Below, in pieces: positions 1-64,000 of a stretch of DNA of 64,000 nucleotides. The notes beneath the pieces were generated by a model. That model was not told where the DNA came from. It did no database searches and worked only from the letters and a program-made list of their open reading frames with translations. Numbering within the stretch: the stretch's first letter is position 1; each line of letters starts with the position of its first letter. The stretch is from an uncultured Alphaproteobacteria bacterium. Its GTDB lineage: Bacteria > Pseudomonadota > Alphaproteobacteria > Methylaequorales > Methylaequoraceae. A program made the position numbers and the translations under genes. Where the stretch lies: contig CABYVV010000006.1 of assembly GCA_902522465.1 (NCBI GenBank), positions 2,387-66,386 of the forward strand. Reading direction: 5' to 3'.

Positions 1-331
1 AAGACTTTTTCTGTTTTATTAAGTCTATACGAAACAATCTTATTACTATGTTAATTGGAATAATTGTTATCACATAGACCATCGATAGTATTATAGGAGA
101 AAAAAAAACTCCTAAAAAAAAACCAAATTTTTCCCAATGAAATGCTAGAAATTTTAATTTCTCAGGTTTTATCACTGAAACTAAAAGGAATAAGCTTGTA
201 ATAACAAAGAAAAATATGAAAAAATATATATTATTGAATAAGTAATAAGTACTTAATAAGACGAAGATTAATGAAAATGTATATCCAAAACTCCTGCATT
301 TCTTAATTGTAAAATTTTCATATTTTTGCAT
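1..331 (-). CDS. SxtJ-like membrane protein (partial, runs off the window start)
   Basis: Not in the ORF track. Manual translation from ATG at 331: MQKYENFTIKKCRSFGYTFSLIF...HWEKFGFFLGVFFSPIILSMVYVITIIPINIVIRLFRIDL, matching the RSFG / WxKFGxxLGxxxxPII pattern of SxtJ-family proteins. Confidence 0.65.
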   Translation of the reverse strand, partial: MQKYENFTIKKCRSFGYTFSLIFVLLSTYYLFNNIYFFIFFFVITSLFLLVSVIKPEKLKFLAFHWEKFGFFLGVFFSPIILSMVYVITIIPINIVIRLFRIDLIKQKKS

Positions 332-336
332 TGAAT

Positions 337-786
337 TTACTTTAAAGATCCAGCTAAAACATATTTAAGTATTCTTACAACTTGATGCTGATCACTTGCC
401 ACAGCAGATGCAAATGCATCTACCTCTTTCAAAGCATGCTGATTTTGATCATTGTGAATAACTATTATAGATTTATTTAATGCGGAAGCATAACCTGCAT
501 CAAATGCTGCATTCCACTGCTTATATTGATCTCCAAACTTAACAATAACCAAATCACTTTCTCTTATTGATTTTTTTATCTTAATTGAATTAATTTTTGC
601 ACCTTTATTATCTTTCCAAAAGCTTTTATCTTCTTGACCAAGTATTTCAACACCACAATTATCAGATGCTTCATGATTGGTTATTGGAGAAGAAAACTTA
701 ATATTTAATTCTTCTTTTCTACAAAGCTTTATTATTTCCTCTCTCCAATTTGTATGAATTTCTCCTGACAAATATACATTAAACAT
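337..786 (-). CDS. YtoQ family protein (nucleoside 2-deoxyribosyltransferase-like)
   Basis: VYLSGEIHTNWREEI, HEASDNCG, FGDQYKQWNAAFDAG, HALKEVD motifs. Confidence 0.85.
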   Translation of the reverse strand: MFNVYLSGEIHTNWREEIIKLCRKEELNIKFSSPITNHEASDNCGVEILGQEDKSFWKDNKGAKINSIKIKKSIRESDLVIVKFGDQYKQWNAAFDAGYASALNKSIIVIHNDQNQHALKEVDAFASAVASDQHQVVRILKYVLAGSLK

Positions 787-1001
787 TATAACATCCTTTC
801 AACATTGTTTTATGAATCCCAAACTAGAAATAATTTTTAAACATGAAATAATTAATTCTATCAAATATAGTAAACTACCTTAAATTTCAATTCTTTCTTT
901 TGAGTAAAAAATTTCTTTGATAAAAATTTTCACCAAACTAAAAATTTATTTAACAAAAATTCTACTTTAATTATAAGAAGATTGTAAGCATATTAATAAT
1001 A

Positions 1002-1793
1002 ATGAAAAAATTTAGAAAAAATACGTTACAATTGAATATTATCTTATATTCTTTTCTTTTTATTTTTTTTTCACATAAAACTTTTGCACAAAAAAAGAAT
1101 TTTGATCATAGTCCTTCTAAGGAGAATGTTAATTTACAATGTGAAAAAGCATTAGAGTGGTATAAAGATAATCCTCAATTAAAAGGCGAGTTTATTCGTG
1201 TTTTAAATTATTGTAAAGAATATGCTGTAGATCCAAGTTCTTCAAGTTTTAAAATTAATCCTATTCTTTCAGATTTTGGAAGTATGAATGGGGTAAATAC
1301 TAGGCCTAGAGATAATATTCACCAAGGTATAGACATTATTGGACCAAAAGAGCAGCCTGTTATAGCTATTGCAAATGGAGAGGTCTTAGAAACTACAATA
1401 GAAGATTGTTGGGGATCAACAATTATCATCGATCATGGTAAATCTTTTGATGGGAAAAATCTAATAGTTATCTATGGACATGTTGGGGAATTCTTAGTTA
1501 AAGAAAATCAAAAGGTTAAAAGAGGAGATATTATAGCTAAACTTCCTAAAAAAGTAAAATATCGCTGTATGGCTAGGGTAAGACATTTGCATCTTCAAAT
1601 CGGACAACGGTATTGTAAAAAAGAAGAAAAAGATAATTGGGGCTGTAAATATTTTATCAAAGACTATTATCGATCTTTAAACCCTCATGATTATTGGGCT
1701 GATGGACCAAACAAAGTAACTTGTTATGAAAAAAATAAAAATTTTAAGGATGGAACCATCACTTATCCTTTTCCATGTAAAAAAATAAACTAA
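1002..1793 (+). CDS. Secreted M23 family metallopeptidase
   Basis: Signal peptide, HQGIDI (HxxxD), YGH and HLH (HxH) zinc motifs. Confidence 0.85.
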   Translation: MKKFRKNTLQLNIILYSFLFIFFSHKTFAQKKNFDHSPSKENVNLQCEKALEWYKDNPQLKGEFIRVLNYCKEYAVDPSSSSFKINPILSDFGSMNGVNTRPRDNIHQGIDIIGPKEQPVIAIANGEVLETTIEDCWGSTIIIDHGKSFDGKNLIVIYGHVGEFLVKENQKVKRGDIIAKLPKKVKYRCMARVRHLHLQIGQRYCKKEEKDNWGCKYFIKDYYRSLNPHDYWADGPNKVTCYEKNKNFKDGTITYPFPCKKIN

Positions 1794-1947
1794 ACTTTAT
1801 AATTCTTAAAGATTACTACTTGATTAGTGGAAACATAGGCCTCCTTAATAAAATCTAAAACTTTTTGCTATCTTACAATATGAACAGATATTCTTTACAT
1901 AATAAAATTTAAAATAAAACAAACTTCAACTCTTATTTTTCATTGCC

Positions 1948-2190
1948 CTAACGTTTTATGAATCTCCTTTTATTATTGAAGTTCTTCTGCTCTATCCTCT
2001 TATTAATTTTATTCTTATCTTCTTTACTAAAAAAACAAATTCTATTTTTAACACCGCGCAATCGTTCAAAAGAGTTTTTTGGTGACAAACATTCGTAATA
2101 TATTCCATCAACATTAATCTTTTTCCTAGCAAAAGATTCATTATTGAATACAAAAAGAATTAAAACAAAATAAAATTTTTTAAAGATCAT
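1948..2190 (-). CDS. Hypothetical protein with signal-peptide-like N-terminus
   Basis: 80-aa ORF, hydrophobic N-terminus ending SFA, two Cys; no family recognised. Confidence 0.45.
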   Translation of the reverse strand: MIFKKFYFVLILFVFNNESFARKKINVDGIYYECLSPKNSFERLRGVKNRICFFSKEDKNKINKRIEQKNFNNKRRFIKR

Positions 2191-2335
2191 TAATCATTTA
2201 AATTTTAATCATCATTGGCAGGACAGTTTAACAATTTATTCATTAAAGATTTAGTAAAACACCTTTTATTCAAAATATTCTCTCAAGGGGTGATGAAAAC
2301 ATAACTTTCGACGTGAACATATTCCATTTTCTAAA

Positions 2336-2355
2336 TTACTCGACAGTGACCGATT
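2336..2355 (-). repeat. att-like direct repeat: second copy of the glmS 3' end (encodes SVTVE*)
   Basis: ttactcgacagtgaccgatt vs ctactccacagttactgatt at 6890-6909: 16/20 identical, all four differences synonymous in the glmS frame. Confidence 0.75.
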
Positions 2356-2359
2356 ATAT

Positions 2360-2692
2360 TTGAAAGGTGAAAAACTCAAAGTATCTCACCTTTACTTAAC
2401 ATTCAGTATTTCTAAAAGATATAATAACTTAACTAAAGACTTATTTCAATGGACAACAAAACAAGAAGAAATTCATTCTTTAATTAAATCACTACAAGAT
2501 AAAGGACTGGGTTATAGAAAAATATCTCATTACCTCAATACAAAAAAAATAAAAACAAAAAGAAATACCACCTGGACTAATTCAAAAGTGCATTCTTATT
2601 TAAAAAGATATAAAGAAAAGACAAAAAGACAAAATTATAGGAAAAAATTTTACGAAATGAAATGGATTGGTAGAATGAAATTAAAATTTTAA
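2360..2692 (+). CDS. Small protein resembling the DNA-binding 'recombinase' domain of large serine recombinases
   Basis: IKSLQDKGLGYRKISHYLNTKKIKTKRNTTWTNSKVHSYL pattern; no catalytic resolvase domain; TTG start. Confidence 0.65.
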   Translation: MKGEKLKVSHLYLTFSISKRYNNLTKDLFQWTTKQEEIHSLIKSLQDKGLGYRKISHYLNTKKIKTKRNTTWTNSKVHSYLKRYKEKTKRQNYRKKFYEMKWIGRMKLKF

Positions 2693-2696
2693 AAAT

Positions 2697-3617
2697 ATGA
2701 ATATTCTAAGTTTATTTGATGGAATTAGTGGGGCAATGCTTGCATTAAAACAAAGCAATATTAAAGTTAAAAAATATTTTGCTTCAGAGATCGATAAACA
2801 TTGTATAAATGTCTCAAAAGAAAAATTTCCAGAAATAATTCAACTTGGAGATGTTAAAAAAATTAATTTAAAAGAATTGCCTAGGATTGATCTACTTATT
2901 GGTGGAAGTCCATGCCAAGATTTAAGCAATGCCTACAAAGGACAGGGTTTGGAGGGAATAAGGTCCTCCCTATTTTTTGAATTTATTAAAATTAAGAAAA
3001 TTGTTAATCCTAAATATTTTGTACTAGAAAATGTAAAAAATAAGTGGAAAAAGATTATGGATGATTATGTAGGAGAAGCAGGAGTTACAATAAATTCAGA
3101 ATCATTCACATCACAATTTAGACCAAGATGTTACTGGAGTAACATTCCAATTGACCCAATAACAACGAATAGTAATTTAATAATACTAGATATCTTAGAA
3201 AAAAAACCTGTTGATCAAAAATATTATTTTTCAGATCAGTTTTTAAATGGTTCTAATATTATGAAATTCAAAAATACAAAAAAATTGGGAATCAATAAAA
3301 TATACGACATTCCTAGAAACCTATTAAAAGATAATGAAAGGCAAAGAAGAGTTTATTCTGTGTATGGAAAGTCACCAACACTTCTTGCGAGATCAGACAC
3401 ACCTAAAATTTATTTTGAAAAAAAACTAAGAAAATTAACGCCTCTTGAATGTGAGAGACTTCAAGGAATAATTGACAATCATACACTTAGTTTAAGTAAT
3501 ACCCAAAGATATAAGGCAATTGGAAATTCTTTCACTATTCCAGTAATATCTCATATTCTTAAGAATATTGGAAAAAAAAAAAAAAAACAAATGAGACTTT
3601 TTAATGAGATTTATTGA
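2697..3617 (+). CDS. DNA (cytosine-5)-methyltransferase
   Basis: LSLFDGISG (motif I), GGSPCQ (IV), ENV (VI), RxR, ERLQG, AIGNS (X). Confidence 0.95.
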   Translation: MNILSLFDGISGAMLALKQSNIKVKKYFASEIDKHCINVSKEKFPEIIQLGDVKKINLKELPRIDLLIGGSPCQDLSNAYKGQGLEGIRSSLFFEFIKIKKIVNPKYFVLENVKNKWKKIMDDYVGEAGVTINSESFTSQFRPRCYWSNIPIDPITTNSNLIILDILEKKPVDQKYYFSDQFLNGSNIMKFKNTKKLGINKIYDIPRNLLKDNERQRRVYSVYGKSPTLLARSDTPKIYFEKKLRKLTPLECERLQGIIDNHTLSLSNTQRYKAIGNSFTIPVISHILKNIGKKKKKQMRLFNEIY

Positions 3618-4569
3618 TTTATTCTCTGGAATGGGAGGATTTAGAGTTGCTTTAGAAAAAAAAAATCTAGAGTGTGTATTCAGTGCTGACAATGACAAAT
3701 TTGCCTGTGAAACATATTTTTTAAATTTTGGTGAAAATCCAAATATTGATATCACTAAATATAGTGAAAAAGCAGTTCCTGATCATGAAATATTATGTGC
3801 TGGTTTCCCATGTCAACCTTTCAGTATCGCAGGTTATAGGAGAGGGTTCAGAGATATAAGAGGTACATTATTTTTTGATATTGTGAGAATTCTTAAAGAA
3901 AAACAACCAATGATTTTCATTTTAGAAAATGTAAAAGGAATTTTGAGTCATGATAGTGGAAAAACCTTTAACACAATCATTGATTTTTTAGCAACAAAAT
4001 TAAATGGAAAAGAATATAAAACAAAAAATTCAGAGAATCTGGGATACAATGTTTTTTGGCAAACACTAAATACAAGAGATTATAATCTTCCACAAAATAG
4101 AGAAAGAGTTTTTATTATTGGACTCAAAGATCATAATATTAACTTTAAATTCCCTTCACCACAAAGAAGAAAAATAACCCTGAGAGACATGCTAGATAAG
4201 AATCCTGAAAAAAAAAAAATATCTTTTCAGTCACAAGAATATATTGATTTCTATTTAAAAAAGCATAAGGATTTTGAATATTTAAAAACATTAGATTATT
4301 TGGTTGCCTATGAAATAAGAAAGTCTAGAGTGGCATTCAGATATGATAATAATTCACCTTGCTTGACCACAAAAATGGGTACTGGAGGGAATAATGTTCC
4401 CTATCTTGTAAAGCAAAAAAGATTTTTCTCAATTAATGAATGTCTGAAGTTACAGGGATTTCCAAAAGAATTTAAAATAACAAATAGTTACAGCGCTTCA
4501 TTAAGACAAATTGGAAACTCTGTCTCTATTCCTGTTGTAGAAAGTATTTTAAAAGAAATTCTAAGTTAG
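3604..4569 (+). CDS. DNA (cytosine-5)-methyltransferase
   Basis: DLFSGMGG, AGFPCQPFS, ENVKG, QNRERVF, LQGFP, QIGNSV motifs. Confidence 0.95.
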   Translation: MRFIDLFSGMGGFRVALEKKNLECVFSADNDKFACETYFLNFGENPNIDITKYSEKAVPDHEILCAGFPCQPFSIAGYRRGFRDIRGTLFFDIVRILKEKQPMIFILENVKGILSHDSGKTFNTIIDFLATKLNGKEYKTKNSENLGYNVFWQTLNTRDYNLPQNRERVFIIGLKDHNINFKFPSPQRRKITLRDMLDKNPEKKKISFQSQEYIDFYLKKHKDFEYLKTLDYLVAYEIRKSRVAFRYDNNSPCLTTKMGTGGNNVPYLVKQKRFFSINECLKLQGFPKEFKITNSYSASLRQIGNSVSIPVVESILKEILS

Positions 4570-5349
4570 TTATTTTGGTTTTATTACTATTGTAGGTTTA
4601 TTTACCCTTCCACTTCCTTGGGAAACATAAAAGTCACTAAATTCATACTCTTTAAGATTCCCGTTAATAAAACTAAAAGATGCACTAAATGGTTCTTCAA
4701 AATCATCTTTTCCTGTAAAAATACTTGTCTTAATAGTTTTTGAATTATTTATAACAGTTTTAATTTCTTTAAGACAAAAACTACTTATCAGTTGTAAACT
4801 ATTTTTATCATTTATTTTTAAATCTGAATTATCTAACTTTTTTTTAAAAAAATTATAAAATTTTTCTTCAGGAATTTTCCAGTTATTTTCTATTATATGT
4901 TTATTTTTAAAAAAATCTCTTTCATTTTTTTGATATATCATCGCACCTGCACCAATAAAATTATCTTTAAACAATTTAAAGAAAGAAGAAGGAGTGAATT
5001 TGTGAATTTGGTAGTTTTTAGAATCTTTTCTTTTAATTGAAATTCCAGAATTTTCAATATATTCAATATTATGTTCATTTTTTAAATAATCTAAATCATC
5101 TTCATTAAGATAAAAATTCTTTTCTTTTAAAAAATAATCTAAACAAATTTTTGTTCTTATCAAAAAGATATCAGACTTTGGCAGTACTTTCCTACCTGAC
5201 AATTTCGAGAATTTATTCTTTGTTACTCTCGAACAATAAATGAATTTTGTGGTGAAATGCTGGTAAAGAAAAGAATCATAATAACCCTTATTTATTTTAC
5301 AAACTAAGTTTTTTTCTTCTTCAGTTCCTTCTAAAGTTCCTTTATTCAT
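4570..5349 (-). CDS. Putative PD-(D/E)xK restriction endonuclease subunit
   Basis: PKSDIF...GISIK motif spacing; convergent on the MTases. Confidence 0.5.
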   Translation of the reverse strand: MNKGTLEGTEEEKNLVCKINKGYYDSFLYQHFTTKFIYCSRVTKNKFSKLSGRKVLPKSDIFLIRTKICLDYFLKEKNFYLNEDDLDYLKNEHNIEYIENSGISIKRKDSKNYQIHKFTPSSFFKLFKDNFIGAGAMIYQKNERDFFKNKHIIENNWKIPEEKFYNFFKKKLDNSDLKINDKNSLQLISSFCLKEIKTVINNSKTIKTSIFTGKDDFEEPFSASFSFINGNLKEYEFSDFYVSQGSGRVNKPTIVIKPK

Positions 5350-6098
5350 AAAAAAAAATCTTTAATATCTTTTGTTTTAAATTGAACATCATTTCTATGT
5401 TTGGATGATTCTTTACAATGATCTTGTCCTTTAAGGCATGCATTCCAATTTTGAATTGTCAACATACCTATATTACCTCTTTTTTCTTTATAATTTAAAT
5501 GTGCTTCAAGAAAATCATTAAAATTTAAAACTTTTGGTGAATTTATTTCAGATATATTGGAAATATAAATCAGATAATCAGGAGGATTTTTACTTCCCAC
5601 CCAAGTTCTCAAGAATATTTCTTTTTTATATCTTCTCAAAATTTTAATGTAACTGTCAAACCTTTTTGGATGTATATTTGCATAAATTTTTTTCGGTTTT
5701 CTATCTTCAACTAAACCTTTATTATCAATTGTACCATCACACCAATGAAATTCATTTATCAAATCCTTCTCGCTAGTTTCCAGTTGTTTAACTGAATCTA
5801 AAAAATCTAAAAAAGAATCAAATTTCTCTTGATGAACTGAATTTGCAGAACCAGATTTAACACTTGTGTTAATTCTTTGATTTTCTAACTCAAAAATTAA
5901 ATCAGTTTTTTTTTCTAACCCATGTCCTTCTTTTTTAAAGCATTTAACAATTGGATTGGAACTATCAGATAAATTAAATATTTTTTTTATCAAAATTTTG
6001 TAGTTAAGATCTATATCATCTAAAAGTTTATCATTAACGAGTCCACTTATAATTTTTTCTATTTTGAAACCTTTATTTTGACCAACTATTTTTGACAC
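5346..6098 (-). CDS. Putative PD-(D/E)xK restriction endonuclease (MspI/HinP1I-like motif pattern)
   Basis: GFKIE...KKTDLI...TSVKSGSANSVHQE; overlaps the next ORF; RM context. Confidence 0.6.
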   Translation of the reverse strand: MSKIVGQNKGFKIEKIISGLVNDKLLDDIDLNYKILIKKIFNLSDSSNPIVKCFKKEGHGLEKKTDLIFELENQRINTSVKSGSANSVHQEKFDSFLDFLDSVKQLETSEKDLINEFHWCDGTIDNKGLVEDRKPKKIYANIHPKRFDSYIKILRRYKKEIFLRTWVGSKNPPDYLIYISNISEINSPKVLNFNDFLEAHLNYKEKRGNIGMLTIQNWNACLKGQDHCKESSKHRNDVQFKTKDIKDFFL

Positions 6099-6173
6099 AT
6101 AAATATTTTAATATATGTTTTATTTATTGTGAATGAATATTTTAATTCCAATATTCGATTGCTTTTACATTCA

Positions 6174-6806
6174 TCATTCTCTTAATATTTTGTCATAATA
6201 AATGATTATTCTCTCAGCGTAAGCATCATCTAGAAGGTACCACCCATTAATTGTCTTTGTGGTTTCTTTATTTGGACCTAGAAACAACCTATACTTCTTT
6301 CCGGAAATATCTTTATCTTTTACTCTAATAGAATCTTTTTTATTTCTAAAATAATTTGCTCTACTAGTCGACTGAAGGATATCTAACTTTATAGATTTTT
6401 CCTTATCTTTCTTATTTTTCAAAAATATATCTATACCTTTTTTTGTGTCAATTTCATCATTCCTTATTATAAAAGTTTCATCAAACTTGAATTTCCTCCC
6501 AATATTTAATAACGAAAAATACGCATGCCACTCTCTAATTAGGGATGCCCACATTCTGGCAACTCTTCCAAAAATTATATCTTTATTAAGTTTTTGTTTA
6601 TTAGAAAATTGATTGCCATGATTTGTCATAAATTCATCATAAAGTCGTTCTAGTGATGGAACAAATGTATCTTGGGAATCAATCAAAGATTCAAATGTTG
6701 AACCAACATCACTGATTTTAAAATCTACAAATGGATATCCAAAGGTTTGCCCTATTCTAAAACTACAATCATCAGTTAGAAGTTTTTCAATTTTATATAC
6801 GGACAT
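6174..6806 (-). CDS. Putative restriction endonuclease, TaqI-family-like
   Basis: GRVARMWASLIREWH...EIDTKKGIDIFL recalls TaqI-family motifs; RM context. Confidence 0.45.
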   Translation of the reverse strand: MSVYKIEKLLTDDCSFRIGQTFGYPFVDFKISDVGSTFESLIDSQDTFVPSLERLYDEFMTNHGNQFSNKQKLNKDIIFGRVARMWASLIREWHAYFSLLNIGRKFKFDETFIIRNDEIDTKKGIDIFLKNKKDKEKSIKLDILQSTSRANYFRNKKDSIRVKDKDISGKKYRLFLGPNKETTKTINGWYLLDDAYAERIIIYYDKILRE

Positions 6807-6889
6807 AAATTGTTTTCAAAGGGTAGAAATTATTTGAATTTGTTATAATTTTTTAGTTTGTTTATACCAACTCTTTTCACTTTTCAAAT

Positions 6890-8707
6890 CTACTCCACAG
6901 TTACTGATTTAGCTAAATTTCTTGGTTGATCAACATCAGTACCTTTTTGAACAGCCACATAATATGCGAGTAATTGAACTGGTAAGGAAAAAATAATTGG
7001 TTGTACAAACTCATGCAAATTATTAATAACTATTTTTTTTAGAGTTTTGTTTTCAATTTCTTTAGAACCATTTTTATCTGTAATCAATATCACTTTTCCT
7101 CCTCTAGCGAGTATTTCCTCCATATTAGAAATATTTTTTTCAAACAAAAAATCTTTAGGTGCAATAACTATAACTGGAACTTTGTCATCTACTAAGGCAA
7201 TAGGTCCATGTTTCATTTCACCAGAGGCGTAGCCCTCTGCATGAATATAGGAAATCTCTTTTAATTTTAATGCACCTTCTAAGGCAATAGGGAATAAAGT
7301 TCCCCTTCCCAAAAAGAGAACACTTTTAGCATTAACTATAAGTCTACTCACTTTTTTTATTTGACTTAGATTTCCAAAAACAGATGACATATTTGAGGGA
7401 ACTTCAAGTAAACTTTCTGTTAATTTTTTTTCTATTTGCTTTGAAATTGTTTTTCTAATTCTGCCTGCAAAAAGGCATAGACATGCCAAAATACTTAGTT
7501 GCGCGGTAAAAGCTTTCGTTGATGCAACTCCTATTTCTGGACCAGCAGCTAAGGTAATGAAAAAATCAGAATCTCTCGCTATACTACTTTCTGCATTATT
7601 GACAATACTAAAAATTTTACTTTTATTAATTTTTGCATATTTTAAGGCAGCCAAGGTGTCAGCAGTTTCGCCAGATTGAGAGATAAATATAGACAAATTG
7701 TTTTTTGACTTGATGTAATTTTTATATCTAAATTCTGATGCAAGATAAGCATTAGCAGAAATATTTAAATATTTTTCAAACCAATAAGTTGCTATTTGAC
7801 AAGCATAAAAGGAAGTTCCACAAGCAATCAATTCAATTTTTTCTAATTTTTTCCAATTGATGTTTAAATCAAATATATTAATCGCTTTTTTAATTGGATC
7901 TAAAAACCTAGATAAAGAATCTCCTATAACCAGAGGTTGTTCAAAAATCTCTTTTTGCATAAAATGATTAAAATTACCTTTTTCAAAATTTGAACCCGTA
8001 AAAGATGATAATGAAATTTTTCTGGAGACACTTTTAAAGTTTTTATCGAGTAACTCTATTTTTTTTTTATCAATTAAAACACTATCCCCCTCTTCCATAA
8101 ATATAATTTTTTGCGTAAATGGAGCTAGAGCAAGAGAATCGGAACCGAGGTATGTGGAATCCTTTGAAACACCAAGAGCTAGCGGACTTCCTCTTCTTGC
8201 ACCAGCCAATAAATTAATATTTTTGAAGATGATAGCAATTGCAAATGCACCTTCTAAATATCCAAGCATTTTTTTTATTGCTTGTTTAGGGTTATTTGTT
8301 CTGAGCTCAAAACTAAGTAAATGAGCTATCACTTCACTGTCTGTTTCTGACTGGAACAGAAAACCTTTTTTTTGTAACATTCTTTTTAAGTAACTATAAT
8401 TTTCTATTATACCATTGTGGACAATAGACACACTTTCAGAGGTATGTGGGTGAGCATTATTTGTTGAGGGGATACCATGAGTAGCCCATCTGGTGTGACC
8501 TATTCCTATGTGACCATCAAATCCTTTTTTTATCTTTCTATTTAAATTTATAATTTTACCCTTAGCTCTTATTGTTTTTATTAAATTATTTTTATCTAAT
8601 ACCGATATTCCTGATGAGTCATAACCCCTGTACTCTAATTTTGACAGACCTTTGATTATAGAATCAACAACTGGCCTATTAGAAAAAACACCGAAAATTC
8701 CACACAT
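6890..8707 (-). CDS. glmS: Glutamine--fructose-6-phosphate transaminase
   Basis: MCGIFG, EYRGYDSSG, GHTRWATHG, EMKHGP, PRNLAKSVTVE. Confidence 0.99.
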   Translation of the reverse strand: MCGIFGVFSNRPVVDSIIKGLSKLEYRGYDSSGISVLDKNNLIKTIRAKGKIINLNRKIKKGFDGHIGIGHTRWATHGIPSTNNAHPHTSESVSIVHNGIIENYSYLKRMLQKKGFLFQSETDSEVIAHLLSFELRTNNPKQAIKKMLGYLEGAFAIAIIFKNINLLAGARRGSPLALGVSKDSTYLGSDSLALAPFTQKIIFMEEGDSVLIDKKKIELLDKNFKSVSRKISLSSFTGSNFEKGNFNHFMQKEIFEQPLVIGDSLSRFLDPIKKAINIFDLNINWKKLEKIELIACGTSFYACQIATYWFEKYLNISANAYLASEFRYKNYIKSKNNLSIFISQSGETADTLAALKYAKINKSKIFSIVNNAESSIARDSDFFITLAAGPEIGVASTKAFTAQLSILACLCLFAGRIRKTISKQIEKKLTESLLEVPSNMSSVFGNLSQIKKVSRLIVNAKSVLFLGRGTLFPIALEGALKLKEISYIHAEGYASGEMKHGPIALVDDKVPVIVIAPKDFLFEKNISNMEEILARGGKVILITDKNGSKEIENKTLKKIVINNLHEFVQPIIFSLPVQLLAYYVAVQKGTDVDQPRNLAKSVTVE

Positions 8708-10017
8708 TACTTTTTCTTATTTTTTTTTATTAGTTCTGATTTTCTATACACAACTGTTCCATCAGGAATATCCCTATTTACAACAGTGCCAGCACCTATT
8801 AATGATCCTTTTTTTATTTTAAGAGGAGCTACCAATGAACTATTGGATCCTATAAAACAGTTTTCTCCAATCATTGTTTTATTTTTCTTCTTTCCGTCAT
8901 AATTACAAGTTATTGCACCAGCACCTATATTACAGTTATTTTTAATTATAGAATCTCCAATATAGGAGAGATGGGAAACTTTAACGTCCTGTCCTATTTG
9001 AGATTTTTTTACTTCAACAAAATTTCCAACTTTGGAATCTTTTTCTATTTTAACTCCATCTCTTATTCTTGCAAAAGGTCCAATTATTACGTTTTCAAAA
9101 ACCTTGACGTTATCAAGGTAACTAAAACTTCTCAGTGTTACACCATTCTTTATTATTACAGATTTACCAAAATAAACATTTGGTTGAATTCTGACGTTTA
9201 AACCAATTTTTGTGTCAAAACTAAAGTAAACTGAATCTGGATCCTGCATAAAAACACCATTATTTAAAAAATAATTTCTTTTAATTTTTTGGAACTCCTG
9301 ATTAACTATTGCTAAATCATTCATACTATTCACTCCTAAAGTTTCTTCAAATTTGCAAGGAAAATGATTCACTGAAAATTTTTTTTTTGAAAAAATTTCA
9401 ACTAGATCTGTTAAATAATATTCATTCTTTTTATTTTTATTTTTTATCAAATTTATATTTTCCAGTAGTTTTTTTGTATTTACAATCATGATACCTGAGT
9501 TACAAATATCAGAATTTTCTTGAGTTTTTTTGTTTTCTATTTGTTCGACAATTGATATTAATTTATCTTTCTCAAATCTTAATTTTCCATAAGAGTTTTT
9601 CTTGATTTTAGGAATCATAGAAATAACACTTAAGTCCAATTTATTAATAAGAAAATGCTTCAGGGCCTTTTGCAGTGTAGATTTAGAAATTAATGGGGTA
9701 TCTCCGCATATAACAATTGTTTGGTCAGAAAAGTTTTTATTTTTTGCAATTGCAACTTTTACAGCATCAGCAGTTCCATTTTGTTTTTCTTGTAAAGAGA
9801 AAGTAATGTTTGAGTATTTTTTTTTGATTTCATCTGTAAAATCTAATAGAGTTTTTGATATTACAAGATTTATATTTTTTTTTTTTTTTAGAGAATTGCA
9901 TGCATCAAGAACATGGAACAACATGGGATAGTTTCCGACCTCATGCAAAACCTTTGGTTTTGATGAAATCATTCTTGAACCTTTTCCTGCAGCTAAAACA
10001 ATTATTGATAAAGACAT
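8707..10017 (-). CDS. glmU: Bifunctional UDP-GlcNAc pyrophosphorylase / glucosamine-1-phosphate acetyltransferase
   Basis: LAAGKGSRM, EYYLTD, GNFVEVK, HLSYIGD, CNYDG; adjacent to glmS. Confidence 0.98.
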   Translation of the reverse strand: MSLSIIVLAAGKGSRMISSKPKVLHEVGNYPMLFHVLDACNSLKKKKNINLVISKTLLDFTDEIKKKYSNITFSLQEKQNGTADAVKVAIAKNKNFSDQTIVICGDTPLISKSTLQKALKHFLINKLDLSVISMIPKIKKNSYGKLRFEKDKLISIVEQIENKKTQENSDICNSGIMIVNTKKLLENINLIKNKNKKNEYYLTDLVEIFSKKKFSVNHFPCKFEETLGVNSMNDLAIVNQEFQKIKRNYFLNNGVFMQDPDSVYFSFDTKIGLNVRIQPNVYFGKSVIIKNGVTLRSFSYLDNVKVFENVIIGPFARIRDGVKIEKDSKVGNFVEVKKSQIGQDVKVSHLSYIGDSIIKNNCNIGAGAITCNYDGKKKNKTMIGENCFIGSNSSLVAPLKIKKGSLIGAGTVVNRDIPDGTVVYRKSELIKKNKKK

Positions 10018-10085
10018 TAAACTAAAAATTGATATAAAATTTAAAATAATATTATATCATTTTTCTATTAGTGGAAAATTTTTTT

Positions 10086-10745
10086 ATGAATAAAAAAATA
10101 AAATGTCTTATTTTCGATCTAGATGGCACTATACTTCATAGTGGTCCTGATCTATTTAACTCTTTGAATTTTTCATTAAAAAAACAAAATCTTTTATCTA
10201 TCCCAGAAAAAGTCATAGGTTCATTAGTTGGTGGAGGAGCAAAAGTAATGATTGAAAAGGCTTTTAGATATTTAGAATTAGATATAAAGAAGTATAACAT
10301 CGACCAAATGGTGTCAGACTTTTTAGATTTTTACTTTGAAAATTGCGACAAAAGATCAAGCATTTATCCAACTGTCATTTCAACATTAAAAAATTTAAAA
10401 TCAAAATACACTATCTGTCTATGTACAAACAAAAAACAGTATTTAACAGACAAGATACTCAAAAGTTATGAAATTGAAAAATATTTTGACTACATTTTAG
10501 GATCAAATAGTGAACTTAAATTAAAACCTGACTCTGAAATGCTTAATTTTATTTTAAAAAAGTTCAATTTAAATCCTGAAAACTGTATGATGATTGGTGA
10601 TAGTCACAACGATATAATTCCAGCCAATAAACTAAAAATGCTCTCGGTTTATGTAACACATGGGTACGGAAAATTTGACGATAATTTAGAAGTAGACTAT
10701 AAAATTGATAAATTCAGTGAGATAACTCAAATATTACAATTCTAA
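10086..10745 (+). CDS. gph: Phosphoglycolate phosphatase-like HAD hydrolase
   Basis: FDLDGT, CTNK, KP, IGDS..D motifs; start placed at ATG MNKK. Confidence 0.8.
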   Translation: MNKKIKCLIFDLDGTILHSGPDLFNSLNFSLKKQNLLSIPEKVIGSLVGGGAKVMIEKAFRYLELDIKKYNIDQMVSDFLDFYFENCDKRSSIYPTVISTLKNLKSKYTICLCTNKKQYLTDKILKSYEIEKYFDYILGSNSELKLKPDSEMLNFILKKFNLNPENCMMIGDSHNDIIPANKLKMLSVYVTHGYGKFDDNLEVDYKIDKFSEITQILQF

Positions 10746-10867
10746 ATTTTAATTCTTTCGGTAAAAAAAAGGTTGATTTCATTTAACCCTTTATAGATCG
10801 TCATTATTGCTACTATTAAGGCACAAATAGCTATGATATACAAATATTTATGGAATCTTGGATCCAT
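10742..10867 (-). CDS. Small single-pass membrane protein (41 aa), unannotated
   Basis: MDPRFHKYLYIIAICALIVAIMTIYKGLNEINLFFTERIKI*; GAGG RBS upstream; fills the intergenic gap. Confidence 0.5.
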   Translation of the reverse strand: MDPRFHKYLYIIAICALIVAIMTIYKGLNEINLFFTERIKI

Positions 10868-10978
10868 TAATTTACCTCTGATTTTATTAAATCATTAATT
10901 TGTATTTTTATCCAATGGTAAGTTTTAGTAAATCAATGAACACTTTAAGTTTGCTTGCTTTTTTCATATATTATCATT

Positions 10979-11935
10979 ATGAAGTCAAATGTTCTAACTG
11001 AAAATTCATCCGCCACAAAAAAAGCTATTAAATTTTTGCAAAGTAGTAAGCTGGTTGCTCTCAAAACTGAAACTGTTTATGGAATAGCTTGTGATCCAAG
11101 CAGTATAATTGCAATTAAAAAGTTATATGAATTAAAGAATAGACCTTTATATAATCCTCTAATTATTCATGTTAACTCCACGAAATTAGCTGAAAAAATT
11201 TCTTATATTGACAATGATTCAAAATTGATAATGAAAAATTTTTGGCCTGGACCACTAACTCTTATTTTAAAGAAAAAAAAAAGTAAATTTATACATGATT
11301 TTGCAACAGCAGGTCTTGATTCTATAGCTTTAAGAATACCAAAATCCAAAATTATGCAAAATATTATTAGCGGACTAAAAAAGCCGATCGGTGCCCCAAG
11401 TGCTAATGAAAGTGGATATATATCGGCAACTGATGCAAATCATGTCGTCGATTCGTTTGGAAACAAAATTGATTTAATTATTGACTCAGGAAGAACTGAT
11501 TTTGGACTAGAATCAACTATAATTGATATGACAACTAAACCATATTTAATTAAAAGACTTGGAGTGATAGATAAAGAAATGATAACTAAAAAAACTGGAT
11601 TGTTGATTGGGTCAGTTGATAAAAAAAGACAGACCAAACCAAACTCGCCAGGACAACTTGATAAACACTATTCACCAAATACTCCTCTAACAAAAGATAT
11701 CAAAACTCCAAAAGACGATGATGCATTTTTAAATTATGGAAAAGATATTCATACCAATCATGAACCAACCTTAAATCTTTCAAGAAGTGCAGACTTGAAT
11801 GAGGCTGCATATAATTTATTCGATTTCTTGAGAAAACTTGATAAATTAAAAAAGAAAAGGATTGTTGTTGCCCCTATACCAAAAATTGGTATCGGAAAAA
11901 CAATAAATGAAAGACTGGATAGAGCGTCATTTTAA
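10979..11935 (+). CDS. tsaC: L-threonylcarbamoyladenylate synthase (Sua5 type)
   Basis: TETVYG, KNRP.YNPLIIH, FWPGPLT, APSAN, SPGQL.KHYSP. Confidence 0.95.
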   Translation: MKSNVLTENSSATKKAIKFLQSSKLVALKTETVYGIACDPSSIIAIKKLYELKNRPLYNPLIIHVNSTKLAEKISYIDNDSKLIMKNFWPGPLTLILKKKKSKFIHDFATAGLDSIALRIPKSKIMQNIISGLKKPIGAPSANESGYISATDANHVVDSFGNKIDLIIDSGRTDFGLESTIIDMTTKPYLIKRLGVIDKEMITKKTGLLIGSVDKKRQTKPNSPGQLDKHYSPNTPLTKDIKTPKDDDAFLNYGKDIHTNHEPTLNLSRSADLNEAAYNLFDFLRKLDKLKKKRIVVAPIPKIGIGKTINERLDRASF

Positions 11936-11958
11936 ATGAAAAAAAAATATCTGAATTA

Positions 11959-13326
11959 ATGCTAATTCTTGAAAGGTCGGAATTTTCTAAAGATCCGGAG
12001 AAACTTAAGATTCATAATATTGACTGGAGAGGTGAATACATTGGAAGCTCTAATTTATTAATTTTTCCGAAATCAGTAGTAAAGCTCTCTAAAATATTGA
12101 AATTTTGTCAACAAAAAAAAATCACAGTCGTACCCCAAGGAGGTAACACTGGACTAGTTGGTGGTGCAGTTCCACGTAAGGGAAAAAGCGACGTAATTGT
12201 GAATTTATCAAAATTAAACAAGATCAGAGAAATTGACTCAATTGGCAATTCAATAACTGTTGAAGGTGGTTGTATTTTAGATGATATCAAGAAAAAATTA
12301 CAACTTCATAATCTTGAATTTCCCTTATCTTTAGGATCAAGAGGGAACTGTCAGATAGGTGGTAATATATCAACAAATGCTGGAGGAGTTAACGTTATAA
12401 AATATGGATCTATAAGACAGAATATACTTGGTTTAGAAGCAGTTTTAGCAGATGGAACAATATTTAATTCTTTAAAAAATGTAAAAAAAAATAATACAGG
12501 ACTTGATATGAAGCAACTTCTAATTGGATCAGAAGGAATACTTGGCATCATTACTGCTGCTACAATTAAGGTCTACCCTCTACCAAAAGAAAAAGTTGTA
12601 ATATGGTCCTCTTTTGCAAATTTTGAACAAGTACTAAACTTTTATGTTTATTTAACAAAAAAGTTTAATAATCTAATTACAAGTTTTGAATTTATGAATA
12701 AAGAATCTATTGAAGTATTAGAGCAAAACGAAATACAACTGAAAAATCTGAAAAGAAATGAATGTTATTGTCTAGTTGAAATTTCAAATTTTCAATTTGT
12801 TAAGAATTTTAATGAATTTGTCAGTTCGTCGATAGACTTTAATTTATTAGAAACGGATGATGTAATTATATCAAAGTCAGAGAATGAAAATAAAATTTTA
12901 TGGAATTATAGAGAATCAATTCCTCTAGCTGAAAAAAAAGAAGAATTTATCATACCCCACGACATTTCGATACCACTAAATAATATTAGTAAGTTTGTTT
13001 TTACAACTACAAAGATAATTAAAAAATATAATAAGTCTTGCAAAGTTATAAACTTTGGGCATTTGGGTGATAATAATCTTCATTTTAATGTTTTAATAAA
13101 TAAGTTTTCTTCAAATAAAAAAAATCAGATTCGTAAATCAATAAATAGAATCGTTTTTGATAATGTAAAAAAATATGGAGGAGTGATTAGTGCTGAGCAT
13201 GGAATTGGTCAACTTAGAAGATCAGAACTAAAAATACAAAAAGACATTTCAGAAATAAAAATAATGAAGAAAATAAAAAAGTTATTTGATCCAGCAAATA
13301 TTTTAAACCAGGGAAAAGTTATTTAA
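11959..13326 (+). CDS. FAD-linked oxidase, D-2-hydroxyglutarate/D-lactate dehydrogenase family
   Basis: PQGGNTGLVGG, IGGNISTNAGG, GSEGILG, GHLGDNNLH, SAEHGIG. Confidence 0.9.
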   Translation: MLILERSEFSKDPEKLKIHNIDWRGEYIGSSNLLIFPKSVVKLSKILKFCQQKKITVVPQGGNTGLVGGAVPRKGKSDVIVNLSKLNKIREIDSIGNSITVEGGCILDDIKKKLQLHNLEFPLSLGSRGNCQIGGNISTNAGGVNVIKYGSIRQNILGLEAVLADGTIFNSLKNVKKNNTGLDMKQLLIGSEGILGIITAATIKVYPLPKEKVVIWSSFANFEQVLNFYVYLTKKFNNLITSFEFMNKESIEVLEQNEIQLKNLKRNECYCLVEISNFQFVKNFNEFVSSSIDFNLLETDDVIISKSENENKILWNYRESIPLAEKKEEFIIPHDISIPLNNISKFVFTTTKIIKKYNKSCKVINFGHLGDNNLHFNVLINKFSSNKKNQIRKSINRIVFDNVKKYGGVISAEHGIGQLRRSELKIQKDISEIKIMKKIKKLFDPANILNQGKVI

Positions 13327-14231
13327 TCCAAAAAACCTTCATAAACTTTGTTTGCTTTTTTACAATTCAATAATATATTTTTCCTCACTCCAAAAAACCC
13401 TTTTAAATACAAAAAAAACCATGAAGAAAAGTATCCAACATTTCTAAATCGTCTCGCAAAACGCCATGCCCTAGCTGTTATTCTTCTTTGAGCATATAAA
13501 ATTGATTTTAACTCAAGTTTTTCATTATCTTCAATAAACAACTCGAGTGCTTTAGATACTCTATAAATTTGATTATTTTTTTTTTCCGATATTTGACCTG
13601 GGACTTTAATTGGAAGCACAGCTATTGGATGATTCAGTCTTACAAAGTTGCCTAATACTGAAAGTCTTAAAGTAAGTGAATATTCTTGACTAAATTTTAT
13701 TCTTTCATCGCAACCACCAACTTTTTTACATAAATCTGTTCTTGCTAACATTTGTGATGGATTAAACATTGAATTTCTCATTGCTTTTAATAATGTATTG
13801 GAGACAATAGAGTAGTCGTTTTGGTTAAACTTTTCGAACAAATTAACATACTCAAGGTGTTTAACTTTTCTTTGAAGACCATATGCTAGAATTATATCCG
13901 GATATTTTTCTAAAATGTTTAAGAGTGAAATAGTTGCTTCACTTAAAATCACATCATCAGCATCAAGAAATTTTAAATATTTCATTTTTGCTAGCTTTAT
14001 TCCCTGATTTGTAGCATTCGCTGATCCTTTATTTTTTTGCTTCAAAATTTTGCAGTTACTTAAATCTTTAGTTAAGTGATTTAATTTTTGAAAAGAATCA
14101 TCTGTTGAACCATCATCAATAAAAATATACTCTTTTTCAAAATTTCCTTTTTGATTTTTAATAGATTCAATAATGTATTTTAAAAAAGATGATTTATTAA
14201 AGACTGGCACAATAAAAGAAACTGAGGTCAT
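13323..14231 (-). CDS. Glycosyltransferase family 2
   Basis: IVPVFN, DDGSTD, FLDADD. Confidence 0.9.
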   Translation of the reverse strand: MTSVSFIVPVFNKSSFLKYIIESIKNQKGNFEKEYIFIDDGSTDDSFQKLNHLTKDLSNCKILKQKNKGSANATNQGIKLAKMKYLKFLDADDVILSEATISLLNILEKYPDIILAYGLQRKVKHLEYVNLFEKFNQNDYSIVSNTLLKAMRNSMFNPSQMLARTDLCKKVGGCDERIKFSQEYSLTLRLSVLGNFVRLNHPIAVLPIKVPGQISEKKNNQIYRVSKALELFIEDNEKLELKSILYAQRRITARAWRFARRFRNVGYFSSWFFLYLKGFFGVRKNILLNCKKANKVYEGFLD

Positions 14232-14232
14232 G

Positions 14233-14928
14233 TTAATTAAAACTCATTAAATCTTTTATCAAAGTCATGTTACCAAATGCTGAGGCATTTGTTTTTTCAG
14301 AACGAATTTGTTTTACCAAACCAATTCCATCACACAGAATTTCAATGTTTTCTATTTCAACACTGATAGGACCCGACCTCGTATCACCAATAAAATCTGT
14401 TGAACCTTTTCCTTTAATTTCTATGCAATCTTCATAAATTTTACCGTTTACTCTAATTTCATGATTCTGTTTACTAATCTTATAATTCATTTCAAACTTA
14501 GATCTTGGCTTAACATTAAGAAGTGGTGGCTGAAATCCTTTTACCAGAAAAAGTTGTTCCATTACTTTCCATTCTTTTTTATTGAACGAAATATCGGGAT
14601 AAATAGTTTTTTCTACAGGTTCAACTATACCTTCATCAAAAGCTAATATAACAGATGTTCTCATTATTTTATTTTTGTTAATTTGATAGGTATAATAACT
14701 ACCATCAGAGTATAATTTTGAAAATTCAACAGCATTCCCTTTTCTTGTATTATTAAGGTTGGTTACCATTATTCTTTTTTTATAACTTTTCCCAGTGTAT
14801 GAAGAATCTATCACTATTGAGTACATCCATTTTAATCCAGAAGCAGATGGAAAGAAATTCTTATCATTAAAATCACATGATAATAATAAAAATATTGTTA
14901 AAAAGAATATTAAATTATTATTTTTCAT
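14233..14928 (-). CDS. Uncharacterised lipoprotein, paralog of 40562-41254
   Basis: LLLSC lipobox; FFP...W.Y start and GIGLVK end shared with 40562-41254. Confidence 0.7.
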   Translation of the reverse strand: MKNNNLIFFLTIFLLLSCDFNDKNFFPSASGLKWMYSIVIDSSYTGKSYKKRIMVTNLNNTRKGNAVEFSKLYSDGSYYTYQINKNKIMRTSVILAFDEGIVEPVEKTIYPDISFNKKEWKVMEQLFLVKGFQPPLLNVKPRSKFEMNYKISKQNHEIRVNGKIYEDCIEIKGKGSTDFIGDTRSGPISVEIENIEILCDGIGLVKQIRSEKTNASAFGNMTLIKDLMSFN

Positions 14929-14932
14929 AAAA

Positions 14933-15008
14933 TGGTGCCCAGGGGAGGAATTGAACCACCGACACAGCGATTTTCAGTCGCTTGCTCTACCAACTGAGCT
15001 ACCTGGGC
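14933..15008 (-). tRNA. tRNA-Phe(GAA)
   Basis: GCCCAGGTAGCTCAGTTGGTAGAGCAAGCGACTGAAAATCGCTGTGTCGGTGGTTCAATTCCTCCCCTGGGCACCA, canonical 76-nt cloverleaf. Confidence 0.98.
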
Positions 15009-15061
15009 CTAAATTAAATTATTACCTTAATTTGTTTAATAGTCTCGTTGAAATTTTTTTA

Positions 15062-15646
15062 TCAAATTAAATTTAGGTTTTTTAGTATTTTATACAACTC
15101 TGGAATAGATATGCCAACAATATTTGTATAACAACCTTTAATTTTCTTCACAAATCTTATTCCTAGATTTTGGATTGCATATCCTCCTGCTTTTCCTAAA
15201 CCATCTTCTAAAACCTGACTCGTTAAATCTGTATTAAAAATTTTATGAAAAAAAACCTCAGTTTTTACAAGTTTTTTGTAAACTTCACCTTCAGGTGAAA
15301 TTACACAAATCCCACCGTAAACCAAATGCTTTCTTGATGACAGATTTTTTAGATGGCTTCTTACTTCCTCTTTTGATTTTGGTTTTTGAAAGATTTTATT
15401 TGCCCTATAAACAATTGTATCTGCTGAAATTATAATGTTTTTATTATTTTTATATTTTTCTTTTACTGATTCGGCTTTTAAATAAGATATATTTAATACA
15501 GAACTTGAGACTGACGATCTTATTTCATAAATTGTTTCATCAATATCATGGCTCATTATTTTCAAATTTTTTATCCCTAGTTGTTTTAAAAGTTCTTTTC
15601 TCGCATTAGATTGAGAAGCTAAAATTATTTGATTTTGTAGTTGCAA
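15062..15646 (-). CDS. maf: Maf family nucleoside triphosphate pyrophosphatase
   Basis: ILASQS.AR, DIDE, SADTIV, KAGGYAIQ. Confidence 0.92.
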   Translation of the reverse strand: MQLQNQIILASQSNARKELLKQLGIKNLKIMSHDIDETIYEIRSSVSSSVLNISYLKAESVKEKYKNNKNIIISADTIVYRANKIFQKPKSKEEVRSHLKNLSSRKHLVYGGICVISPEGEVYKKLVKTEVFFHKIFNTDLTSQVLEDGLGKAGGYAIQNLGIRFVKKIKGCYTNIVGISIPELYKILKNLNLI

Positions 15647-15649
15647 ATT

Positions 15650-15868
15650 TTATTTATGTCTGAATGTAATTCTACCTTTAGATAGATCATATGGGGTCAT
15701 CTCGACTGTGACTCTATCTCCAGCTAAAACTCTAATTCTGAACTTTCTCATTTTACCAGCTGTATGTGCAATAATCTCGTGGTCATTATCTAACAAGACT
15801 CTAAACATAGCATTAGGTAACAGTTCCTTAACTGTTCCTGTAAATTCCATTAGTTCATCTTTAGCCAT
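15650..15868 (-). CDS. infA: Translation initiation factor IF-1
   Basis: [35 protein letters not shown]. Confidence 0.99.
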
Positions 15869-15870
15869 AA

Positions 15871-17169
15871 TTACTTAATTTTAAGTCTGCATTCTATTGA
15901 TAAAGCATGTGCTTGTAAACCCTCTTCATAAGCAAGATTTACAGCGTCGTTTCCAATCCTATTAATATTTTCTTTATTACACTGAACAACTGATGACCTT
16001 TTAAAATAATCTAATAAATTTAACCCTGACGAAAATCTAGCAGTTCTATCCGTGGGTAGAACATGATTTGGACCAGCTATATAATCACCAATTGCTTCAG
16101 GAGTATAACGCCCTAAAAATATAGCTCCTGCATTTTTAATCTTTTTTAAAAACCTCTTTGGTTGATCCACTGCAATCTCTAAATGTTCTGGCGCAAGCTT
16201 ATTTACTAAATCAATTGAACTCATGAGATCTTGACAAATAATTACGGCTCCGTAGTTTTCCCAGCTTGATTTTGCAATTATTTTTCTTTCAATTTTTTTT
16301 AAATAACTATGCACACTCTGAATAACTTTTTTCGAAAAGTCAAAATTATCAGTTACTAGTATTGCTTGTGCCAACTTATCATGCTCAGCTTGTGACAATA
16401 AATCAATAGCAATATGGTCAGGATTATTTTTTGAATCAGCTATTACCAATATTTCTGATGGACCAGCTATCATGTCAATTCCTACGGTTCCAAAGAATTG
16501 TTTTTTGGCTGAAGCCACATAAGCGTTTCCAGGGCCGAATATTTTATCAACTTTCGAAATTGTTTTTGTTCCCAAGGCTAGAGCGGCTATTGCTTGTGCT
16601 CCACCTATTTTGTAAATTTCTTTAATTCCCAGAAGTTTGCAAGAAGCTAAAACAAGTGAGTTAACTTTACCATTGGTCGCAGGTACTGTGACAACAATTC
16701 TTTCTACTCCAGCAACAATTGCTGGAACTGCATTCATTATGAGTGAAGAAGGATATCCTGCAGTCCCCCCGGGAACATAAAGGCCAACTGATTCAATTGG
16801 ATTCCATAAACCACCCAATATTATTCCTTCTTTGTCTTTATACATCAAATTTCTTGGCATCTGCTTTTGATGGTAAGCCTTTATTCTTGAAATTGCTTTT
16901 TTTAATGATGTTTTAGTTTTATCGGTTACCTTGGCGAGTGAAGATGAAAGTTCATCTTGCGTAACAATTAAATCAGAAAAATTTTTAGCTGAAAGCTTAT
17001 CATATTTATTAGTCAAATCGATTATTGCCTTGTCAGATTTTCTTCTGACATCAAGTATTATATCCGAGACTTTTTTATCAATTTTTTTATCGTCTTGATC
17101 CCTTTTCTTCAATAAGTTTTTAAAATTCAGATCAAAATTTTTGTCAGTTGTATTTAATATTTTTACCAT
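15871..17169 (-). CDS. hisD: Histidinol dehydrogenase
   Basis: [36 protein letters not shown]. Confidence 0.99.
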
Positions 17170-17170
17170 C

Positions 17171-17806
17171 TTATTTTTTAAATTTTTCTATTAACTTAGA
17201 AATGTTATTGTTCATAACTTTAAACGAAATTTTATTTACTATTAACTTTGAAGTAATTTTAAGTAAAACTTCAGATTCAATTAAATTATTTTCTTCCAAA
17301 GTTTTTCCACTTGAAACTAAATCAACTATTGTAGAGCAAATCCCAAGCTTGGGTGCAAGTTCAATTGCACCATTAAGTTTTATACATTCAGCTCTAATTC
17401 CTTTTTTTGCAAAAAAGTTTACAACAGTGTTTTTATATTTTGTAGCAACTCTTATGTGTCCTTTGTTTTGGTATTCTTTCTTCATTTTTTCTTTTTTATT
17501 AGCGACAGATAACCTACATTTTCCAATTCCAAGATCTAATACTTTTAAAATCTCATTATAGTTGAATTCATTTAAAACATCATCTCCAGCAATACCTATT
17601 TGAGCAGCACCAAGTGCAACAAACGTTGCAACATCAAATGACCTAACTCTTATAAGAGATAAATCTTTATTATTTGTTTTAAACATTAATTTTCTTGAAT
17701 CATCCCTAAAGAATTCATTCTCTGGAACTATATTTATCTTTTCAAACAATGGAATCACTTCATCTAAAATTCTACCTTTGGGGACTGCTAATATAATCTT
17801 TTTCAT
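17171..17806 (-). CDS. hisG: ATP phosphoribosyltransferase, short form
   Basis: AVPKGRI, RVATKY, KLNGAIELAP, DLVSSGKTL; 211 aa. Confidence 0.97.
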   Translation of the reverse strand: MKKIILAVPKGRILDEVIPLFEKINIVPENEFFRDDSRKLMFKTNNKDLSLIRVRSFDVATFVALGAAQIGIAGDDVLNEFNYNEILKVLDLGIGKCRLSVANKKEKMKKEYQNKGHIRVATKYKNTVVNFFAKKGIRAECIKLNGAIELAPKLGICSTIVDLVSSGKTLEENNLIESEVLLKITSKLIVNKISFKVMNNNISKLIEKFKK

Positions 17807-19071
17807 TTTTTAATTCTTTCTATGTTTGCACCACATTTTTTCAGTTTTTTCTCAATCTCTTCATATCCTCTATCTAGATGATAAACTCGGTTTATAATTG
17901 TTTTACCATTTGCAATTAATCCGGCAATTATTAATGATGAGGAGGCTCTTAGGTCTGTAGCCATTACCTCTGCTCCTTTCAGGTTTTTAGTTTCGCTAAC
18001 TATTACCTTAGATCCTTTTTGTTTAAGATTAGCTCCCATTCTAATTAATTCACTTATGTGCATAAACCTATTTTCAAAAATATTTTCTACGATTTCCGAT
18101 TTACCTTTTGTTTTTAGTAAAGAGGAAGTTAACTGTGCCTGTAAATCTGTTGGAAATCCTGGGTATTCCTTAGTTTTAATTTTGATTGTTACCTGAGTCT
18201 CTTTTATTTTTTTTACCAAAAGGCTTTTTCCATTATCTAAAATAATCATGTTAAGAGATTTAAGTGGTTTAAAAATTTTTTGCAGATGTTCAGAAATAGA
18301 CTTATTTACATTTAAAAGTTTAATTTTACCAGAACACCCAAAAACGCATAGAGCAAATGTACCTGCTTCAATTCTATCAGGCATAATCTTATATTCACAA
18401 CCTTTTAATTTCTTTTTTCCAATTATTTTTATGGTTTTCGAACCATGACCGTGTATATTTGCACCCATTTTGATGAGAAGTTTTGCTAAATCAATTATTT
18501 CAGGTTCTCTTGCAGCGTTTTTTAAAATTGTTTCTCCCTCTGCTAAAGTAGCAGCCATCATAAGATTTTCAGTTGCTCCAACTGAAATTTTTTTTAAATT
18601 AATTGTTGATCCCTTCATTCCTTTTTCACAATTCCCAGTAACATACCCGCTATTAATTTTAAATTTTACTCCCATTCTTTCCAATCCATCTAAATGCAAA
18701 TTAACTGGTCGTGTTCCTATTGCACAACCCCCGGGTAATGATACAGAAGCATTCCCATATCTGGCCAGCAAAGGACCCAAAATCAAGAATGAGGCTCTCA
18801 TTTTCCTTACCAATTCATAGGAGGCTGACAAAGACTCAGGGACAAATGATTGAAAATCAATGGTGGTATTTTTTTTATTGACTTTAACATTTAACGATTC
18901 CAAAAGTTTAATCATCGAATCTATATCAGAGAGTTTTGGCACATTAGAAATAGAAAGCTTTTCATCTGTTAACAATGAGGCGGCCATAATAGGAAGTGCA
19001 GAATTTTTAGATCCACTAATTTTTATTTCACCAATTAAGGGATTGCCACCAAATATTTGAATTTTATCCAT
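17803..19071 (-). CDS. murA: UDP-N-acetylglucosamine 1-carboxyvinyltransferase
   Basis: SGSKNSALP, LPGGCAIGTRPV, YPGFPTDLQ, ATDLRA, HLDRGYE. Confidence 0.99.
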   Translation of the reverse strand: MDKIQIFGGNPLIGEIKISGSKNSALPIMAASLLTDEKLSISNVPKLSDIDSMIKLLESLNVKVNKKNTTIDFQSFVPESLSASYELVRKMRASFLILGPLLARYGNASVSLPGGCAIGTRPVNLHLDGLERMGVKFKINSGYVTGNCEKGMKGSTINLKKISVGATENLMMAATLAEGETILKNAAREPEIIDLAKLLIKMGANIHGHGSKTIKIIGKKKLKGCEYKIMPDRIEAGTFALCVFGCSGKIKLLNVNKSISEHLQKIFKPLKSLNMIILDNGKSLLVKKIKETQVTIKIKTKEYPGFPTDLQAQLTSSLLKTKGKSEIVENIFENRFMHISELIRMGANLKQKGSKVIVSETKNLKGAEVMATDLRASSSLIIAGLIANGKTIINRVYHLDRGYEEIEKKLKKCGANIERIKK

Positions 19072-19072
19072 T

Positions 19073-19627
19073 TTATAACTTAGGTAAAGTTACTCCTTCT
19101 TGAAACATATATTTACCTTTTCTATCGGCATAAGAAAGATCACAAACTGAATCTCCTTTGAAAAAAAGGAACTGGGCTGCTCCTTCATTAGCATAAATCT
19201 TTGCAGGAAGAGGGGTTGTATTTGAAAACTCTAAAGTTACATGTCCTTCCCATTCCGGTTCAAGGGGTGTTACATTTACAATTATTCCACATCGAGCATA
19301 TGTAGATTTTCCTACACAAATTACCAAAGTTTCTTTTGGAATTTTAAAATATTCAACTGTCCTTGCAAGTGCAAAACTATTAGGTGGAATTATACAAAAA
19401 TCTACATCTCTATCGATAAAACTTGATTCAGAAAAGTTCTTAGGATCAACAGTTGCAGAATTAACATTGGTAAATATTTTAAAATTTCTTGATACTCTTG
19501 CATCATAACCATAAGAAGACAAACCATAAGATAAAACGTCCTTTTTTTCTAATTTATCGATAAATGGCTCTATCATTTTTTGTTCCTTAGCCATTTTTTT
19601 TATCCACGAATCAGGCATTATTGCCAT
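19073..19627 (-). CDS. dcd: dCTP deaminase
   Basis: [28 protein letters not shown]. Confidence 0.98.
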
Positions 19628-19706
19628 TTATTTTCTCCTTTCTTCTTCTTAAATTTTTCTTCAATGCTTTAGATAGTCTTTCCAATCTTTTTTGATTTTT
19701 ATTCAT
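19611..19706 (-). CDS. Small basic protein (31 aa) upstream of dcd
   Basis: [31 protein letters not shown]; resembles the RLxxALRxNLxRRK small ORFs found near murA/dcd in alphaproteobacteria (from memory). Confidence 0.55.
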
Positions 19707-19716
19707 TAATTATATC

Positions 19717-20067
19717 TTACTTTTTTAATTTATTATATTTTACAGAGATTCCCTTTGATAGTTTTATAGGATACTTTTTCTTATTTTTTTTTATTTTTTC
19801 AATACATGCTTGCTCAAGATTTATTTTTGCAATATCTGCAAATCTTAAAAGATAAAGCATTACATCAGCTATTTCTTCATTAATAAGCTTGAAATTCTTT
19901 TTTTGTTTCCAGAAATCAGAATCTTCTTTCTCCCACTGAAAAATTTCCAGAAGTTCTGATGACTCAATATTTATAGATAAAGCTAAGTTTTTAAGACTAT
20001 GAAACTGATTCCAATTTCTATCTTCTGCAAACTTTCTCAATTGTCTTTGAATTTTCAATTCATTCAT
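19717..20067 (-). CDS. MazG-like nucleotide pyrophosphohydrolase
   Basis: RNWNQFHS.KNL..S..IE..ELLEIFQW, EEIADV, N.KKYP. Confidence 0.9.
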   Translation of the reverse strand: MNELKIQRQLRKFAEDRNWNQFHSLKNLALSINIESSELLEIFQWEKEDSDFWKQKKNFKLINEEIADVMLYLLRFADIAKINLEQACIEKIKKNKKKYPIKLSKGISVKYNKLKK

Positions 20068-20221
20068 TTCTTAAAATTACTCTCAATTTTTAAAAGATAT
20101 ATTAAAAAATAAAATATTTCTCTTTACCAACACCATTATACATTAATATTTATTAAATTTACGAAAAGAAAAAATCAAAAAAAAATTTTTTTTTATTTAA
20201 AATTTGTTAATCTCTATTCGT

Positions 20222-21841
20222 ATGATCGATATTATTTGGGGAAGACTTTCATTATTATTTTACACTGCTATTTTTTCGATTATATCAGTTGTTGGTCTGT
20301 TTTATTCAAATATCTTTATTCCTTTTTTTCTAATTAACTTTTTTTTATTTGTAATATCCATTAAAGACTTTATGCAAAAAAAAAGATCTGTATTGTCTAA
20401 TTTTCCTTTATTAGGGAGATTTAGATTCTTATTAGAGAGTATAAGACCTGAGCTTAGACAATACTATTGGGAATCCGATGATGATGAGGTTCCTTATTCG
20501 AGAAATCAAAGAACAATGGTATATCAAAGATCAAAAAATATTGGTGGGGTAAGACCTTTTGGATCATTAGAGAATATGTATAATGATGATTTTGTTTGGC
20601 TAAATCATTCAATAACACCTACAAGCATTAAAAAAGCAGATTTTAGAACCAAAGTTGGAGTTGGGCAAAATTCATATGATATGTCTGTTTTAAATATTTC
20701 AGGAACTTCATTTGGTGCAATTTCACCACCGGCAATAACTTCACTAAGTAGAGCAGCAAAAATTGGAAAATTTGCTCACAACACAGGTGAAGGTTCGATG
20801 TCGAAGTATCACTTAAAAGGGGGAGGAGATACAGTCTGGCAAATTTCTTCCGGTTATTTTGGATGCAGAGACAAAAAAGGAAATTTTTGTCAAGAAACAT
20901 TCAAAAAGAAAGCAAATAATAAACAAATAAAAATGATAGAAATTAAAATAAGTCAAGGAGCAAAACCTGGGCATGGTGGGATGTTACTAGCTCCAAAAGT
21001 AACAGAAGAAATTGCCAAAACTAGAGGAATCGATGTGGGAAAAGATTGTATCTCTCCCTCTAAACACAAAGAATTTTCAAATCCTAGTGAATTGTTAAAT
21101 TTTGTCGAAAAATTAAAAAAACTTTCTGGTCAAAAACCAGTGGGAATAAAAATGTGTATTGGGCACCCATGGGAATTAATATCTATTGTGAAGGCGATGG
21201 TAACTAAAAAAAAATATATTGATTTTATAACTATTGACGGTGCTGAAGGAGGTACTGGTGCTGCTCCAGCAGAATTTACAGATCACCTAGGATCTCCCTT
21301 AAAAGATGCAATAATTTTTGTTGATAATGCACTGATTGGTTCAAACCTAAGAAATAGAGTTAAAATAGGGGTCTCTGGGAAAATTGTTACAGCTTTTGAT
21401 ATGGCTCATATGTGTGCTTTGGGTGCAGATTGGATTAATATGGCCAGACCCTTTATGTTTTCAATTGGCTGCATTCAATGTAGATCGTGTCACACAGGAG
21501 AATGCCCTACTGGAATTGCAACAATGGATCCCCTTCGTTACAGGGCGATTGATATTGAGGACAGATCAGAGAGGGCTTTTAATTTTCACAAAAATACATT
21601 ATTTGTTTTCAAAGAGTTACTTGAGTCTGTCGGAGTTAACCATCCCTCTGAGTTGAACAGAAGACATATTGTAAGAAGACTCTCTGAGAGTGAGATCAGG
21701 TTAGCCGATCAAATTTATCCTAAGGCCACAACTGGTGAATTGCTTAAAGAAAAAGGCAATAAAAAAATTGCTGACCCTAGATTAAATGTTTATTGGAAGA
21801 AAGTTACATCTAATAGTTTCAATTTTATAAATAAAACCTAG
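20222..21841 (+). CDS. FMN-binding glutamate synthase family protein with N-terminal membrane anchor
   Basis: NTGEG, EIKISQGAKPGHGG, DGAEGGTGAAP, GCIQCRSCHTGECPTGIAT. Confidence 0.9.
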   Translation: MIDIIWGRLSLLFYTAIFSIISVVGLFYSNIFIPFFLINFFLFVISIKDFMQKKRSVLSNFPLLGRFRFLLESIRPELRQYYWESDDDEVPYSRNQRTMVYQRSKNIGGVRPFGSLENMYNDDFVWLNHSITPTSIKKADFRTKVGVGQNSYDMSVLNISGTSFGAISPPAITSLSRAAKIGKFAHNTGEGSMSKYHLKGGGDTVWQISSGYFGCRDKKGNFCQETFKKKANNKQIKMIEIKISQGAKPGHGGMLLAPKVTEEIAKTRGIDVGKDCISPSKHKEFSNPSELLNFVEKLKKLSGQKPVGIKMCIGHPWELISIVKAMVTKKKYIDFITIDGAEGGTGAAPAEFTDHLGSPLKDAIIFVDNALIGSNLRNRVKIGVSGKIVTAFDMAHMCALGADWINMARPFMFSIGCIQCRSCHTGECPTGIATMDPLRYRAIDIEDRSERAFNFHKNTLFVFKELLESVGVNHPSELNRRHIVRRLSESEIRLADQIYPKATTGELLKEKGNKKIADPRLNVYWKKVTSNSFNFINKT

Positions 21842-21929
21842 ATAAATAATATTCAAACTATTTAAAAATTCATTTATTATAAGACCATGATCAATTTAAA
21901 TAATTTTGATTCTTTTTTAACTTTCCCAT

Positions 21930-22003
21930 GCCCTCTTAGTTTAATAGTAAAACAGGGTCTTGGTAAGACTCAGCCACTGGAGCGTAACCAGTAGAGGGCA
22001 CCA
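21930..22003 (+). tRNA. tRNA-Thr(GGT) with non-canonical D- and T-loops
   Basis: Acceptor GCCCTCT/AGAGGGC+ACCA; D arm GTTT-AATAGTA-AAAC; anticodon arm GGGTC-TTGGTAA-GACTC; T arm ACTGG-AGCGTAA-CCAGT. Confidence 0.8.
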
Positions 22004-22005
22004 AA

Positions 22006-23214
22006 ATGAAAAAAGGTTTAACTAAGAATATATTTTATGGTTTCTTTTTTGGAATCTTATTAGGTATTACTTTGTCAATAGTCAAACTTCCAAACGGTTT
22101 TGAAAATACAATACTAGATTTTTTAAATTTTGGTGGAGATGTTTTTTTGAAAACAATCAAAATGTTGGTTGTTCCTATCGTTTTTTTCTCGATCGTTAAT
22201 GGTGTTGCCAACTTAAATAATATTAACTCACTGGGAAGAATTGGTTTTAAATCAATTTTTCTATATTTAACAACAACATTTTTAGCAATTACTATTTCTT
22301 TAATTTTAGCAAATTTTTTTAATCCTGGAAAAGGAGTTAATTTTAATGTTGATACAAAATCGATTGATATATCTGACCCACCATCTTTCTTGGAAATTAT
22401 TTTGAATATTATCCCTAGCAATCCGTTTCAATCTCTAGTCAATGGGGAAATGCTTCAGGTTATTTTTTTTTCAATTCTTCTAGGAAGTGCAATTTCTTTA
22501 TTAAAAAAAAATTCATCATTAAAAAAAAATTTTAACGACCTCAACGATGTTGTTATGAAAATTCTATCCATTGTTATGGTTTTTGCTCCAATAGGGATAT
22601 TTTGTTTAATTTCAAAAACCTTTGCAACTCAGGGTTTATCATCTATTTTAGAGTTATTTAAATACTTTATATTAGTTATTGTTGCTTTAATTACTCATTT
22701 ATTAATAGTATATTTACCAATTATAAAATTTTATGGAAACATAAATATACTTAAATTCTTTTCAGGTCTCAAAGATGCTCTTATTTTCTCATTTTCTACA
22801 TCAAGTAGTAGTGCAACCATCCCTATTACATTAAGTTGTCTTAAAAAAAACCTTGATGTAAAAGATAATGTTGCTTCATTCACAGTTCCATTGGGTGCAA
22901 CAATTAATATGGATGGTACGGCCATCATGCAGGGTATTGCAACTATTTTTATATCAAATTTATATGGCATTGACTTAATTCTCTCCGATTATGTTTCTAT
23001 AATTTTAACAGCAACACTTGCATCTGTGGGGACTGCCGGTGTTCCTGGGGTTGGAATTATAATGTTAGGTATGGTCCTAGGACAAGTTGGCCTACCGTTA
23101 GAAGGTATAGCAATTGTTATGGGAGTTGATAGATTTTTAGATATGTTAAGAACTTCGCTAAATATTTCTGGTGATGCTATGGTATCAATTGTTGTGAATA
23201 AAAGTGAAAATTGA
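22006..23214 (+). CDS. Dicarboxylate/amino acid:cation symporter (GltP/GltT type)
   Basis: FSTSSSSATIP, LGATINMDGT, GTAGVPG, DRFLDMLRT. Confidence 0.93.
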   Translation: MKKGLTKNIFYGFFFGILLGITLSIVKLPNGFENTILDFLNFGGDVFLKTIKMLVVPIVFFSIVNGVANLNNINSLGRIGFKSIFLYLTTTFLAITISLILANFFNPGKGVNFNVDTKSIDISDPPSFLEIILNIIPSNPFQSLVNGEMLQVIFFSILLGSAISLLKKNSSLKKNFNDLNDVVMKILSIVMVFAPIGIFCLISKTFATQGLSSILELFKYFILVIVALITHLLIVYLPIIKFYGNINILKFFSGLKDALIFSFSTSSSSATIPITLSCLKKNLDVKDNVASFTVPLGATINMDGTAIMQGIATIFISNLYGIDLILSDYVSIILTATLASVGTAGVPGVGIIMLGMVLGQVGLPLEGIAIVMGVDRFLDMLRTSLNISGDAMVSIVVNKSEN

Positions 23215-23387
23215 TGAAGTGGTATAGTATAGAGTTAGAAGTTACTTTTTACGGAAAGAGTTTCGAAACAGTTCAGGCAGCAGATAAGGAAGAAGCAAAG
23301 TTAATTGCAATAAAAAAAACTGAGAAAAACTTAAATGTTTCAAGTAAAATGATATTTGTTACACAAACTAAGGAAATCAATCCTTAA
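23214..23387 (+). CDS. Small hypothetical protein (57 aa), unannotated
   Basis: TGATG overlap with the symporter stop; MKWYSIELEVTFYGKSFETVQAADKEEAKLIAIKKTEKNLNVSSKMIFVTQTKEINP*. Confidence 0.6.
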   Translation: MKWYSIELEVTFYGKSFETVQAADKEEAKLIAIKKTEKNLNVSSKMIFVTQTKEINP

Positions 23388-24705
23388 ACAAAACTTTTTT
23401 TCCAGCTACTTCATCAATAATTTGATTTTCCTCCATTACTAACTTGCCATTTACTATAGTAAAAACTGGAATACCTTTAATTTTTAAACCGTCATAAGGA
23501 GTCCACTTTGATTTACTATGAATCCAATCATTTGTTATGGTAAATTCTTTATTTAAATCTATAACAGTCAAGTCTGCATCATAATCGATTTCAATTTTCC
23601 CTTTATTCATTATACTATAAATTTTACATGGGTTTTCGCATACTAGTCTTACTAGATCAAAAATCGATAACTTTCCTTTATTCACAAAATTGAGCATTAT
23701 TGGTAGTAGAGTTTGAACACCAGTCATACCAGAGGGAGAATCTGGATATGATTTATTTTTTTCTTGGATAGTATGGGGAGCGTGATCTGATCCAATGACG
23801 TCAATAACTTTTTGTGATAAGCCATCCCAAAGACCAAGATTGTGTGTCTTGTCTCTGATAGGAGGATTCATTTGAGAAAATGTTCCTAGTTTTTTATAAC
23901 ATTCTGGAGAATTAAAAAATAGATGTTGAGGAGTAACTTCACAAGTAGCAATATCTTTATTGTTTGCTAACAATTCTACTTCATCTTTAGTTGATAGGTG
24001 AAGAATATGAATTTTTTTTTTTGCTTCGTGAGCTAATTTCAATAATCTCTTTGTACAACTGACTGCTGAAGTTGTATCTCTTATCTCTGGGTGGTTAAAT
24101 ACTGATAATTTATTTTCTGAAAATTCTTTTGCTCTAAGTCTCAGTCTGTATTCATCCTCACTATGTACAGCTATCATCTTCTTTGATACTTTTAAAATTT
24201 CTAAAACACTTTTGTCATCTTCAACTAACAGATCACCAGTGGAAGAGCCCATAAAAATCTTGACTCCACAGCAACCTGTAAAAGATTCAAGTTCCCTAAT
24301 TTCATGAATATTCTCTTTAGAGGCACCTGCAAAAAAACTGTAATTACAGAAACTATTTTTTTCTGCTATTTGAAATTTTTTTTCTAATTCCCGTAAACAT
24401 GTTGTGGGTGGTATTGTATTCGGCATTTCAAAAAAAGTTGTAACTCCTCCTGCAACAGCTCCTTTTGATCCATGCTTTATGTCCTCTTTATGAGTAAGGC
24501 CTGGCTCTCTGAAATGAACCTGAGTATCGATAGCACCAGGCATGACGGTTAAACCAGTAATATCTATTATTTTATCAGCAGACATTTTTGACAAATCACC
24601 AATTTCTTTGATCAAACAATTAGAAATCCCAACATCTAGTTTATCAATTTTTTTATTTGGTAAAACTAACTCACCTCCCTTTAAAATTATATCGAAATTT
24701 ATCAT
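23377..24705 (-). CDS. pyrC: Dihydroorotase
   Basis: DTQVHFREPG, EMPNT, KIFMGSSTG, QMNPPIR, GSDHAPH; start placed at MINF. Confidence 0.92.
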   Translation of the reverse strand: MINFDIILKGGELVLPNKKIDKLDVGISNCLIKEIGDLSKMSADKIIDITGLTVMPGAIDTQVHFREPGLTHKEDIKHGSKGAVAGGVTTFFEMPNTIPPTTCLRELEKKFQIAEKNSFCNYSFFAGASKENIHEIRELESFTGCCGVKIFMGSSTGDLLVEDDKSVLEILKVSKKMIAVHSEDEYRLRLRAKEFSENKLSVFNHPEIRDTTSAVSCTKRLLKLAHEAKKKIHILHLSTKDEVELLANNKDIATCEVTPQHLFFNSPECYKKLGTFSQMNPPIRDKTHNLGLWDGLSQKVIDVIGSDHAPHTIQEKNKSYPDSPSGMTGVQTLLPIMLNFVNKGKLSIFDLVRLVCENPCKIYSIMNKGKIEIDYDADLTVIDLNKEFTITNDWIHSKSKWTPYDGLKIKGIPVFTIVNGKLVMEENQIIDEVAGKKVLFKD

Positions 24706-24715
24706 ATTAATTTTT

Positions 24716-26446
24716 TCATGCATTCGTAGATATGATATCAAAAAAATTACCTTTTGCTTCAATACCTTTGATATTTATCAAATACCAAGCTGTAAAGAAT
24801 AAAATATGCCAAAGAGGTTTTGCAAATTTTTTATTTTTCTTGACACATTTAAAAATAAATTTTTGTTCGTCTTCGTTAATATAATTTTTCAAAAAATCTT
24901 GCTTAGGTAATAAGTTTTCTAAGTCATTAATTTTATTGGGAATCCAATCATAAATTGGAACTGTAAATCCAATTTTTTTTTCAAACGCATTGTAAAAGGT
25001 CACCTTTTTTTTTAAATAATCCCTTATATAATATTTTCCAAATCCTCTGCTTATTTTTTCTTTATCATCAATGTAAAAAAGATCTTTAAATAACTTTTTG
25101 TCAATAAATGGGGTTCTTCCCTCCATTCCAAATGCCATAAGACATCTATCAAGTTTTACTAGCAAATTATTAGGCATCCAATTATTGTAATCAAAGTACT
25201 GCATTTTTTGAAGGAAAGTATTTCCAAAATATTTTATCTTATAGTCATTTTTTTCTAAATCCTGTGACCAATAATTAAATTTGTGTTTTAAAAGATCTTC
25301 AAATGCACCCTTTGGATAATAGCTTTTTTTTTTGAATAATATTCTTTGTGTTTTTTTATAGCGTCCATATCCTCCAAAAAGTTCATCTCCACCTTCCCCT
25401 GTTATTGCGACTTTAAATTTTTTTGAAGCAATGCTAGCTAATTTGAATGTGGGTAAAATAGCATAATCAGCAATTGGCTCATCAATTTTTTTTGCAGCAA
25501 ATGGTATCCAATCCCAAAAATCATTTTCACTAAAATTAATTTTAATATGGTCTACATTAAAGTTTTTTGTTATTTCGTTTAAGTTGCAATCAAGTCCATC
25601 ATCGAAAGATACTGAATAAGCCGTCATATTTTTCTTTCTAAGTAAATTCATGTGATATAATAAAAGCATTGAATCAATACCACCTGAAAAAAATAAACAA
25701 TAAGGAACGTCGCTTCTAAGATGGGATTTCACCGATTCATTGATAAGTTCATTTAAAGAAACTCTTTTAAAATTATTTTTTTTTTTTTCTGGTAATGAGT
25801 TGGTAATACTACTTGTAATTTTTCCATCTTTAATAACAAGTGTCTGGCCTGGCGCTATCCTATTTATCCCTTCAAATATTGTTTCTGTTCCTGAACAATA
25901 TTGAAGTTGCATTACCTCATTCACTTTAAAATTATTAATCTTACTTTTTTTGTTTCTTATTAACTTTATTGGATTTAATTCAGAACAAAATATTATACCC
26001 TCATCCTCTAATGAAAAGTAGAGAGGTTTTATTCCAAATTCATCTCTAGCTAAAATTACCTCATTTCTTTTTTTATCAAAAATAACAAATGCAAACATAC
26101 CCCTTAATCTACTAAATCCGTTTACACCATATTTATCATATAAAGCTAAAATAGATTCCGAATCAGAATTTGTTAAAAATTTATAGGATTTATTAACCTT
26201 CCTTATATCTAGATCATTATAAATCTCTCCATTAGCAACTAACACATATTTCTCGTTCTCAATAGGTTGGTTCCCAGATTCTAAATCAACAATCGATAAT
26301 CTAGTATGTATAAGTGTTAAATTTTTACTAACAAAGGAACCAGAATTATCTGGACCTCTATGCGAAATATAGTTTTTAATTTCTAAAAATCTTTTTGAAA
26401 GTTTTGGGTTTGATTTTTTAAAAGAAAATCCAGCTATTCCACACAT
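24716..26446 (-). CDS. asnB: Asparagine synthase-like glutamine amidotransferase
   Basis: MCGIAG, HRGPD, NGEIYN, SGGIDS, GEGGDELFGGY; sits in a glycosyltransferase cluster. Confidence 0.88.
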   Translation of the reverse strand: MCGIAGFSFKKSNPKLSKRFLEIKNYISHRGPDNSGSFVSKNLTLIHTRLSIVDLESGNQPIENEKYVLVANGEIYNDLDIRKVNKSYKFLTNSDSESILALYDKYGVNGFSRLRGMFAFVIFDKKRNEVILARDEFGIKPLYFSLEDEGIIFCSELNPIKLIRNKKSKINNFKVNEVMQLQYCSGTETIFEGINRIAPGQTLVIKDGKITSSITNSLPEKKKNNFKRVSLNELINESVKSHLRSDVPYCLFFSGGIDSMLLLYHMNLLRKKNMTAYSVSFDDGLDCNLNEITKNFNVDHIKINFSENDFWDWIPFAAKKIDEPIADYAILPTFKLASIASKKFKVAITGEGGDELFGGYGRYKKTQRILFKKKSYYPKGAFEDLLKHKFNYWSQDLEKNDYKIKYFGNTFLQKMQYFDYNNWMPNNLLVKLDRCLMAFGMEGRTPFIDKKLFKDLFYIDDKEKISRGFGKYYIRDYLKKKVTFYNAFEKKIGFTVPIYDWIPNKINDLENLLPKQDFLKNYINEDEQKFIFKCVKKNKKFAKPLWHILFFTAWYLINIKGIEAKGNFFDIISTNA

Positions 26447-27486
26447 AATCTGCTAATTTTCTTAAAATAATTAATGTATTTATCAATAATCACATTTTCT
26501 GAATAATCTCTTTTAAATAAATTAAATCCATTTTTAATAAGTTCTCTTTTTAACTTTTTATTCGAATGGAGATTTTTAATTTTAGAAACCAAATCAAAAA
26601 CATTATCTGTTTCAAATTTTAATCCATTTATTTTATGTTTGATCAATTTCTTTGGTCCGCCAACATTAGAAACTACAACAGGAATTTTATGTGCCCAACC
26701 ATCTATAATCACATTTCCAAAAGGTTCGTGTCTTGATGGACAAACCAGAATTGAACAACTATTCAGGTATTGTGAAATATTATTACTCCAATTATAAATT
26801 TTTACTCTGTCCCCAAGATGATATTTATCAATTAAAGCTTTATAAGATGCTTTAAGTTTTCCAGTTCCAACTATTAAAAGATTTAAATCTGGTAAAAAAG
26901 ACATAGCTTTGATTACAATATCCATTGCTTTATTTTCATGAAATCTTCCCATACATAATATAGTGTTCTGTGAGTCTATTCCTAACTTAATTTTATTGTC
27001 CGCATTTTCTAAAACAAAATTTGGTATGAACTCTACTCTTTTTCTGTCCCAACCTAGAGAAGTAACATACTGCTTCAATTCAATTGTATTGGTAATTAAA
27101 TAATCACACTTAGCATAATTCTTTATTTTATAAAATCCTCCTAATCTTCCCACAGTCACTTCATTTGTAATCTTAGAAGAAGGAATTAATTGGGATGCTC
27201 TATTCATCCATGTAAGTACCACATGGGGAGAAAATTCTTGAATAACTTCTTGTATTTTTAATCTACAAAAAGGATTATATTGATTAAAAAATTTAATTTG
27301 TTCAATGTTTTCTATTTTTTGCTTTAGTTTATGAAATCTTCTTTGATTTGCTCTAATTAAAATTTTTTGACTAATACTTGTTCTTTTTTCCAATGATAAA
27401 GCAACTCTTTCAAAGAATAATTCTGCTCCTCCAAATTCTGCTCCATTCATAATATTGAGTATTTTTAGTTTAGAATTTTCTGCCAT
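26434..27486 (-). CDS. Glycosyltransferase family 4
   Basis: GGAE, GRFHENK, PSRHEPFGNV. Confidence 0.9.
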   Translation of the reverse strand: MAENSKLKILNIMNGAEFGGAELFFERVALSLEKRTSISQKILIRANQRRFHKLKQKIENIEQIKFFNQYNPFCRLKIQEVIQEFSPHVVLTWMNRASQLIPSSKITNEVTVGRLGGFYKIKNYAKCDYLITNTIELKQYVTSLGWDRKRVEFIPNFVLENADNKIKLGIDSQNTILCMGRFHENKAMDIVIKAMSFLPDLNLLIVGTGKLKASYKALIDKYHLGDRVKIYNWSNNISQYLNSCSILVCPSRHEPFGNVIIDGWAHKIPVVVSNVGGPKKLIKHKINGLKFETDNVFDLVSKIKNLHSNKKLKRELIKNGFNLFKRDYSENVIIDKYINYFKKISRLCVE

Positions 27487-28502
27487 TTTTTTGCAATCTC
27501 AATCCAGGTAAAATAATTTTTTTTCTTTTTTAATTCTTTATTCATTCTAGTCCACAAATTATCATCGTTGAGCAAATTTATTGTATTTATGCAAAATTCT
27601 TCATCACTATTACAAACAAAGCCTGTTTTTTTATTTGAAACTCTTTCATTTAAACAACCAAGATTAGTTACCACTGCTGGCGTTCCAAGAACCTGAGCCT
27701 CTGCTAATGCCATACAAAAAGTTTCTTCTTTACTTCCTTTATAAATAAAAACTCGAGAATTTTCTAATTTATTAAAAAGTTTTTTTCTCTCAATAGGTTC
27801 ATTCAAAATAACACCTTTATTTCTAAGTGATTTAGCTTTTGAAAGAATTGATTGAATTTCTTTGTAATGCTTTTTTCCAAATTTTCCGTATGTTTGAAAT
27901 CCAGAGTATATTAACAATTTAGAATTCTTGCACTCAGGAAAAATTTTATTTTCCCATTTTTCAAGAAGCCAAGATAATCCTCGCATTGGATTAGAGGTAT
28001 AAATGGCATTTCTTTCTGGACATTTTGACATTATTTTTCTTCTGAACAAATGCTGTTCAATTCCATATGGAATTACTACTTTCTCTTTTGCTGGTGCCCA
28101 TAAAGGATATGTACTGAGATGATATTTACTCGAGAAAACAATCTTAAATTTATTTAAAAAAAGTTTTGACAAATATCTATATTTCAACAAATAAGTTGCT
28201 GGATTATGAATCCAAAATATTCTTTTCTTACACTGTTTTCGAAAATTTAGGAAGTTATCACCTCTATTTACTACTAGAGTATCAAAATTTTCTTTTTCTA
28301 AATCAGAATTTAATTTTTTCCAATATACTCCATTAATTTTTCCTTTATTTATACAATTATTATAAACAACCACCTCATTACCTAAATCTGACAAACTTTC
28401 AACTAGTGAAACAAAAGCAACCTCAGCTCCACCATGAGGTTTTTCTCTCAAGGTCTTTGAATCGAACTCAATACCATTATCGATAAATAAAATTTTTGTC
28501 AT
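27465..28502 (-). CDS. Glycosyltransferase family 4
   Basis: GGAE, YTSNPMRGL, ETFCMALAEAQ. Confidence 0.85.
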   Translation of the reverse strand: MTKILFIDNGIEFDSKTLREKPHGGAEVAFVSLVESLSDLGNEVVVYNNCINKGKINGVYWKKLNSDLEKENFDTLVVNRGDNFLNFRKQCKKRIFWIHNPATYLLKYRYLSKLFLNKFKIVFSSKYHLSTYPLWAPAKEKVVIPYGIEQHLFRRKIMSKCPERNAIYTSNPMRGLSWLLEKWENKIFPECKNSKLLIYSGFQTYGKFGKKHYKEIQSILSKAKSLRNKGVILNEPIERKKLFNKLENSRVFIYKGSKEETFCMALAEAQVLGTPAVVTNLGCLNERVSNKKTGFVCNSDEEFCINTINLLNDDNLWTRMNKELKKKKNYFTWIEIAKKWQKILN

Positions 28503-29242
28503 TTTTTATACTTTAAAAATGATAGTAGTGGATAAATTGCAGCTACTAGAGCTATTGTAAAACCTATTTCCTTTTCTTTGTAACCTTTTCTTAAAAAAAA
28601 ACATTTCCAAAATCGTGAAAAAATTCTCCTAATATTTCTATTTAAAGTTTCATTTTGATTGGTATTTCTTAAATCAATAGCTTTTGCATTTGAATAACTA
28701 TTTAATTTTTTAAAAAGATCATAAATATTTTTGCAATAATAATGATCAAGCTTATTTTCTAATGTTCTTCCCTGATTTCCTAACATTTTTATTTTGGGAT
28801 GAACTCTTTGTTTACCCCATATCTTCATTTTATTTTTAAATAATCCAGCGTATGCAGATTTTCCAAAATATGCGCCCCATCCATAATTTATAATTTTTTT
28901 ACCTAGATAATTTTTGACCTGTATCTGATGCCAATCAAATGAACTGATTTGAATTATTTTCTTTATTTCTTTTTTTAATTTCTTCGACACTCTTTCATCT
29001 GCATCTATCTCAAGAATCCATTTCCCCTTGCATTTGTTTATACCAAAATTTCTTCTGTCTCCTTCAATATTCCAATCACCTTTGTAAAAGCTTGAGGTAT
29101 ATTTTTTAACAATTTTTTCTGAACCATCATTACATTTATCTAAAATTACGACTATTTCGTCAGCAAAAGAGATTGTTTTAAGGCATTCTTCAATTTGTCT
29201 CTCCTCGTTTCTAATAACTATTAATACTGATAATTCGATCAT
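28499..29242 (-). CDS. Glycosyltransferase family 2 (WaaE/KdtX-like)
   Basis: RNEE, RNFG...WIL.IDADE, VH. Confidence 0.88.
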   Translation of the reverse strand: MIELSVLIVIRNEERQIEECLKTISFADEIVVILDKCNDGSEKIVKKYTSSFYKGDWNIEGDRRNFGINKCKGKWILEIDADERVSKKLKKEIKKIIQISSFDWHQIQVKNYLGKKIINYGWGAYFGKSAYAGLFKNKMKIWGKQRVHPKIKMLGNQGRTLENKLDHYYCKNIYDLFKKLNSYSNAKAIDLRNTNQNETLNRNIRRIFSRFWKCFFLRKGYKEKEIGFTIALVAAIYPLLSFLKYKK

Positions 29243-30204
29243 AAATTTCCTTTAAAATATTTTTTAACCAGATTTACAACCTTTTCTATTTTTAATTCCA
29301 ACATCAAATTATCAGAACTTCTATAATTGAAATTTTTGTGTCCCATTAAATCTTCTGGAGATTTTGTACTTGTGATTGCTAAATTATTTTCCCCCCATGG
29401 ACCATAAATATCTTTATCACTGGGACCAAATAATCCAACAGTCTTTATGCTAGATAATGATGCCATATGCATTAAACCTGAGTCATTACCAATAAACAAA
29501 TCACATAATTTCATTATATGAAAGATTTCAACTAAATTAGAATTTCCAAATAAATCGTAAATATAATCTTTTTGAATATTTAAAATATCCCTAATGAGTT
29601 TTCTCTCGTTTTCTGGACCAGTTATTATAAAAATAGAATTTTTAAACATTTTTTGTTTTTTTAATTTAAAAATCAAATCCTTGTATCTTTCCGCTGGCCA
29701 AATTTTTCCTTTCCAATTAGCTGTTGGAGCAATCATTATTAATTTATTGTTTTTCTTTAATTCCTTGATTTTTTTTAAATTTTCATTTCGAAATTTTTGA
29801 TTTTTAGACAAATTTACTTGTGGGTTAAGAACCATACCTGAAATGTATCTTGTAACATCCTCAACTTTATGTTTTTTAATGATTGATTTTTGTTTTTTAT
29901 ATTTAATTTTTTTTTTAGAAAATAAAAAAAAACTTATGATCGAACCTCTTAAATCAATAACTAGTTCCCATTTATTCAAAACGACCTTAGTCCATAAAGT
30001 TAACCAATGAAGAGAAAATTTTTTCTTTTTAAAAATAATTAAATTATCAATATTTTTACAATATTTGAAGAAATTTGAAGGTATGTCACCACAAACGAAT
30101 GTTAAATTGGAGTTTTTAATTTTTTTTTTAAAATATAGATTCAGACCAGAAGATAAAATACAATCACCTAATCTATTTGAAGAAATTATGAGTATTTTTT
30201 TCAT
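29239..30204 (-). CDS. Glycosyltransferase family 9 (heptosyltransferase-like)
   Basis: SNRLGD, K.WP, GNDSGLMHMA, GLFGP. Confidence 0.9.
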   Translation of the reverse strand: MKKILIISSNRLGDCILSSGLNLYFKKKIKNSNLTFVCGDIPSNFFKYCKNIDNLIIFKKKKFSLHWLTLWTKVVLNKWELVIDLRGSIISFFLFSKKKIKYKKQKSIIKKHKVEDVTRYISGMVLNPQVNLSKNQKFRNENLKKIKELKKNNKLIMIAPTANWKGKIWPAERYKDLIFKLKKQKMFKNSIFIITGPENERKLIRDILNIQKDYIYDLFGNSNLVEIFHIMKLCDLFIGNDSGLMHMASLSSIKTVGLFGPSDKDIYGPWGENNLAITSTKSPEDLMGHKNFNYRSSDNLMLELKIEKVVNLVKKYFKGNL

Positions 30205-30248
30205 TTAAATCATCTTGTTAAATTTTTTAATTAAAATAAATTAAAGTT

Positions 30249-31115
30249 ATGCTTGATAACGATAGTTTTTATGGTCTTAAAGATAGGATTATTATTCAAA
30301 TACATGGTAAAGATAAATTTTCTTTCATACAGGGTATTATCTCAAATGATGTTAACATTTTAAAAAAAAAAACTTCTATTTACTCATCTATTCTTACCCC
30401 ACAAGGAAGATTTATAACAGACTTTTTTTTAACTATGTATAAAGACTCATTGTTAATAGAAATTCATGAAAATGATAAAGAAGTTATTTTTCAAAAGCTA
30501 AATATTTACAAATTACGCTCGGAAGTAGAATTTACAATCTTAAAAAATTGTAGTGTGCTTCTAATTTGTAGCAATTTTCAAAATTTATTTTCTAATCTTT
30601 CAAATGATCAAATATTATTTTTTGATGATCCAAGATTTAAAAATTATTTAAAAAGACTCTATTTTTTTAATAAAAAAGGTTATGAGATTCTTAAAAAAAA
30701 TAATATTAAAGAAATATCATCCAATCAATATGATGAAATTAGGTTCAAGAATGGAATACCAGATTTTCAATTAGACGCTTCAAAGAATAAATCATTATTG
30801 ATGGAGATGAGATTTGAGGATCTTAATGGAATTTCATGGGATAAAGGTTGTTATATGGGCCAAGAAATAACGGCAAGAATGAAATATAGAAATTTAATGA
30901 AACGTAAAATTTTTAATATTAAAATTGACTTTGTTACTCATCTAGAAAGTTCAATAAAAGTCGATAATCAAAAAATTGGTGAGTTAACAAGTCATAATAA
31001 AAAATACGGTTTTGGATATATAAATCTTAATTATTTTAAAACAAAAAATAAAAAATCGATTCGATGTGGTGATTCTTTTCTATCAATTCTAGAACCCTGG
31101 TGGTCAAAGGCTTAA
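30249..31115 (+). CDS. ygfZ: Folate-binding Fe-S cluster protein YgfZ
   Basis: LTPQGR, YKLRS, KGCYMGQE. Confidence 0.93.
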   Translation: MLDNDSFYGLKDRIIIQIHGKDKFSFIQGIISNDVNILKKKTSIYSSILTPQGRFITDFFLTMYKDSLLIEIHENDKEVIFQKLNIYKLRSEVEFTILKNCSVLLICSNFQNLFSNLSNDQILFFDDPRFKNYLKRLYFFNKKGYEILKKNNIKEISSNQYDEIRFKNGIPDFQLDASKNKSLLMEMRFEDLNGISWDKGCYMGQEITARMKYRNLMKRKIFNIKIDFVTHLESSIKVDNQKIGELTSHNKKYGFGYINLNYFKTKNKKSIRCGDSFLSILEPWWSKA

Positions 31116-32014
31116 TTAAAGTTAAAATTTTTCTTTAACTCATTTAAAGTTCTAAATGGTGATTTATTACGCGAAATTAACTTTCTAACCTTTTCAAGTC
31201 CTTTGTGTCCAAAATCTTTAGTAATATTATTTTCTATCCATGTAAGATCCTGATTTTCTCTCAGTACTTTTATTCTTTGTTCCGTATTTAACCATTTCCA
31301 CCTTAAGTTTATTTCATTGTATAGTTTTTCGAAACCTAGATTTTTAGAAGAAGAAGTTTTTATTATGCTAATATCCCAACCACTTCTGTTTTGAAAGTAT
31401 GCCCTACTCCCAGACAACTCTGAGAAAGTAATATCTGAAAGATTATCAATATCACATTTAGTAACTACGATAATATCAGGAATTTCAAAAATTCCCGACT
31501 TCATAAATTGTATAGTATCACCACTTCCTGGCTGAACTCCTAATATAACCGTGTCTGAAATATCTTTTATAAAAATCTCAGACTGCCCTACACCGACTGT
31601 TTCAATAATTAAAAAGTCAAAAATTGACCTCATCACAACCATTGATGGAAATGTTAATTCTGATATACCACCTAAGAAACTTTTTGATGCCATTGATCTT
31701 ACAAATACCTTTTCATCTGACGGATTAAGTAAAAATCTAGTTCTATCTCCAAGCAAGGCGCCACCAGATTTCGCTGAGGATGGGTCAATCGCAATAATAC
31801 CGACAGATTTTCTTTTATCCCGAATATTCTTAATTAATTTATCTATCAAAGACGATTTACCGACACCAGGGGACCCAGTAATTCCAATGACATGAGCCTT
31901 TGCCTTAGAATGCATTTTATCTAACTTATCAATAATTTCAGGTGAATTAAAATCAGTTTCAATTTTCTCTAGCAGATAAGACAATTCAATTTTTTTTTTC
32001 AAATTCTTAGACAT
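31112..32014 (-). CDS. meaB: MeaB/ArgK family GTPase
   Basis: GITGSPGVGKS, IDPSS..SGGALLGDRTR, ETVGVGQSE, GD.IQ.MKSG. Confidence 0.9.
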   Translation of the reverse strand: MSKNLKKKIELSYLLEKIETDFNSPEIIDKLDKMHSKAKAHVIGITGSPGVGKSSLIDKLIKNIRDKRKSVGIIAIDPSSAKSGGALLGDRTRFLLNPSDEKVFVRSMASKSFLGGISELTFPSMVVMRSIFDFLIIETVGVGQSEIFIKDISDTVILGVQPGSGDTIQFMKSGIFEIPDIIVVTKCDIDNLSDITFSELSGSRAYFQNRSGWDISIIKTSSSKNLGFEKLYNEINLRWKWLNTEQRIKVLRENQDLTWIENNITKDFGHKGLEKVRKLISRNKSPFRTLNELKKNFNFN

Positions 32015-34047
32015 TAATTTAATAAAAAAGAAAAATTATATGATTTTTTAAGTGCTTTATGTAAATGATTTATTAATTTTTTTCTATTCTTTCTTAATTC
32101 CATATTATCGTCATTTACAATAACGTTATCAAAAAAGTTATTAATAATTAATGTGGTTTTGTTAACTATTGAATTATCATCCAATAAACATTCTTTTCCT
32201 AAATTATTCAATTTTTTGTCGATTAAACAAAGAAACTCATAAAATTGCATCTCCTCTTTTTGATTGAAAAGATTTTCATCTATTTCACTTGTTTGACATT
32301 CTTCATTTAACGAATCTAATCTCTTGAATGCCTGTAAAAAAGAAATTCCATCCTTTGTTTTTAAAAATTTCTGTAATTTATTTACTTTAAGAAAAGTCAA
32401 ATGAGGATTCATGGCATTGTCCGCAAATGATGCTCTTATTACATCCGTATAAAAACCACTTTCTTCAAAAAGAATTTCTATTCTTTTTTTAAAAAATTCA
32501 TATAAAGTTTCATATTCCATTTCAACTTGTATATTCTGTTCTTGATAAATTTTTTTGAGATATGAAAACAATTCATTAAAATTAAAATCTATTTTTTTTT
32601 CTAAACAAATTTTTATGATTGATAATGCTGCTCTTCTAATACCAAATGGGTCTCCGGTTCCTTTAAGTGATTTTTTAGAAATGAAATAGCCCAAGATTGC
32701 ATCAAATTTTTGTGTAATAGAAAGTATAAATGTCAAAAAGTTATTATAATTTACAGAATATTCATATTCATATTGGTCTGAAAAAGCTTGATACACCTCT
32801 TTTGGGAATTTTTCATTGTATGCATAATAACCCCCAACTTTTCCTTGTAAACCTGGATATTCATTGACCAATTCAGTGGCCAAATCAGCATTGGAAAATG
32901 AAAGATAGTCAGTTTCAAAATTAATTTTTTTATTAATTTTCTTATAAATAAATTGAACACCTAAACTAATCCTTACAGATCTTTCATATAAATTACCAGC
33001 ATTCTGATAGAAAATTATATTATTAAGATGAGAATTTCTCTCACGCAAACCTATTTTTTGATCTTCATTTAAGAAAAACGAAGCATCACTGAATCTTGCT
33101 TTAAGAACATTCTGCGTTCCTTTAATCAATTGTTTTTTTTTATTATTATTTAAATTAGACACAAAACAAAAATTATTTGATAACATTTTATTTTGACTTT
33201 TGAATGAAAAAAAGTCTTGTTTATCAGTAACTATATTCTCAATCAAGAATTCTGGTAATTTAAAGAATTTTTTATCAAATTCTCCAAAAAATACATTCGG
33301 ATTTTCAACAGAGTCACTAGTCCTTTTTAATAAGGAAGCATTAATATCTAAAACTAGGTTTTTTCTTTTACAAAATTCTTCTATTTTTGATTTGATTTTC
33401 TTTTCTCTTTTTAATCTATCTACAATAACATAGTATTTCTCTAATTGTTTTCTGTAAGTTACATAATTAGAACATTTAAATTTTTTTTCTCCAAAGTAAT
33501 AATTTCCATATGTATGATTGCATGACTCTAGCCCAGCATACGAAAATTTTATTACTTTTTTATCAAAGATACATAGAATATTTTTAATTGGCCTAATCCA
33601 TCTATCTTCATGGTTACCCCATCGCATTGATTTTATCCATCTAATTGATCTAAGTAGTATAGGTAGGTTTTCTTCAAGGAGGTTTGATATTTTTTTTTCG
33701 CCACTTTGTTTCTCATACAAGTAATATAAATTTCCATTTATTTCTTTTTTTGAGAGTTGTGAAGTGTCTTTAAGGCTATTAGATTTAAGAAAACCTGTAA
33801 TTGCAGATTCTTTAGAATTAACTTTAGGGCCCTTAATAAGGTTTATTTTTTTTTTTGTAATCTTTGGTAAGTCTTTTATAAATAAAACAACCCTTCTAGA
33901 TGTCGACATCGTTATGATTTTATCGAATTTTATATCAAACCGTTTCAGCAATTCTTCAAATAACCTTTTGAGCTCTAATTCCAATAAGTCCTGAGTAGAA
34001 GATGGTATTTCTTCACCATAAATTTCTAATAAAAACTCACTCATCAT
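32014..34047 (-). CDS. glyS: Glycine--tRNA ligase beta subunit
   Basis: [33 protein letters not shown]. Confidence 0.95.
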
Positions 34048-34888
34048 TATTCACTATTAATTTGCAGCAACTTTGTACCAAGGACCTTATTCTAAGAATA
34101 TAAGATTGTCTTTCTGAAACAGAGACTAGACCACGCGAGTCAAGTAAGTTAAATGTATGACTGGCTTTTATACACTGTTCATAAGCAGGTATGGGAAGTT
34201 TTTTGTTAATAAGGTCTTGGGCATTTTTCTCAAAAAATTCAAAAGATTTATATAAATAGTCTCTAGATGCAAATTCAAAATTAAAAAACGACATTTGTCT
34301 TTCGTTCTCCAAAAAAATATCACCATATGTAATTCCGCTTTCATTCATGATGACATCATAGATACTCTTAGCATCTTGAACAAAAATCGCTATTCTTTCA
34401 AGACCGTATGTAAGCTCAAGGCTCACTGGTCTACAATCTATCCCACCGATTTGTTGGAAATAAGTAAATTGACTTATTTCCATACCATTACATTGTACCT
34501 CCCAACCTAAACCAGTTGCGCCTAGTGTTGGACTTTCCCAATCATCTTCAATAAATTTGACATCATTATTTTTAATATCAATATTTATAGATCTTAAACT
34601 TTCTAAATATAATTCTTGTGAATTTAATGGATTAGGCTTAATTAAAACTTGCAATTGATAATAATGCTGAAGCCTGTTTGGATTCTTCCCGTACCTACCA
34701 TCTGAAGGTCTTCTACAAGGTTGAATATAAACTGCTTTCCAAGGTTTTTTTCCTATTGCTTTTAACGCAGTCGCTGGATGAAAAGTGGCTGCTCCCATTT
34801 CCATATCATAGGGATGCATTTGAAGACATCCTTTTGTTTTCCAGTAGTTCAAAAGATTATCTATAATTTGTTGAAAACTTAACATCAC
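34037..34888 (-). CDS. glyQ: Glycine--tRNA ligase alpha subunit
   Basis: [38 protein letters not shown]. Confidence 0.99.
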
Positions 34889-34983
34889 AAACTTTTTAAA
34901 AAATAATTTAAAATTATTTTTAGAATACTATATTTTAAAACACACTTATCAAATTAAATTATACCTAATGTAAAATATTAACA

Positions 34984-35994
34984 ATGAATATCATAAAACT
35001 AAACGCAAATAACGGGAAAAATCCACTTGAAATATTTTTTGATTGGTTAGAACCTGATGTATTTAAAATAAATAAAAATATAACTGATAGCCTAGCCGGA
35101 AGTGCGTCTTTAGTTACCGAGTTGTCGGGTCACATAATTAATTCTGGTGGTAAAAGAATACGGCCTCTTTTAACAGTGGCATGTTCAAAACTATGTAACT
35201 ATACAGGAAGTAGACACATTAATCTTGCTTCAGTAATTGAATTCATTCACACCGCAACGCTTTTGCACGACGATGTTGTAGATAATAGTAAAAAAAGAAG
35301 AGGTAAACACTCTGCTAATTTTATATGGGACAACAAATCGAGCATATTAGTTGGAGATTATCTTCTAAGCAAGGCTTTTCGAATGCTAATAAAAGACGGA
35401 TCTGCCAATTGTCTAGATATCATATCTAAAGCATCAGTAAAAATTTCACAAGGAGAAGTCAAACAACTTGTTTCAGTTAAAAACTTGCATACCAATGAAT
35501 CCCAATATCTAGATATAATAGATCATAAAACTGCTGAGCTCTTTTCGGCTGCATGTCAACTTGGTGGAGAAATAAGTGAGGCAAATAAAGAAAAAAAAAT
35601 GAGTTTAGCTGAGTTCGGAACTTTTTTAGGAATTGCTTATCAAATAATAGACGATACCCTTGATTACTTTTCAAATTTTAAAACTTCTGGAAAAAATGCA
35701 GGAAATGATTTAAAAGAGGGAAAAATGTCGCTACCTTTGATAATTTGTTATCGAAGATGTAATAAATCAGAAAAGAAATTAGTAGAATACATTATTGGAA
35801 AAAATAGCACTAATCAAAACGACTTTAGAAAAATAATCTCATTAATGGAAAAATATAATGTGAGAAATGATTGCATTAAAAAAGCTATTCATTTCTCCAT
35901 AATGGCAAAAGATAGTCTGGGTATTTTTCCAAATTCAGTAGAAAAAACGAAATTCTTAAATCTAGTTGATTATTTAGTTCACAGAACCAGTTAA
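34984..35994 (+). CDS. ispB: Polyprenyl diphosphate synthase
   Basis: GGKRIRP, LLHDDVVD, KTA, QIIDDTLD. Confidence 0.93.
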   Translation: MNIIKLNANNGKNPLEIFFDWLEPDVFKINKNITDSLAGSASLVTELSGHIINSGGKRIRPLLTVACSKLCNYTGSRHINLASVIEFIHTATLLHDDVVDNSKKRRGKHSANFIWDNKSSILVGDYLLSKAFRMLIKDGSANCLDIISKASVKISQGEVKQLVSVKNLHTNESQYLDIIDHKTAELFSAACQLGGEISEANKEKKMSLAEFGTFLGIAYQIIDDTLDYFSNFKTSGKNAGNDLKEGKMSLPLIICYRRCNKSEKKLVEYIIGKNSTNQNDFRKIISLMEKYNVRNDCIKKAIHFSIMAKDSLGIFPNSVEKTKFLNLVDYLVHRTS

Positions 35995-36025
35995 TAAATG
36001 GAATAGATTTTGCAGGTTTTCATTC

Positions 36026-36145
36026 ATGGAAAAGTCTAATCAACTTTCATCAACCAGTTACTTTAAAGCAAAAACTTTAGAGTTTCTCTCAAAAAACTAC
36101 CTTTTTGTGTTAACAATATTTATAGTTCTTATTTTTTTCATTTAA
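36026..36145 (+). CDS. Possible small membrane protein (39 aa)
   Basis: MEKSNQLSSTSYFKAKTLEFLSKNYLFVLTIFIVLIFFI*; fills the gap, weak AGG RBS; could be chance in AT-rich DNA. Confidence 0.3.
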   Translation: MEKSNQLSSTSYFKAKTLEFLSKNYLFVLTIFIVLIFFI

Positions 36146-36175
36146 TTTTTTTTTTTTTTCATTAACTTATTCAAT

Positions 36176-37507
36176 ATGGATGAAGTTAATAAACTTTCTA
36201 AAAGGGTCTTAAGGTACGCAAACCTTGGAACATCTGCTGGAAGTATTGCATTCAAGCTTTTTGAAACAAAGTTTCTTAAGAAAGAACATCAAAAAAATGC
36301 GCAGGATCTTAGAGAGATCCTCGGTGGACTTAAAGGACCAATAATGAAAATTGCTCAACTGTTGTCCACTGTACCTGACTTATTGCCTGATGAATATATG
36401 AAAGAACTTACTAAATTACAGTCTAATGCCCCTCCAATGGGATGGAACTTTGTTAAGAGGCGTATGAAAAACGAACTTGGATTTAACTGGTTGGATTCCT
36501 TTGAATCCTTTGAAAAACAACCTTTTGCTGCAGCTTCTTTGGGCCAAGTACACAGAGCAGAACATTCAGGAAATCAAGTGGTATGTAAACTTCAATATCC
36601 TGATATGAACTCAATTGTTGATGCAGACATAAACCAACTTAAGTTGATTTTTTCTGTATATAAGAAAATTGACAAAAGTATTGATACAACTGAAATTCAA
36701 AAGGAAATTGGTGAAAGAATTAGAGAAGAACTTGATTATTATCAAGAGCAAAAGCACATGAAAATATTTCAAATGATTTTTGAAAATTCTAAAGAAATAG
36801 TAATTCCAAAAATCTTTGAAGAAATATCAACAAAAAGACTAATAAGTATGAATTATCTTGATGGTCAAAAACTTTTAATGTTTAAAGATTCCTCACATTC
36901 GCTAAGAAAGACTATTGCTCTCAATATGTTTAAAGCTTGGTATTTTCCATTTTACAAATATGGTGTAATTCATGGAGATCCTCATCTTGGAAATTATTCA
37001 TCTGATAAGAAAGGAAATATAAATCTTTTAGATTTTGGGTGTATAAGAATCTTTAAACCTTCGTTTGTTAACGGAGTAATAGATCTTTATGAAGCAATTA
37101 AAAATAATAACCAAGAACTCGCCGTTCATGCATACGAAAGTTGGGGATTTGAAAATATTACAAAAGAATTAATCAACATTCTAAATATTTGGGCAAAATT
37201 CCTTTACTCTCCATTACTTGAAGATAAAGTAAGAAAAATGCAAGAAACCAACTCCTCGACATATGGAGCTGAAGCAGCTTCTAAGGTACACAAAGAACTA
37301 AAAAAAATTGGTGGAGTTAAACCACCTCGTGAATTTGTTTTCATGGACAGAGCCGCTATTGGCCTTGGTTCTGTTTTTCTACATCTTGACGCTGAGGTAA
37401 ATTGGTATCGTATATTTCATGAACTGATTGATGGTTTTAAAATGAAAGATCTTAAAAGCAGACAAGAAACAGCTTTAAAAAAGGTTAAATTGGAAAATAA
37501 TCATTAA
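36176..37507 (+). CDS. AarF/ABC1/UbiB family atypical kinase
   Basis: KIAQ, AAASLGQVH, KLQYP, HGDPHLGN, LLDFG. Confidence 0.92.
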   Translation: MDEVNKLSKRVLRYANLGTSAGSIAFKLFETKFLKKEHQKNAQDLREILGGLKGPIMKIAQLLSTVPDLLPDEYMKELTKLQSNAPPMGWNFVKRRMKNELGFNWLDSFESFEKQPFAAASLGQVHRAEHSGNQVVCKLQYPDMNSIVDADINQLKLIFSVYKKIDKSIDTTEIQKEIGERIREELDYYQEQKHMKIFQMIFENSKEIVIPKIFEEISTKRLISMNYLDGQKLLMFKDSSHSLRKTIALNMFKAWYFPFYKYGVIHGDPHLGNYSSDKKGNINLLDFGCIRIFKPSFVNGVIDLYEAIKNNNQELAVHAYESWGFENITKELINILNIWAKFLYSPLLEDKVRKMQETNSSTYGAEAASKVHKELKKIGGVKPPREFVFMDRAAIGLGSVFLHLDAEVNWYRIFHELIDGFKMKDLKSRQETALKKVKLENNH

Positions 37508-38069
37508 ATGAATTCGTTATCTTTTCTGAAAAGGATAACATTTTGTCTAACTCCGACATAGTTTTTGACATTTCCTCTGAATCATCATTTATCCACACCA
37601 TAAAAGTTTGTGTGTAGATAAATAAAATTACTTTCTTTTTAAAAATATCAAAAAAAGATCCATCATAAGCATTCGTAAGTTCGAGATAAAAATCCAATGA
37701 ATTTAATATTTTAAATGATACAGACTTTATCATTGATAAGTTACTTCTAAAAACTAAAATTATGCTTTTTAATGCTTTTTTATATGGTCTCATTAACTCC
37801 AGTCTAAGCATTATTAATTCAAATAAATTATCTTTTGTTGAGGAGCTTTCTAAATCTCTGAAATCAAAATTTTTTTCTACTTGCAAATCAATCATACTAG
37901 AAAATTCTTTTAATATATCTTCTTTTTTTCTAAAAATTTGATTAATTTCAGCAACGGAGATTTTCTCTTCATCTGCTAGTCTTTTTAAAGAAAAATTTTG
38001 CCAACCTAGTTTTTCAATCATTTGAAAAGCTGCATTTATTAACTTAAGTTTTTTCTGGGATAAATTCAT
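37485..38069 (-). CDS. TetR-like / COQ9-like protein
   Basis: N-terminal HTH-like segment; DNLFELIMLR, W.NDDSEEMSKTMSELD; convergent on the ABC1 kinase. Confidence 0.7.
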   Translation of the reverse strand: MNLSQKKLKLINAAFQMIEKLGWQNFSLKRLADEEKISVAEINQIFRKKEDILKEFSSMIDLQVEKNFDFRDLESSSTKDNLFELIMLRLELMRPYKKALKSIILVFRSNLSMIKSVSFKILNSLDFYLELTNAYDGSFFDIFKKKVILFIYTQTFMVWINDDSEEMSKTMSELDKMLSFSEKITNSFNDYFPI

Positions 38070-38192
38070 ACAATTAAGTTGTAAAACATATATTAATATA
38101 TATTCTATTAGCGTTGTATATAAAAATTAGAGAAGGTCAACCAAGTTTTTAGATCAATTTAATAATTATTTTATAATATTTAATTCATACGA

Positions 38193-38705
38193 ATGGAAAT
38201 TAAAGACATAGAAGAGTGTATTAGTAAAGTTCCAGACTATCCAAAGCCTGGCATACTTTTCTATGATATATCCTCTCTTTTATTAAATAATAGAGCATTT
38301 CAAAGCTCAATTGAACTATTAAAAAACCTAATTAAAAATTATAAATTTGATCTAATTGCAGGAATTGATGCAAGAGGGTTTATATTTGCTTCAAGTATGG
38401 CATATAGTTTTAATAAGGGTTTGGTTATGATTAGAAAAAAAAATAAACTACCTGGAAATAAAATAAGCTTCGAATATGAACTTGAATATGGAAAAGATAC
38501 ACTGGAGGTAAATGTAAATTTAAAAAATAAAAAAATTGTAATTATTGACGATTTACTAGCCACAGGTGGTACTTTAAATGCTGCAATCCAACTCATTGAA
38601 AAATCTGGAGGAAAGGTAAGCTGTTTCGCTTCTTTGATCGAATTAGATTTTCTTGATGGAAGAAAAAAAATTAAAATACCAATTGAAACCTTGATACATT
38701 ACTAA
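38193..38705 (+). CDS. apt: Adenine phosphoribosyltransferase
   Basis: PDYPKPGILFYDI, GIDARGF, RKKNKLP, YELEYG, IDDLLATGGT. Confidence 0.98.
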   Translation: MEIKDIEECISKVPDYPKPGILFYDISSLLLNNRAFQSSIELLKNLIKNYKFDLIAGIDARGFIFASSMAYSFNKGLVMIRKKNKLPGNKISFEYELEYGKDTLEVNVNLKNKKIVIIDDLLATGGTLNAAIQLIEKSGGKVSCFASLIELDFLDGRKKIKIPIETLIHY

Positions 38706-38724
38706 TCAAAACTAAATTTAAAAT

Positions 38725-39435
38725 ATGACCCGTGTTCACAAACTTTTTCTCAAATGGCTTCTTCAATTTAGTTTAATGAGTTTTTTTCTTTTTTTTATTT
38801 TTGATCAAGGATTAATACTCAAGATAGTCAGTTCCGACAGAAGCTACATAACAAGTTTAATAATCATGTCTTTCTTTGCTGTAAGCATTCATTGTTTCTA
38901 CCATACCTTTAAAATATCTGATGAATTAAATAAAGCACATGTGATAAAAAAAAGTCTTCTTGACGAAAATGTAAAATTAAGAATCATCGATGATGCTCTT
39001 ATACTTACGTCTAAGGGTGAGATTTCAGATGGAATTGTAAGGGATTATTTTAAGGATTTAATAGGATTAAAAAAAAATGGAGCCACATCTCATGTTCAAA
39101 TATTAGACAGCTATATAAAAAAGACTGTTGGTTTCTATGAATTTGGATGGTTCTGTTCTGATATAATGTTGAAGCTTGGTTTGATAGGAACAGTCATAGG
39201 ATTTATAATAATGTTGAGTTCATTATCTGATATAACTACTTTCGATGTTACATTGCTTCAAGGAGTCCTAACTACCATGGGAAGTGGGATGGGTGTTGCA
39301 CTTTACACAACACTGTCAGCCCTTGTAGCAGGAGTCATGGTCGCAATTCAATATTTTAATCTTGAGAGTGGATGTGAAGAACTCTTTTCAGTTTTAAATC
39401 AAATATCTGAAGTTAGCATAGATAATAGTTTATAA
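38725..39435 (+). CDS. MotA/TolQ/ExbB proton-channel family protein
   Basis: LGLIGTVIGF and GMGVALYTT helices; two further N-terminal TM segments. Confidence 0.85.
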   Translation: MTRVHKLFLKWLLQFSLMSFFLFFIFDQGLILKIVSSDRSYITSLIIMSFFAVSIHCFYHTFKISDELNKAHVIKKSLLDENVKLRIIDDALILTSKGEISDGIVRDYFKDLIGLKKNGATSHVQILDSYIKKTVGFYEFGWFCSDIMLKLGLIGTVIGFIIMLSSLSDITTFDVTLLQGVLTTMGSGMGVALYTTLSALVAGVMVAIQYFNLESGCEELFSVLNQISEVSIDNSL

Positions 39436-40031
39436 TGTCGTACTCTGGAAGAAGATTAAGGGCTGATCCTTTTACTGATTTATTATTTAATATTTTACTA
39501 TCTTTTACACTATTAATGTTTTTAGCTATTATTTTTATGAATCCTATTCCTAAAACTGGTGTAATTAATCCTAAAGCTGAGTATATAATTACAGTTAGCT
39601 GGAAAGACAATAATCCTGATGATGTGGACACATATGTTCAAAGTCCAACTGGTGATTTGGTTTGGTTCAGAGCGAAGGAAGCAGGATTCGTTCATCTTGA
39701 CAGAGATGACAGAGGTCTTCTTAATGATACTATTGAAATTAATGGTGAGAAAGTTCAAAATCCACTCAATCAGGAAGTTGTAACAATTAGAGCTGTTGTT
39801 CCTGGAGAATATATTGTTAATATACATTACTATGCGACTAAAACTGAACAACCAGTTGATGTAAACGTAAAAGTTGAAAAAGTTAATCCAAGGTTAGAGG
39901 TTATTTATTACGGGACAATAAAATTAGAAAAAAAAGGTGTAGAAAAAACTGCAACAAGATTTAATATTACTCAAGACGGAATAGTAAGTATTTCAGGAAA
40001 TTTATTTAAAAAATTAGTTCCTGAAAACTAG
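39435..40031 (+). CDS. MotB/ExbD-like single-pass partner with a YfaP/DUF2135-like periplasmic domain
   Basis: DPFTDLLFNILL TM helix with Asp; W...DDVD.YV..P.G, LDRDD, E.VTI...PGEY.VN.HYY; start overlaps the upstream stop. Confidence 0.6.
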   Translation: MSYSGRRLRADPFTDLLFNILLSFTLLMFLAIIFMNPIPKTGVINPKAEYIITVSWKDNNPDDVDTYVQSPTGDLVWFRAKEAGFVHLDRDDRGLLNDTIEINGEKVQNPLNQEVVTIRAVVPGEYIVNIHYYATKTEQPVDVNVKVEKVNPRLEVIYYGTIKLEKKGVEKTATRFNITQDGIVSISGNLFKKLVPEN

Positions 40032-40043
40032 AGAAAGGAAACA

Positions 40044-40565
40044 ATGAATTCAGAAATTTTTTTTATAATTATATGCTATGTTATTTTGGCATTTCTTTTA
40101 GTTTTATTTAATTTAAGAACAAACTTTCATTGGCTGATTAAATCATCAATGATAGTCTTAACAACTTTCTTCTACATCTTAACATATGATTCCTTCAAGA
40201 ATCTCATGGGATGGCCCTCAAATGATAATCTGCCAGACAGATTCAGATTAGTTTCGGCTCAAATTTATGAACCAAATGCACTAATTAACTCTGAGGGATC
40301 GATTTTTCTTTGGATAACCGACATGGATGATTTGGCAGGATTAAGCACACCACGATCTTATAGCTTAAAATACAATAAGGAAGTTCATGAAAGAGTTTCT
40401 AAAGCTCTTGTTAGCCTTAAAAACGGAATACCACAAATGGGTGAAAATATTGACGAGAATAAAAAAAATATTATTTCTTCAATTTTAAAAAAAGAAAAAG
40501 CATCTACGGTGAGTTCAAAACTAAATTTTTTTGATATGCCAAATCAACTTTTACCAGAAAAGTGA
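40044..40565 (+). CDS. Uncharacterised membrane protein (2 TM plus soluble domain)
   Basis: Two hydrophobic helices followed by GWPS, IYEP, IFLW, PRSY motifs; AGGA RBS. Confidence 0.7.
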   Translation: MNSEIFFIIICYVILAFLLVLFNLRTNFHWLIKSSMIVLTTFFYILTYDSFKNLMGWPSNDNLPDRFRLVSAQIYEPNALINSEGSIFLWITDMDDLAGLSTPRSYSLKYNKEVHERVSKALVSLKNGIPQMGENIDENKKNIISSILKKEKASTVSSKLNFFDMPNQLLPEK

Positions 40566-41254
40566 TGAAATATCTTTTTATTATTTTTCTTTTAATTGGA
40601 TGTTCAGAAAATAATAACTCCTACTTTCCTCTAGAATCAAGCAGATCGTGGTCTTACAAAGTTGAAATTCAGCCAGAAATAGAACAAAAAACCATTTATA
40701 AAAAGGTCAACCTATCTCTTGGTAAAAAAAAAATAAAAATAAACGGTGAAGAGAACTCACTTTATCCTTTTATGAGAGAAGATGGATCAATTTTCTTCTA
40801 TGCTTCAAATAGAAATGGTGTTCACAGAAAAGGATATAAATTCCTAAAGGACAAGAAAGTCATGGCTGATAAAGAAGAAAGGATTGTACTACCAAGGCCA
40901 CTCAAAATTGGAAAAAAATGGGAAGTTCAAAGCAAAACTTATTTAATACTAAAAAGATACCCTTATTACGATTACCGAGCCACTACTAATTTTGAAATAA
41001 AATACAAAATCAAATCTGAGAATGAAATTGTTAACACTCCTGCTGGGAAATTTAAAAATTGTCTTTTAGTTGAAGGTTTTGGAAAAACAAAATTTATAGG
41101 AGATAGTGAAATTGGAACTATAGAAATAACAATAACATCAAAAGAATGGTATGCGAAAGGTGTTGGATTGATCAAATCTTTGAGAGTTGAAAAAACAGAC
41201 TCTGATCTATTTGGAACAACAAAAATGACTCAAATTCTTGAGGATTATAAGTAA
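40562..41254 (+). CDS. Uncharacterised lipoprotein
   Basis: LLIGC lipobox; YFPL...W.Y, V.TPAGKF.NC, WYAKGVGLIK; GTGA overlap with upstream gene. Confidence 0.75.
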   Translation: MMKYLFIIFLLIGCSENNNSYFPLESSRSWSYKVEIQPEIEQKTIYKKVNLSLGKKKIKINGEENSLYPFMREDGSIFFYASNRNGVHRKGYKFLKDKKVMADKEERIVLPRPLKIGKKWEVQSKTYLILKRYPYYDYRATTNFEIKYKIKSENEIVNTPAGKFKNCLLVEGFGKTKFIGDSEIGTIEITITSKEWYAKGVGLIKSLRVEKTDSDLFGTTKMTQILEDYK

Positions 41255-41265
41255 AACATTTATTT

Positions 41266-42273
41266 ATGGTTATTAATAAAACAATTTTTATTTTTTTTTT
41301 CTCCTTATTAGTGCTCTACCTTGGTAAATTTATATTATTACCTCTCTCGATTTCACTATTCATTTATCTAGTAATAAAGTCTCTATCTAATAAATTTTTA
41401 ATTTATATTAATAATTTTTTTAAAATTAAATTAAGCGAATTTTTGGCTTTATTAATTGTATTTCTAATATTATTCAGTTTCCTATATTTTTTCTGGATAA
41501 TACTTGAATTTAATATTACTCGAGTAAAACAAAAATCACTTGTATATCAAAATAATTTAAATGACATACTCGATTTATTCTCAAATACAATAATCAAAAG
41601 AATAATACCTTTAAATGATGTTTTTAATGATTTAGATTTTATGAATATTTTTTCAAAAACGTTAAATAGCTTATCAAATTTAGCAGGAAGTTTCTCTTTC
41701 ATAATAATACTTTTAATTTTTTTTATTATTGAAGAAAAGTATTTTGTTAGAAAATTAAAACTCATTGTTAACAAAAAAAATATGCAAATAATAAAAAAGA
41801 TAAATTATGATATTTTCTATTATTTTCAAATAAAATTCTTTACAAGCTTTTTGACAGGTTTTTCCACGTTCATTGTTTTATATTTCCTACAAAATGACCT
41901 AGCACCAACATTTGGTTTACTCTCATTTATTCTTAATTTCATACCTCTAATTGGATCACTAGTTTCAATTTTACTACCTTTTGTTTTTTCTGGAATCCAA
42001 TTCCTAAGTTTTTATGAACCGACTTTAACATTAATTACACTTACAATTATTCAAATTTTTATTGGTAACTTTTTAGAACCTAAGATGATGGGAAATACAC
42101 TGAATATTAGCCCATTAGTCATGATTTTATTCTTATCATTAATGGGAAAACTTTGGGGAATTGCCGGTATGTTTTTAAGTGTTCCTTTTTTGGTTGTTAT
42201 TTTGATAATACTTAGAAGAATCAATTCTACAAAAAAAATTGCTATTTTCTTATCAGAAAAAGGCAATAATTAA
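41266..42273 (+). CDS. AI-2E family transporter
   Basis: LNFIP.IG, Q..IGNFLEPK.MG..LNISP, WGIAGMFLSVP. Confidence 0.9.
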   Translation: MVINKTIFIFFFSLLVLYLGKFILLPLSISLFIYLVIKSLSNKFLIYINNFFKIKLSEFLALLIVFLILFSFLYFFWIILEFNITRVKQKSLVYQNNLNDILDLFSNTIIKRIIPLNDVFNDLDFMNIFSKTLNSLSNLAGSFSFIIILLIFFIIEEKYFVRKLKLIVNKKNMQIIKKINYDIFYYFQIKFFTSFLTGFSTFIVLYFLQNDLAPTFGLLSFILNFIPLIGSLVSILLPFVFSGIQFLSFYEPTLTLITLTIIQIFIGNFLEPKMMGNTLNISPLVMILFLSLMGKLWGIAGMFLSVPFLVVILIILRRINSTKKIAIFLSEKGNN

Positions 42274-43364
42274 TTAAATTTTATCTTTCTATCAAGAGAA
42301 AGGATTATTCCAAAACCAATAAAATAGGTAAGCATTGATGATCCACCATATGATACCAATGGAAGAGGTAACCCAACAATAGGTAAAATTCCAATTACCA
42401 TAGACATATTAATAAATGATGCAAAAAAGAAGTTTGTAATTACACCATATCCAACAATACGATTAAAATTATCGTGAACAAATCTTCCGGTAATATAATA
42501 AGCCATATAAGTTATTAAACAAATAAGACCTACTACTGATATTGTGCCAAAGAAACCAAACTCTTCTCCAAGCATTGAAAAAATAAAATCTGTATGTTTT
42601 TCAGGTAAAAAATCCAGATGTGATTGAGTCCCTTTTGTCCAACCCTTTCCGAATGTTCCGCCTGAACCAACTGCAATTTGAGATTGTATGATGTGATAGC
42701 CAGAACCCAAAGGATCATTCTCAGGATCAAAAAGTGTTAAAATTCTTTGTTTTTGATATTCTTTAAGTCCACCCCAAAGATAGGGTGTAATAATCAATGA
42801 TAGAAGTCCAAGAATACCAAAAAATTTAAATGTTATTCCAGAGATAAAAAAAATTACTACACTTACAAAAAGAATAAGCATAGCTGTGCCAAGATCTGGT
42901 TGAATTAATATCAGAATAAAAGGTATTACAACTAATGTTAAGGGGACAAATAAAAATAAGTAGTCTCTTGGTTCATGCATTTTTTTTTCGTCAAAAAATT
43001 TAGCTAAAGAAACAATTAGAAAAATTTTCATGATTTCTGATGGTTGGAAATTTATACCATAAAAGTTTATCCATCTTCGTGCTCCTTTTCCTAAGTATCC
43101 GTAAAATGAGGCAATAATTAACAAGACAAGTCCAATAAAATAAAAAATGTAAGCATTTTTTTTCCAAAATTCTATCTCGACCAAACCAAATAGAATCATC
43201 AGTGAAAATCCAAAAATTATTTTATATACATGAGAAATTAAAATATTTGATTCTTCTCCAAAAGTTGCACTATAAATCATTACCAAACCAACAAAACTCA
43301 AAAAGCCAACTAGAAAAATAAAAAACCAGTTTAGATTTTTAAATTTAATTATTAATTCCGACAT
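42270..43364 (-). CDS. rodA: Rod shape-determining protein RodA
   Basis: GARRW, FQPSE, QPDLGT, LPEKHTDFIF, SYGGSS. Confidence 0.97.
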   Translation of the reverse strand: MSELIIKFKNLNWFFIFLVGFLSFVGLVMIYSATFGEESNILISHVYKIIFGFSLMILFGLVEIEFWKKNAYIFYFIGLVLLIIASFYGYLGKGARRWINFYGINFQPSEIMKIFLIVSLAKFFDEKKMHEPRDYLFLFVPLTLVVIPFILILIQPDLGTAMLILFVSVVIFFISGITFKFFGILGLLSLIITPYLWGGLKEYQKQRILTLFDPENDPLGSGYHIIQSQIAVGSGGTFGKGWTKGTQSHLDFLPEKHTDFIFSMLGEEFGFFGTISVVGLICLITYMAYYITGRFVHDNFNRIVGYGVITNFFFASFINMSMVIGILPIVGLPLPLVSYGGSSMLTYFIGFGIILSLDRKIKFN

Positions 43365-45143
43365 TTATAAGTATTTCTTCAAAGCCAATTGCATAACTCT
43401 TTTTGCAATTGGTGCTGCAACTTTAGATCCACTACCCATATGTTCAGCAACTACTGTCATTGCAAATTTAGGTTTATCGAAGGGCGCGTAACAGGTAAAA
43501 ATTGAATGATCTCTTAGCTTGTAAACTAAATCTTCATTTTTAATAACTCCATCTTTTCTCTCTCTTTCCTCTAGGGATATTTTCCTAACTTGAGATGTTC
43601 CAGTTTTACCAGCCATTTTCTGAATACCTGAAAGTTTTGAGGAGAATGCTGTTCCATTAATTTCATTCACAACCGAATACATTGATTTTTTAATGAAATT
43701 TAAATTATTTTTATTAATTTGAAGATCCTCAAATTTTCTATTTTTATATACAACACTTGGAAGTATTTTTTTTCCTGTTGCAATTCTTGCTGTCATGACC
43801 GATATTTGCAAAGGAGTAGAAAGCATAAATCCCTGGCCAATAACTGTATTAAATGTTTCTCCTTTTTGCCATTTTTCGCCTCTATTTTTAATTTTCCATA
43901 AACTATCTGGCATTAATCCATTCAATTCGTTAGGAATATCAATACCCGTGGATTTCCCTAGTGAAAAAATTTTCGAAAATTCTGCTAAATCATCTACTTT
44001 AAGTTCTTTTGCTAAATTATAAAAGTAACAATCACAAGATTTCTTGATAGCCTCGAACAAATTAACCTCACCATGTCCTTCTTTTTTCCAACAATGAAAT
44101 TTTCTTTTTCCAAGTTTTACATGACCTGAACAAAAAAACTTTCTATTTTTATTATAATTCAGATTTTCAATTGCATGCAATGCAGCAATTAATTTATAAG
44201 TTGAACCAGGGGAATAAAGTCCTGCAACACATCTGTTCAATAATGGATTAAATTTATCATCAAGCAATGAATTCCATTTTTCTACACTTACTCCATCGCT
44301 AAATTCATTATTATTAAACGAAGGAGAAGAAACAAGACAGTTAACACCTCCATTTATGCAATCAATCATTACAACCGCACCACTAATCCCTTTCATTTCT
44401 TCGTAAGCTTTTTCTTGAATTTCTCCAATCAAAAAAGTTTTAATATTTCCTCCTGGAATCGCATTTTTTTTCTTAATTTCTTTTTTTATTTCTCCCTTTG
44501 AATTAGTCTCAAATTTGATCCATCCATCTGAACCTAGAAGTTTTGAATCAAGCTTTTTTTCAATACCTGATATTCCATATTTTAGATTTGATAGTTTTTT
44601 TTTTTCAATCTCTCTTTTATAACCAACATAACCTAATACATGAGAAAAAATTAAATCGTTTTTGTAATTTCTCACTCTTTCTTTTGTTATTATCAAAAAA
44701 GGAAATTTATTTTTCATAAATTCTAAAAATTCCAACTCATTCCATGTTAAACTTTTTTTTATTATTATAAAATCAGATAGATCTTGTTCCGACAGATTTA
44801 CTTTAATATCCTGTAAATCTTTTTTTGAAAATTCGATGTGTCCATTTAATTTTAAAATATATTTATTAATTAAATTTTTTTTGTCTTTGAATATACTTAA
44901 TTGATAATCAGTTTTATTAGATGCAATAGGTTGATCATAAAAATCAAAGATAGTTCCCCTCTCAGGATATAATATCTTTACCTTTAATCTATTTATATCT
45001 GATAATTTTCCGTATTTTGATTTTTGAAGAATTTGAAGATAAAATAATTTTCCAAAAATTAGTAATGATAAAAAAGATTTTGAAAGGCCAAGAATTAGTG
45101 CTCTTCTTCTTAATTTCTTTTCTAAATTAACATCTCTACTCAT
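43365..45143 (-). CDS. mrdA: Penicillin-binding protein 2
   Basis: PGSTYK, SCD, KTGT motifs; between mreD and rodA. Confidence 0.96.
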   Translation of the reverse strand: MSRDVNLEKKLRRRALILGLSKSFLSLLIFGKLFYLQILQKSKYGKLSDINRLKVKILYPERGTIFDFYDQPIASNKTDYQLSIFKDKKNLINKYILKLNGHIEFSKKDLQDIKVNLSEQDLSDFIIIKKSLTWNELEFLEFMKNKFPFLIITKERVRNYKNDLIFSHVLGYVGYKREIEKKKLSNLKYGISGIEKKLDSKLLGSDGWIKFETNSKGEIKKEIKKKNAIPGGNIKTFLIGEIQEKAYEEMKGISGAVVMIDCINGGVNCLVSSPSFNNNEFSDGVSVEKWNSLLDDKFNPLLNRCVAGLYSPGSTYKLIAALHAIENLNYNKNRKFFCSGHVKLGKRKFHCWKKEGHGEVNLFEAIKKSCDCYFYNLAKELKVDDLAEFSKIFSLGKSTGIDIPNELNGLMPDSLWKIKNRGEKWQKGETFNTVIGQGFMLSTPLQISVMTARIATGKKILPSVVYKNRKFEDLQINKNNLNFIKKSMYSVVNEINGTAFSSKLSGIQKMAGKTGTSQVRKISLEERERKDGVIKNEDLVYKLRDHSIFTCYAPFDKPKFAMTVVAEHMGSGSKVAAPIAKRVMQLALKKYL

Positions 45144-45633
45144 GATAGTTTTTAAATTTAAAACTTAATTTATTTACAATTTTAAAAAACAATGGAAACA
45201 AAGCAATAGTAAATATAAAACTTACCATTAAATTTTGGAAACTAATTGAAGAAATGCCCAAAAATAACTTAATAAAAAGTGTTAGTGACAAGTATGTAGT
45301 TAAACCAATAATAAATTTTACCCATATTTCTTTTAAATCATAAGTTGTTAAATCACTAAATAACTTTCTTCTTGAATATTGAATTGATAAGAAAAATAAG
45401 CAGGTTATTCCAACAATATCCCCATTTAATAAATCATAAACAACTGTCATAACTAAAATAGAGAATGGAGAAAATTTTTTATGATCGATATATACCCAAG
45501 TATAGATTACTGTGAAAAACATGTATGGTTTTATTAGTTGATCTTGTAGTAAATAATTCGGTGAAAATTCAAAGAAAATAAAAAAAAGAATAAATAAATA
45601 AGGAAGAGATTTGAATATTAAATTATTAAGCAT
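45136..45633 (-). CDS. mreD: Rod shape-determining protein MreD
   Basis: Hydrophobic 165-aa protein between mreC and mrdA. Confidence 0.75.
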   Translation of the reverse strand: MLNNLIFKSLPYLFILFFIFFEFSPNYLLQDQLIKPYMFFTVIYTWVYIDHKKFSPFSILVMTVVYDLLNGDIVGITCLFFLSIQYSRRKLFSDLTTYDLKEIWVKFIIGLTTYLSLTLFIKLFLGISSISFQNLMVSFIFTIALFPLFFKIVNKLSFKFKNYHE

Positions 45634-45639
45634 TTAAAA

Positions 45640-46479
45640 TTAATCTTTAAATTCTTTTTTAAAATTATAAATAAGAACATTAACATAAATGGAATCTGTA
45701 TTTTTTGCAAATGGGATCAAAAATACATCATTTAGTGTTTTAAAGATTCTTCCAATTTTTATACCCTCTTTGAAGTATCCTGCAGCATCAGTAGATACAA
45801 CTATCTCGCCATGTTTTAAATCAAACTTTTGTTCAACATGCTTTAATTCTAACCTTTCTTTTCTACCTTGAACAAAAAATGATTTTTTTGATTCAATTGA
45901 TGTTACTGGTATTATTGAATTTTGATTAAAAATAGTTAAAACTTTCGAAGAATTTGATCCCAACTCTATAACCCTCCCAATTAGTCCTTTCTCATTGAAA
46001 ACAACATCATTAATCTTTAAACCATCATTTTTTCCAACATCTATATATAAAATTGAACCATCATCTTTATATGCATCAATAAGAATTCTAGCTGTAATTT
46101 TCTTAAGGTAATCAACCTCTTTAATATCCATAATATTTTTTAATCTTCTATTTTCTAATATTAAGAAATTATTTTTGTCTAATTGTTTTTTTAGGGCTTT
46201 ATTTTCCTTAATAAGTTCCTCATTAATTTTTTTTGCTTTTGTAACCTCATCAAAATAAGTAATTGACTGATTAATTAACTGAAAAGGTTTTTGAACAAAT
46301 ATAAAAAAAGGTTTTCCAATAGACATTACATTATACCTAGCGGATTTGATGAAAGAACTGTTAGTTATTGACAATATAAAAAGAAATACTGAAATAGAAC
46401 AACATAATATTACATTCAAAACATAGCTGTTAAGCATGCTTGAATTTAATCCCCTTCCAAAAGACGACTTATTTACCAT
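45640..46479 (-). CDS. mreC: Rod shape-determining protein MreC
   Basis: TM, coiled coil, ENRRLK, GLIGRV; follows mreB. Confidence 0.9.
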   Translation of the reverse strand: MVNKSSFGRGLNSSMLNSYVLNVILCCSISVFLFILSITNSSFIKSARYNVMSIGKPFFIFVQKPFQLINQSITYFDEVTKAKKINEELIKENKALKKQLDKNNFLILENRRLKNIMDIKEVDYLKKITARILIDAYKDDGSILYIDVGKNDGLKINDVVFNEKGLIGRVIELGSNSSKVLTIFNQNSIIPVTSIESKKSFFVQGRKERLELKHVEQKFDLKHGEIVVSTDAAGYFKEGIKIGRIFKTLNDVFLIPFAKNTDSIYVNVLIYNFKKEFKD

Positions 46480-46483
46480 AAGC

Positions 46484-47530
<1,047 letters not shown>

Positions 47531-47567
47531 TTATTTTCTACATCCATAAGTCATAAAAAGCAATAAA

Positions 47568-49151
47568 TTAAATTACATGTTTGTCCAATTTCGAACTAGA
47601 AGTCTGTAACAATGATTTTGAGTCTAATACCTTTTTTCTTTTCATAATCAATTTATTCATAGCATTTATATAAGCCTTAGCAGATGCAACCATAGTATCT
47701 ACATCACTTCCAAGCCCTTGGACTGTAATCGAATTCTCTTCTAAGCGAACGTTAACCTCTGCTTGAGCATCTGTTCCTTTAGTTATAGCATTTACCTGAT
47801 AAATCATAAGGTTGGCTTTATTTGGTATTATTGTTTTTAAACTATTAAATATTGCATCAATAGGACCATTACCTGTTTTTTTAATAGTTTTCTTTTCTCC
47901 AAAAATACTTAATTTCAAGGTTGCCTCTGACTTCTTTATTGTCCCACATTTTAAAGAAAGATCTAATAGCTCTATATAATTTTTCTTTTTAAAATTTTTT
48001 TCATCATCTATTAGTGCGTAAATATCTTCCTCAAAGACTTGTTTTTTTTTATCAGCTAGATCTTTAAACTTTTTAAAAAGCATATTAATTTTTTTCTCTT
48101 CAAATTCATAACCAAGGTCTGACAATTTTACCTTAAAAGCATGTCTTCCAGAATGTTTTCCTAGAACTAGTTCAGAGGATGAGAGACCAATAGAATCAGG
48201 TGTTATAATCTCATAAGTATTTGAATTTTTAAGCATACCATCTTGATGAATTCCTGATTCATGTGCAAATGCGTTCTTCCCAACTATAGCTTTATTTGGC
48301 TGAACAGGAAACCCCGTAATACTTGAAACTAAATGAGAAATTAAAGTAATCTTTTTTGTGTCGACTTCAGAAAAGAAAGGAAGAAGATCGCTTCTTGTTT
48401 TCAAACACATGACAACTTCCTCAAGCGCAGCGTTTCCTGCTCTTTCTCCTATTCCATTGATTGTGCATTCTATTTGTCGTGCACCATTGGTAATTGCAGA
48501 AAGTGAGTTTGAAACTGCTAAACCCAAATCATTATGACAATGGACAGAAATTACCGATTTATCGATGTTTGAAACATTAACTTTAATTTTTTTTATCAAA
48601 TTTCCAAATTCTTCTGGGATAGCGTAACCGACTGTATCAGGTATATTGATTGTTTTAGCCCCTGATTTTATGGCAACTTCAATACTTTTATATAAAAAAT
48701 TTAAATCTGTTCTTGATGCGTCTTCAGGAGACCACTCAATATCATCAGTATATCTTGCTGCCCTCGCAATACTTTTTTTTATTGAATCCAGAACTTCTTT
48801 TTTTGACATTTTTAATTTATACTTCATGTGAAGGTTACTTGTAGAAATAAATGTATGGATTCTTCTTCTTTTGGCGTATCCCAATGCTTCGCCAGCTGCG
48901 TCAATATCTTTATATTGGGCTCTAGCTAAACCACACACAACAGAATATTTTGATATTTCAGATATTTTTTTTACTGCTTGAAAATCACCTTTTGATGCAA
49001 AAGGGAAACCTGCTTCGATAATGTCCACTTTCATATCATTTAATTTAGAAGCAATCTCCACCTTATCTTCTACAGACATGGATGCGCCTGCAGACTGCTC
49101 ACCATCTCTTAATGTAGTATCAAAAATTAAAACTTTTTCTTTGTTCATCAT
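47568..49151 (-). CDS. leuA: 2-isopropylmalate synthase
   Basis: DTTLRDGEQ, HCHNDLG, GERAGN, HQDG, GNGPIDA. Confidence 0.98.
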   Translation of the reverse strand: MMNKEKVLIFDTTLRDGEQSAGASMSVEDKVEIASKLNDMKVDIIEAGFPFASKGDFQAVKKISEISKYSVVCGLARAQYKDIDAAGEALGYAKRRRIHTFISTSNLHMKYKLKMSKKEVLDSIKKSIARAARYTDDIEWSPEDASRTDLNFLYKSIEVAIKSGAKTINIPDTVGYAIPEEFGNLIKKIKVNVSNIDKSVISVHCHNDLGLAVSNSLSAITNGARQIECTINGIGERAGNAALEEVVMCLKTRSDLLPFFSEVDTKKITLISHLVSSITGFPVQPNKAIVGKNAFAHESGIHQDGMLKNSNTYEIITPDSIGLSSSELVLGKHSGRHAFKVKLSDLGYEFEEKKINMLFKKFKDLADKKKQVFEEDIYALIDDEKNFKKKNYIELLDLSLKCGTIKKSEATLKLSIFGEKKTIKKTGNGPIDAIFNSLKTIIPNKANLMIYQVNAITKGTDAQAEVNVRLEENSITVQGLGSDVDTMVASAKAYINAMNKLIMKRKKVLDSKSLLQTSSSKLDKHVI

Positions 49152-49162
49152 TTATAATATTA

Positions 49163-50191
<1,029 letters not shown>

Positions 50192-50704
50192 TTATTTTTT
50201 TATATATTCAGTTCCAAGTGCCATTGAAACTAAACCTGATCTGGTCAGTTCAATGATATTATATTTGTTGAGCTTTGTTGTCATTTTGGATATCTCAGAG
50301 GGTGTGCCTGAAAATTCAATAATTAATTCACCATTATTATCAAATAGTATTTCTGCTCCATGTTTTTTTATAAATTCATAAATTTTAGAAACTGACTTCT
50401 TTTTTACATTCAATTTGATTAAAATCAACTCTTTTCCTATAAAGCTGTTCAATTCTGATATATCAATCAAATTATGAACTGGAATTAATTTATTTAATTG
50501 AGCCTTAATTTGATCAATTATTATTTTTGTTCCAGATGTAACAATCGTGACTCTCGACAAGAATTTATCAGAATCAACTTCTGATACAGACAAACTCTCG
50601 ATATTATAACCCCTACCCGAAAACAAACCAACAACTCTTGCCAGCACTCCAGGTTCATTATCAACCATAATAGAAAGTATATGTTTAGTATTTGATTCGT
50701 TCAT
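50192..50704 (-). CDS. ilvN: Acetolactate synthase small subunit
   Basis: NEPGVLARVVGLFSGRGYNIESL. Confidence 0.96.
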   Translation of the reverse strand: MNESNTKHILSIMVDNEPGVLARVVGLFSGRGYNIESLSVSEVDSDKFLSRVTIVTSGTKIIIDQIKAQLNKLIPVHNLIDISELNSFIGKELILIKLNVKKKSVSKIYEFIKKHGAEILFDNNGELIIEFSGTPSEISKMTTKLNKYNIIELTRSGLVSMALGTEYIKK

Positions 50705-50715
50705 TTTTAGAAATG

Positions 50716-52473
50716 CTAAACTAAAACCATTCCCTCTTCAGATATTTCTCCTTCTACTTTATCGTTTGGTCCTAAAAGCATTTTATCATGGGTTGATCCA
50801 GAAGGAATCATTGGAAAACAATTCTCCTTTGGGTCAACTACAACATCACAAATCACCGGTCCTTTTATTTTTATCATCTCTTTAATCAGATCATCAACTT
50901 CACTAGGTTTTACTACTCTTAATCCAGTAGCTCCAAAAGATTCTGCTAATTTCACAAAATCGGGTAGAGAATCCATGTAAGATTCTGAAAGTCTGTTTCC
51001 ATGAAGCAATTCTTGCCATTGTCTTACCATTCCCATATAGTGATTATTTAAAATAAATACTTTAACTGGAAGCCTATATTGTTTAATTGTGGACATTTCT
51101 TGAATATTCATAAGTATAGATGCTTCACCTGCAACATCAATTACTAACTCATTGGGATGAGCTATTTGGACTCCCATCGCTGCCGGCAAACCATAACCCA
51201 TTGTTCCTAAACCACCAGAAGTCATCCAATGCTTAGGTTTATTAAATGTTAAAAATTGAGCTGCCCACATCTGATGCTGACCTACCTCGGTTGTTATAAA
51301 TGGATTTAAATGCTTTGTCAGAAAATCTAATCTTTGTAACGCATACTGAGGTTTAATAATAGTTGAAGATTTTTTATATTTTAAACAGTCTCTAGATCTC
51401 CATTTTTCTATTTGCTTCCACCAATTACTAATTTTTTTTTTTGAAAAAGTTATTTTCATTTCACTTATAATTTTTAGTGTCATCTCTAAAATTTTTGTTA
51501 GGTCACCTTGTATTAATAAATCAGCATTTACACTTTTATTGAACGAAGAAGGATCGATATCCATGTGAACCTTTTTAGATTTAGGAGAAAATCCAGAGAC
51601 TTTACCTGTAATTCTGTCATCAAATCTAGCACCAACACAAATCATAAGGTCTGATTGATGCATTGCAAGATTGGCCTCGTAAGTTCCATGCATACCAAGC
51701 ATTCCAATAGATTGTTTATCTGAAGTCGGAAATGCACCTAAGCCCATAAGGGTCTGCGTACAAGGAAATTGTGAAGCCTTTAAAAGTTTTTTTAGTAATA
51801 TTGATGCTTTTGAACCAGAATTTATAACTCCTCCTCCAACATAAAAAATTGGTTTTTTTGCGGATGTTAAATATTCTACAAATTTTTTTATTTGAGATAT
51901 TTCAGGCTTAATTTTAGGACGATAAAATGAAAAAGACTTCATTTGCTTTTTTCCTAAGTATTTGGTTTCAAAGGTTTGGATATCCTTAGGTATATCTACT
52001 AAAACTGGACCTGGCCTTCCATTTTTTGCGATGTAAAATGCTGAATGAATACAATTTCCCAATTTCGAAACATCTTTAACTAGATAGTTATGTTTTGTAC
52101 ATGGCCTAGTTATTCCAACAATATCTGCCTCTTGAAAAGCATCATTACCAATCATGTGTGTTGGAACCTGTCCAGAAATACAAACAACAGGGATTGAATC
52201 CATCATTGCATCTGTTAAACCAGTAACTGTATTGGTTGCACCCGGTCCTGAAGTAACTAAAACAACGCCAACTTTTCCTGTTGATCTTGCATAGCCCTCC
52301 GCTGCATGAACAGCACCCTGCTCGTGACGCACCAATATATGTCTTATTTTTTTTTGCTTGAAAAGTTCATCATATATTGGTAACACAGCACCACCTGGGT
52401 AACCGAATATTACCTCAACATTTTCTTGTATTAAGGCCTCGATAACTATTCTAGCACCTGTTAATTTTTTCAT
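50716..52473 (-). CDS. ilvB: Acetolactate synthase large subunit
   Basis: FGYPGGAVL, RHEQ, TSGPGATN, VGQHQMW, SGGLGTMG. Confidence 0.97.
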   Translation of the reverse strand: MKKLTGARIVIEALIQENVEVIFGYPGGAVLPIYDELFKQKKIRHILVRHEQGAVHAAEGYARSTGKVGVVLVTSGPGATNTVTGLTDAMMDSIPVVCISGQVPTHMIGNDAFQEADIVGITRPCTKHNYLVKDVSKLGNCIHSAFYIAKNGRPGPVLVDIPKDIQTFETKYLGKKQMKSFSFYRPKIKPEISQIKKFVEYLTSAKKPIFYVGGGVINSGSKASILLKKLLKASQFPCTQTLMGLGAFPTSDKQSIGMLGMHGTYEANLAMHQSDLMICVGARFDDRITGKVSGFSPKSKKVHMDIDPSSFNKSVNADLLIQGDLTKILEMTLKIISEMKITFSKKKISNWWKQIEKWRSRDCLKYKKSSTIIKPQYALQRLDFLTKHLNPFITTEVGQHQMWAAQFLTFNKPKHWMTSGGLGTMGYGLPAAMGVQIAHPNELVIDVAGEASILMNIQEMSTIKQYRLPVKVFILNNHYMGMVRQWQELLHGNRLSESYMDSLPDFVKLAESFGATGLRVVKPSEVDDLIKEMIKIKGPVICDVVVDPKENCFPMIPSGSTHDKMLLGPNDKVEGEISEEGMVLV

Positions 52474-52527
52474 AATAATATAAAGTAAACCAAAAAAATT
52501 ATTAACTCATTAAAAAAATTAAAAATT

Positions 52528-53424
52528 CTAAATATTCTTTAATATAAATTCCTTAGCATCAGAGTAGTTCATTTTTACGGACTCAATCGATTTATTCTTA
52601 AACCAAGTCATTTGTCTTTTAGCATATCTCCTTGTGTCAGTAGAAAACGAATCCAAAGTGGAATCGAAATCTATTTCACCTTTAATATATTTTTCTATCA
52701 CACTTAAACCAATTGCTTTATGAAGTGGATGGTGAATATTTTTTTTCTCTTTCATGAACTCGTCAACTTCCTCAACCACTCCGGATTTTAACATATAAGA
52801 GCATCTTTTATTTATATTGTCATAAAGAACATCTCTGTCATCACATATCACGACATAAAGAATTTTTTTAAAAAATTTATTTGAAAATTTTTTGTGCCAA
52901 TATGATAAATTTTTCCCAGTTCCAATTTTTACAGATACTGCTCTCAAAATTCTTTGGGAATCATTTTTAGAAATTTTTTGAGAGTAATCATAATCTATTT
53001 TTTGAAGTTTTTTATAGAAAAAATCCTTTCCAAGCCTCGAATATAGTTCCTCCACTTTTTTTATTATTTTCATTGAAATTTTAGGTATTGGAGACACTTT
53101 TCCAAATAAACTGTCTAAATACAAACCTGTTCCACCAACAAAAATAGGCACACTGTCGTTATACTTTATTAATAATTTTTTAACGCTCTTATTCCATATA
53201 CCAAGATTACACTTTTTAGGGTATTTTAAAAAACTAAAAAGTTCACAAGAATAGTTTTTTAAATGTAGTTTTGAAGGAACATTAGTTAAGTCATTTAATC
53301 TATTGTAGATTTGCATACTATCTGCATTAACAATGAAACTTTTAATCTTACGTTGAATTTCAAAAGCTAATCTTGTTTTACCAATCGCTGTTGGGCCACC
53401 AATTAAAATTGCAAAAGGATACAA
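52528..53424 (-). CDS. miaA: tRNA dimethylallyltransferase
   Basis: GPTAIGKT, NADSMQIY, VGGTGLY, TRRYAKRQ.TW. Confidence 0.96.
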   Translation of the reverse strand: MYPFAILIGGPTAIGKTRLAFEIQRKIKSFIVNADSMQIYNRLNDLTNVPSKLHLKNYSCELFSFLKYPKKCNLGIWNKSVKKLLIKYNDSVPIFVGGTGLYLDSLFGKVSPIPKISMKIIKKVEELYSRLGKDFFYKKLQKIDYDYSQKISKNDSQRILRAVSVKIGTGKNLSYWHKKFSNKFFKKILYVVICDDRDVLYDNINKRCSYMLKSGVVEEVDEFMKEKKNIHHPLHKAIGLSVIEKYIKGEIDFDSTLDSFSTDTRRYAKRQMTWFKNKSIESVKMNYSDAKEFILKNI

Positions 53425-53430
53425 GTGTGA

Positions 53431-54888
53431 TTACTTAAGATTTATTATTAGGAATCTAGAGAATTCACCCTCAAACACTTGTATTAGTGCTGATTCTGCT
53501 TTCTTTTTAATTAAATCATCAAAAATTTTCTTTGCCTGTTCAGGGCGTTCTATGTCTTTTTGAGCTATTTGAGAAATTACATTTCCAACAGAGAGGCCTG
53601 CCTTAGAAGCAAAAGAGTCACGTTTTACAGCTGTTACGACCACACCACTTATATTTTTTGATATATTAAAACGTGCTCTTGTTTCTTTATTTAATCCTAA
53701 TAACCTAAGGCCAATATTATCTATTTCAATTTCATCGCTAACCACGTCTTTATTGTTATTTTCTTTTTGACTTTCTGCAGTGTTAAATTTTTCTAATTCA
53801 CCAAGCTTAACAGTAAAGGATCTTGTTTTTTTGTCTCTCCAAACTTTAACCTTAGCCTTGCTTTCAACTGCTGATTCGGCAACCGTTCGTTGTAATGATT
53901 TAACATCTTTAATTTTTTTTCCGTTAAACTCGAGGATAACATCACCTGATTTAAGACCTCCTTTTTCAGCTGGCTCACCAGGGTTTACCATTGAGATCAA
54001 AACTCCGTCTTCATTATCTAATCCTAAGCTTTTTGCAATTTCTGGAGTTAATTCTTGTATTCTTACTCCAAGCCAGCCTCTTTGAGTCTTTCCAAATTTT
54101 CTTAATTGTTCAATGATTGGCTTTGCTAAATTAGCTGGAATTGAAAATCCTATGCCTACGCTTCCACCAGTTGGAGAAAAAATAGCAGTATTAATTCCTA
54201 AAACTTCTCCATCTAAATTGAAGAGGGGACCACCCGAATTACCCCTATTTATTGAGGCATCTGTTTGAATAAAACTGTCATATGGACCTGCATTAATGTC
54301 TCTATTGAAAGCGGATATTATACCTGAAGTTACAGTACCTCCGAGACCAAAAGGGTTTCCAATTGCAAATACAGAGTGGCCGACCCGAGCCTTGTCAGAA
54401 TCAGCAAACTTTAAAAAAGGTAGAGGTTTTTTTGATTCAACCTTTAGAAGTGCTATGTCTGTAAGTTTGTCTGTGCCAACAAGTTTTGCCTCCAACTCAG
54501 AGTCATCCTGAAATTTAACTTTAATTTCGTTAGCCTGCTCAATTACATGGTTATTGGTAACTATATAGCCGGTGGGATCTATAACAAAACCAGATCCTAA
54601 TGCTTGAGGTCTTTCGTTTTCTTGCTGATTGGGTTGTTGTGGAGGACCGAAAGGAAACCCAGGAGGAAAATTTTTAAAAAAATCTCTAAACTGTGGTGGT
54701 ATATTATCCAAAGGGTTTTGATTATTTGTAGTTTGCTTTGGCTTCTGAACTGTAAATACATTTACGACACTTGGAGACTTACTCTCAACAAGATTTGCGA
54801 AATCATCTGAAAGTGGATGAGCAAAAATTGGTTTGGTAGTTACCATTGTTGTTATTAAACATATAAATGTGATTAAGACTTTTGTCAT
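53431..54888 (-). CDS. degP: Do/DegQ family periplasmic serine protease
   Basis: GSGF, TNNHV, DIALLK, QTDASINRGNSGGP, two PDZ domains. Confidence 0.93.
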   Translation of the reverse strand: MTKVLITFICLITTMVTTKPIFAHPLSDDFANLVESKSPSVVNVFTVQKPKQTTNNQNPLDNIPPQFRDFFKNFPPGFPFGPPQQPNQQENERPQALGSGFVIDPTGYIVTNNHVIEQANEIKVKFQDDSELEAKLVGTDKLTDIALLKVESKKPLPFLKFADSDKARVGHSVFAIGNPFGLGGTVTSGIISAFNRDINAGPYDSFIQTDASINRGNSGGPLFNLDGEVLGINTAIFSPTGGSVGIGFSIPANLAKPIIEQLRKFGKTQRGWLGVRIQELTPEIAKSLGLDNEDGVLISMVNPGEPAEKGGLKSGDVILEFNGKKIKDVKSLQRTVAESAVESKAKVKVWRDKKTRSFTVKLGELEKFNTAESQKENNNKDVVSDEIEIDNIGLRLLGLNKETRARFNISKNISGVVVTAVKRDSFASKAGLSVGNVISQIAQKDIERPEQAKKIFDDLIKKKAESALIQVFEGEFSRFLIINLK

Positions 54889-54896
54889 TAATTGGC

Positions 54897-55763
54897 TTAC
54901 CTATTCTTACCTTTAGAATTATTAAAGAATTCTAAAAATTCACTGTCAGGAGACAGTATCATTGTGGTTCCGTCTTCACCCAAAACATTACCATAAGCCT
55001 GCATTGAGCGGTAAAATGAATAAAAATCTGAGTCTTTCTCGAATGCATTAGCATAAATGTCGATAGCCTTGGATTCTCCTTCTCCTCTTAGTATTTCAGA
55101 TTTTCGGGTTGCTTCTGCCAAAATAACGGTTCGTTCTTTATCAGCCTCCGCCCTAATTTTTTGTGCTATCTCTGAACCCTTAGCTCTAAATTCCTTTGCT
55201 TCACGAACTCTTTCACTTATCATTCTTTCATAAATAGCTTGACTATTTGCTTCTGGCAAATCTGCTCTCCTAATTCTAACATCAACAATTTCTATTCCAA
55301 AACGAGAAGCTTCATTATTAACCTCAACTTTAATATTTTCCATAATATTACTTCTTTCTTGCGAGAGAAGTTCGTCAAGCGTTACTCTACCTACAACTCT
55401 TCTTAAAGATGAAATAACATTTGAGTTTAATCTGTTTCTTACGTTGACTTCATTCCCAACTGTCTTATAAAATTCAAGTGGGTCTATAATTTTAAATCTT
55501 GTAAACGAGTCAATTAGCATTCTTTTTTTATCTACAGCGATAACCTCCTCAACTGGAAGATCATACTCTAAAATTCTCTTATCGTATCTTACTACATTCT
55601 GGATTAAGGGTAATTTAAAATTCAGACCAGAGGTTTTCACGACTCTTTTTGGTTCGCCGAATTGAAGAACGAGGCCTTGTTGACGTTCATTCATTGTGAA
55701 CAACGAGTTAAGACCCACAAATGCTAGAACAATGATTATGATATAAATTACAAGTCTACTCAT
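54897..55763 (-). CDS. hflC: FtsH modulator HflC
   Basis: SPFH domain, RMISER, FYSFYRSM.AY. Confidence 0.96.
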   Translation of the reverse strand: MSRLVIYIIIIVLAFVGLNSLFTMNERQQGLVLQFGEPKRVVKTSGLNFKLPLIQNVVRYDKRILEYDLPVEEVIAVDKKRMLIDSFTRFKIIDPLEFYKTVGNEVNVRNRLNSNVISSLRRVVGRVTLDELLSQERSNIMENIKVEVNNEASRFGIEIVDVRIRRADLPEANSQAIYERMISERVREAKEFRAKGSEIAQKIRAEADKERTVILAEATRKSEILRGEGESKAIDIYANAFEKDSDFYSFYRSMQAYGNVLGEDGTTMILSPDSEFLEFFNNSKGKNR

Positions 55764-56874
55764 TTTGCTGAACCTGGTTTGTAGAATTTTTATTAAGTTT
55801 CTTTTTTAGTTCAGGAAGTGGAAGGTAAGGAACAACTCCTCCTCCTGCTTTATTATCAACTATAACCTTGTCGATTTTTCCTAAAGTTTTTTCCAGAGTC
55901 TCAAGATATATTCTTTCTCGGGTTACGTCTTTTGATGTTCTGTATGAATCATAGACTGATAAAAATCTTTGTGCTTCTCCTTCAGCTTTAGCTACAACTT
56001 CTTTTTTGTAGGCTTCAGCCTCTTGAATTTTCTTTTCTGCTTCACCTCGTGCTTTTGGGATTATATCATTCCTGTATGCTTCTGCTTCATTTCTGAGTCT
56101 TTGTTCGTCTGTCTTAGCCCGTTGAACATCCCTGAACGATTCAATAACCGTTTCTGGAGGGTCAGCTTTTTGTAATTGAACTTGTGTAACTAAAACGCCT
56201 GCACTGTAATAATCTAAGACTTTTTGCACATCATTTTTAACATCCTCTTCGACTATTGATTTTCCTTCGGAAAGAATCGGATCGATGGGAGTTTGGCCTA
56301 TTTTTTCTCTCATTACACTTTCACCTATGCTTTTAATAGTAATTTCAGGGTTTCTTACATTAAACAGGAAATCTTTTGCATCATTGATAATCCAAAATAT
56401 AGTGAAATTTAGATCAACAATGTTTTCGTCTCCAGTAAGCATAAGTGCTTCTTCGGGAGTTTGTCTGGTTTGAGGAGTTTGTGAAAACTGCGACTGTGAG
56501 GTTCTAAAACCAACTTCGATCCTGTTAACTTTAGTAACTTTGGGTTTCATTACTGATTCAATTGGAAATGGAAGGTGATAATGAAGACCTGGTTCTGTGG
56601 TTCTAACATATTCGCCAAATCGCGTAACAACACCTTGTTCATCTGTTCCTACACGATAAAAACCACTAAGCGTCCAAATCGTTAGGGCAATAATTATAAG
56701 TAGACTCAGACTGGCTGGGTTGTTTTTTGGGAACATGTCTTTAAGCTTATCTTGAAAACCTTTGAAATAGTCGTCGCCATAACTATTATCGCTTGAGTTT
56801 TCAGATGAACCCTTACCATTACCTTTAGGTTTTTTACCCCAAGGACTATTATTATCATTAGATGACCAAGACAT
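55756..56874 (-). CDS. hflK: FtsH modulator HflK
   Basis: N-terminal PWG, MLTGDENIVD, TRERIYLET, VPYLPL. Confidence 0.96.
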   Translation of the reverse strand: MSWSSNDNNSPWGKKPKGNGKGSSENSSDNSYGDDYFKGFQDKLKDMFPKNNPASLSLLIIIALTIWTLSGFYRVGTDEQGVVTRFGEYVRTTEPGLHYHLPFPIESVMKPKVTKVNRIEVGFRTSQSQFSQTPQTRQTPEEALMLTGDENIVDLNFTIFWIINDAKDFLFNVRNPEITIKSIGESVMREKIGQTPIDPILSEGKSIVEEDVKNDVQKVLDYYSAGVLVTQVQLQKADPPETVIESFRDVQRAKTDEQRLRNEAEAYRNDIIPKARGEAEKKIQEAEAYKKEVVAKAEGEAQRFLSVYDSYRTSKDVTRERIYLETLEKTLGKIDKVIVDNKAGGGVVPYLPLPELKKKLNKNSTNQVQQNE

Positions 56875-56973
56875 TTTTTTTCTTTTTGTTCTTTATATAT
56901 AAGAAATGTTTTCAGCATGCAAAGAATAATTTTCTAATTTAATTTTTATTTTTTTTTATTAAAATCACTTATC

Positions 56974-57747
56974 ATGATAAAAAATTTTATAGTTGTCGCC
57001 TCAGGAAAAGGTGGTGTTGGAAAATCAACTGTTTCATTAAATCTCTCAGTCAGTCTAGCATCCCAAAAATACAAAGTTGGACTACTTGATGCAGATATTT
57101 ATGGTCCATCTATGCCACGAATGATGGGGATTTCAGAAAAACCCAGTGCTGATAAAAATAAAAAAATTCTGCCATATAATAAGTTTTCAATAAAAGCAAT
57201 GTCTATTGGCAATATGATTCCAGAAGACAAAGCTATTATTTGGAGAGGTGCTATGGCTTCCAGCGCCATAAAACAATTACTAAATGATGTTCAGTGGGGA
57301 GATTTAGATTTTTTAATTATTGATCTACCACCTGGAACTGGTGATATTCAATTATCATTATGTCAAAATCTTAGTATAACTGGTGCAGTAATTGTATCCA
57401 CACCACAAGAAGTTTCCCTCATAGATGTTAGAAAAGCTATTAGTATGTTTAAAAAAGTAAATGTCCCCATTCTTGGAATAGTCCAAAATATGAGTTATCT
57501 CGAATCTGACGGCTCAAAAAATTACATATTTGGTAAAGATGGAGCGTTAAAGGAATCAGAAAAACAAAAATTTAAATTTTTGGGAGATATTCCAATTAAC
57601 CCAGAAATTTGCAAATCATGTGATAATGGCAAGCCAATAGTAATCAATAAAAAGCTGGAATTACATAAGATTTTTAATGAGATTTCAAATCGTTTAATCA
57701 ACACTATTTCAAATAACAAAAATACTGAAGTAAAAATTACAAACTAA
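56974..57747 (+). CDS. apbC: Mrp/ApbC Fe-S cluster carrier ATPase
   Basis: [33 protein letters not shown]. Confidence 0.93.
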
Positions 57748-58663
57748 AAATTTTGTTTATATGTTGAAGTTCTCTTTTTGAAACATTTTCTTTATTTGAT
57801 TTTTTTCCATGTAGTAAAGATTTTATATAACTCACACCCTCTTCAGAAATTGTTAATGATCTTAATCTATTACTTATAAAAGCTTCATATGTTAATGGAA
57901 CCCATTTTTTAAAAATACCCATCATAATTTCTGCATATACTCGTATTTCATACTGGGCGTGAGGATCAAATCTTAAAGCCAAAAAATGCATTAAATTATG
58001 TAAATCTATCTTCCAATACCACTGCGTATAGGCATTAAGTGGTAAAGTCATTCTAGATAATTCTCTAGCTAATCCATTTCTCTTTTCATCAAGAATCTTT
58101 CCCTCGTCATCTTCATTAAGTAATAAAGAATAGTTTTCAAAAGATTTTATTGAGTTTTTTTTTAAAAGTTTAGAATAGAATTTAACATCTTCTGATTCTA
58201 GTTTTCCTGATCTTCCCTGGTTATTGGTTTTTGATTGTGGTTTTAAATCTCTATTTTTTGGAATATAAAATTCTCTATCAAGAATAGAATATCTAGCTGA
58301 ATACTCATTTACATTAGCAGTTCTATGCCTAATCCATTGTCGCGCAACGAAAATTGGGAGTTTAATGTGAAACTTAATCTCATTCATTTCAAAGGGAGTT
58401 GAATGTCTATGACTTATTAAATAATTTATTAAACTTTTATCTTGATTGAGTTTTTTTGTACCTTTTCCATAAGAGACCCGAGCTGCCTGAACTATTGAAG
58501 AATCATCCCCCATGTAATCAATAACTCTAATAAATCCGTGATCTAATACTTTAAAACTTTTATATAGAATTTTCTCAATTTTAGTGACTGTTACTCTTCT
58601 AGTTGAAAAGTTAGTTTTCCTTATTTTTTCAATTTCTAATTCTTGTTCTGATTTTTTTTTCAT
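57737..58663 (-). CDS. thyX: FAD-dependent thymidylate synthase
   Basis: [36 protein letters not shown]. Confidence 0.98.
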
Positions 58664-58749
58664 TTAAAACTCTTTTTTAAGATAACTTATTTTAATACTA
58701 AAACAATTTATAGGTTTTATTTTTTTTATCATTCATTATTATTAAATTG

Positions 58750-58997
58750 CTGTTTTCAGCTATGGCGATAAACGTTTGATTTTTAGCCGAGGCGGACCCG
58801 GGGGCGGTACCCGGCGCCTCCACCAAATGGGGGCGAAATAGGATCGACGCGCGTGTGAATAATCAAAAACTTTGCTCGGAATGGTACCAACGTTATCGGA
58901 CCAAACTTATAAATGCCAACGATAATGAAATGGCACTCGCTGCTTAATTAATTAAGAAAGCGCGGTAGTGAGCACCGGGCAACAGAAGTCTCATCGG
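58750..58997 (+). ncRNA. ssrA: Circularly permuted (two-piece) tmRNA; tag (A)ANDNEMALAA
   Basis: Acceptor end CGCCTCCACCA (to 58825) precedes the GGGGGCG 5' end (58829) with a G3:U wobble; tag ORF 58915-58947; outer ends approximate. Confidence 0.95.
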
Positions 58998-59032
58998 CAA
59001 GGGGGGGCAATTGTTCCCCCTTGTTTGTTTTA
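58998..59032 (+). terminator. Intrinsic terminator after ssrA
   Basis: caagggggggcaa/ttgttcccccttg hairpin followed by a T-rich tract. Confidence 0.8.
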
Positions 59033-59099
59033 GGGAGACTCACAAAGGGTTTCAGAGGATTCACTCTTCAACAAATAAGGGAAAATGAAACAATTTAAG

Positions 59100-59131
59100 T
59101 GCGACCCACTTGCGACCCACTAACGACCACT
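59100..59131. repeat. Tandem 11-bp repeats TGCGACCCACT x2 plus a degenerate third copy
   Basis: tgcgacccact tgcgacccact aacgaccact. Confidence 0.85.
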
Positions 59132-59201
59132 TTTGTTTGTTCATTGTTTGTTTTAATCAACGTTTACTCAGTATCAATTTATTAATAAGTACTCAATCTA
59201 A

Positions 59202-60038
59202 CTAAATTTGAAATAATACATATTGATTCTTTGAAGATTTATCTGTTATTTTTGGTTTAAACTCATTAAAGGCATTGTCAAATAATGTAAAATTTTTCCA
59301 TAGATTTAAAAGAAATTGAATACTTCTTTCTTTGCGTTCCTTTGGAGGATCAAAAACTAATCCTAAAACAGGTTGGTTGCTCTCTGGGTTTTTGATATGT
59401 ACTTTAAAAATTTCACAATTATACATCTCAAGATTTATTGCTGGGACTGAATATCCTGCTGTTAAATGAATTGGAGAACGTTCATGATGTATTTGCTTCC
59501 ATTTGTAGCCAGTTTCGTATCTTTCATTCAAATTAAAGTTTTTTGCTTTTTTGACTATAAATGAGTTTTCTATACCACCCAATGATAAAATTTTACCATT
59601 TTTGCAATCAAATCCAGAATAGATTAAAATTTGAAGGAAAATTGGCATTATTGTAGTCGCTATGTGTCCCTCAACAAACCTTTCTGCTGGGTGCTTTGGA
59701 CCTGAGATTATTAAATCCCCATCGTCTTTCAATACATCATAAATTTTATCGAGAAATACACCCTGATTTCTTTGATGTTCTATTACGTGTGAGCAATGGA
59801 CCATATCATATTTTGATTCAAGTTTGAATGTATTAAAATCTTCAACAAATTCTGCATCTTTTTCATACTTATCGATAGAATCAACTTTTAAACCAAAATC
59901 TCTCATTATTTTGGTGTGATTACCTAATGCACCTCCAATATCAAGTACTTTAAATTTTTTTTTAAATTTTTTCTTTGATAAAAGATATTCTATTAAAGCA
60001 AATCCACCCCAATCTATTTTCAATAAATTTTCTGCCAT
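59202..60038 (-). CDS. Class I SAM-dependent methyltransferase
   Basis: VLDIGG, YD.VHCSHVIEH, LKDDG.LII..P. Confidence 0.85.
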   Translation of the reverse strand: MAENLLKIDWGGFALIEYLLSKKKFKKKFKVLDIGGALGNHTKIMRDFGLKVDSIDKYEKDAEFVEDFNTFKLESKYDMVHCSHVIEHQRNQGVFLDKIYDVLKDDGDLIISGPKHPAERFVEGHIATTIMPIFLQILIYSGFDCKNGKILSLGGIENSFIVKKAKNFNLNERYETGYKWKQIHHERSPIHLTAGYSVPAINLEMYNCEIFKVHIKNPESNQPVLGLVFDPPKERKERSIQFLLNLWKNFTLFDNAFNEFKPKITDKSSKNQYVLFQI

Positions 60039-60144
60039 TTCATAAGAATGAGCAAATTTAGTGCCATTATTTGGTAAGTATTAATGTTAATATTAGAAAA
60101 ATATTTTATCCAGCAGTTTTGTATTTCTTAAATACCAAATCATA

Positions 60145-60190
60145 TAAATACCAAACCAGGAAAAAATTAAATACCAAACCAGGAAAAAAT
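60145..60190. repeat. Perfect 23-bp tandem duplication
   Basis: taaataccaaaccaggaaaaaat x2, with a partial third copy at 60129-60139. Confidence 0.9.
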
Positions 60191-60448
60191 AAAATTACCG
60201 GTTACCATCAATGTATAAAAAAATACAACACAATATAGTAAACCGAAAAAAATTATATAAATTGCACCAATTACATTACGAACTATAGAGGATAGAGAGT
60301 TCCCCAAAAATCTAAGTTCTATACTCATAAGAAATGGATTAACTTTAGATTTAGTTTTTTTATTCAACCAATAAACAGGGTAAATACATATCCACAAAAT
60401 TGGAAGATATAACAAAATATACAGTGCTGTAATACCTAACAAATCCAT
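60167..60448 (-). CDS. Hypothetical membrane protein
   Basis: 93 aa with two hydrophobic segments; no family recognised. Confidence 0.55.
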   Translation of the reverse strand: MDLLGITALYILLYLPILWICIYPVYWLNKKTKSKVNPFLMSIELRFLGNSLSSIVRNVIGAIYIIFFGLLYCVVFFYTLMVTGNFIFSWFGI

Positions 60449-60629
60449 ATAATTAAACTAATCCATTGCAAAAGAAAATTAGTTTTTATCTATAGCATTT
60501 TTCAGTATAAAGTAATTTTTTTTCTTTTTGTTCTAATAAGACCTAAAACACTCTTATATAAACATATTTTTTTAATTGATACTTATGTTAATATACATTA
60601 AGTTAAAATTAAGGTAGTGAGATTTAACA

Positions 60630-60779
60630 GTGAATAAAAAAGCCAATATTAAAGAAACATGTTGCAAATTCACATGTTGTGCAGATGGTTGTTGCAGTGA
60701 TGGTTGTAAAACGGGTCATTGCAGTAGCAGTTGTTGTAAAGATGGATGTTGTAGCGATTCAGAAAACTGCTGTTCATAG
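60630..60779 (+). CDS. Metallothionein-like Cys-rich small protein (49 aa, 14 Cys), unannotated
   Basis: GTG start; MNKKANIKETCCKFTCCADGCCSDGCKTGHCSSSCCKDGCCSDSENCCS*; directly upstream of zur. Confidence 0.8.
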   Translation: MNKKANIKETCCKFTCCADGCCSDGCKTGHCSSSCCKDGCCSDSENCCS

Positions 60780-60844
60780 AAATACACTTGTTGCATAGAC
60801 ATTTTTTAGTTTACTAAAATCAAAGTTTAGTTATTGATTTGTGA

Positions 60845-60861
60845 ATGTAATTTTGTAACAT
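60845..60861. promoter_or_regulatory. Putative Zur box
   Basis: ATGTAAT-TTT-GTAACAT, close to the ATGTTAT-nnn-ATAACAT Zur palindrome, 22 nt upstream of the zur ATG. Confidence 0.65.
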
Positions 60862-60883
60862 ATAAATTTGAAATTATTTAAAA

Positions 60884-61312
60884 ATGACCAAATCAATTGA
60901 ACAAAAAGCAGTGGAATTTTGCGAAAAGCACAAACACCGATATACAAAACCGAGAGAAAGAGTTTTAAAGATAATAGCATCAAGTGAAAAACCAATTAAA
61001 GCCTATGAAATTCTTAAAAAACTGGGAGAACAAACAAATAACCCAAAACCTCCAACAGCATATCGTGCAATTGAGTTTTGGATGAAGTCCAATTTTATTC
61101 ATAGGATAGAAAGTTTAAATGCATATTCTATCTGTGTGGCTAATCATCTTCATGAAGGTTCTCAATTTATGATATGCAATGATTGTGGAAAAGTTATAGA
61201 GTCACACATTTGTCAACTTCCATCCTCTATCAAAAAAATTTTAGCAAAATCAAAATTTAAATCAATAAAGTGGAATATTGAAATCAATGGCGTATGTAAG
61301 GAATGTTATTAG
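60884..61312 (+). CDS. zur: Zinc uptake regulator (Fur family)
   Basis: KAYEIL, PPTAYRA, HRIESLNAY, CNDC and CKEC. Confidence 0.9.
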   Translation: MTKSIEQKAVEFCEKHKHRYTKPRERVLKIIASSEKPIKAYEILKKLGEQTNNPKPPTAYRAIEFWMKSNFIHRIESLNAYSICVANHLHEGSQFMICNDCGKVIESHICQLPSSIKKILAKSKFKSIKWNIEINGVCKECY

Positions 61313-61914
61313 TTTTTAACGGAAGCTACTTTGGCTTCCTTGAGACGAAAGAATATATTGTAAAGATCATCTTTGGGGACCAATTCTAACCTACCTATTA
61401 TGTTAATTGCATCATAAGAATAGTTGATTGCTTTTTTTGCGTGAACTTCAATTATTAAGTTTGATGAAGCATGAACGTGATAAGGACAACTCACTGGAAA
61501 AGGAAGTAATAAAAAAGTTTTTTGCTTTTCATTTAAATCTAAGGGAAACATATAACCTTGTAATAATACCTGCTTATTTTCTAATGATTTTATCTCAGAG
61601 GTAAATACTGGACGAACACCTGTCCACTCATAACCCTCGTCATCTTCAAAAGTATATTCATTCATTCCAGTGTTTCCAAATACATCCCAAGGGGTTCCCC
61701 CCTTTGGTAGATTAATAAATTCATCAATATTAGAAATTAGATCATCAGGTTCAACTAAGTATGATGGATCGTCAAAATCTAATGGTTTTTGGTTATTTTC
61801 TAGCATCCCCGCCTTCAAATAATTTGGAGTAAATTGATATGCCATTATAATGAAACCTAGACAGACACAAAAATTAAAAAGAAATTTTTTGATTTTATTT
61901 ATTAGATTAATCAT
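61309..61914 (-). CDS. DUF3299 (ZrgD-like) periplasmic protein
   Basis: V.LQGYMFPL, FLL.PFPVSCPYH, I.GRL; follows the ABC permease. Confidence 0.75.
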   Translation of the reverse strand: MINLINKIKKFLFNFCVCLGFIIMAYQFTPNYLKAGMLENNQKPLDFDDPSYLVEPDDLISNIDEFINLPKGGTPWDVFGNTGMNEYTFEDDEGYEWTGVRPVFTSEIKSLENKQVLLQGYMFPLDLNEKQKTFLLLPFPVSCPYHVHASSNLIIEVHAKKAINYSYDAINIIGRLELVPKDDLYNIFFRLKEAKVASVKN

Positions 61915-61921
61915 TGATATT

Positions 61922-63274
61922 TTATATATTCTTAGTCAATTGATTTGCAACACTAATCTTTGAATAAGTATATGCTGGAAATAGAGATGCTAATAGACCA
62001 GCAAATAATACAATACCGACAATATAAATTAAATGTGTTGAAAAAATTAATTCAAATTGAATGGTGTTAGATAAACCAAAAGTTGAAATTAATAAATCGA
62101 AGATCAAAATACTAAGAATAATTCCCACCATAAGTCCTACTAAGACAATTGAGAAACCCTCTATACAAATAATTTTAAATACTCTATTTTTTGAATAACC
62201 TATCGCTCTCAGGATAGCTAAATCTCCCATTCTATTTTCAAGATTAGCTGCCAACCCGGAAAAAATACTTAAAATAGCAAAACAGATTAAAACCATCGAT
62301 AGTATACCTAAAGTTTTTGAACCGAGACCAAGTATAGAAGTTAGTCGAGTTATTTCTTTTGCAGGATTGGCAGCCTGCAGTGAAGTTTCTTTATTAATTT
62401 TTAGAGGGAGATTAATATTAGCTATCGGTGTTTTTGTAATTAAAAGAAGAGCAGTTATTTCTGAAAAACCAGATTTATTAATATTTTTTTTGGATTTAAT
62501 TTTATCATAGTGAGGCTCATCGTGATCATGTTCTTCATGTTCATGTTGATCATGTTCTTCATGTTCTTCATGTTGATCATGCATATGTTCTTCATGTTCC
62601 TCTGCTTTTGGATTTTTAGAATATCCATCATTTGATTTTATATTACTGAAATTATTTAGATCAACTTTCTCATGATCATGCATTTCTAAAACTGAGTTTA
62701 GATCTGTTAAAATCAACCTGTCCAAAACTGAACCAGTTGGATGCATTACTCCTACAACTTTATATTTGTGTTCTTGGTGTTCCTTACCACCGTCATAAAG
62801 ACCATGCGAACCAACAAATTCGGCGTTAATTTTCAAATTCACCAAGGATCCAACTACAACCTCATATTCACTTTCCCAGTATCTTCCATTCGCTATCTCG
62901 GCCTCATAATGATCAAGATATTCTTTAGTTGTACCTACAATTCTATTTCCTCTCCAACTATCACCAAGTGCGAGAGGAATTGCTAATTTTACTTGTGGAT
63001 GATTAATAAATTTTCCAACTGTATTTAAGGGAACGTTTCCGGTTGGAATATCTACATGATAAATTGATGATAGAACAATTTGAAGAGGACTTCCTTTTGC
63101 ACCTATCACAATATCAATTCCTCTACCATCATTAGTTAATCGATTCTGAATATTATTACTAAATTGTGTTATAAGAATTGCCATCGCAACCCCAAAAGCA
63201 GTAAGAAAAACTGAGAGCATGCAATTCAACCATCTTGATTTTAATGAATAAAATATATAAATTGAATCTTTCAT
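61922..63274 (-). CDS. FtsX/MacB-type ABC permease (ZrgC-like) with His/Glu-rich insert
   Basis: GAKGSPLQ.VLSS.YH, AIPLALGDS.RG.RIVGT, HG, LAILRAIG; EEHEEHMHDQHEEHEEHDQHEHEEHDHDEPH. Confidence 0.85.
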   Translation of the reverse strand: MKDSIYIFYSLKSRWLNCMLSVFLTAFGVAMAILITQFSNNIQNRLTNDGRGIDIVIGAKGSPLQIVLSSIYHVDIPTGNVPLNTVGKFINHPQVKLAIPLALGDSWRGNRIVGTTKEYLDHYEAEIANGRYWESEYEVVVGSLVNLKINAEFVGSHGLYDGGKEHQEHKYKVVGVMHPTGSVLDRLILTDLNSVLEMHDHEKVDLNNFSNIKSNDGYSKNPKAEEHEEHMHDQHEEHEEHDQHEHEEHDHDEPHYDKIKSKKNINKSGFSEITALLLITKTPIANINLPLKINKETSLQAANPAKEITRLTSILGLGSKTLGILSMVLICFAILSIFSGLAANLENRMGDLAILRAIGYSKNRVFKIICIEGFSIVLVGLMVGIILSILIFDLLISTFGLSNTIQFELIFSTHLIYIVGIVLFAGLLASLFPAYTYSKISVANQLTKNI

Positions 63275-63276
63275 TC

Positions 63277-63894
63277 TTACATTTCCAAAACATCTGAAAA
63301 AAAATTTTTAATTCTTTGGTCATGCGTAGAAACTATCAAAGAGGATTCTGTTTTTTTTGCTTGTTTTAAAATTAAATCTATTACTATTTTAGCATTAGAG
63401 TCATCAAGTCCTGATGTAGGTTCGTCTGCAAAGATTACTTTTGGACTATTTACTAAACATCGTGCAACTGCAACTCTTTGTGATTCTCCAAAACTCAAAT
63501 TTTTTACCATTTTATTTTCTATTGCTTTTAAACCTAGAGTTTGAATTAAATTTTCCACATTTAAAGAATTTTTATTATTACTCGCAATCTGAATATTTTG
63601 CTTGGCATTTAAATGACCAATCAAATGAAGTTTTTGAAAGATAAAACCAAAGTTTGAAAATCTTAAATTATCAATTTCAACTTCATTAAGTTCTGAGTAA
63701 ATGTAATTTTCAAAAGCTATATCCCCGCTTGTTGGTTTCAGCAAACCTGAGAGCAAATTGATTAGGGTGGTTTTTCCACAACCTGATGGACCGTGAATTA
63801 ATAAATGCTGTCCATCATTTATCTTGAAGCTTTTTTCTGATATTATCTTAGTGTCATTAACTTCATATTTAATATTTTTTATTTCAAATAACAT
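63277..63894 (-). CDS. ABC transporter ATP-binding protein (LolD/ZrgB-like)
   Basis: GPSGCGKTT, LSFGE.QRVA, FADEPT, STHD; start placed at ATG MLFE. Confidence 0.9.
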   Translation of the reverse strand: MLFEIKNIKYEVNDTKIISEKSFKINDGQHLLIHGPSGCGKTTLINLLSGLLKPTSGDIAFENYIYSELNEVEIDNLRFSNFGFIFQKLHLIGHLNAKQNIQIASNNKNSLNVENLIQTLGLKAIENKMVKNLSFGESQRVAVARCLVNSPKVIFADEPTSGLDDSNAKIVIDLILKQAKKTESSLIVSTHDQRIKNFFSDVLEM

Positions 63895-64000
63895 TGCAAA
63901 GTAATTGTAATTATACCCAATAAGTTTGAAACGACAATGAAAATTGGTCAATAGAATAGTTAATAACTGTTATATTAGCTTGAAACAATATTAAGTTTCA

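What the first reader, a model, noticed from the sequence alone, without database searches (positions are those of the whole stretch)
38725..41254. Orphan MotA/TolQ-type ion motor operon with a non-standard B subunit
Seen: four coupled or closely spaced genes after apt. They encode a MotA/TolQ/ExbB-like channel, a single-pass protein whose TM helix (DPFTDLLF) carries an Asp, a 2-TM protein, and a lipoprotein. Known: MotB D32, ExbD D25 and TolR D23 are the ion-binding Asp of 5:2 motors. Here the periplasmic part looks like a YfaP/DUF2135 beta-domain, not an OmpA-like or ExbD fold, and no tonB, tolAB-pal, flagellar or zorC/D/E genes are adjacent. Inference: an uncharacterised energised envelope machine in which ORF3 may transmit force and the lipoprotein may be the outer-membrane partner.
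Basis: partly seen in the sequence, partly recalled or inferred. Interest (0 to 1): 0.78.

Follow-up and report, generated by a model that had tools for sequence, protein, structure and literature searches.

The report
New ion-motor family shared with phages
These four genes encode an undescribed relative of the ion-driven membrane motors behind flagella and the Tol and Ton systems, with an unusual second subunit and a fixed third partner, and phages carry the same gene set, sometimes fused to a cell-wall-cutting enzyme.

Summary
Window 38725-41254 (+) carries four translationally coupled genes.
- A is a MotA/ExbB-family channel (PF01618, 31.5 bits, cut-off 22.9).
- B is a single-pass protein with an Asp in its membrane helix.
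- ORF3 is a 2-TM protein.
- ORF4 is a DUF3108-like lipoprotein.

What is new:
- B's periplasmic domain is a TerD-like beta-sandwich (Z 10.1 and 9.7; next hit 6.2). It is not an ExbD, OmpA or true DUF2135 domain. It has an invariant acidic cluster.
- A-B-ORF3 is a fixed triad. It is kept in 75 of 79 genome loci and 29 of 31 viral contigs. Every miss is cut by a contig end.
- ORF4 is an accessory part.
- Phages carry a minimal version whose A (about 150-170 aa) has no cytoplasmic domain. Cultured Rhizobium phages P10VF and 16-3 are among them.
- In four viral loci ORF3 is fused to a GH24 lysozyme.

Best reading, at about 0.5: a new branch of 5:2-type ion-driven motors that works on the periplasmic side. 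ORF3 would be the arm that reaches the cell wall.

Still open: the stoichiometry, ion use and biological role were not tested. About one in eight B representatives lacks the Asp. I found no description in print.

The parts
38725..39435 (+). A subunit: 4-TM MotA/TolQ/ExbB-family channel protein, 236 aa, with a cytoplasmic insert of about 70 residues between TM2 and TM3
   Evidence: PF01618 scores 31.5 bits against a cut-off of 22.9. Invariant in 41 bacterial and viral homologues: D38, G152, G155, T156, G159, F160, M189, A192, L193, T195, T196. The profile's best solved relatives are MotA (E 0.0032), TolQ (0.037) and ExbB (0.49).
39435..40031 (+). B subunit: N-terminal membrane helix (12-34) with D15, a short linker, then a TerD-like beta-sandwich (50-188) with an invariant acidic cluster
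   Evidence: AlphaFold2 pLDDT 92.5. VIA Z 10.1 and 9.7 to TerD structures, next hit 6.2. Foldseek E 2.9e-4. D15 is kept in 110 of 126 rows. W56, D63, D65, D91, G94 and E114 are invariant in 97 rows. No Pfam or NCBIfam family reaches its cut-off.
40044..40565 (+). ORF3: 2-TM hairpin, a small periplasmic beta/alpha domain and a conserved C-terminal tail (FFDMPNQLLPEK)
   Evidence: AlphaFold2 pLDDT 77.9. Invariant: G56, P64, P103, R104, G133. It always follows B. Homologues are fused to PF00959 lysozyme in 4 viral loci. No Pfam, NCBIfam, PADLOC or PHROG family matches.
40562..41254 (+). ORF4: predicted lipoprotein, DUF3108-like; an accessory component
   Evidence: Lipobox LIGC at residues 11-14 (sequence). 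PF21347 scores 29.8 bits against a cut-off of 27. Homologues follow the triad in 37 of 79 genome loci, 5 of 15 phylum-sample loci and 0 of 31 viral loci.
38193..38705 (+). apt (adenine phosphoribosyltransferase), 19 nt upstream on the same strand; possibly co-transcribed, not part of the machine
   Evidence: PF00156, E 6e-20. It flanks the system only in the close clade, loci L001-L036. A 1479-nt contig from an RNA library spans apt, A and the start of B.
41266..42273 (+). AI-2E family transporter, 11 nt downstream on the same strand; the link is uncertain
   Evidence: PF01594, E 2e-34. It is also adjacent, on the other strand, in the distant locus L050.

Best explanation
The operon encodes an undescribed branch of the MotA/ExbB-type ion-driven membrane motors, the class that works as five A subunits around two B subunits.

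Inferred by homology: A forms the ring and B's N-terminal helices form the axle. B's D15 would face the conserved Thr residues of A's last two helices. Ion flow there would drive rotation or a conformational cycle.

Shown:
- Phage versions of A have no cytoplasmic domain at all.
- B carries a highly conserved TerD-like beta-sandwich, rich in invariant acidic residues, a few residues outside the membrane.
- A 2-TM protein, ORF3, always follows B.
- ORF3's C-terminus is fused to a lysozyme in some phages.

Inferred from these facts:
- The work is done on the periplasmic side.
- B's domain probably binds a divalent cation such as Ca2+.
- ORF3 is the output arm, playing the part that TolA or TonB plays in the Tol and Ton systems, and it reaches the peptidoglycan layer.
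- In some lineages the ORF4 lipoprotein is a partner on the outer-membrane side.

My odds on the separate steps:
- A and B form a motor-type pair: 0.8.
- ORF3 belongs to the complex: 0.75.
- The target is the cell wall or envelope: 0.5.
For: 1. A is a true family member. PF01618 is above its cut-off. The LGxxGTxxGF and ALYTTL motifs are invariant in 41 homologues from bacteria and phages. Section 8 of PMC12204202 (read) describes the Thr ring and the proton-binding Asp as the essential pair in MotAB, ExbBD and TolQR.
2. B's D15 is kept in 110 of 126 rows. It aligns with the Asp of this genome's own TolR: PFTD against PFVD.
3. The order A-B-ORF3 is kept in 75 of 79 genome loci and 29 of 31 viral loci. 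All six misses are cut by a contig end.
4. The viral A proteins (152-173 aa) lack the whole TM2-TM3 insert but keep the core.
5. B is far more conserved than A or ORF3: 48-67% against 27-44% and 26-43% identity in distant loci. W56, D63, D65, D91, G94 and E114 are invariant.
6. B's fold matches TerD at Z 10.1 and 9.7, well above the next hit at 6.2. One of the two entries is titled for its calcium binding.
7. The ORF3-like N-part (hhalign probability 96.5%, E 9.8e-10, 142 columns) is fused to PF00959 Phage_lysozyme (E 1e-45 to 6e-50) in L117, L123, L124 and L126.
8. Cell-wall genes turn up beside it. A YkuD L,D-transpeptidase lies just upstream in L039, L048 and L050. RodA and PBP2 lie nearby in the window.
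9. The gene is core in the window's own family. It is found in 34 of 36 other genomes.
Against: - No stoichiometry, complex or ion flux was tested.
- The match between B's helix and TolR is 13 residues long and not significant (E 0.033, probability 1.5%).
- A's links to solved motors are weak (E 0.0032 to 0.49).
- D15 is missing in 16 of 126 rows (7 Val, 6 gaps, 3 others). Whole clades are affected: L047-L050 have Ala, and L091-L095 have Val15, Lys19 and Gln22, while their A subunits stay intact.
- ORF3's model is only moderate (pLDDT 77.9; residues 148-157 below 50). Its fold found no clear match.
- The lysozyme fusion occurs in a minority of phage lineages and in no bacterial locus seen.
- Cation binding by B is inferred from fold and acidic residues only. 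Pfam's TerD model does not match.
- The neighbouring cell-wall genes may be chance.
Confidence: 0.5

Rival explanations
1. It is at root a phage module for lysis control, later taken over by bacteria. A and B would sense or dissipate the membrane potential. This would hold back or release a membrane-tethered wall-cutting enzyme or its adaptor (ORF3). The chromosomal copies would be domesticated descendants with a related wall-remodelling or autolysis role.
For: - 31 viral contigs and 25 Rhizobium phage records carry B, with A and ORF3 beside it.
- Real phage genes surround them.
- In the B tree, viral rows form several deep clades, while 47 of 49 bacterial rows sit in one starred clade.
- ORF3 is fused to a lysozyme in four loci. 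An endolysin lies two genes away in L103.
Against: - In most viral loci the triad sits among DNA-metabolism genes such as RNR, RusA and an exonuclease. It is not in a recognisable lysis cassette.
- The tree is unrooted, so no direction of transfer is shown.
- The window's copy is syntenic and core in a family of streamlined genomes, found in 34 of 36. It is not in a prophage.
- No holin or spanin was identified beside it.
Confidence: 0.2
2. It is a gated ion channel or sensor and does no mechanical work. A and B would conduct protons or another cation under the control of Ca2+ or another ligand bound to B's TerD-like cap. ORF3 would be a regulator.
For: - B's domain sits only about 12 residues after the helix, which suits a cap.
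- B has a cluster of invariant acidic residues and a TerD-like fold, and TerD binds calcium.
- The phage A proteins have no cytoplasmic domain.
- Clades without D15 persist, which suits a function not strictly tied to an Asp-based cycle.
Against: - It does not explain the strict presence of ORF3, its lysozyme fusions or the added lipoprotein.
- All characterised members of PF01618 act as energy transducers. This point is from established knowledge, not from a call.
Confidence: 0.12
3. It is an anti-phage defence or superinfection-exclusion system of the Zorya kind. A MotAB-like unit would sense envelope damage by an incoming phage.
For: - There are weak ZorA matches (PADLOC E 0.0054; NCBIfam ZorA_2 11.5 bits).
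- It occurs in a temperate phage (16-3) and in prophage-like loci L096 and L097.
- Its distribution is patchy and looks like horizontal transfer.
Against: - The ZorA scores are far below the cut-off (11.5 against 100).
- No ZorC, ZorD or ZorE, and no nuclease or other effector, lies nearby.
- It sits in a stable core position in the window's family.
- It is also present in lytic-type marine phage contigs.
Confidence: 0.08
4. It is an ordinary, diverged ExbB-ExbD-TonB or TolQ-TolR-TolA set.
For: - The gene order (channel, single-pass Asp protein, membrane-anchored periplasmic protein, lipoprotein) mirrors tolQ-tolR-tolA-pal.
- 2 of 97 B homologues give weak ExbD matches (best E 0.0051).
Against: - B has no ExbD domain, and ORF3 matches no TonB or TolA family at E up to 1.
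- A has four membrane helices and scores only 31.5 bits.
- The same genome has canonical tolQ-tolR (122.7 and 117.1 bits) and exbB-exbD-exbD elsewhere.
Confidence: 0.03

Closest known systems
TolQ-TolR-TolA(-Pal) and ExbB-ExbD-TonB
   Same: - A PF01618 channel subunit with conserved Thr residues in the last two helices.
- A single-pass partner with a membrane Asp in a P-F-x-D context.
- A third inner-membrane protein that projects into the periplasm.
- In some lineages, a lipoprotein gene at the end of the operon.
   Different: - B has a TerD-like beta-sandwich in place of the ExbD/TolR domain.
- ORF3 has two membrane helices and a small globular domain. It has no Pro-rich or long helical spacer and no TonB/TolA C-terminal domain.
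- A has four helices, and in phages it has no cytoplasmic domain.
TolQ-like motors with vWA 'transpore-helix' partners (Williams-Jones et al. 2025, PMC12204202; section 8 read)
   Same: This is a published precedent for a PF01618 protein paired with a non-ExbD partner. That partner carries the Asp helix and an unrelated periplasmic domain, and it was proposed to act as the dimeric axle.
   Different: - The partner domain there is vWA; here it is TerD-like.
- That paper describes no fixed third 2-TM protein, no phage copies and no lysozyme fusion. I read only its outline and section 8, and I did not see its supplements.
MotA-MotB / PomA-PomB flagellar stators
   Same: A has the same 4-TM topology. 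The closest solved sequence relative of the A profile is a MotA (8gqy, E 0.0032).
   Different: - B has no plug and no OmpA domain.
- A has no torque-generating cytoplasmic domain.
- The genome's real MotA-MotB pair lies elsewhere.
TerD (tellurite-resistance, calcium-binding beta-sandwich)
   Same: It is the best structural match for B residues 49-196: Z 10.1 with 130 residues aligned at rmsd 3.8, and Z 9.7 with 131 residues at rmsd 3.6.
   Different: - Sequence identity is only 9-14%, and there is no Pfam TerD match.
- TerD proteins are soluble and cytoplasmic (recalled, not from a call). B's domain is membrane-anchored and periplasmic.
Zorya ZorA-ZorB
   Same: A MotAB-like pair that lies outside flagellar, Tol and Ton contexts and has links to phage biology.
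   Different: - ZorA is much longer, with a long cytoplasmic tail (recalled).
- Scores here are far below the cut-offs.
- No ZorC, ZorD or ZorE is present.

Membership tests
MotA/TolQ/ExbB proton channel family (PF01618), for A | Profile score above Pfam's gathering cut-off | tested here: met
   31.5 bits against 22.9. Viral homologues score 33.2, 33.5 and 27.4. P10VF_191 scores 20.1, below the cut-off.
MotA/TolQ/ExbB proton channel family (PF01618), for A | Conserved Gly-Thr in the penultimate helix and Thr in the last helix (the pore-lining ring) | tested here: met
   G155, T156, T195 and T196 are invariant in 41 sequences. Their role is taken from PMC12204202 section 8 and from recall.
5:2 ion-driven motors (MotAB, ExbBD, TolQR, GldLM, ZorAB) | Membrane-embedded acidic residue in the partner's single helix | tested here: met
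   D15 is kept in 110 of 126 rows. It is absent in 16, including two whole clades.
5:2 ion-driven motors (MotAB, ExbBD, TolQR, GldLM, ZorAB) | Five A subunits around two B subunits | not testable with these tools
A5B2 needs 7 chains and 1576 residues.
ExbD/TolR (PF02472), for B | ExbD-type periplasmic domain or profile match | tested here: not met
   The window's B has no match at E up to 1. 2 of 97 homologues match weakly (best E 0.0051). The genome's own TolR scores 117.1 bits.
MotB (PF13677 plug + PF00691 OmpA), for B | Plug helix and peptidoglycan-binding OmpA domain | tested here: not met
   Neither family matches B at E up to 1. The genome's MotB has both.
TerD (PF02342), for B's periplasmic domain | Profile match or shared fold | tested here: inconclusive
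   There is no Pfam match at E up to 1. The fold matches at Z 10.1 and 9.7, clearly above the next hit at 6.2, and at Foldseek E 2.9e-4. Fold likeness alone does not show membership.
YfaP / DUF2135 (PF09906), for B | Profile score above the cut-off | tested here: not met
   13.8 bits against 22, over 39 residues. 5 of 97 homologues match weakly. Some sources nevertheless name homologues 'YfaP (DUF2135 family)'.
TonB / TolA force transducers, for ORF3 | Single N-terminal anchor helix, extended spacer and a TonB/TolA C-terminal domain | tested here: not met
   No TonB or TolA family matches at E up to 1. The model shows two helices and a compact domain. The functional analogy stays open.
Zorya (ZorA/ZorB with ZorC/D/E) | ZorA profile above the cut-off and effector genes adjacent | tested here: not met
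   NF033915 scores 11.5 bits against 100. PADLOC ZorA gives E 0.0054 at 13.5 bits. B, ORF3 and ORF4 have no PADLOC match.
DUF3108-like (PF21347), for ORF4 | Profile score above the cut-off | tested here: met
   29.8 bits against 27, over residues 152-213 only.

The most novel reading that the evidence does not exclude
Phages and bacteria share a minimal rotary or gated ion motor made of a 4-helix A subunit of about 150 aa and a TerD-capped B subunit. Its job would be to couple the state of the membrane potential to cell-wall hydrolysis or remodelling through ORF3. In phages it would be a new kind of lysis controller that holds or fires a membrane-tethered lysozyme. In bacteria it would be a fourth envelope energiser beside the flagellar, Ton and Tol motors.
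Probability: 0.2. Interest if true: 0.9.

Novelty: new variant of a known kind. Interest (0 to 1): 0.74.

Why it matters
Only a handful of 5:2-type motors are understood: flagellar, Ton, Tol, gliding/T9SS and Zorya. Here is a further branch with three useful properties.
- It has a new kind of B subunit, and its third partner is always present. That gives a defined three-protein target for structural work.
- Its phage forms are the smallest A subunits seen here. They have no cytoplasmic domain, so they may show what the bare motor core can do.
- It occurs in cultured, tractable phages, Rhizobium phages 16-3 and P10VF, where deletions are easy to make.

The lysozyme fusions point to a testable link between membrane energy and cell-wall cutting. 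The gene set is also core in a family of abundant, small-genome marine alphaproteobacteria, so it probably matters for their envelope biology.

Tried and rejected
- **B with ORF3 complex.** Complex prediction on full-length B and ORF3, each with its own alignment, gave 'no answer' (score 0.00, mark 0.32). This is no evidence either way. An A5B2 model was not attempted because it exceeds the limits on chains and residues.
- **ORF3 fold searches.** The VIA wide list was filled by the helical hairpin (residues 1-55, best Z 8.0). Foldseek gave no match at E 0.001 or better. The best Foldseek rows were weak likenesses to small beta-barrel (OB-like) proteins, with probability up to 0.63. I keep 'OB-like' only as a loose description.
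- **B family against this genome's TolR by hhalign.** Only 13 residues aligned and the match is not significant.
- **PDB by sequence.** B's profile gave nothing below E 0.057. ORF4 gave nothing below E 0.89.
- **Family libraries.** PADLOC and NCBIfam have no family for B, ORF3 or ORF4. PHROGs has none for A, ORF3 or ORF4, and B has one weak match (E 0.00045).
- **Protein Atlas.** The nearest clusters of B and ORF3 are unnamed or 'hypothetical'.
- **Promoter and terminator scan.** It found no more sites than shuffled sequence gives.
- **RNA libraries.** Contigs of one marine metatranscriptome cover 26 of 30 bins of 38193-41300. No cover was seen over 40793-41208, which proves nothing. DNA carry-over was not excluded, so I do not count this as shown expression.
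- **The phylum of the 'Rhodothermales' MAG (L058).** Only that MAG has a full-length B among 301 genomes. The other 9 hits are partial matches inside ORFs of 449-1319 aa. I therefore do not claim a range beyond Pseudomonadota and phages.
- **Proteases upstream of A.** A ClpP-like protease lies upstream in 7 viral loci, and a trypsin-like protease lies upstream in 16-3 and L097. I judged them probably unrelated, because the ClpP-like one has no export signal visible.
- **Literature.** Seven searches found no description of this gene set: DUF2135 (0 papers); the five motor names; TerD with MotA, TolQ or ExbB; phage-encoded, endolysin and motor terms; pelagiphage with ExbB (0 papers); rhizobiophage with motor terms; MotA-like, phage and auxiliary metabolic. 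Subscription journals and supplements were not covered.
Full report
**1. The observation**

- A: 38725-39435, 236 aa.
- B: 39435-40031, 198 aa.
- ORF3: 40044-40565, 173 aa.
- ORF4: 40562-41254, 230 aa.

All are on the + strand of a stretch with about 22-34% G+C. The junctions show translational coupling. A and B overlap by 1 nt. A 12-nt spacer with AAGGA precedes ORF3. ORF3 and ORF4 overlap by 4 nt. apt ends 19 nt before A, and an AI-2E transporter gene starts 11 nt after ORF4.

The surrounding genes are housekeeping genes: a polyprenyl synthetase, an ABC1 kinase, a TetR-like gene, apt, the AI-2E transporter, RodA and PBP2. No ton, tol, flagellar or zor gene is adjacent.

The genome (1.33 Mb in 35 contigs, 87% complete) has four other MotA_ExbB units elsewhere:
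- tolQ-tolR with a tolA-like gene;
- exbB-exbD-exbD;
- motA-motB with plug and OmpA domains, with FliG present in the genome;
- a 313-aa weak match next to an OmpA-family protein.

**2. The four proteins**

*A.*
- A passes Pfam MotA_ExbB (31.5 bits against 22.9).
- By hydrophobicity, read from the sequence, it has four membrane helices in two pairs, as MotA does. An insert of about 70 residues lies between the pairs.
- In an alignment of 41 bacterial and viral homologues, D38, G152, G155, T156, G159, F160, M189, A192, L193, T195 and T196 are invariant.
- These cover the LGxxGTxxGF and ALYTTL motifs of the two pore helices.
- The family profile finds MotA (8gqy, E 0.0032), TolQ (0.037), PomA (0.1) and ExbB (0.49) among solved chains. 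A is therefore an outlying member, not clearly nearer to one known branch.

*B.*
- The AlphaFold2 model is confident (pLDDT 92.5). It has a helix at 12-34, a linker of about 15 residues and an all-beta domain at 50-188.
- D15 sits in the helix within PFTDLLFN.
- Of the 150 representatives listed, I kept the 125 that are 180-290 aa long. With the window's B that makes 126 rows. D15 is kept in 110 of them (7 Val, 6 gaps, and one each of Ile, Ala and Leu). N19 is kept in 90.
- The only stretch that a profile comparison aligns with this genome's TolR is ADPFTDLLFNILL against VTPFVDVMLVLLI. It puts Asp on Asp but is not significant (E 0.033, probability 1.5%).
- The beta domain is not an ExbD, OmpA or DUF2135 member.
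- Its fold is nearest to TerD. VIA gives Z 10.1 (130 residues, rmsd 3.8) and Z 9.7 (131 residues, rmsd 3.6). The second match is the calcium-binding TerD of Klebsiella. The next hit scores Z 6.2.
- Foldseek agrees (E 2.9e-4). TerD-named viral models also appear in BFVD.
- W56, D63, D65, D91, G94 and E114 are invariant in 97 sequences. D92 and D98 are nearly so.
- From the fold and this acidic cluster I infer a divalent-cation site. This was not tested.

*ORF3.*
- The model is moderate (pLDDT 77.9).
- It shows helices at 2-25 and 30-51, then three strands, a helix, a fourth strand, a poorly modelled stretch and a last strand.
- Charges around the helices (read from the sequence) put the C-terminal domain in the periplasm.
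- G56, P64, P103, R104 and G133 are invariant. The tail F-x-D-x-P-x-x-L-x-P-x-K is nearly so.
- No library family matches, and no fold match is clear.

*ORF4.* It has a lipobox (LIGC) and passes DUF3108_like (29.8 against 27).

**3. Conservation and range**

B has many relatives.
- 2084 clusters at 90% identity match at E 0.001 or better.
- 1683 representatives at 50% identity match (1023 at E 1e-10 or better).
- Every source name read is either 'hypothetical protein' or, for a few JGI entries, 'YfaP (DUF2135 family)'.

The gene order was counted with profile HMMs built from my alignments.

| Set of loci | A-B-ORF3 in order | Misses |
|---|---|---|
| genome-contig loci | 75 of 79 | 4, all ending within 106 nt after B |
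| viral loci | 29 of 31 | 2, both cut by a contig end |
| phylum-sample loci with a full-length B | 12 of 14 | L096 and L097 |

L096 and L097 are prophage-like and very diverged. Read by eye, they have look-alike neighbours.

In distant loci B is much better conserved than its partners: 48-67% identity, against 27-44% for A and 26-43% for ORF3.

ORF4-like lipoproteins follow the triad in 37 of 79 genome loci, in 5 of 15 phylum-sample loci (gammaproteobacterial) and in 0 of 31 viral loci. ORF4 is therefore an accessory part.

The taxonomic spread is uneven.
- In the window's own family, B is in 34 of 36 other genomes. The two without it are 77% and 66% complete.
- In other families of the same class it is in 2 of 24 genomes.
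- In an even sample of Pseudomonadota it is in 15 of 401 genomes. Two of those are domain-only matches.
- In the phylum of one 'Rhodothermales' MAG that carries it, no other of 301 genomes has a full-length copy.

The B tree mixes Alpha- and Gammaproteobacteria, which suggests horizontal transfer. The tree has 71 rows, kept from 124 after I dropped rows under 150 aa and near-duplicates.

**4. Variants that count against a simple reading**

Two clades lack D15.
- L047-L050 read DPITAVLFKIIQ and have two ORF3 paralogues.
- L091-L095 come from alphaproteobacterial genomes of 6.1-8.8 Mb. They read DPLGVMLFKALQ, that is Val15, Lys19 and Gln22.

The A subunits of both clades keep the Gly-Thr and Thr-Thr motifs. 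Both clades keep an Asp four residues earlier (D11), which is not conserved in the wider family. I cannot tell whether these variants use another residue, another ion or no ion at all.

**5. Phages**

- 31 IMG/VR contigs encode B homologues at 34-43% identity, most with FTDLLFN.
- Each B is preceded by a short A of 152-173 aa. Three of these pass PF01618 at 33.2, 33.5 and 27.4 bits.
- The short A proteins lack the whole insert between helices 2 and 3.
- Each B is followed by an ORF3-like 2-TM protein.
- The contigs carry real phage genes: a head-tail adaptor, endolysins, ribonucleotide reductase, RusA, an exonuclease, tRNA nucleotidyltransferase and NifU.

Among 50,697 GenBank phage records, 25 match, and all are Rhizobium phages.
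- In P10VF, genes 191, 192 and 193 are A-like (PF01618 20.1 bits, below the cut-off), B and ORF3-like.
- In the temperate phage 16-3, the corresponding genes are p038, p040 and p042.
- All are annotated as hypothetical or given only a number.

In the unrooted B tree, 47 of 49 bacterial rows form one starred clade together with P10VF's long branch. Viral rows form several deeper clades. 16-3 p040 groups with L096 and L097. The family has clearly been in phages for a long time, but no direction of transfer is shown.

**6. The fusion**

In L117, L123, L124 and L126 the gene after B encodes 295-305 residues.
- The first 150 or so residues match the ORF3 profile (hhalign probability 96.5%, E 9.8e-10, 142 columns, tested on L124). 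The match includes the 2-TM hairpin and the W-Y-D-M-P-P-x-E-V-x-P-K tail.
- The rest is a GH24 Phage_lysozyme domain (E 1.2e-45 to 5.8e-50).

A lysozyme must reach the peptidoglycan. This fixes ORF3's C-terminus in the periplasm and ties the triad to the cell wall in those phages.

Weaker hints point the same way. A YkuD L,D-transpeptidase with a DUF302 protein lies just upstream of A in L039, L048 and L050. RodA and PBP2 lie near the window's operon. These may be chance.

**7. How it most likely works**

*Shown:* family membership of A; the conserved Asp and Thr pattern; the strict triad; the TerD-like cap; the loss of A's cytoplasmic part in phages; the lysozyme fusion.

*Inferred by homology with the solved MotAB, ExbBD and TolQR complexes* (section 8 of PMC12204202, and recall): five A subunits surround two B helices, and ion passage at the Asp-Thr site drives rotation or a power stroke.

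*Inferred from the anatomy:* the output is periplasmic. B's cap sits on the ring. ORF3 is the arm that carries the work to the wall, as TolA and TonB do for their motors. ORF4 is an added outer-membrane-side partner in some lineages.

I put 0.5 on this whole picture. The main rival (0.2) sees a phage lysis-control device at the root, in which A and B read or dissipate the membrane potential to hold or free a tethered wall hydrolase. Smaller rivals are a ligand-gated channel (0.12), a Zorya-like defence or exclusion system (0.08) and an ordinary Ton or Tol set (0.03). The domain tests largely exclude the last of these.

**8. What is known**

The nearest published idea is the TolQ-like motor paired with vWA proteins that carry a 'transpore helix' with the Asp (PMC12204202; outline and section 8 read; supplements not seen). 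The survey of MotAB relatives (PMC12505986; abstract and sections 8 and 14 read) describes varied non-flagellar units but, in those sections, nothing like this B or ORF3.

Seven literature searches found no description of the gene set. The library lacks most subscription journals, so a description may still exist in print.

**9. Expression**

Contigs from one marine metatranscriptome library match the stretch.
- A 1479-nt contig runs from apt through A into B, with 6 differences.
- A 587-nt contig runs from the B-ORF3 spacer through ORF3 into ORF4, with 0 differences.

DNA carry-over was not excluded, so this is only consistent with transcription.

**10. Verdict**

The B domain is re-assigned to a TerD-like fold. 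The lipoprotein is demoted to an accessory part. The system turns out to be a family shared by Proteobacteria and their phages, with a fusion that points at the cell wall. It is a new variant of a known kind of machine. The mechanism is inferred, not shown.

Noticed in passing
G000 contigs C8, C5, C15 (loci L080, L081, L082, L084): This small genome (1.33 Mb assembled) holds five MotA_ExbB-family units. One is an unexplained pair: a 313-aa protein with a weak MotA_ExbB match (23.8 bits) next to a 232-aa OmpA-family protein (L084).
   Followed up: partly
L091-L095 (B at about 1440-2110 of each locus) and L047-L050: Two clades of B lack the membrane Asp. One has Val15, Lys19 and Gln22, the other has Ala15. 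Their A subunits keep the Thr motifs. The L047-L050 clade also has two tandem ORF3 paralogues.
   Followed up: partly
L039:2076-3201, L048:4056-5131, L050:3988-5165: A YkuD L,D-transpeptidase and a DUF302 protein lie directly upstream of A, on the same strand, in three distant loci.
   Followed up: no
L056:4636-5181, L072:4719-5225, L052:4750-5271: A Sel1-repeat protein lies directly upstream of A in Granulosicoccaceae and in a Hyphomicrobiales MAG. L042:8982-9473 also encodes a Sel1 protein, but downstream on the other strand. PMC12204202 reports a TPR gene beside its vWA motors.
   Followed up: no
L112:3672-4385: In this viral contig the gene right before A encodes a PycTM domain (Pycsar effector transmembrane domain, 76 bits). 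A solute-binding-protein-like gene precedes it.
   Followed up: no
L085 and L100 (same genome, G274 contig C4, about 40 kb apart): One gammaproteobacterial genome carries two copies of the system. An ORF4-like lipoprotein was detected only beside the L100 copy, within the short loci fetched.
   Followed up: no
window 41266-42273 and L050:7700-8719: An AI-2E family transporter gene lies next to the system both in the window's clade (same strand, 11-nt gap) and in a distant clade (opposite strand).
   Followed up: no
L109, L117, L121, L123, L124, L126, L128 (gene just upstream of A, except L123, where an AdoMet decarboxylase gene lies between); L132:1801-2697; L097:2896-3537: A ClpP-like protease precedes A in seven viral loci. 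A trypsin-like protease lies upstream in phage 16-3 and in the prophage-like locus L097.
   Followed up: partly
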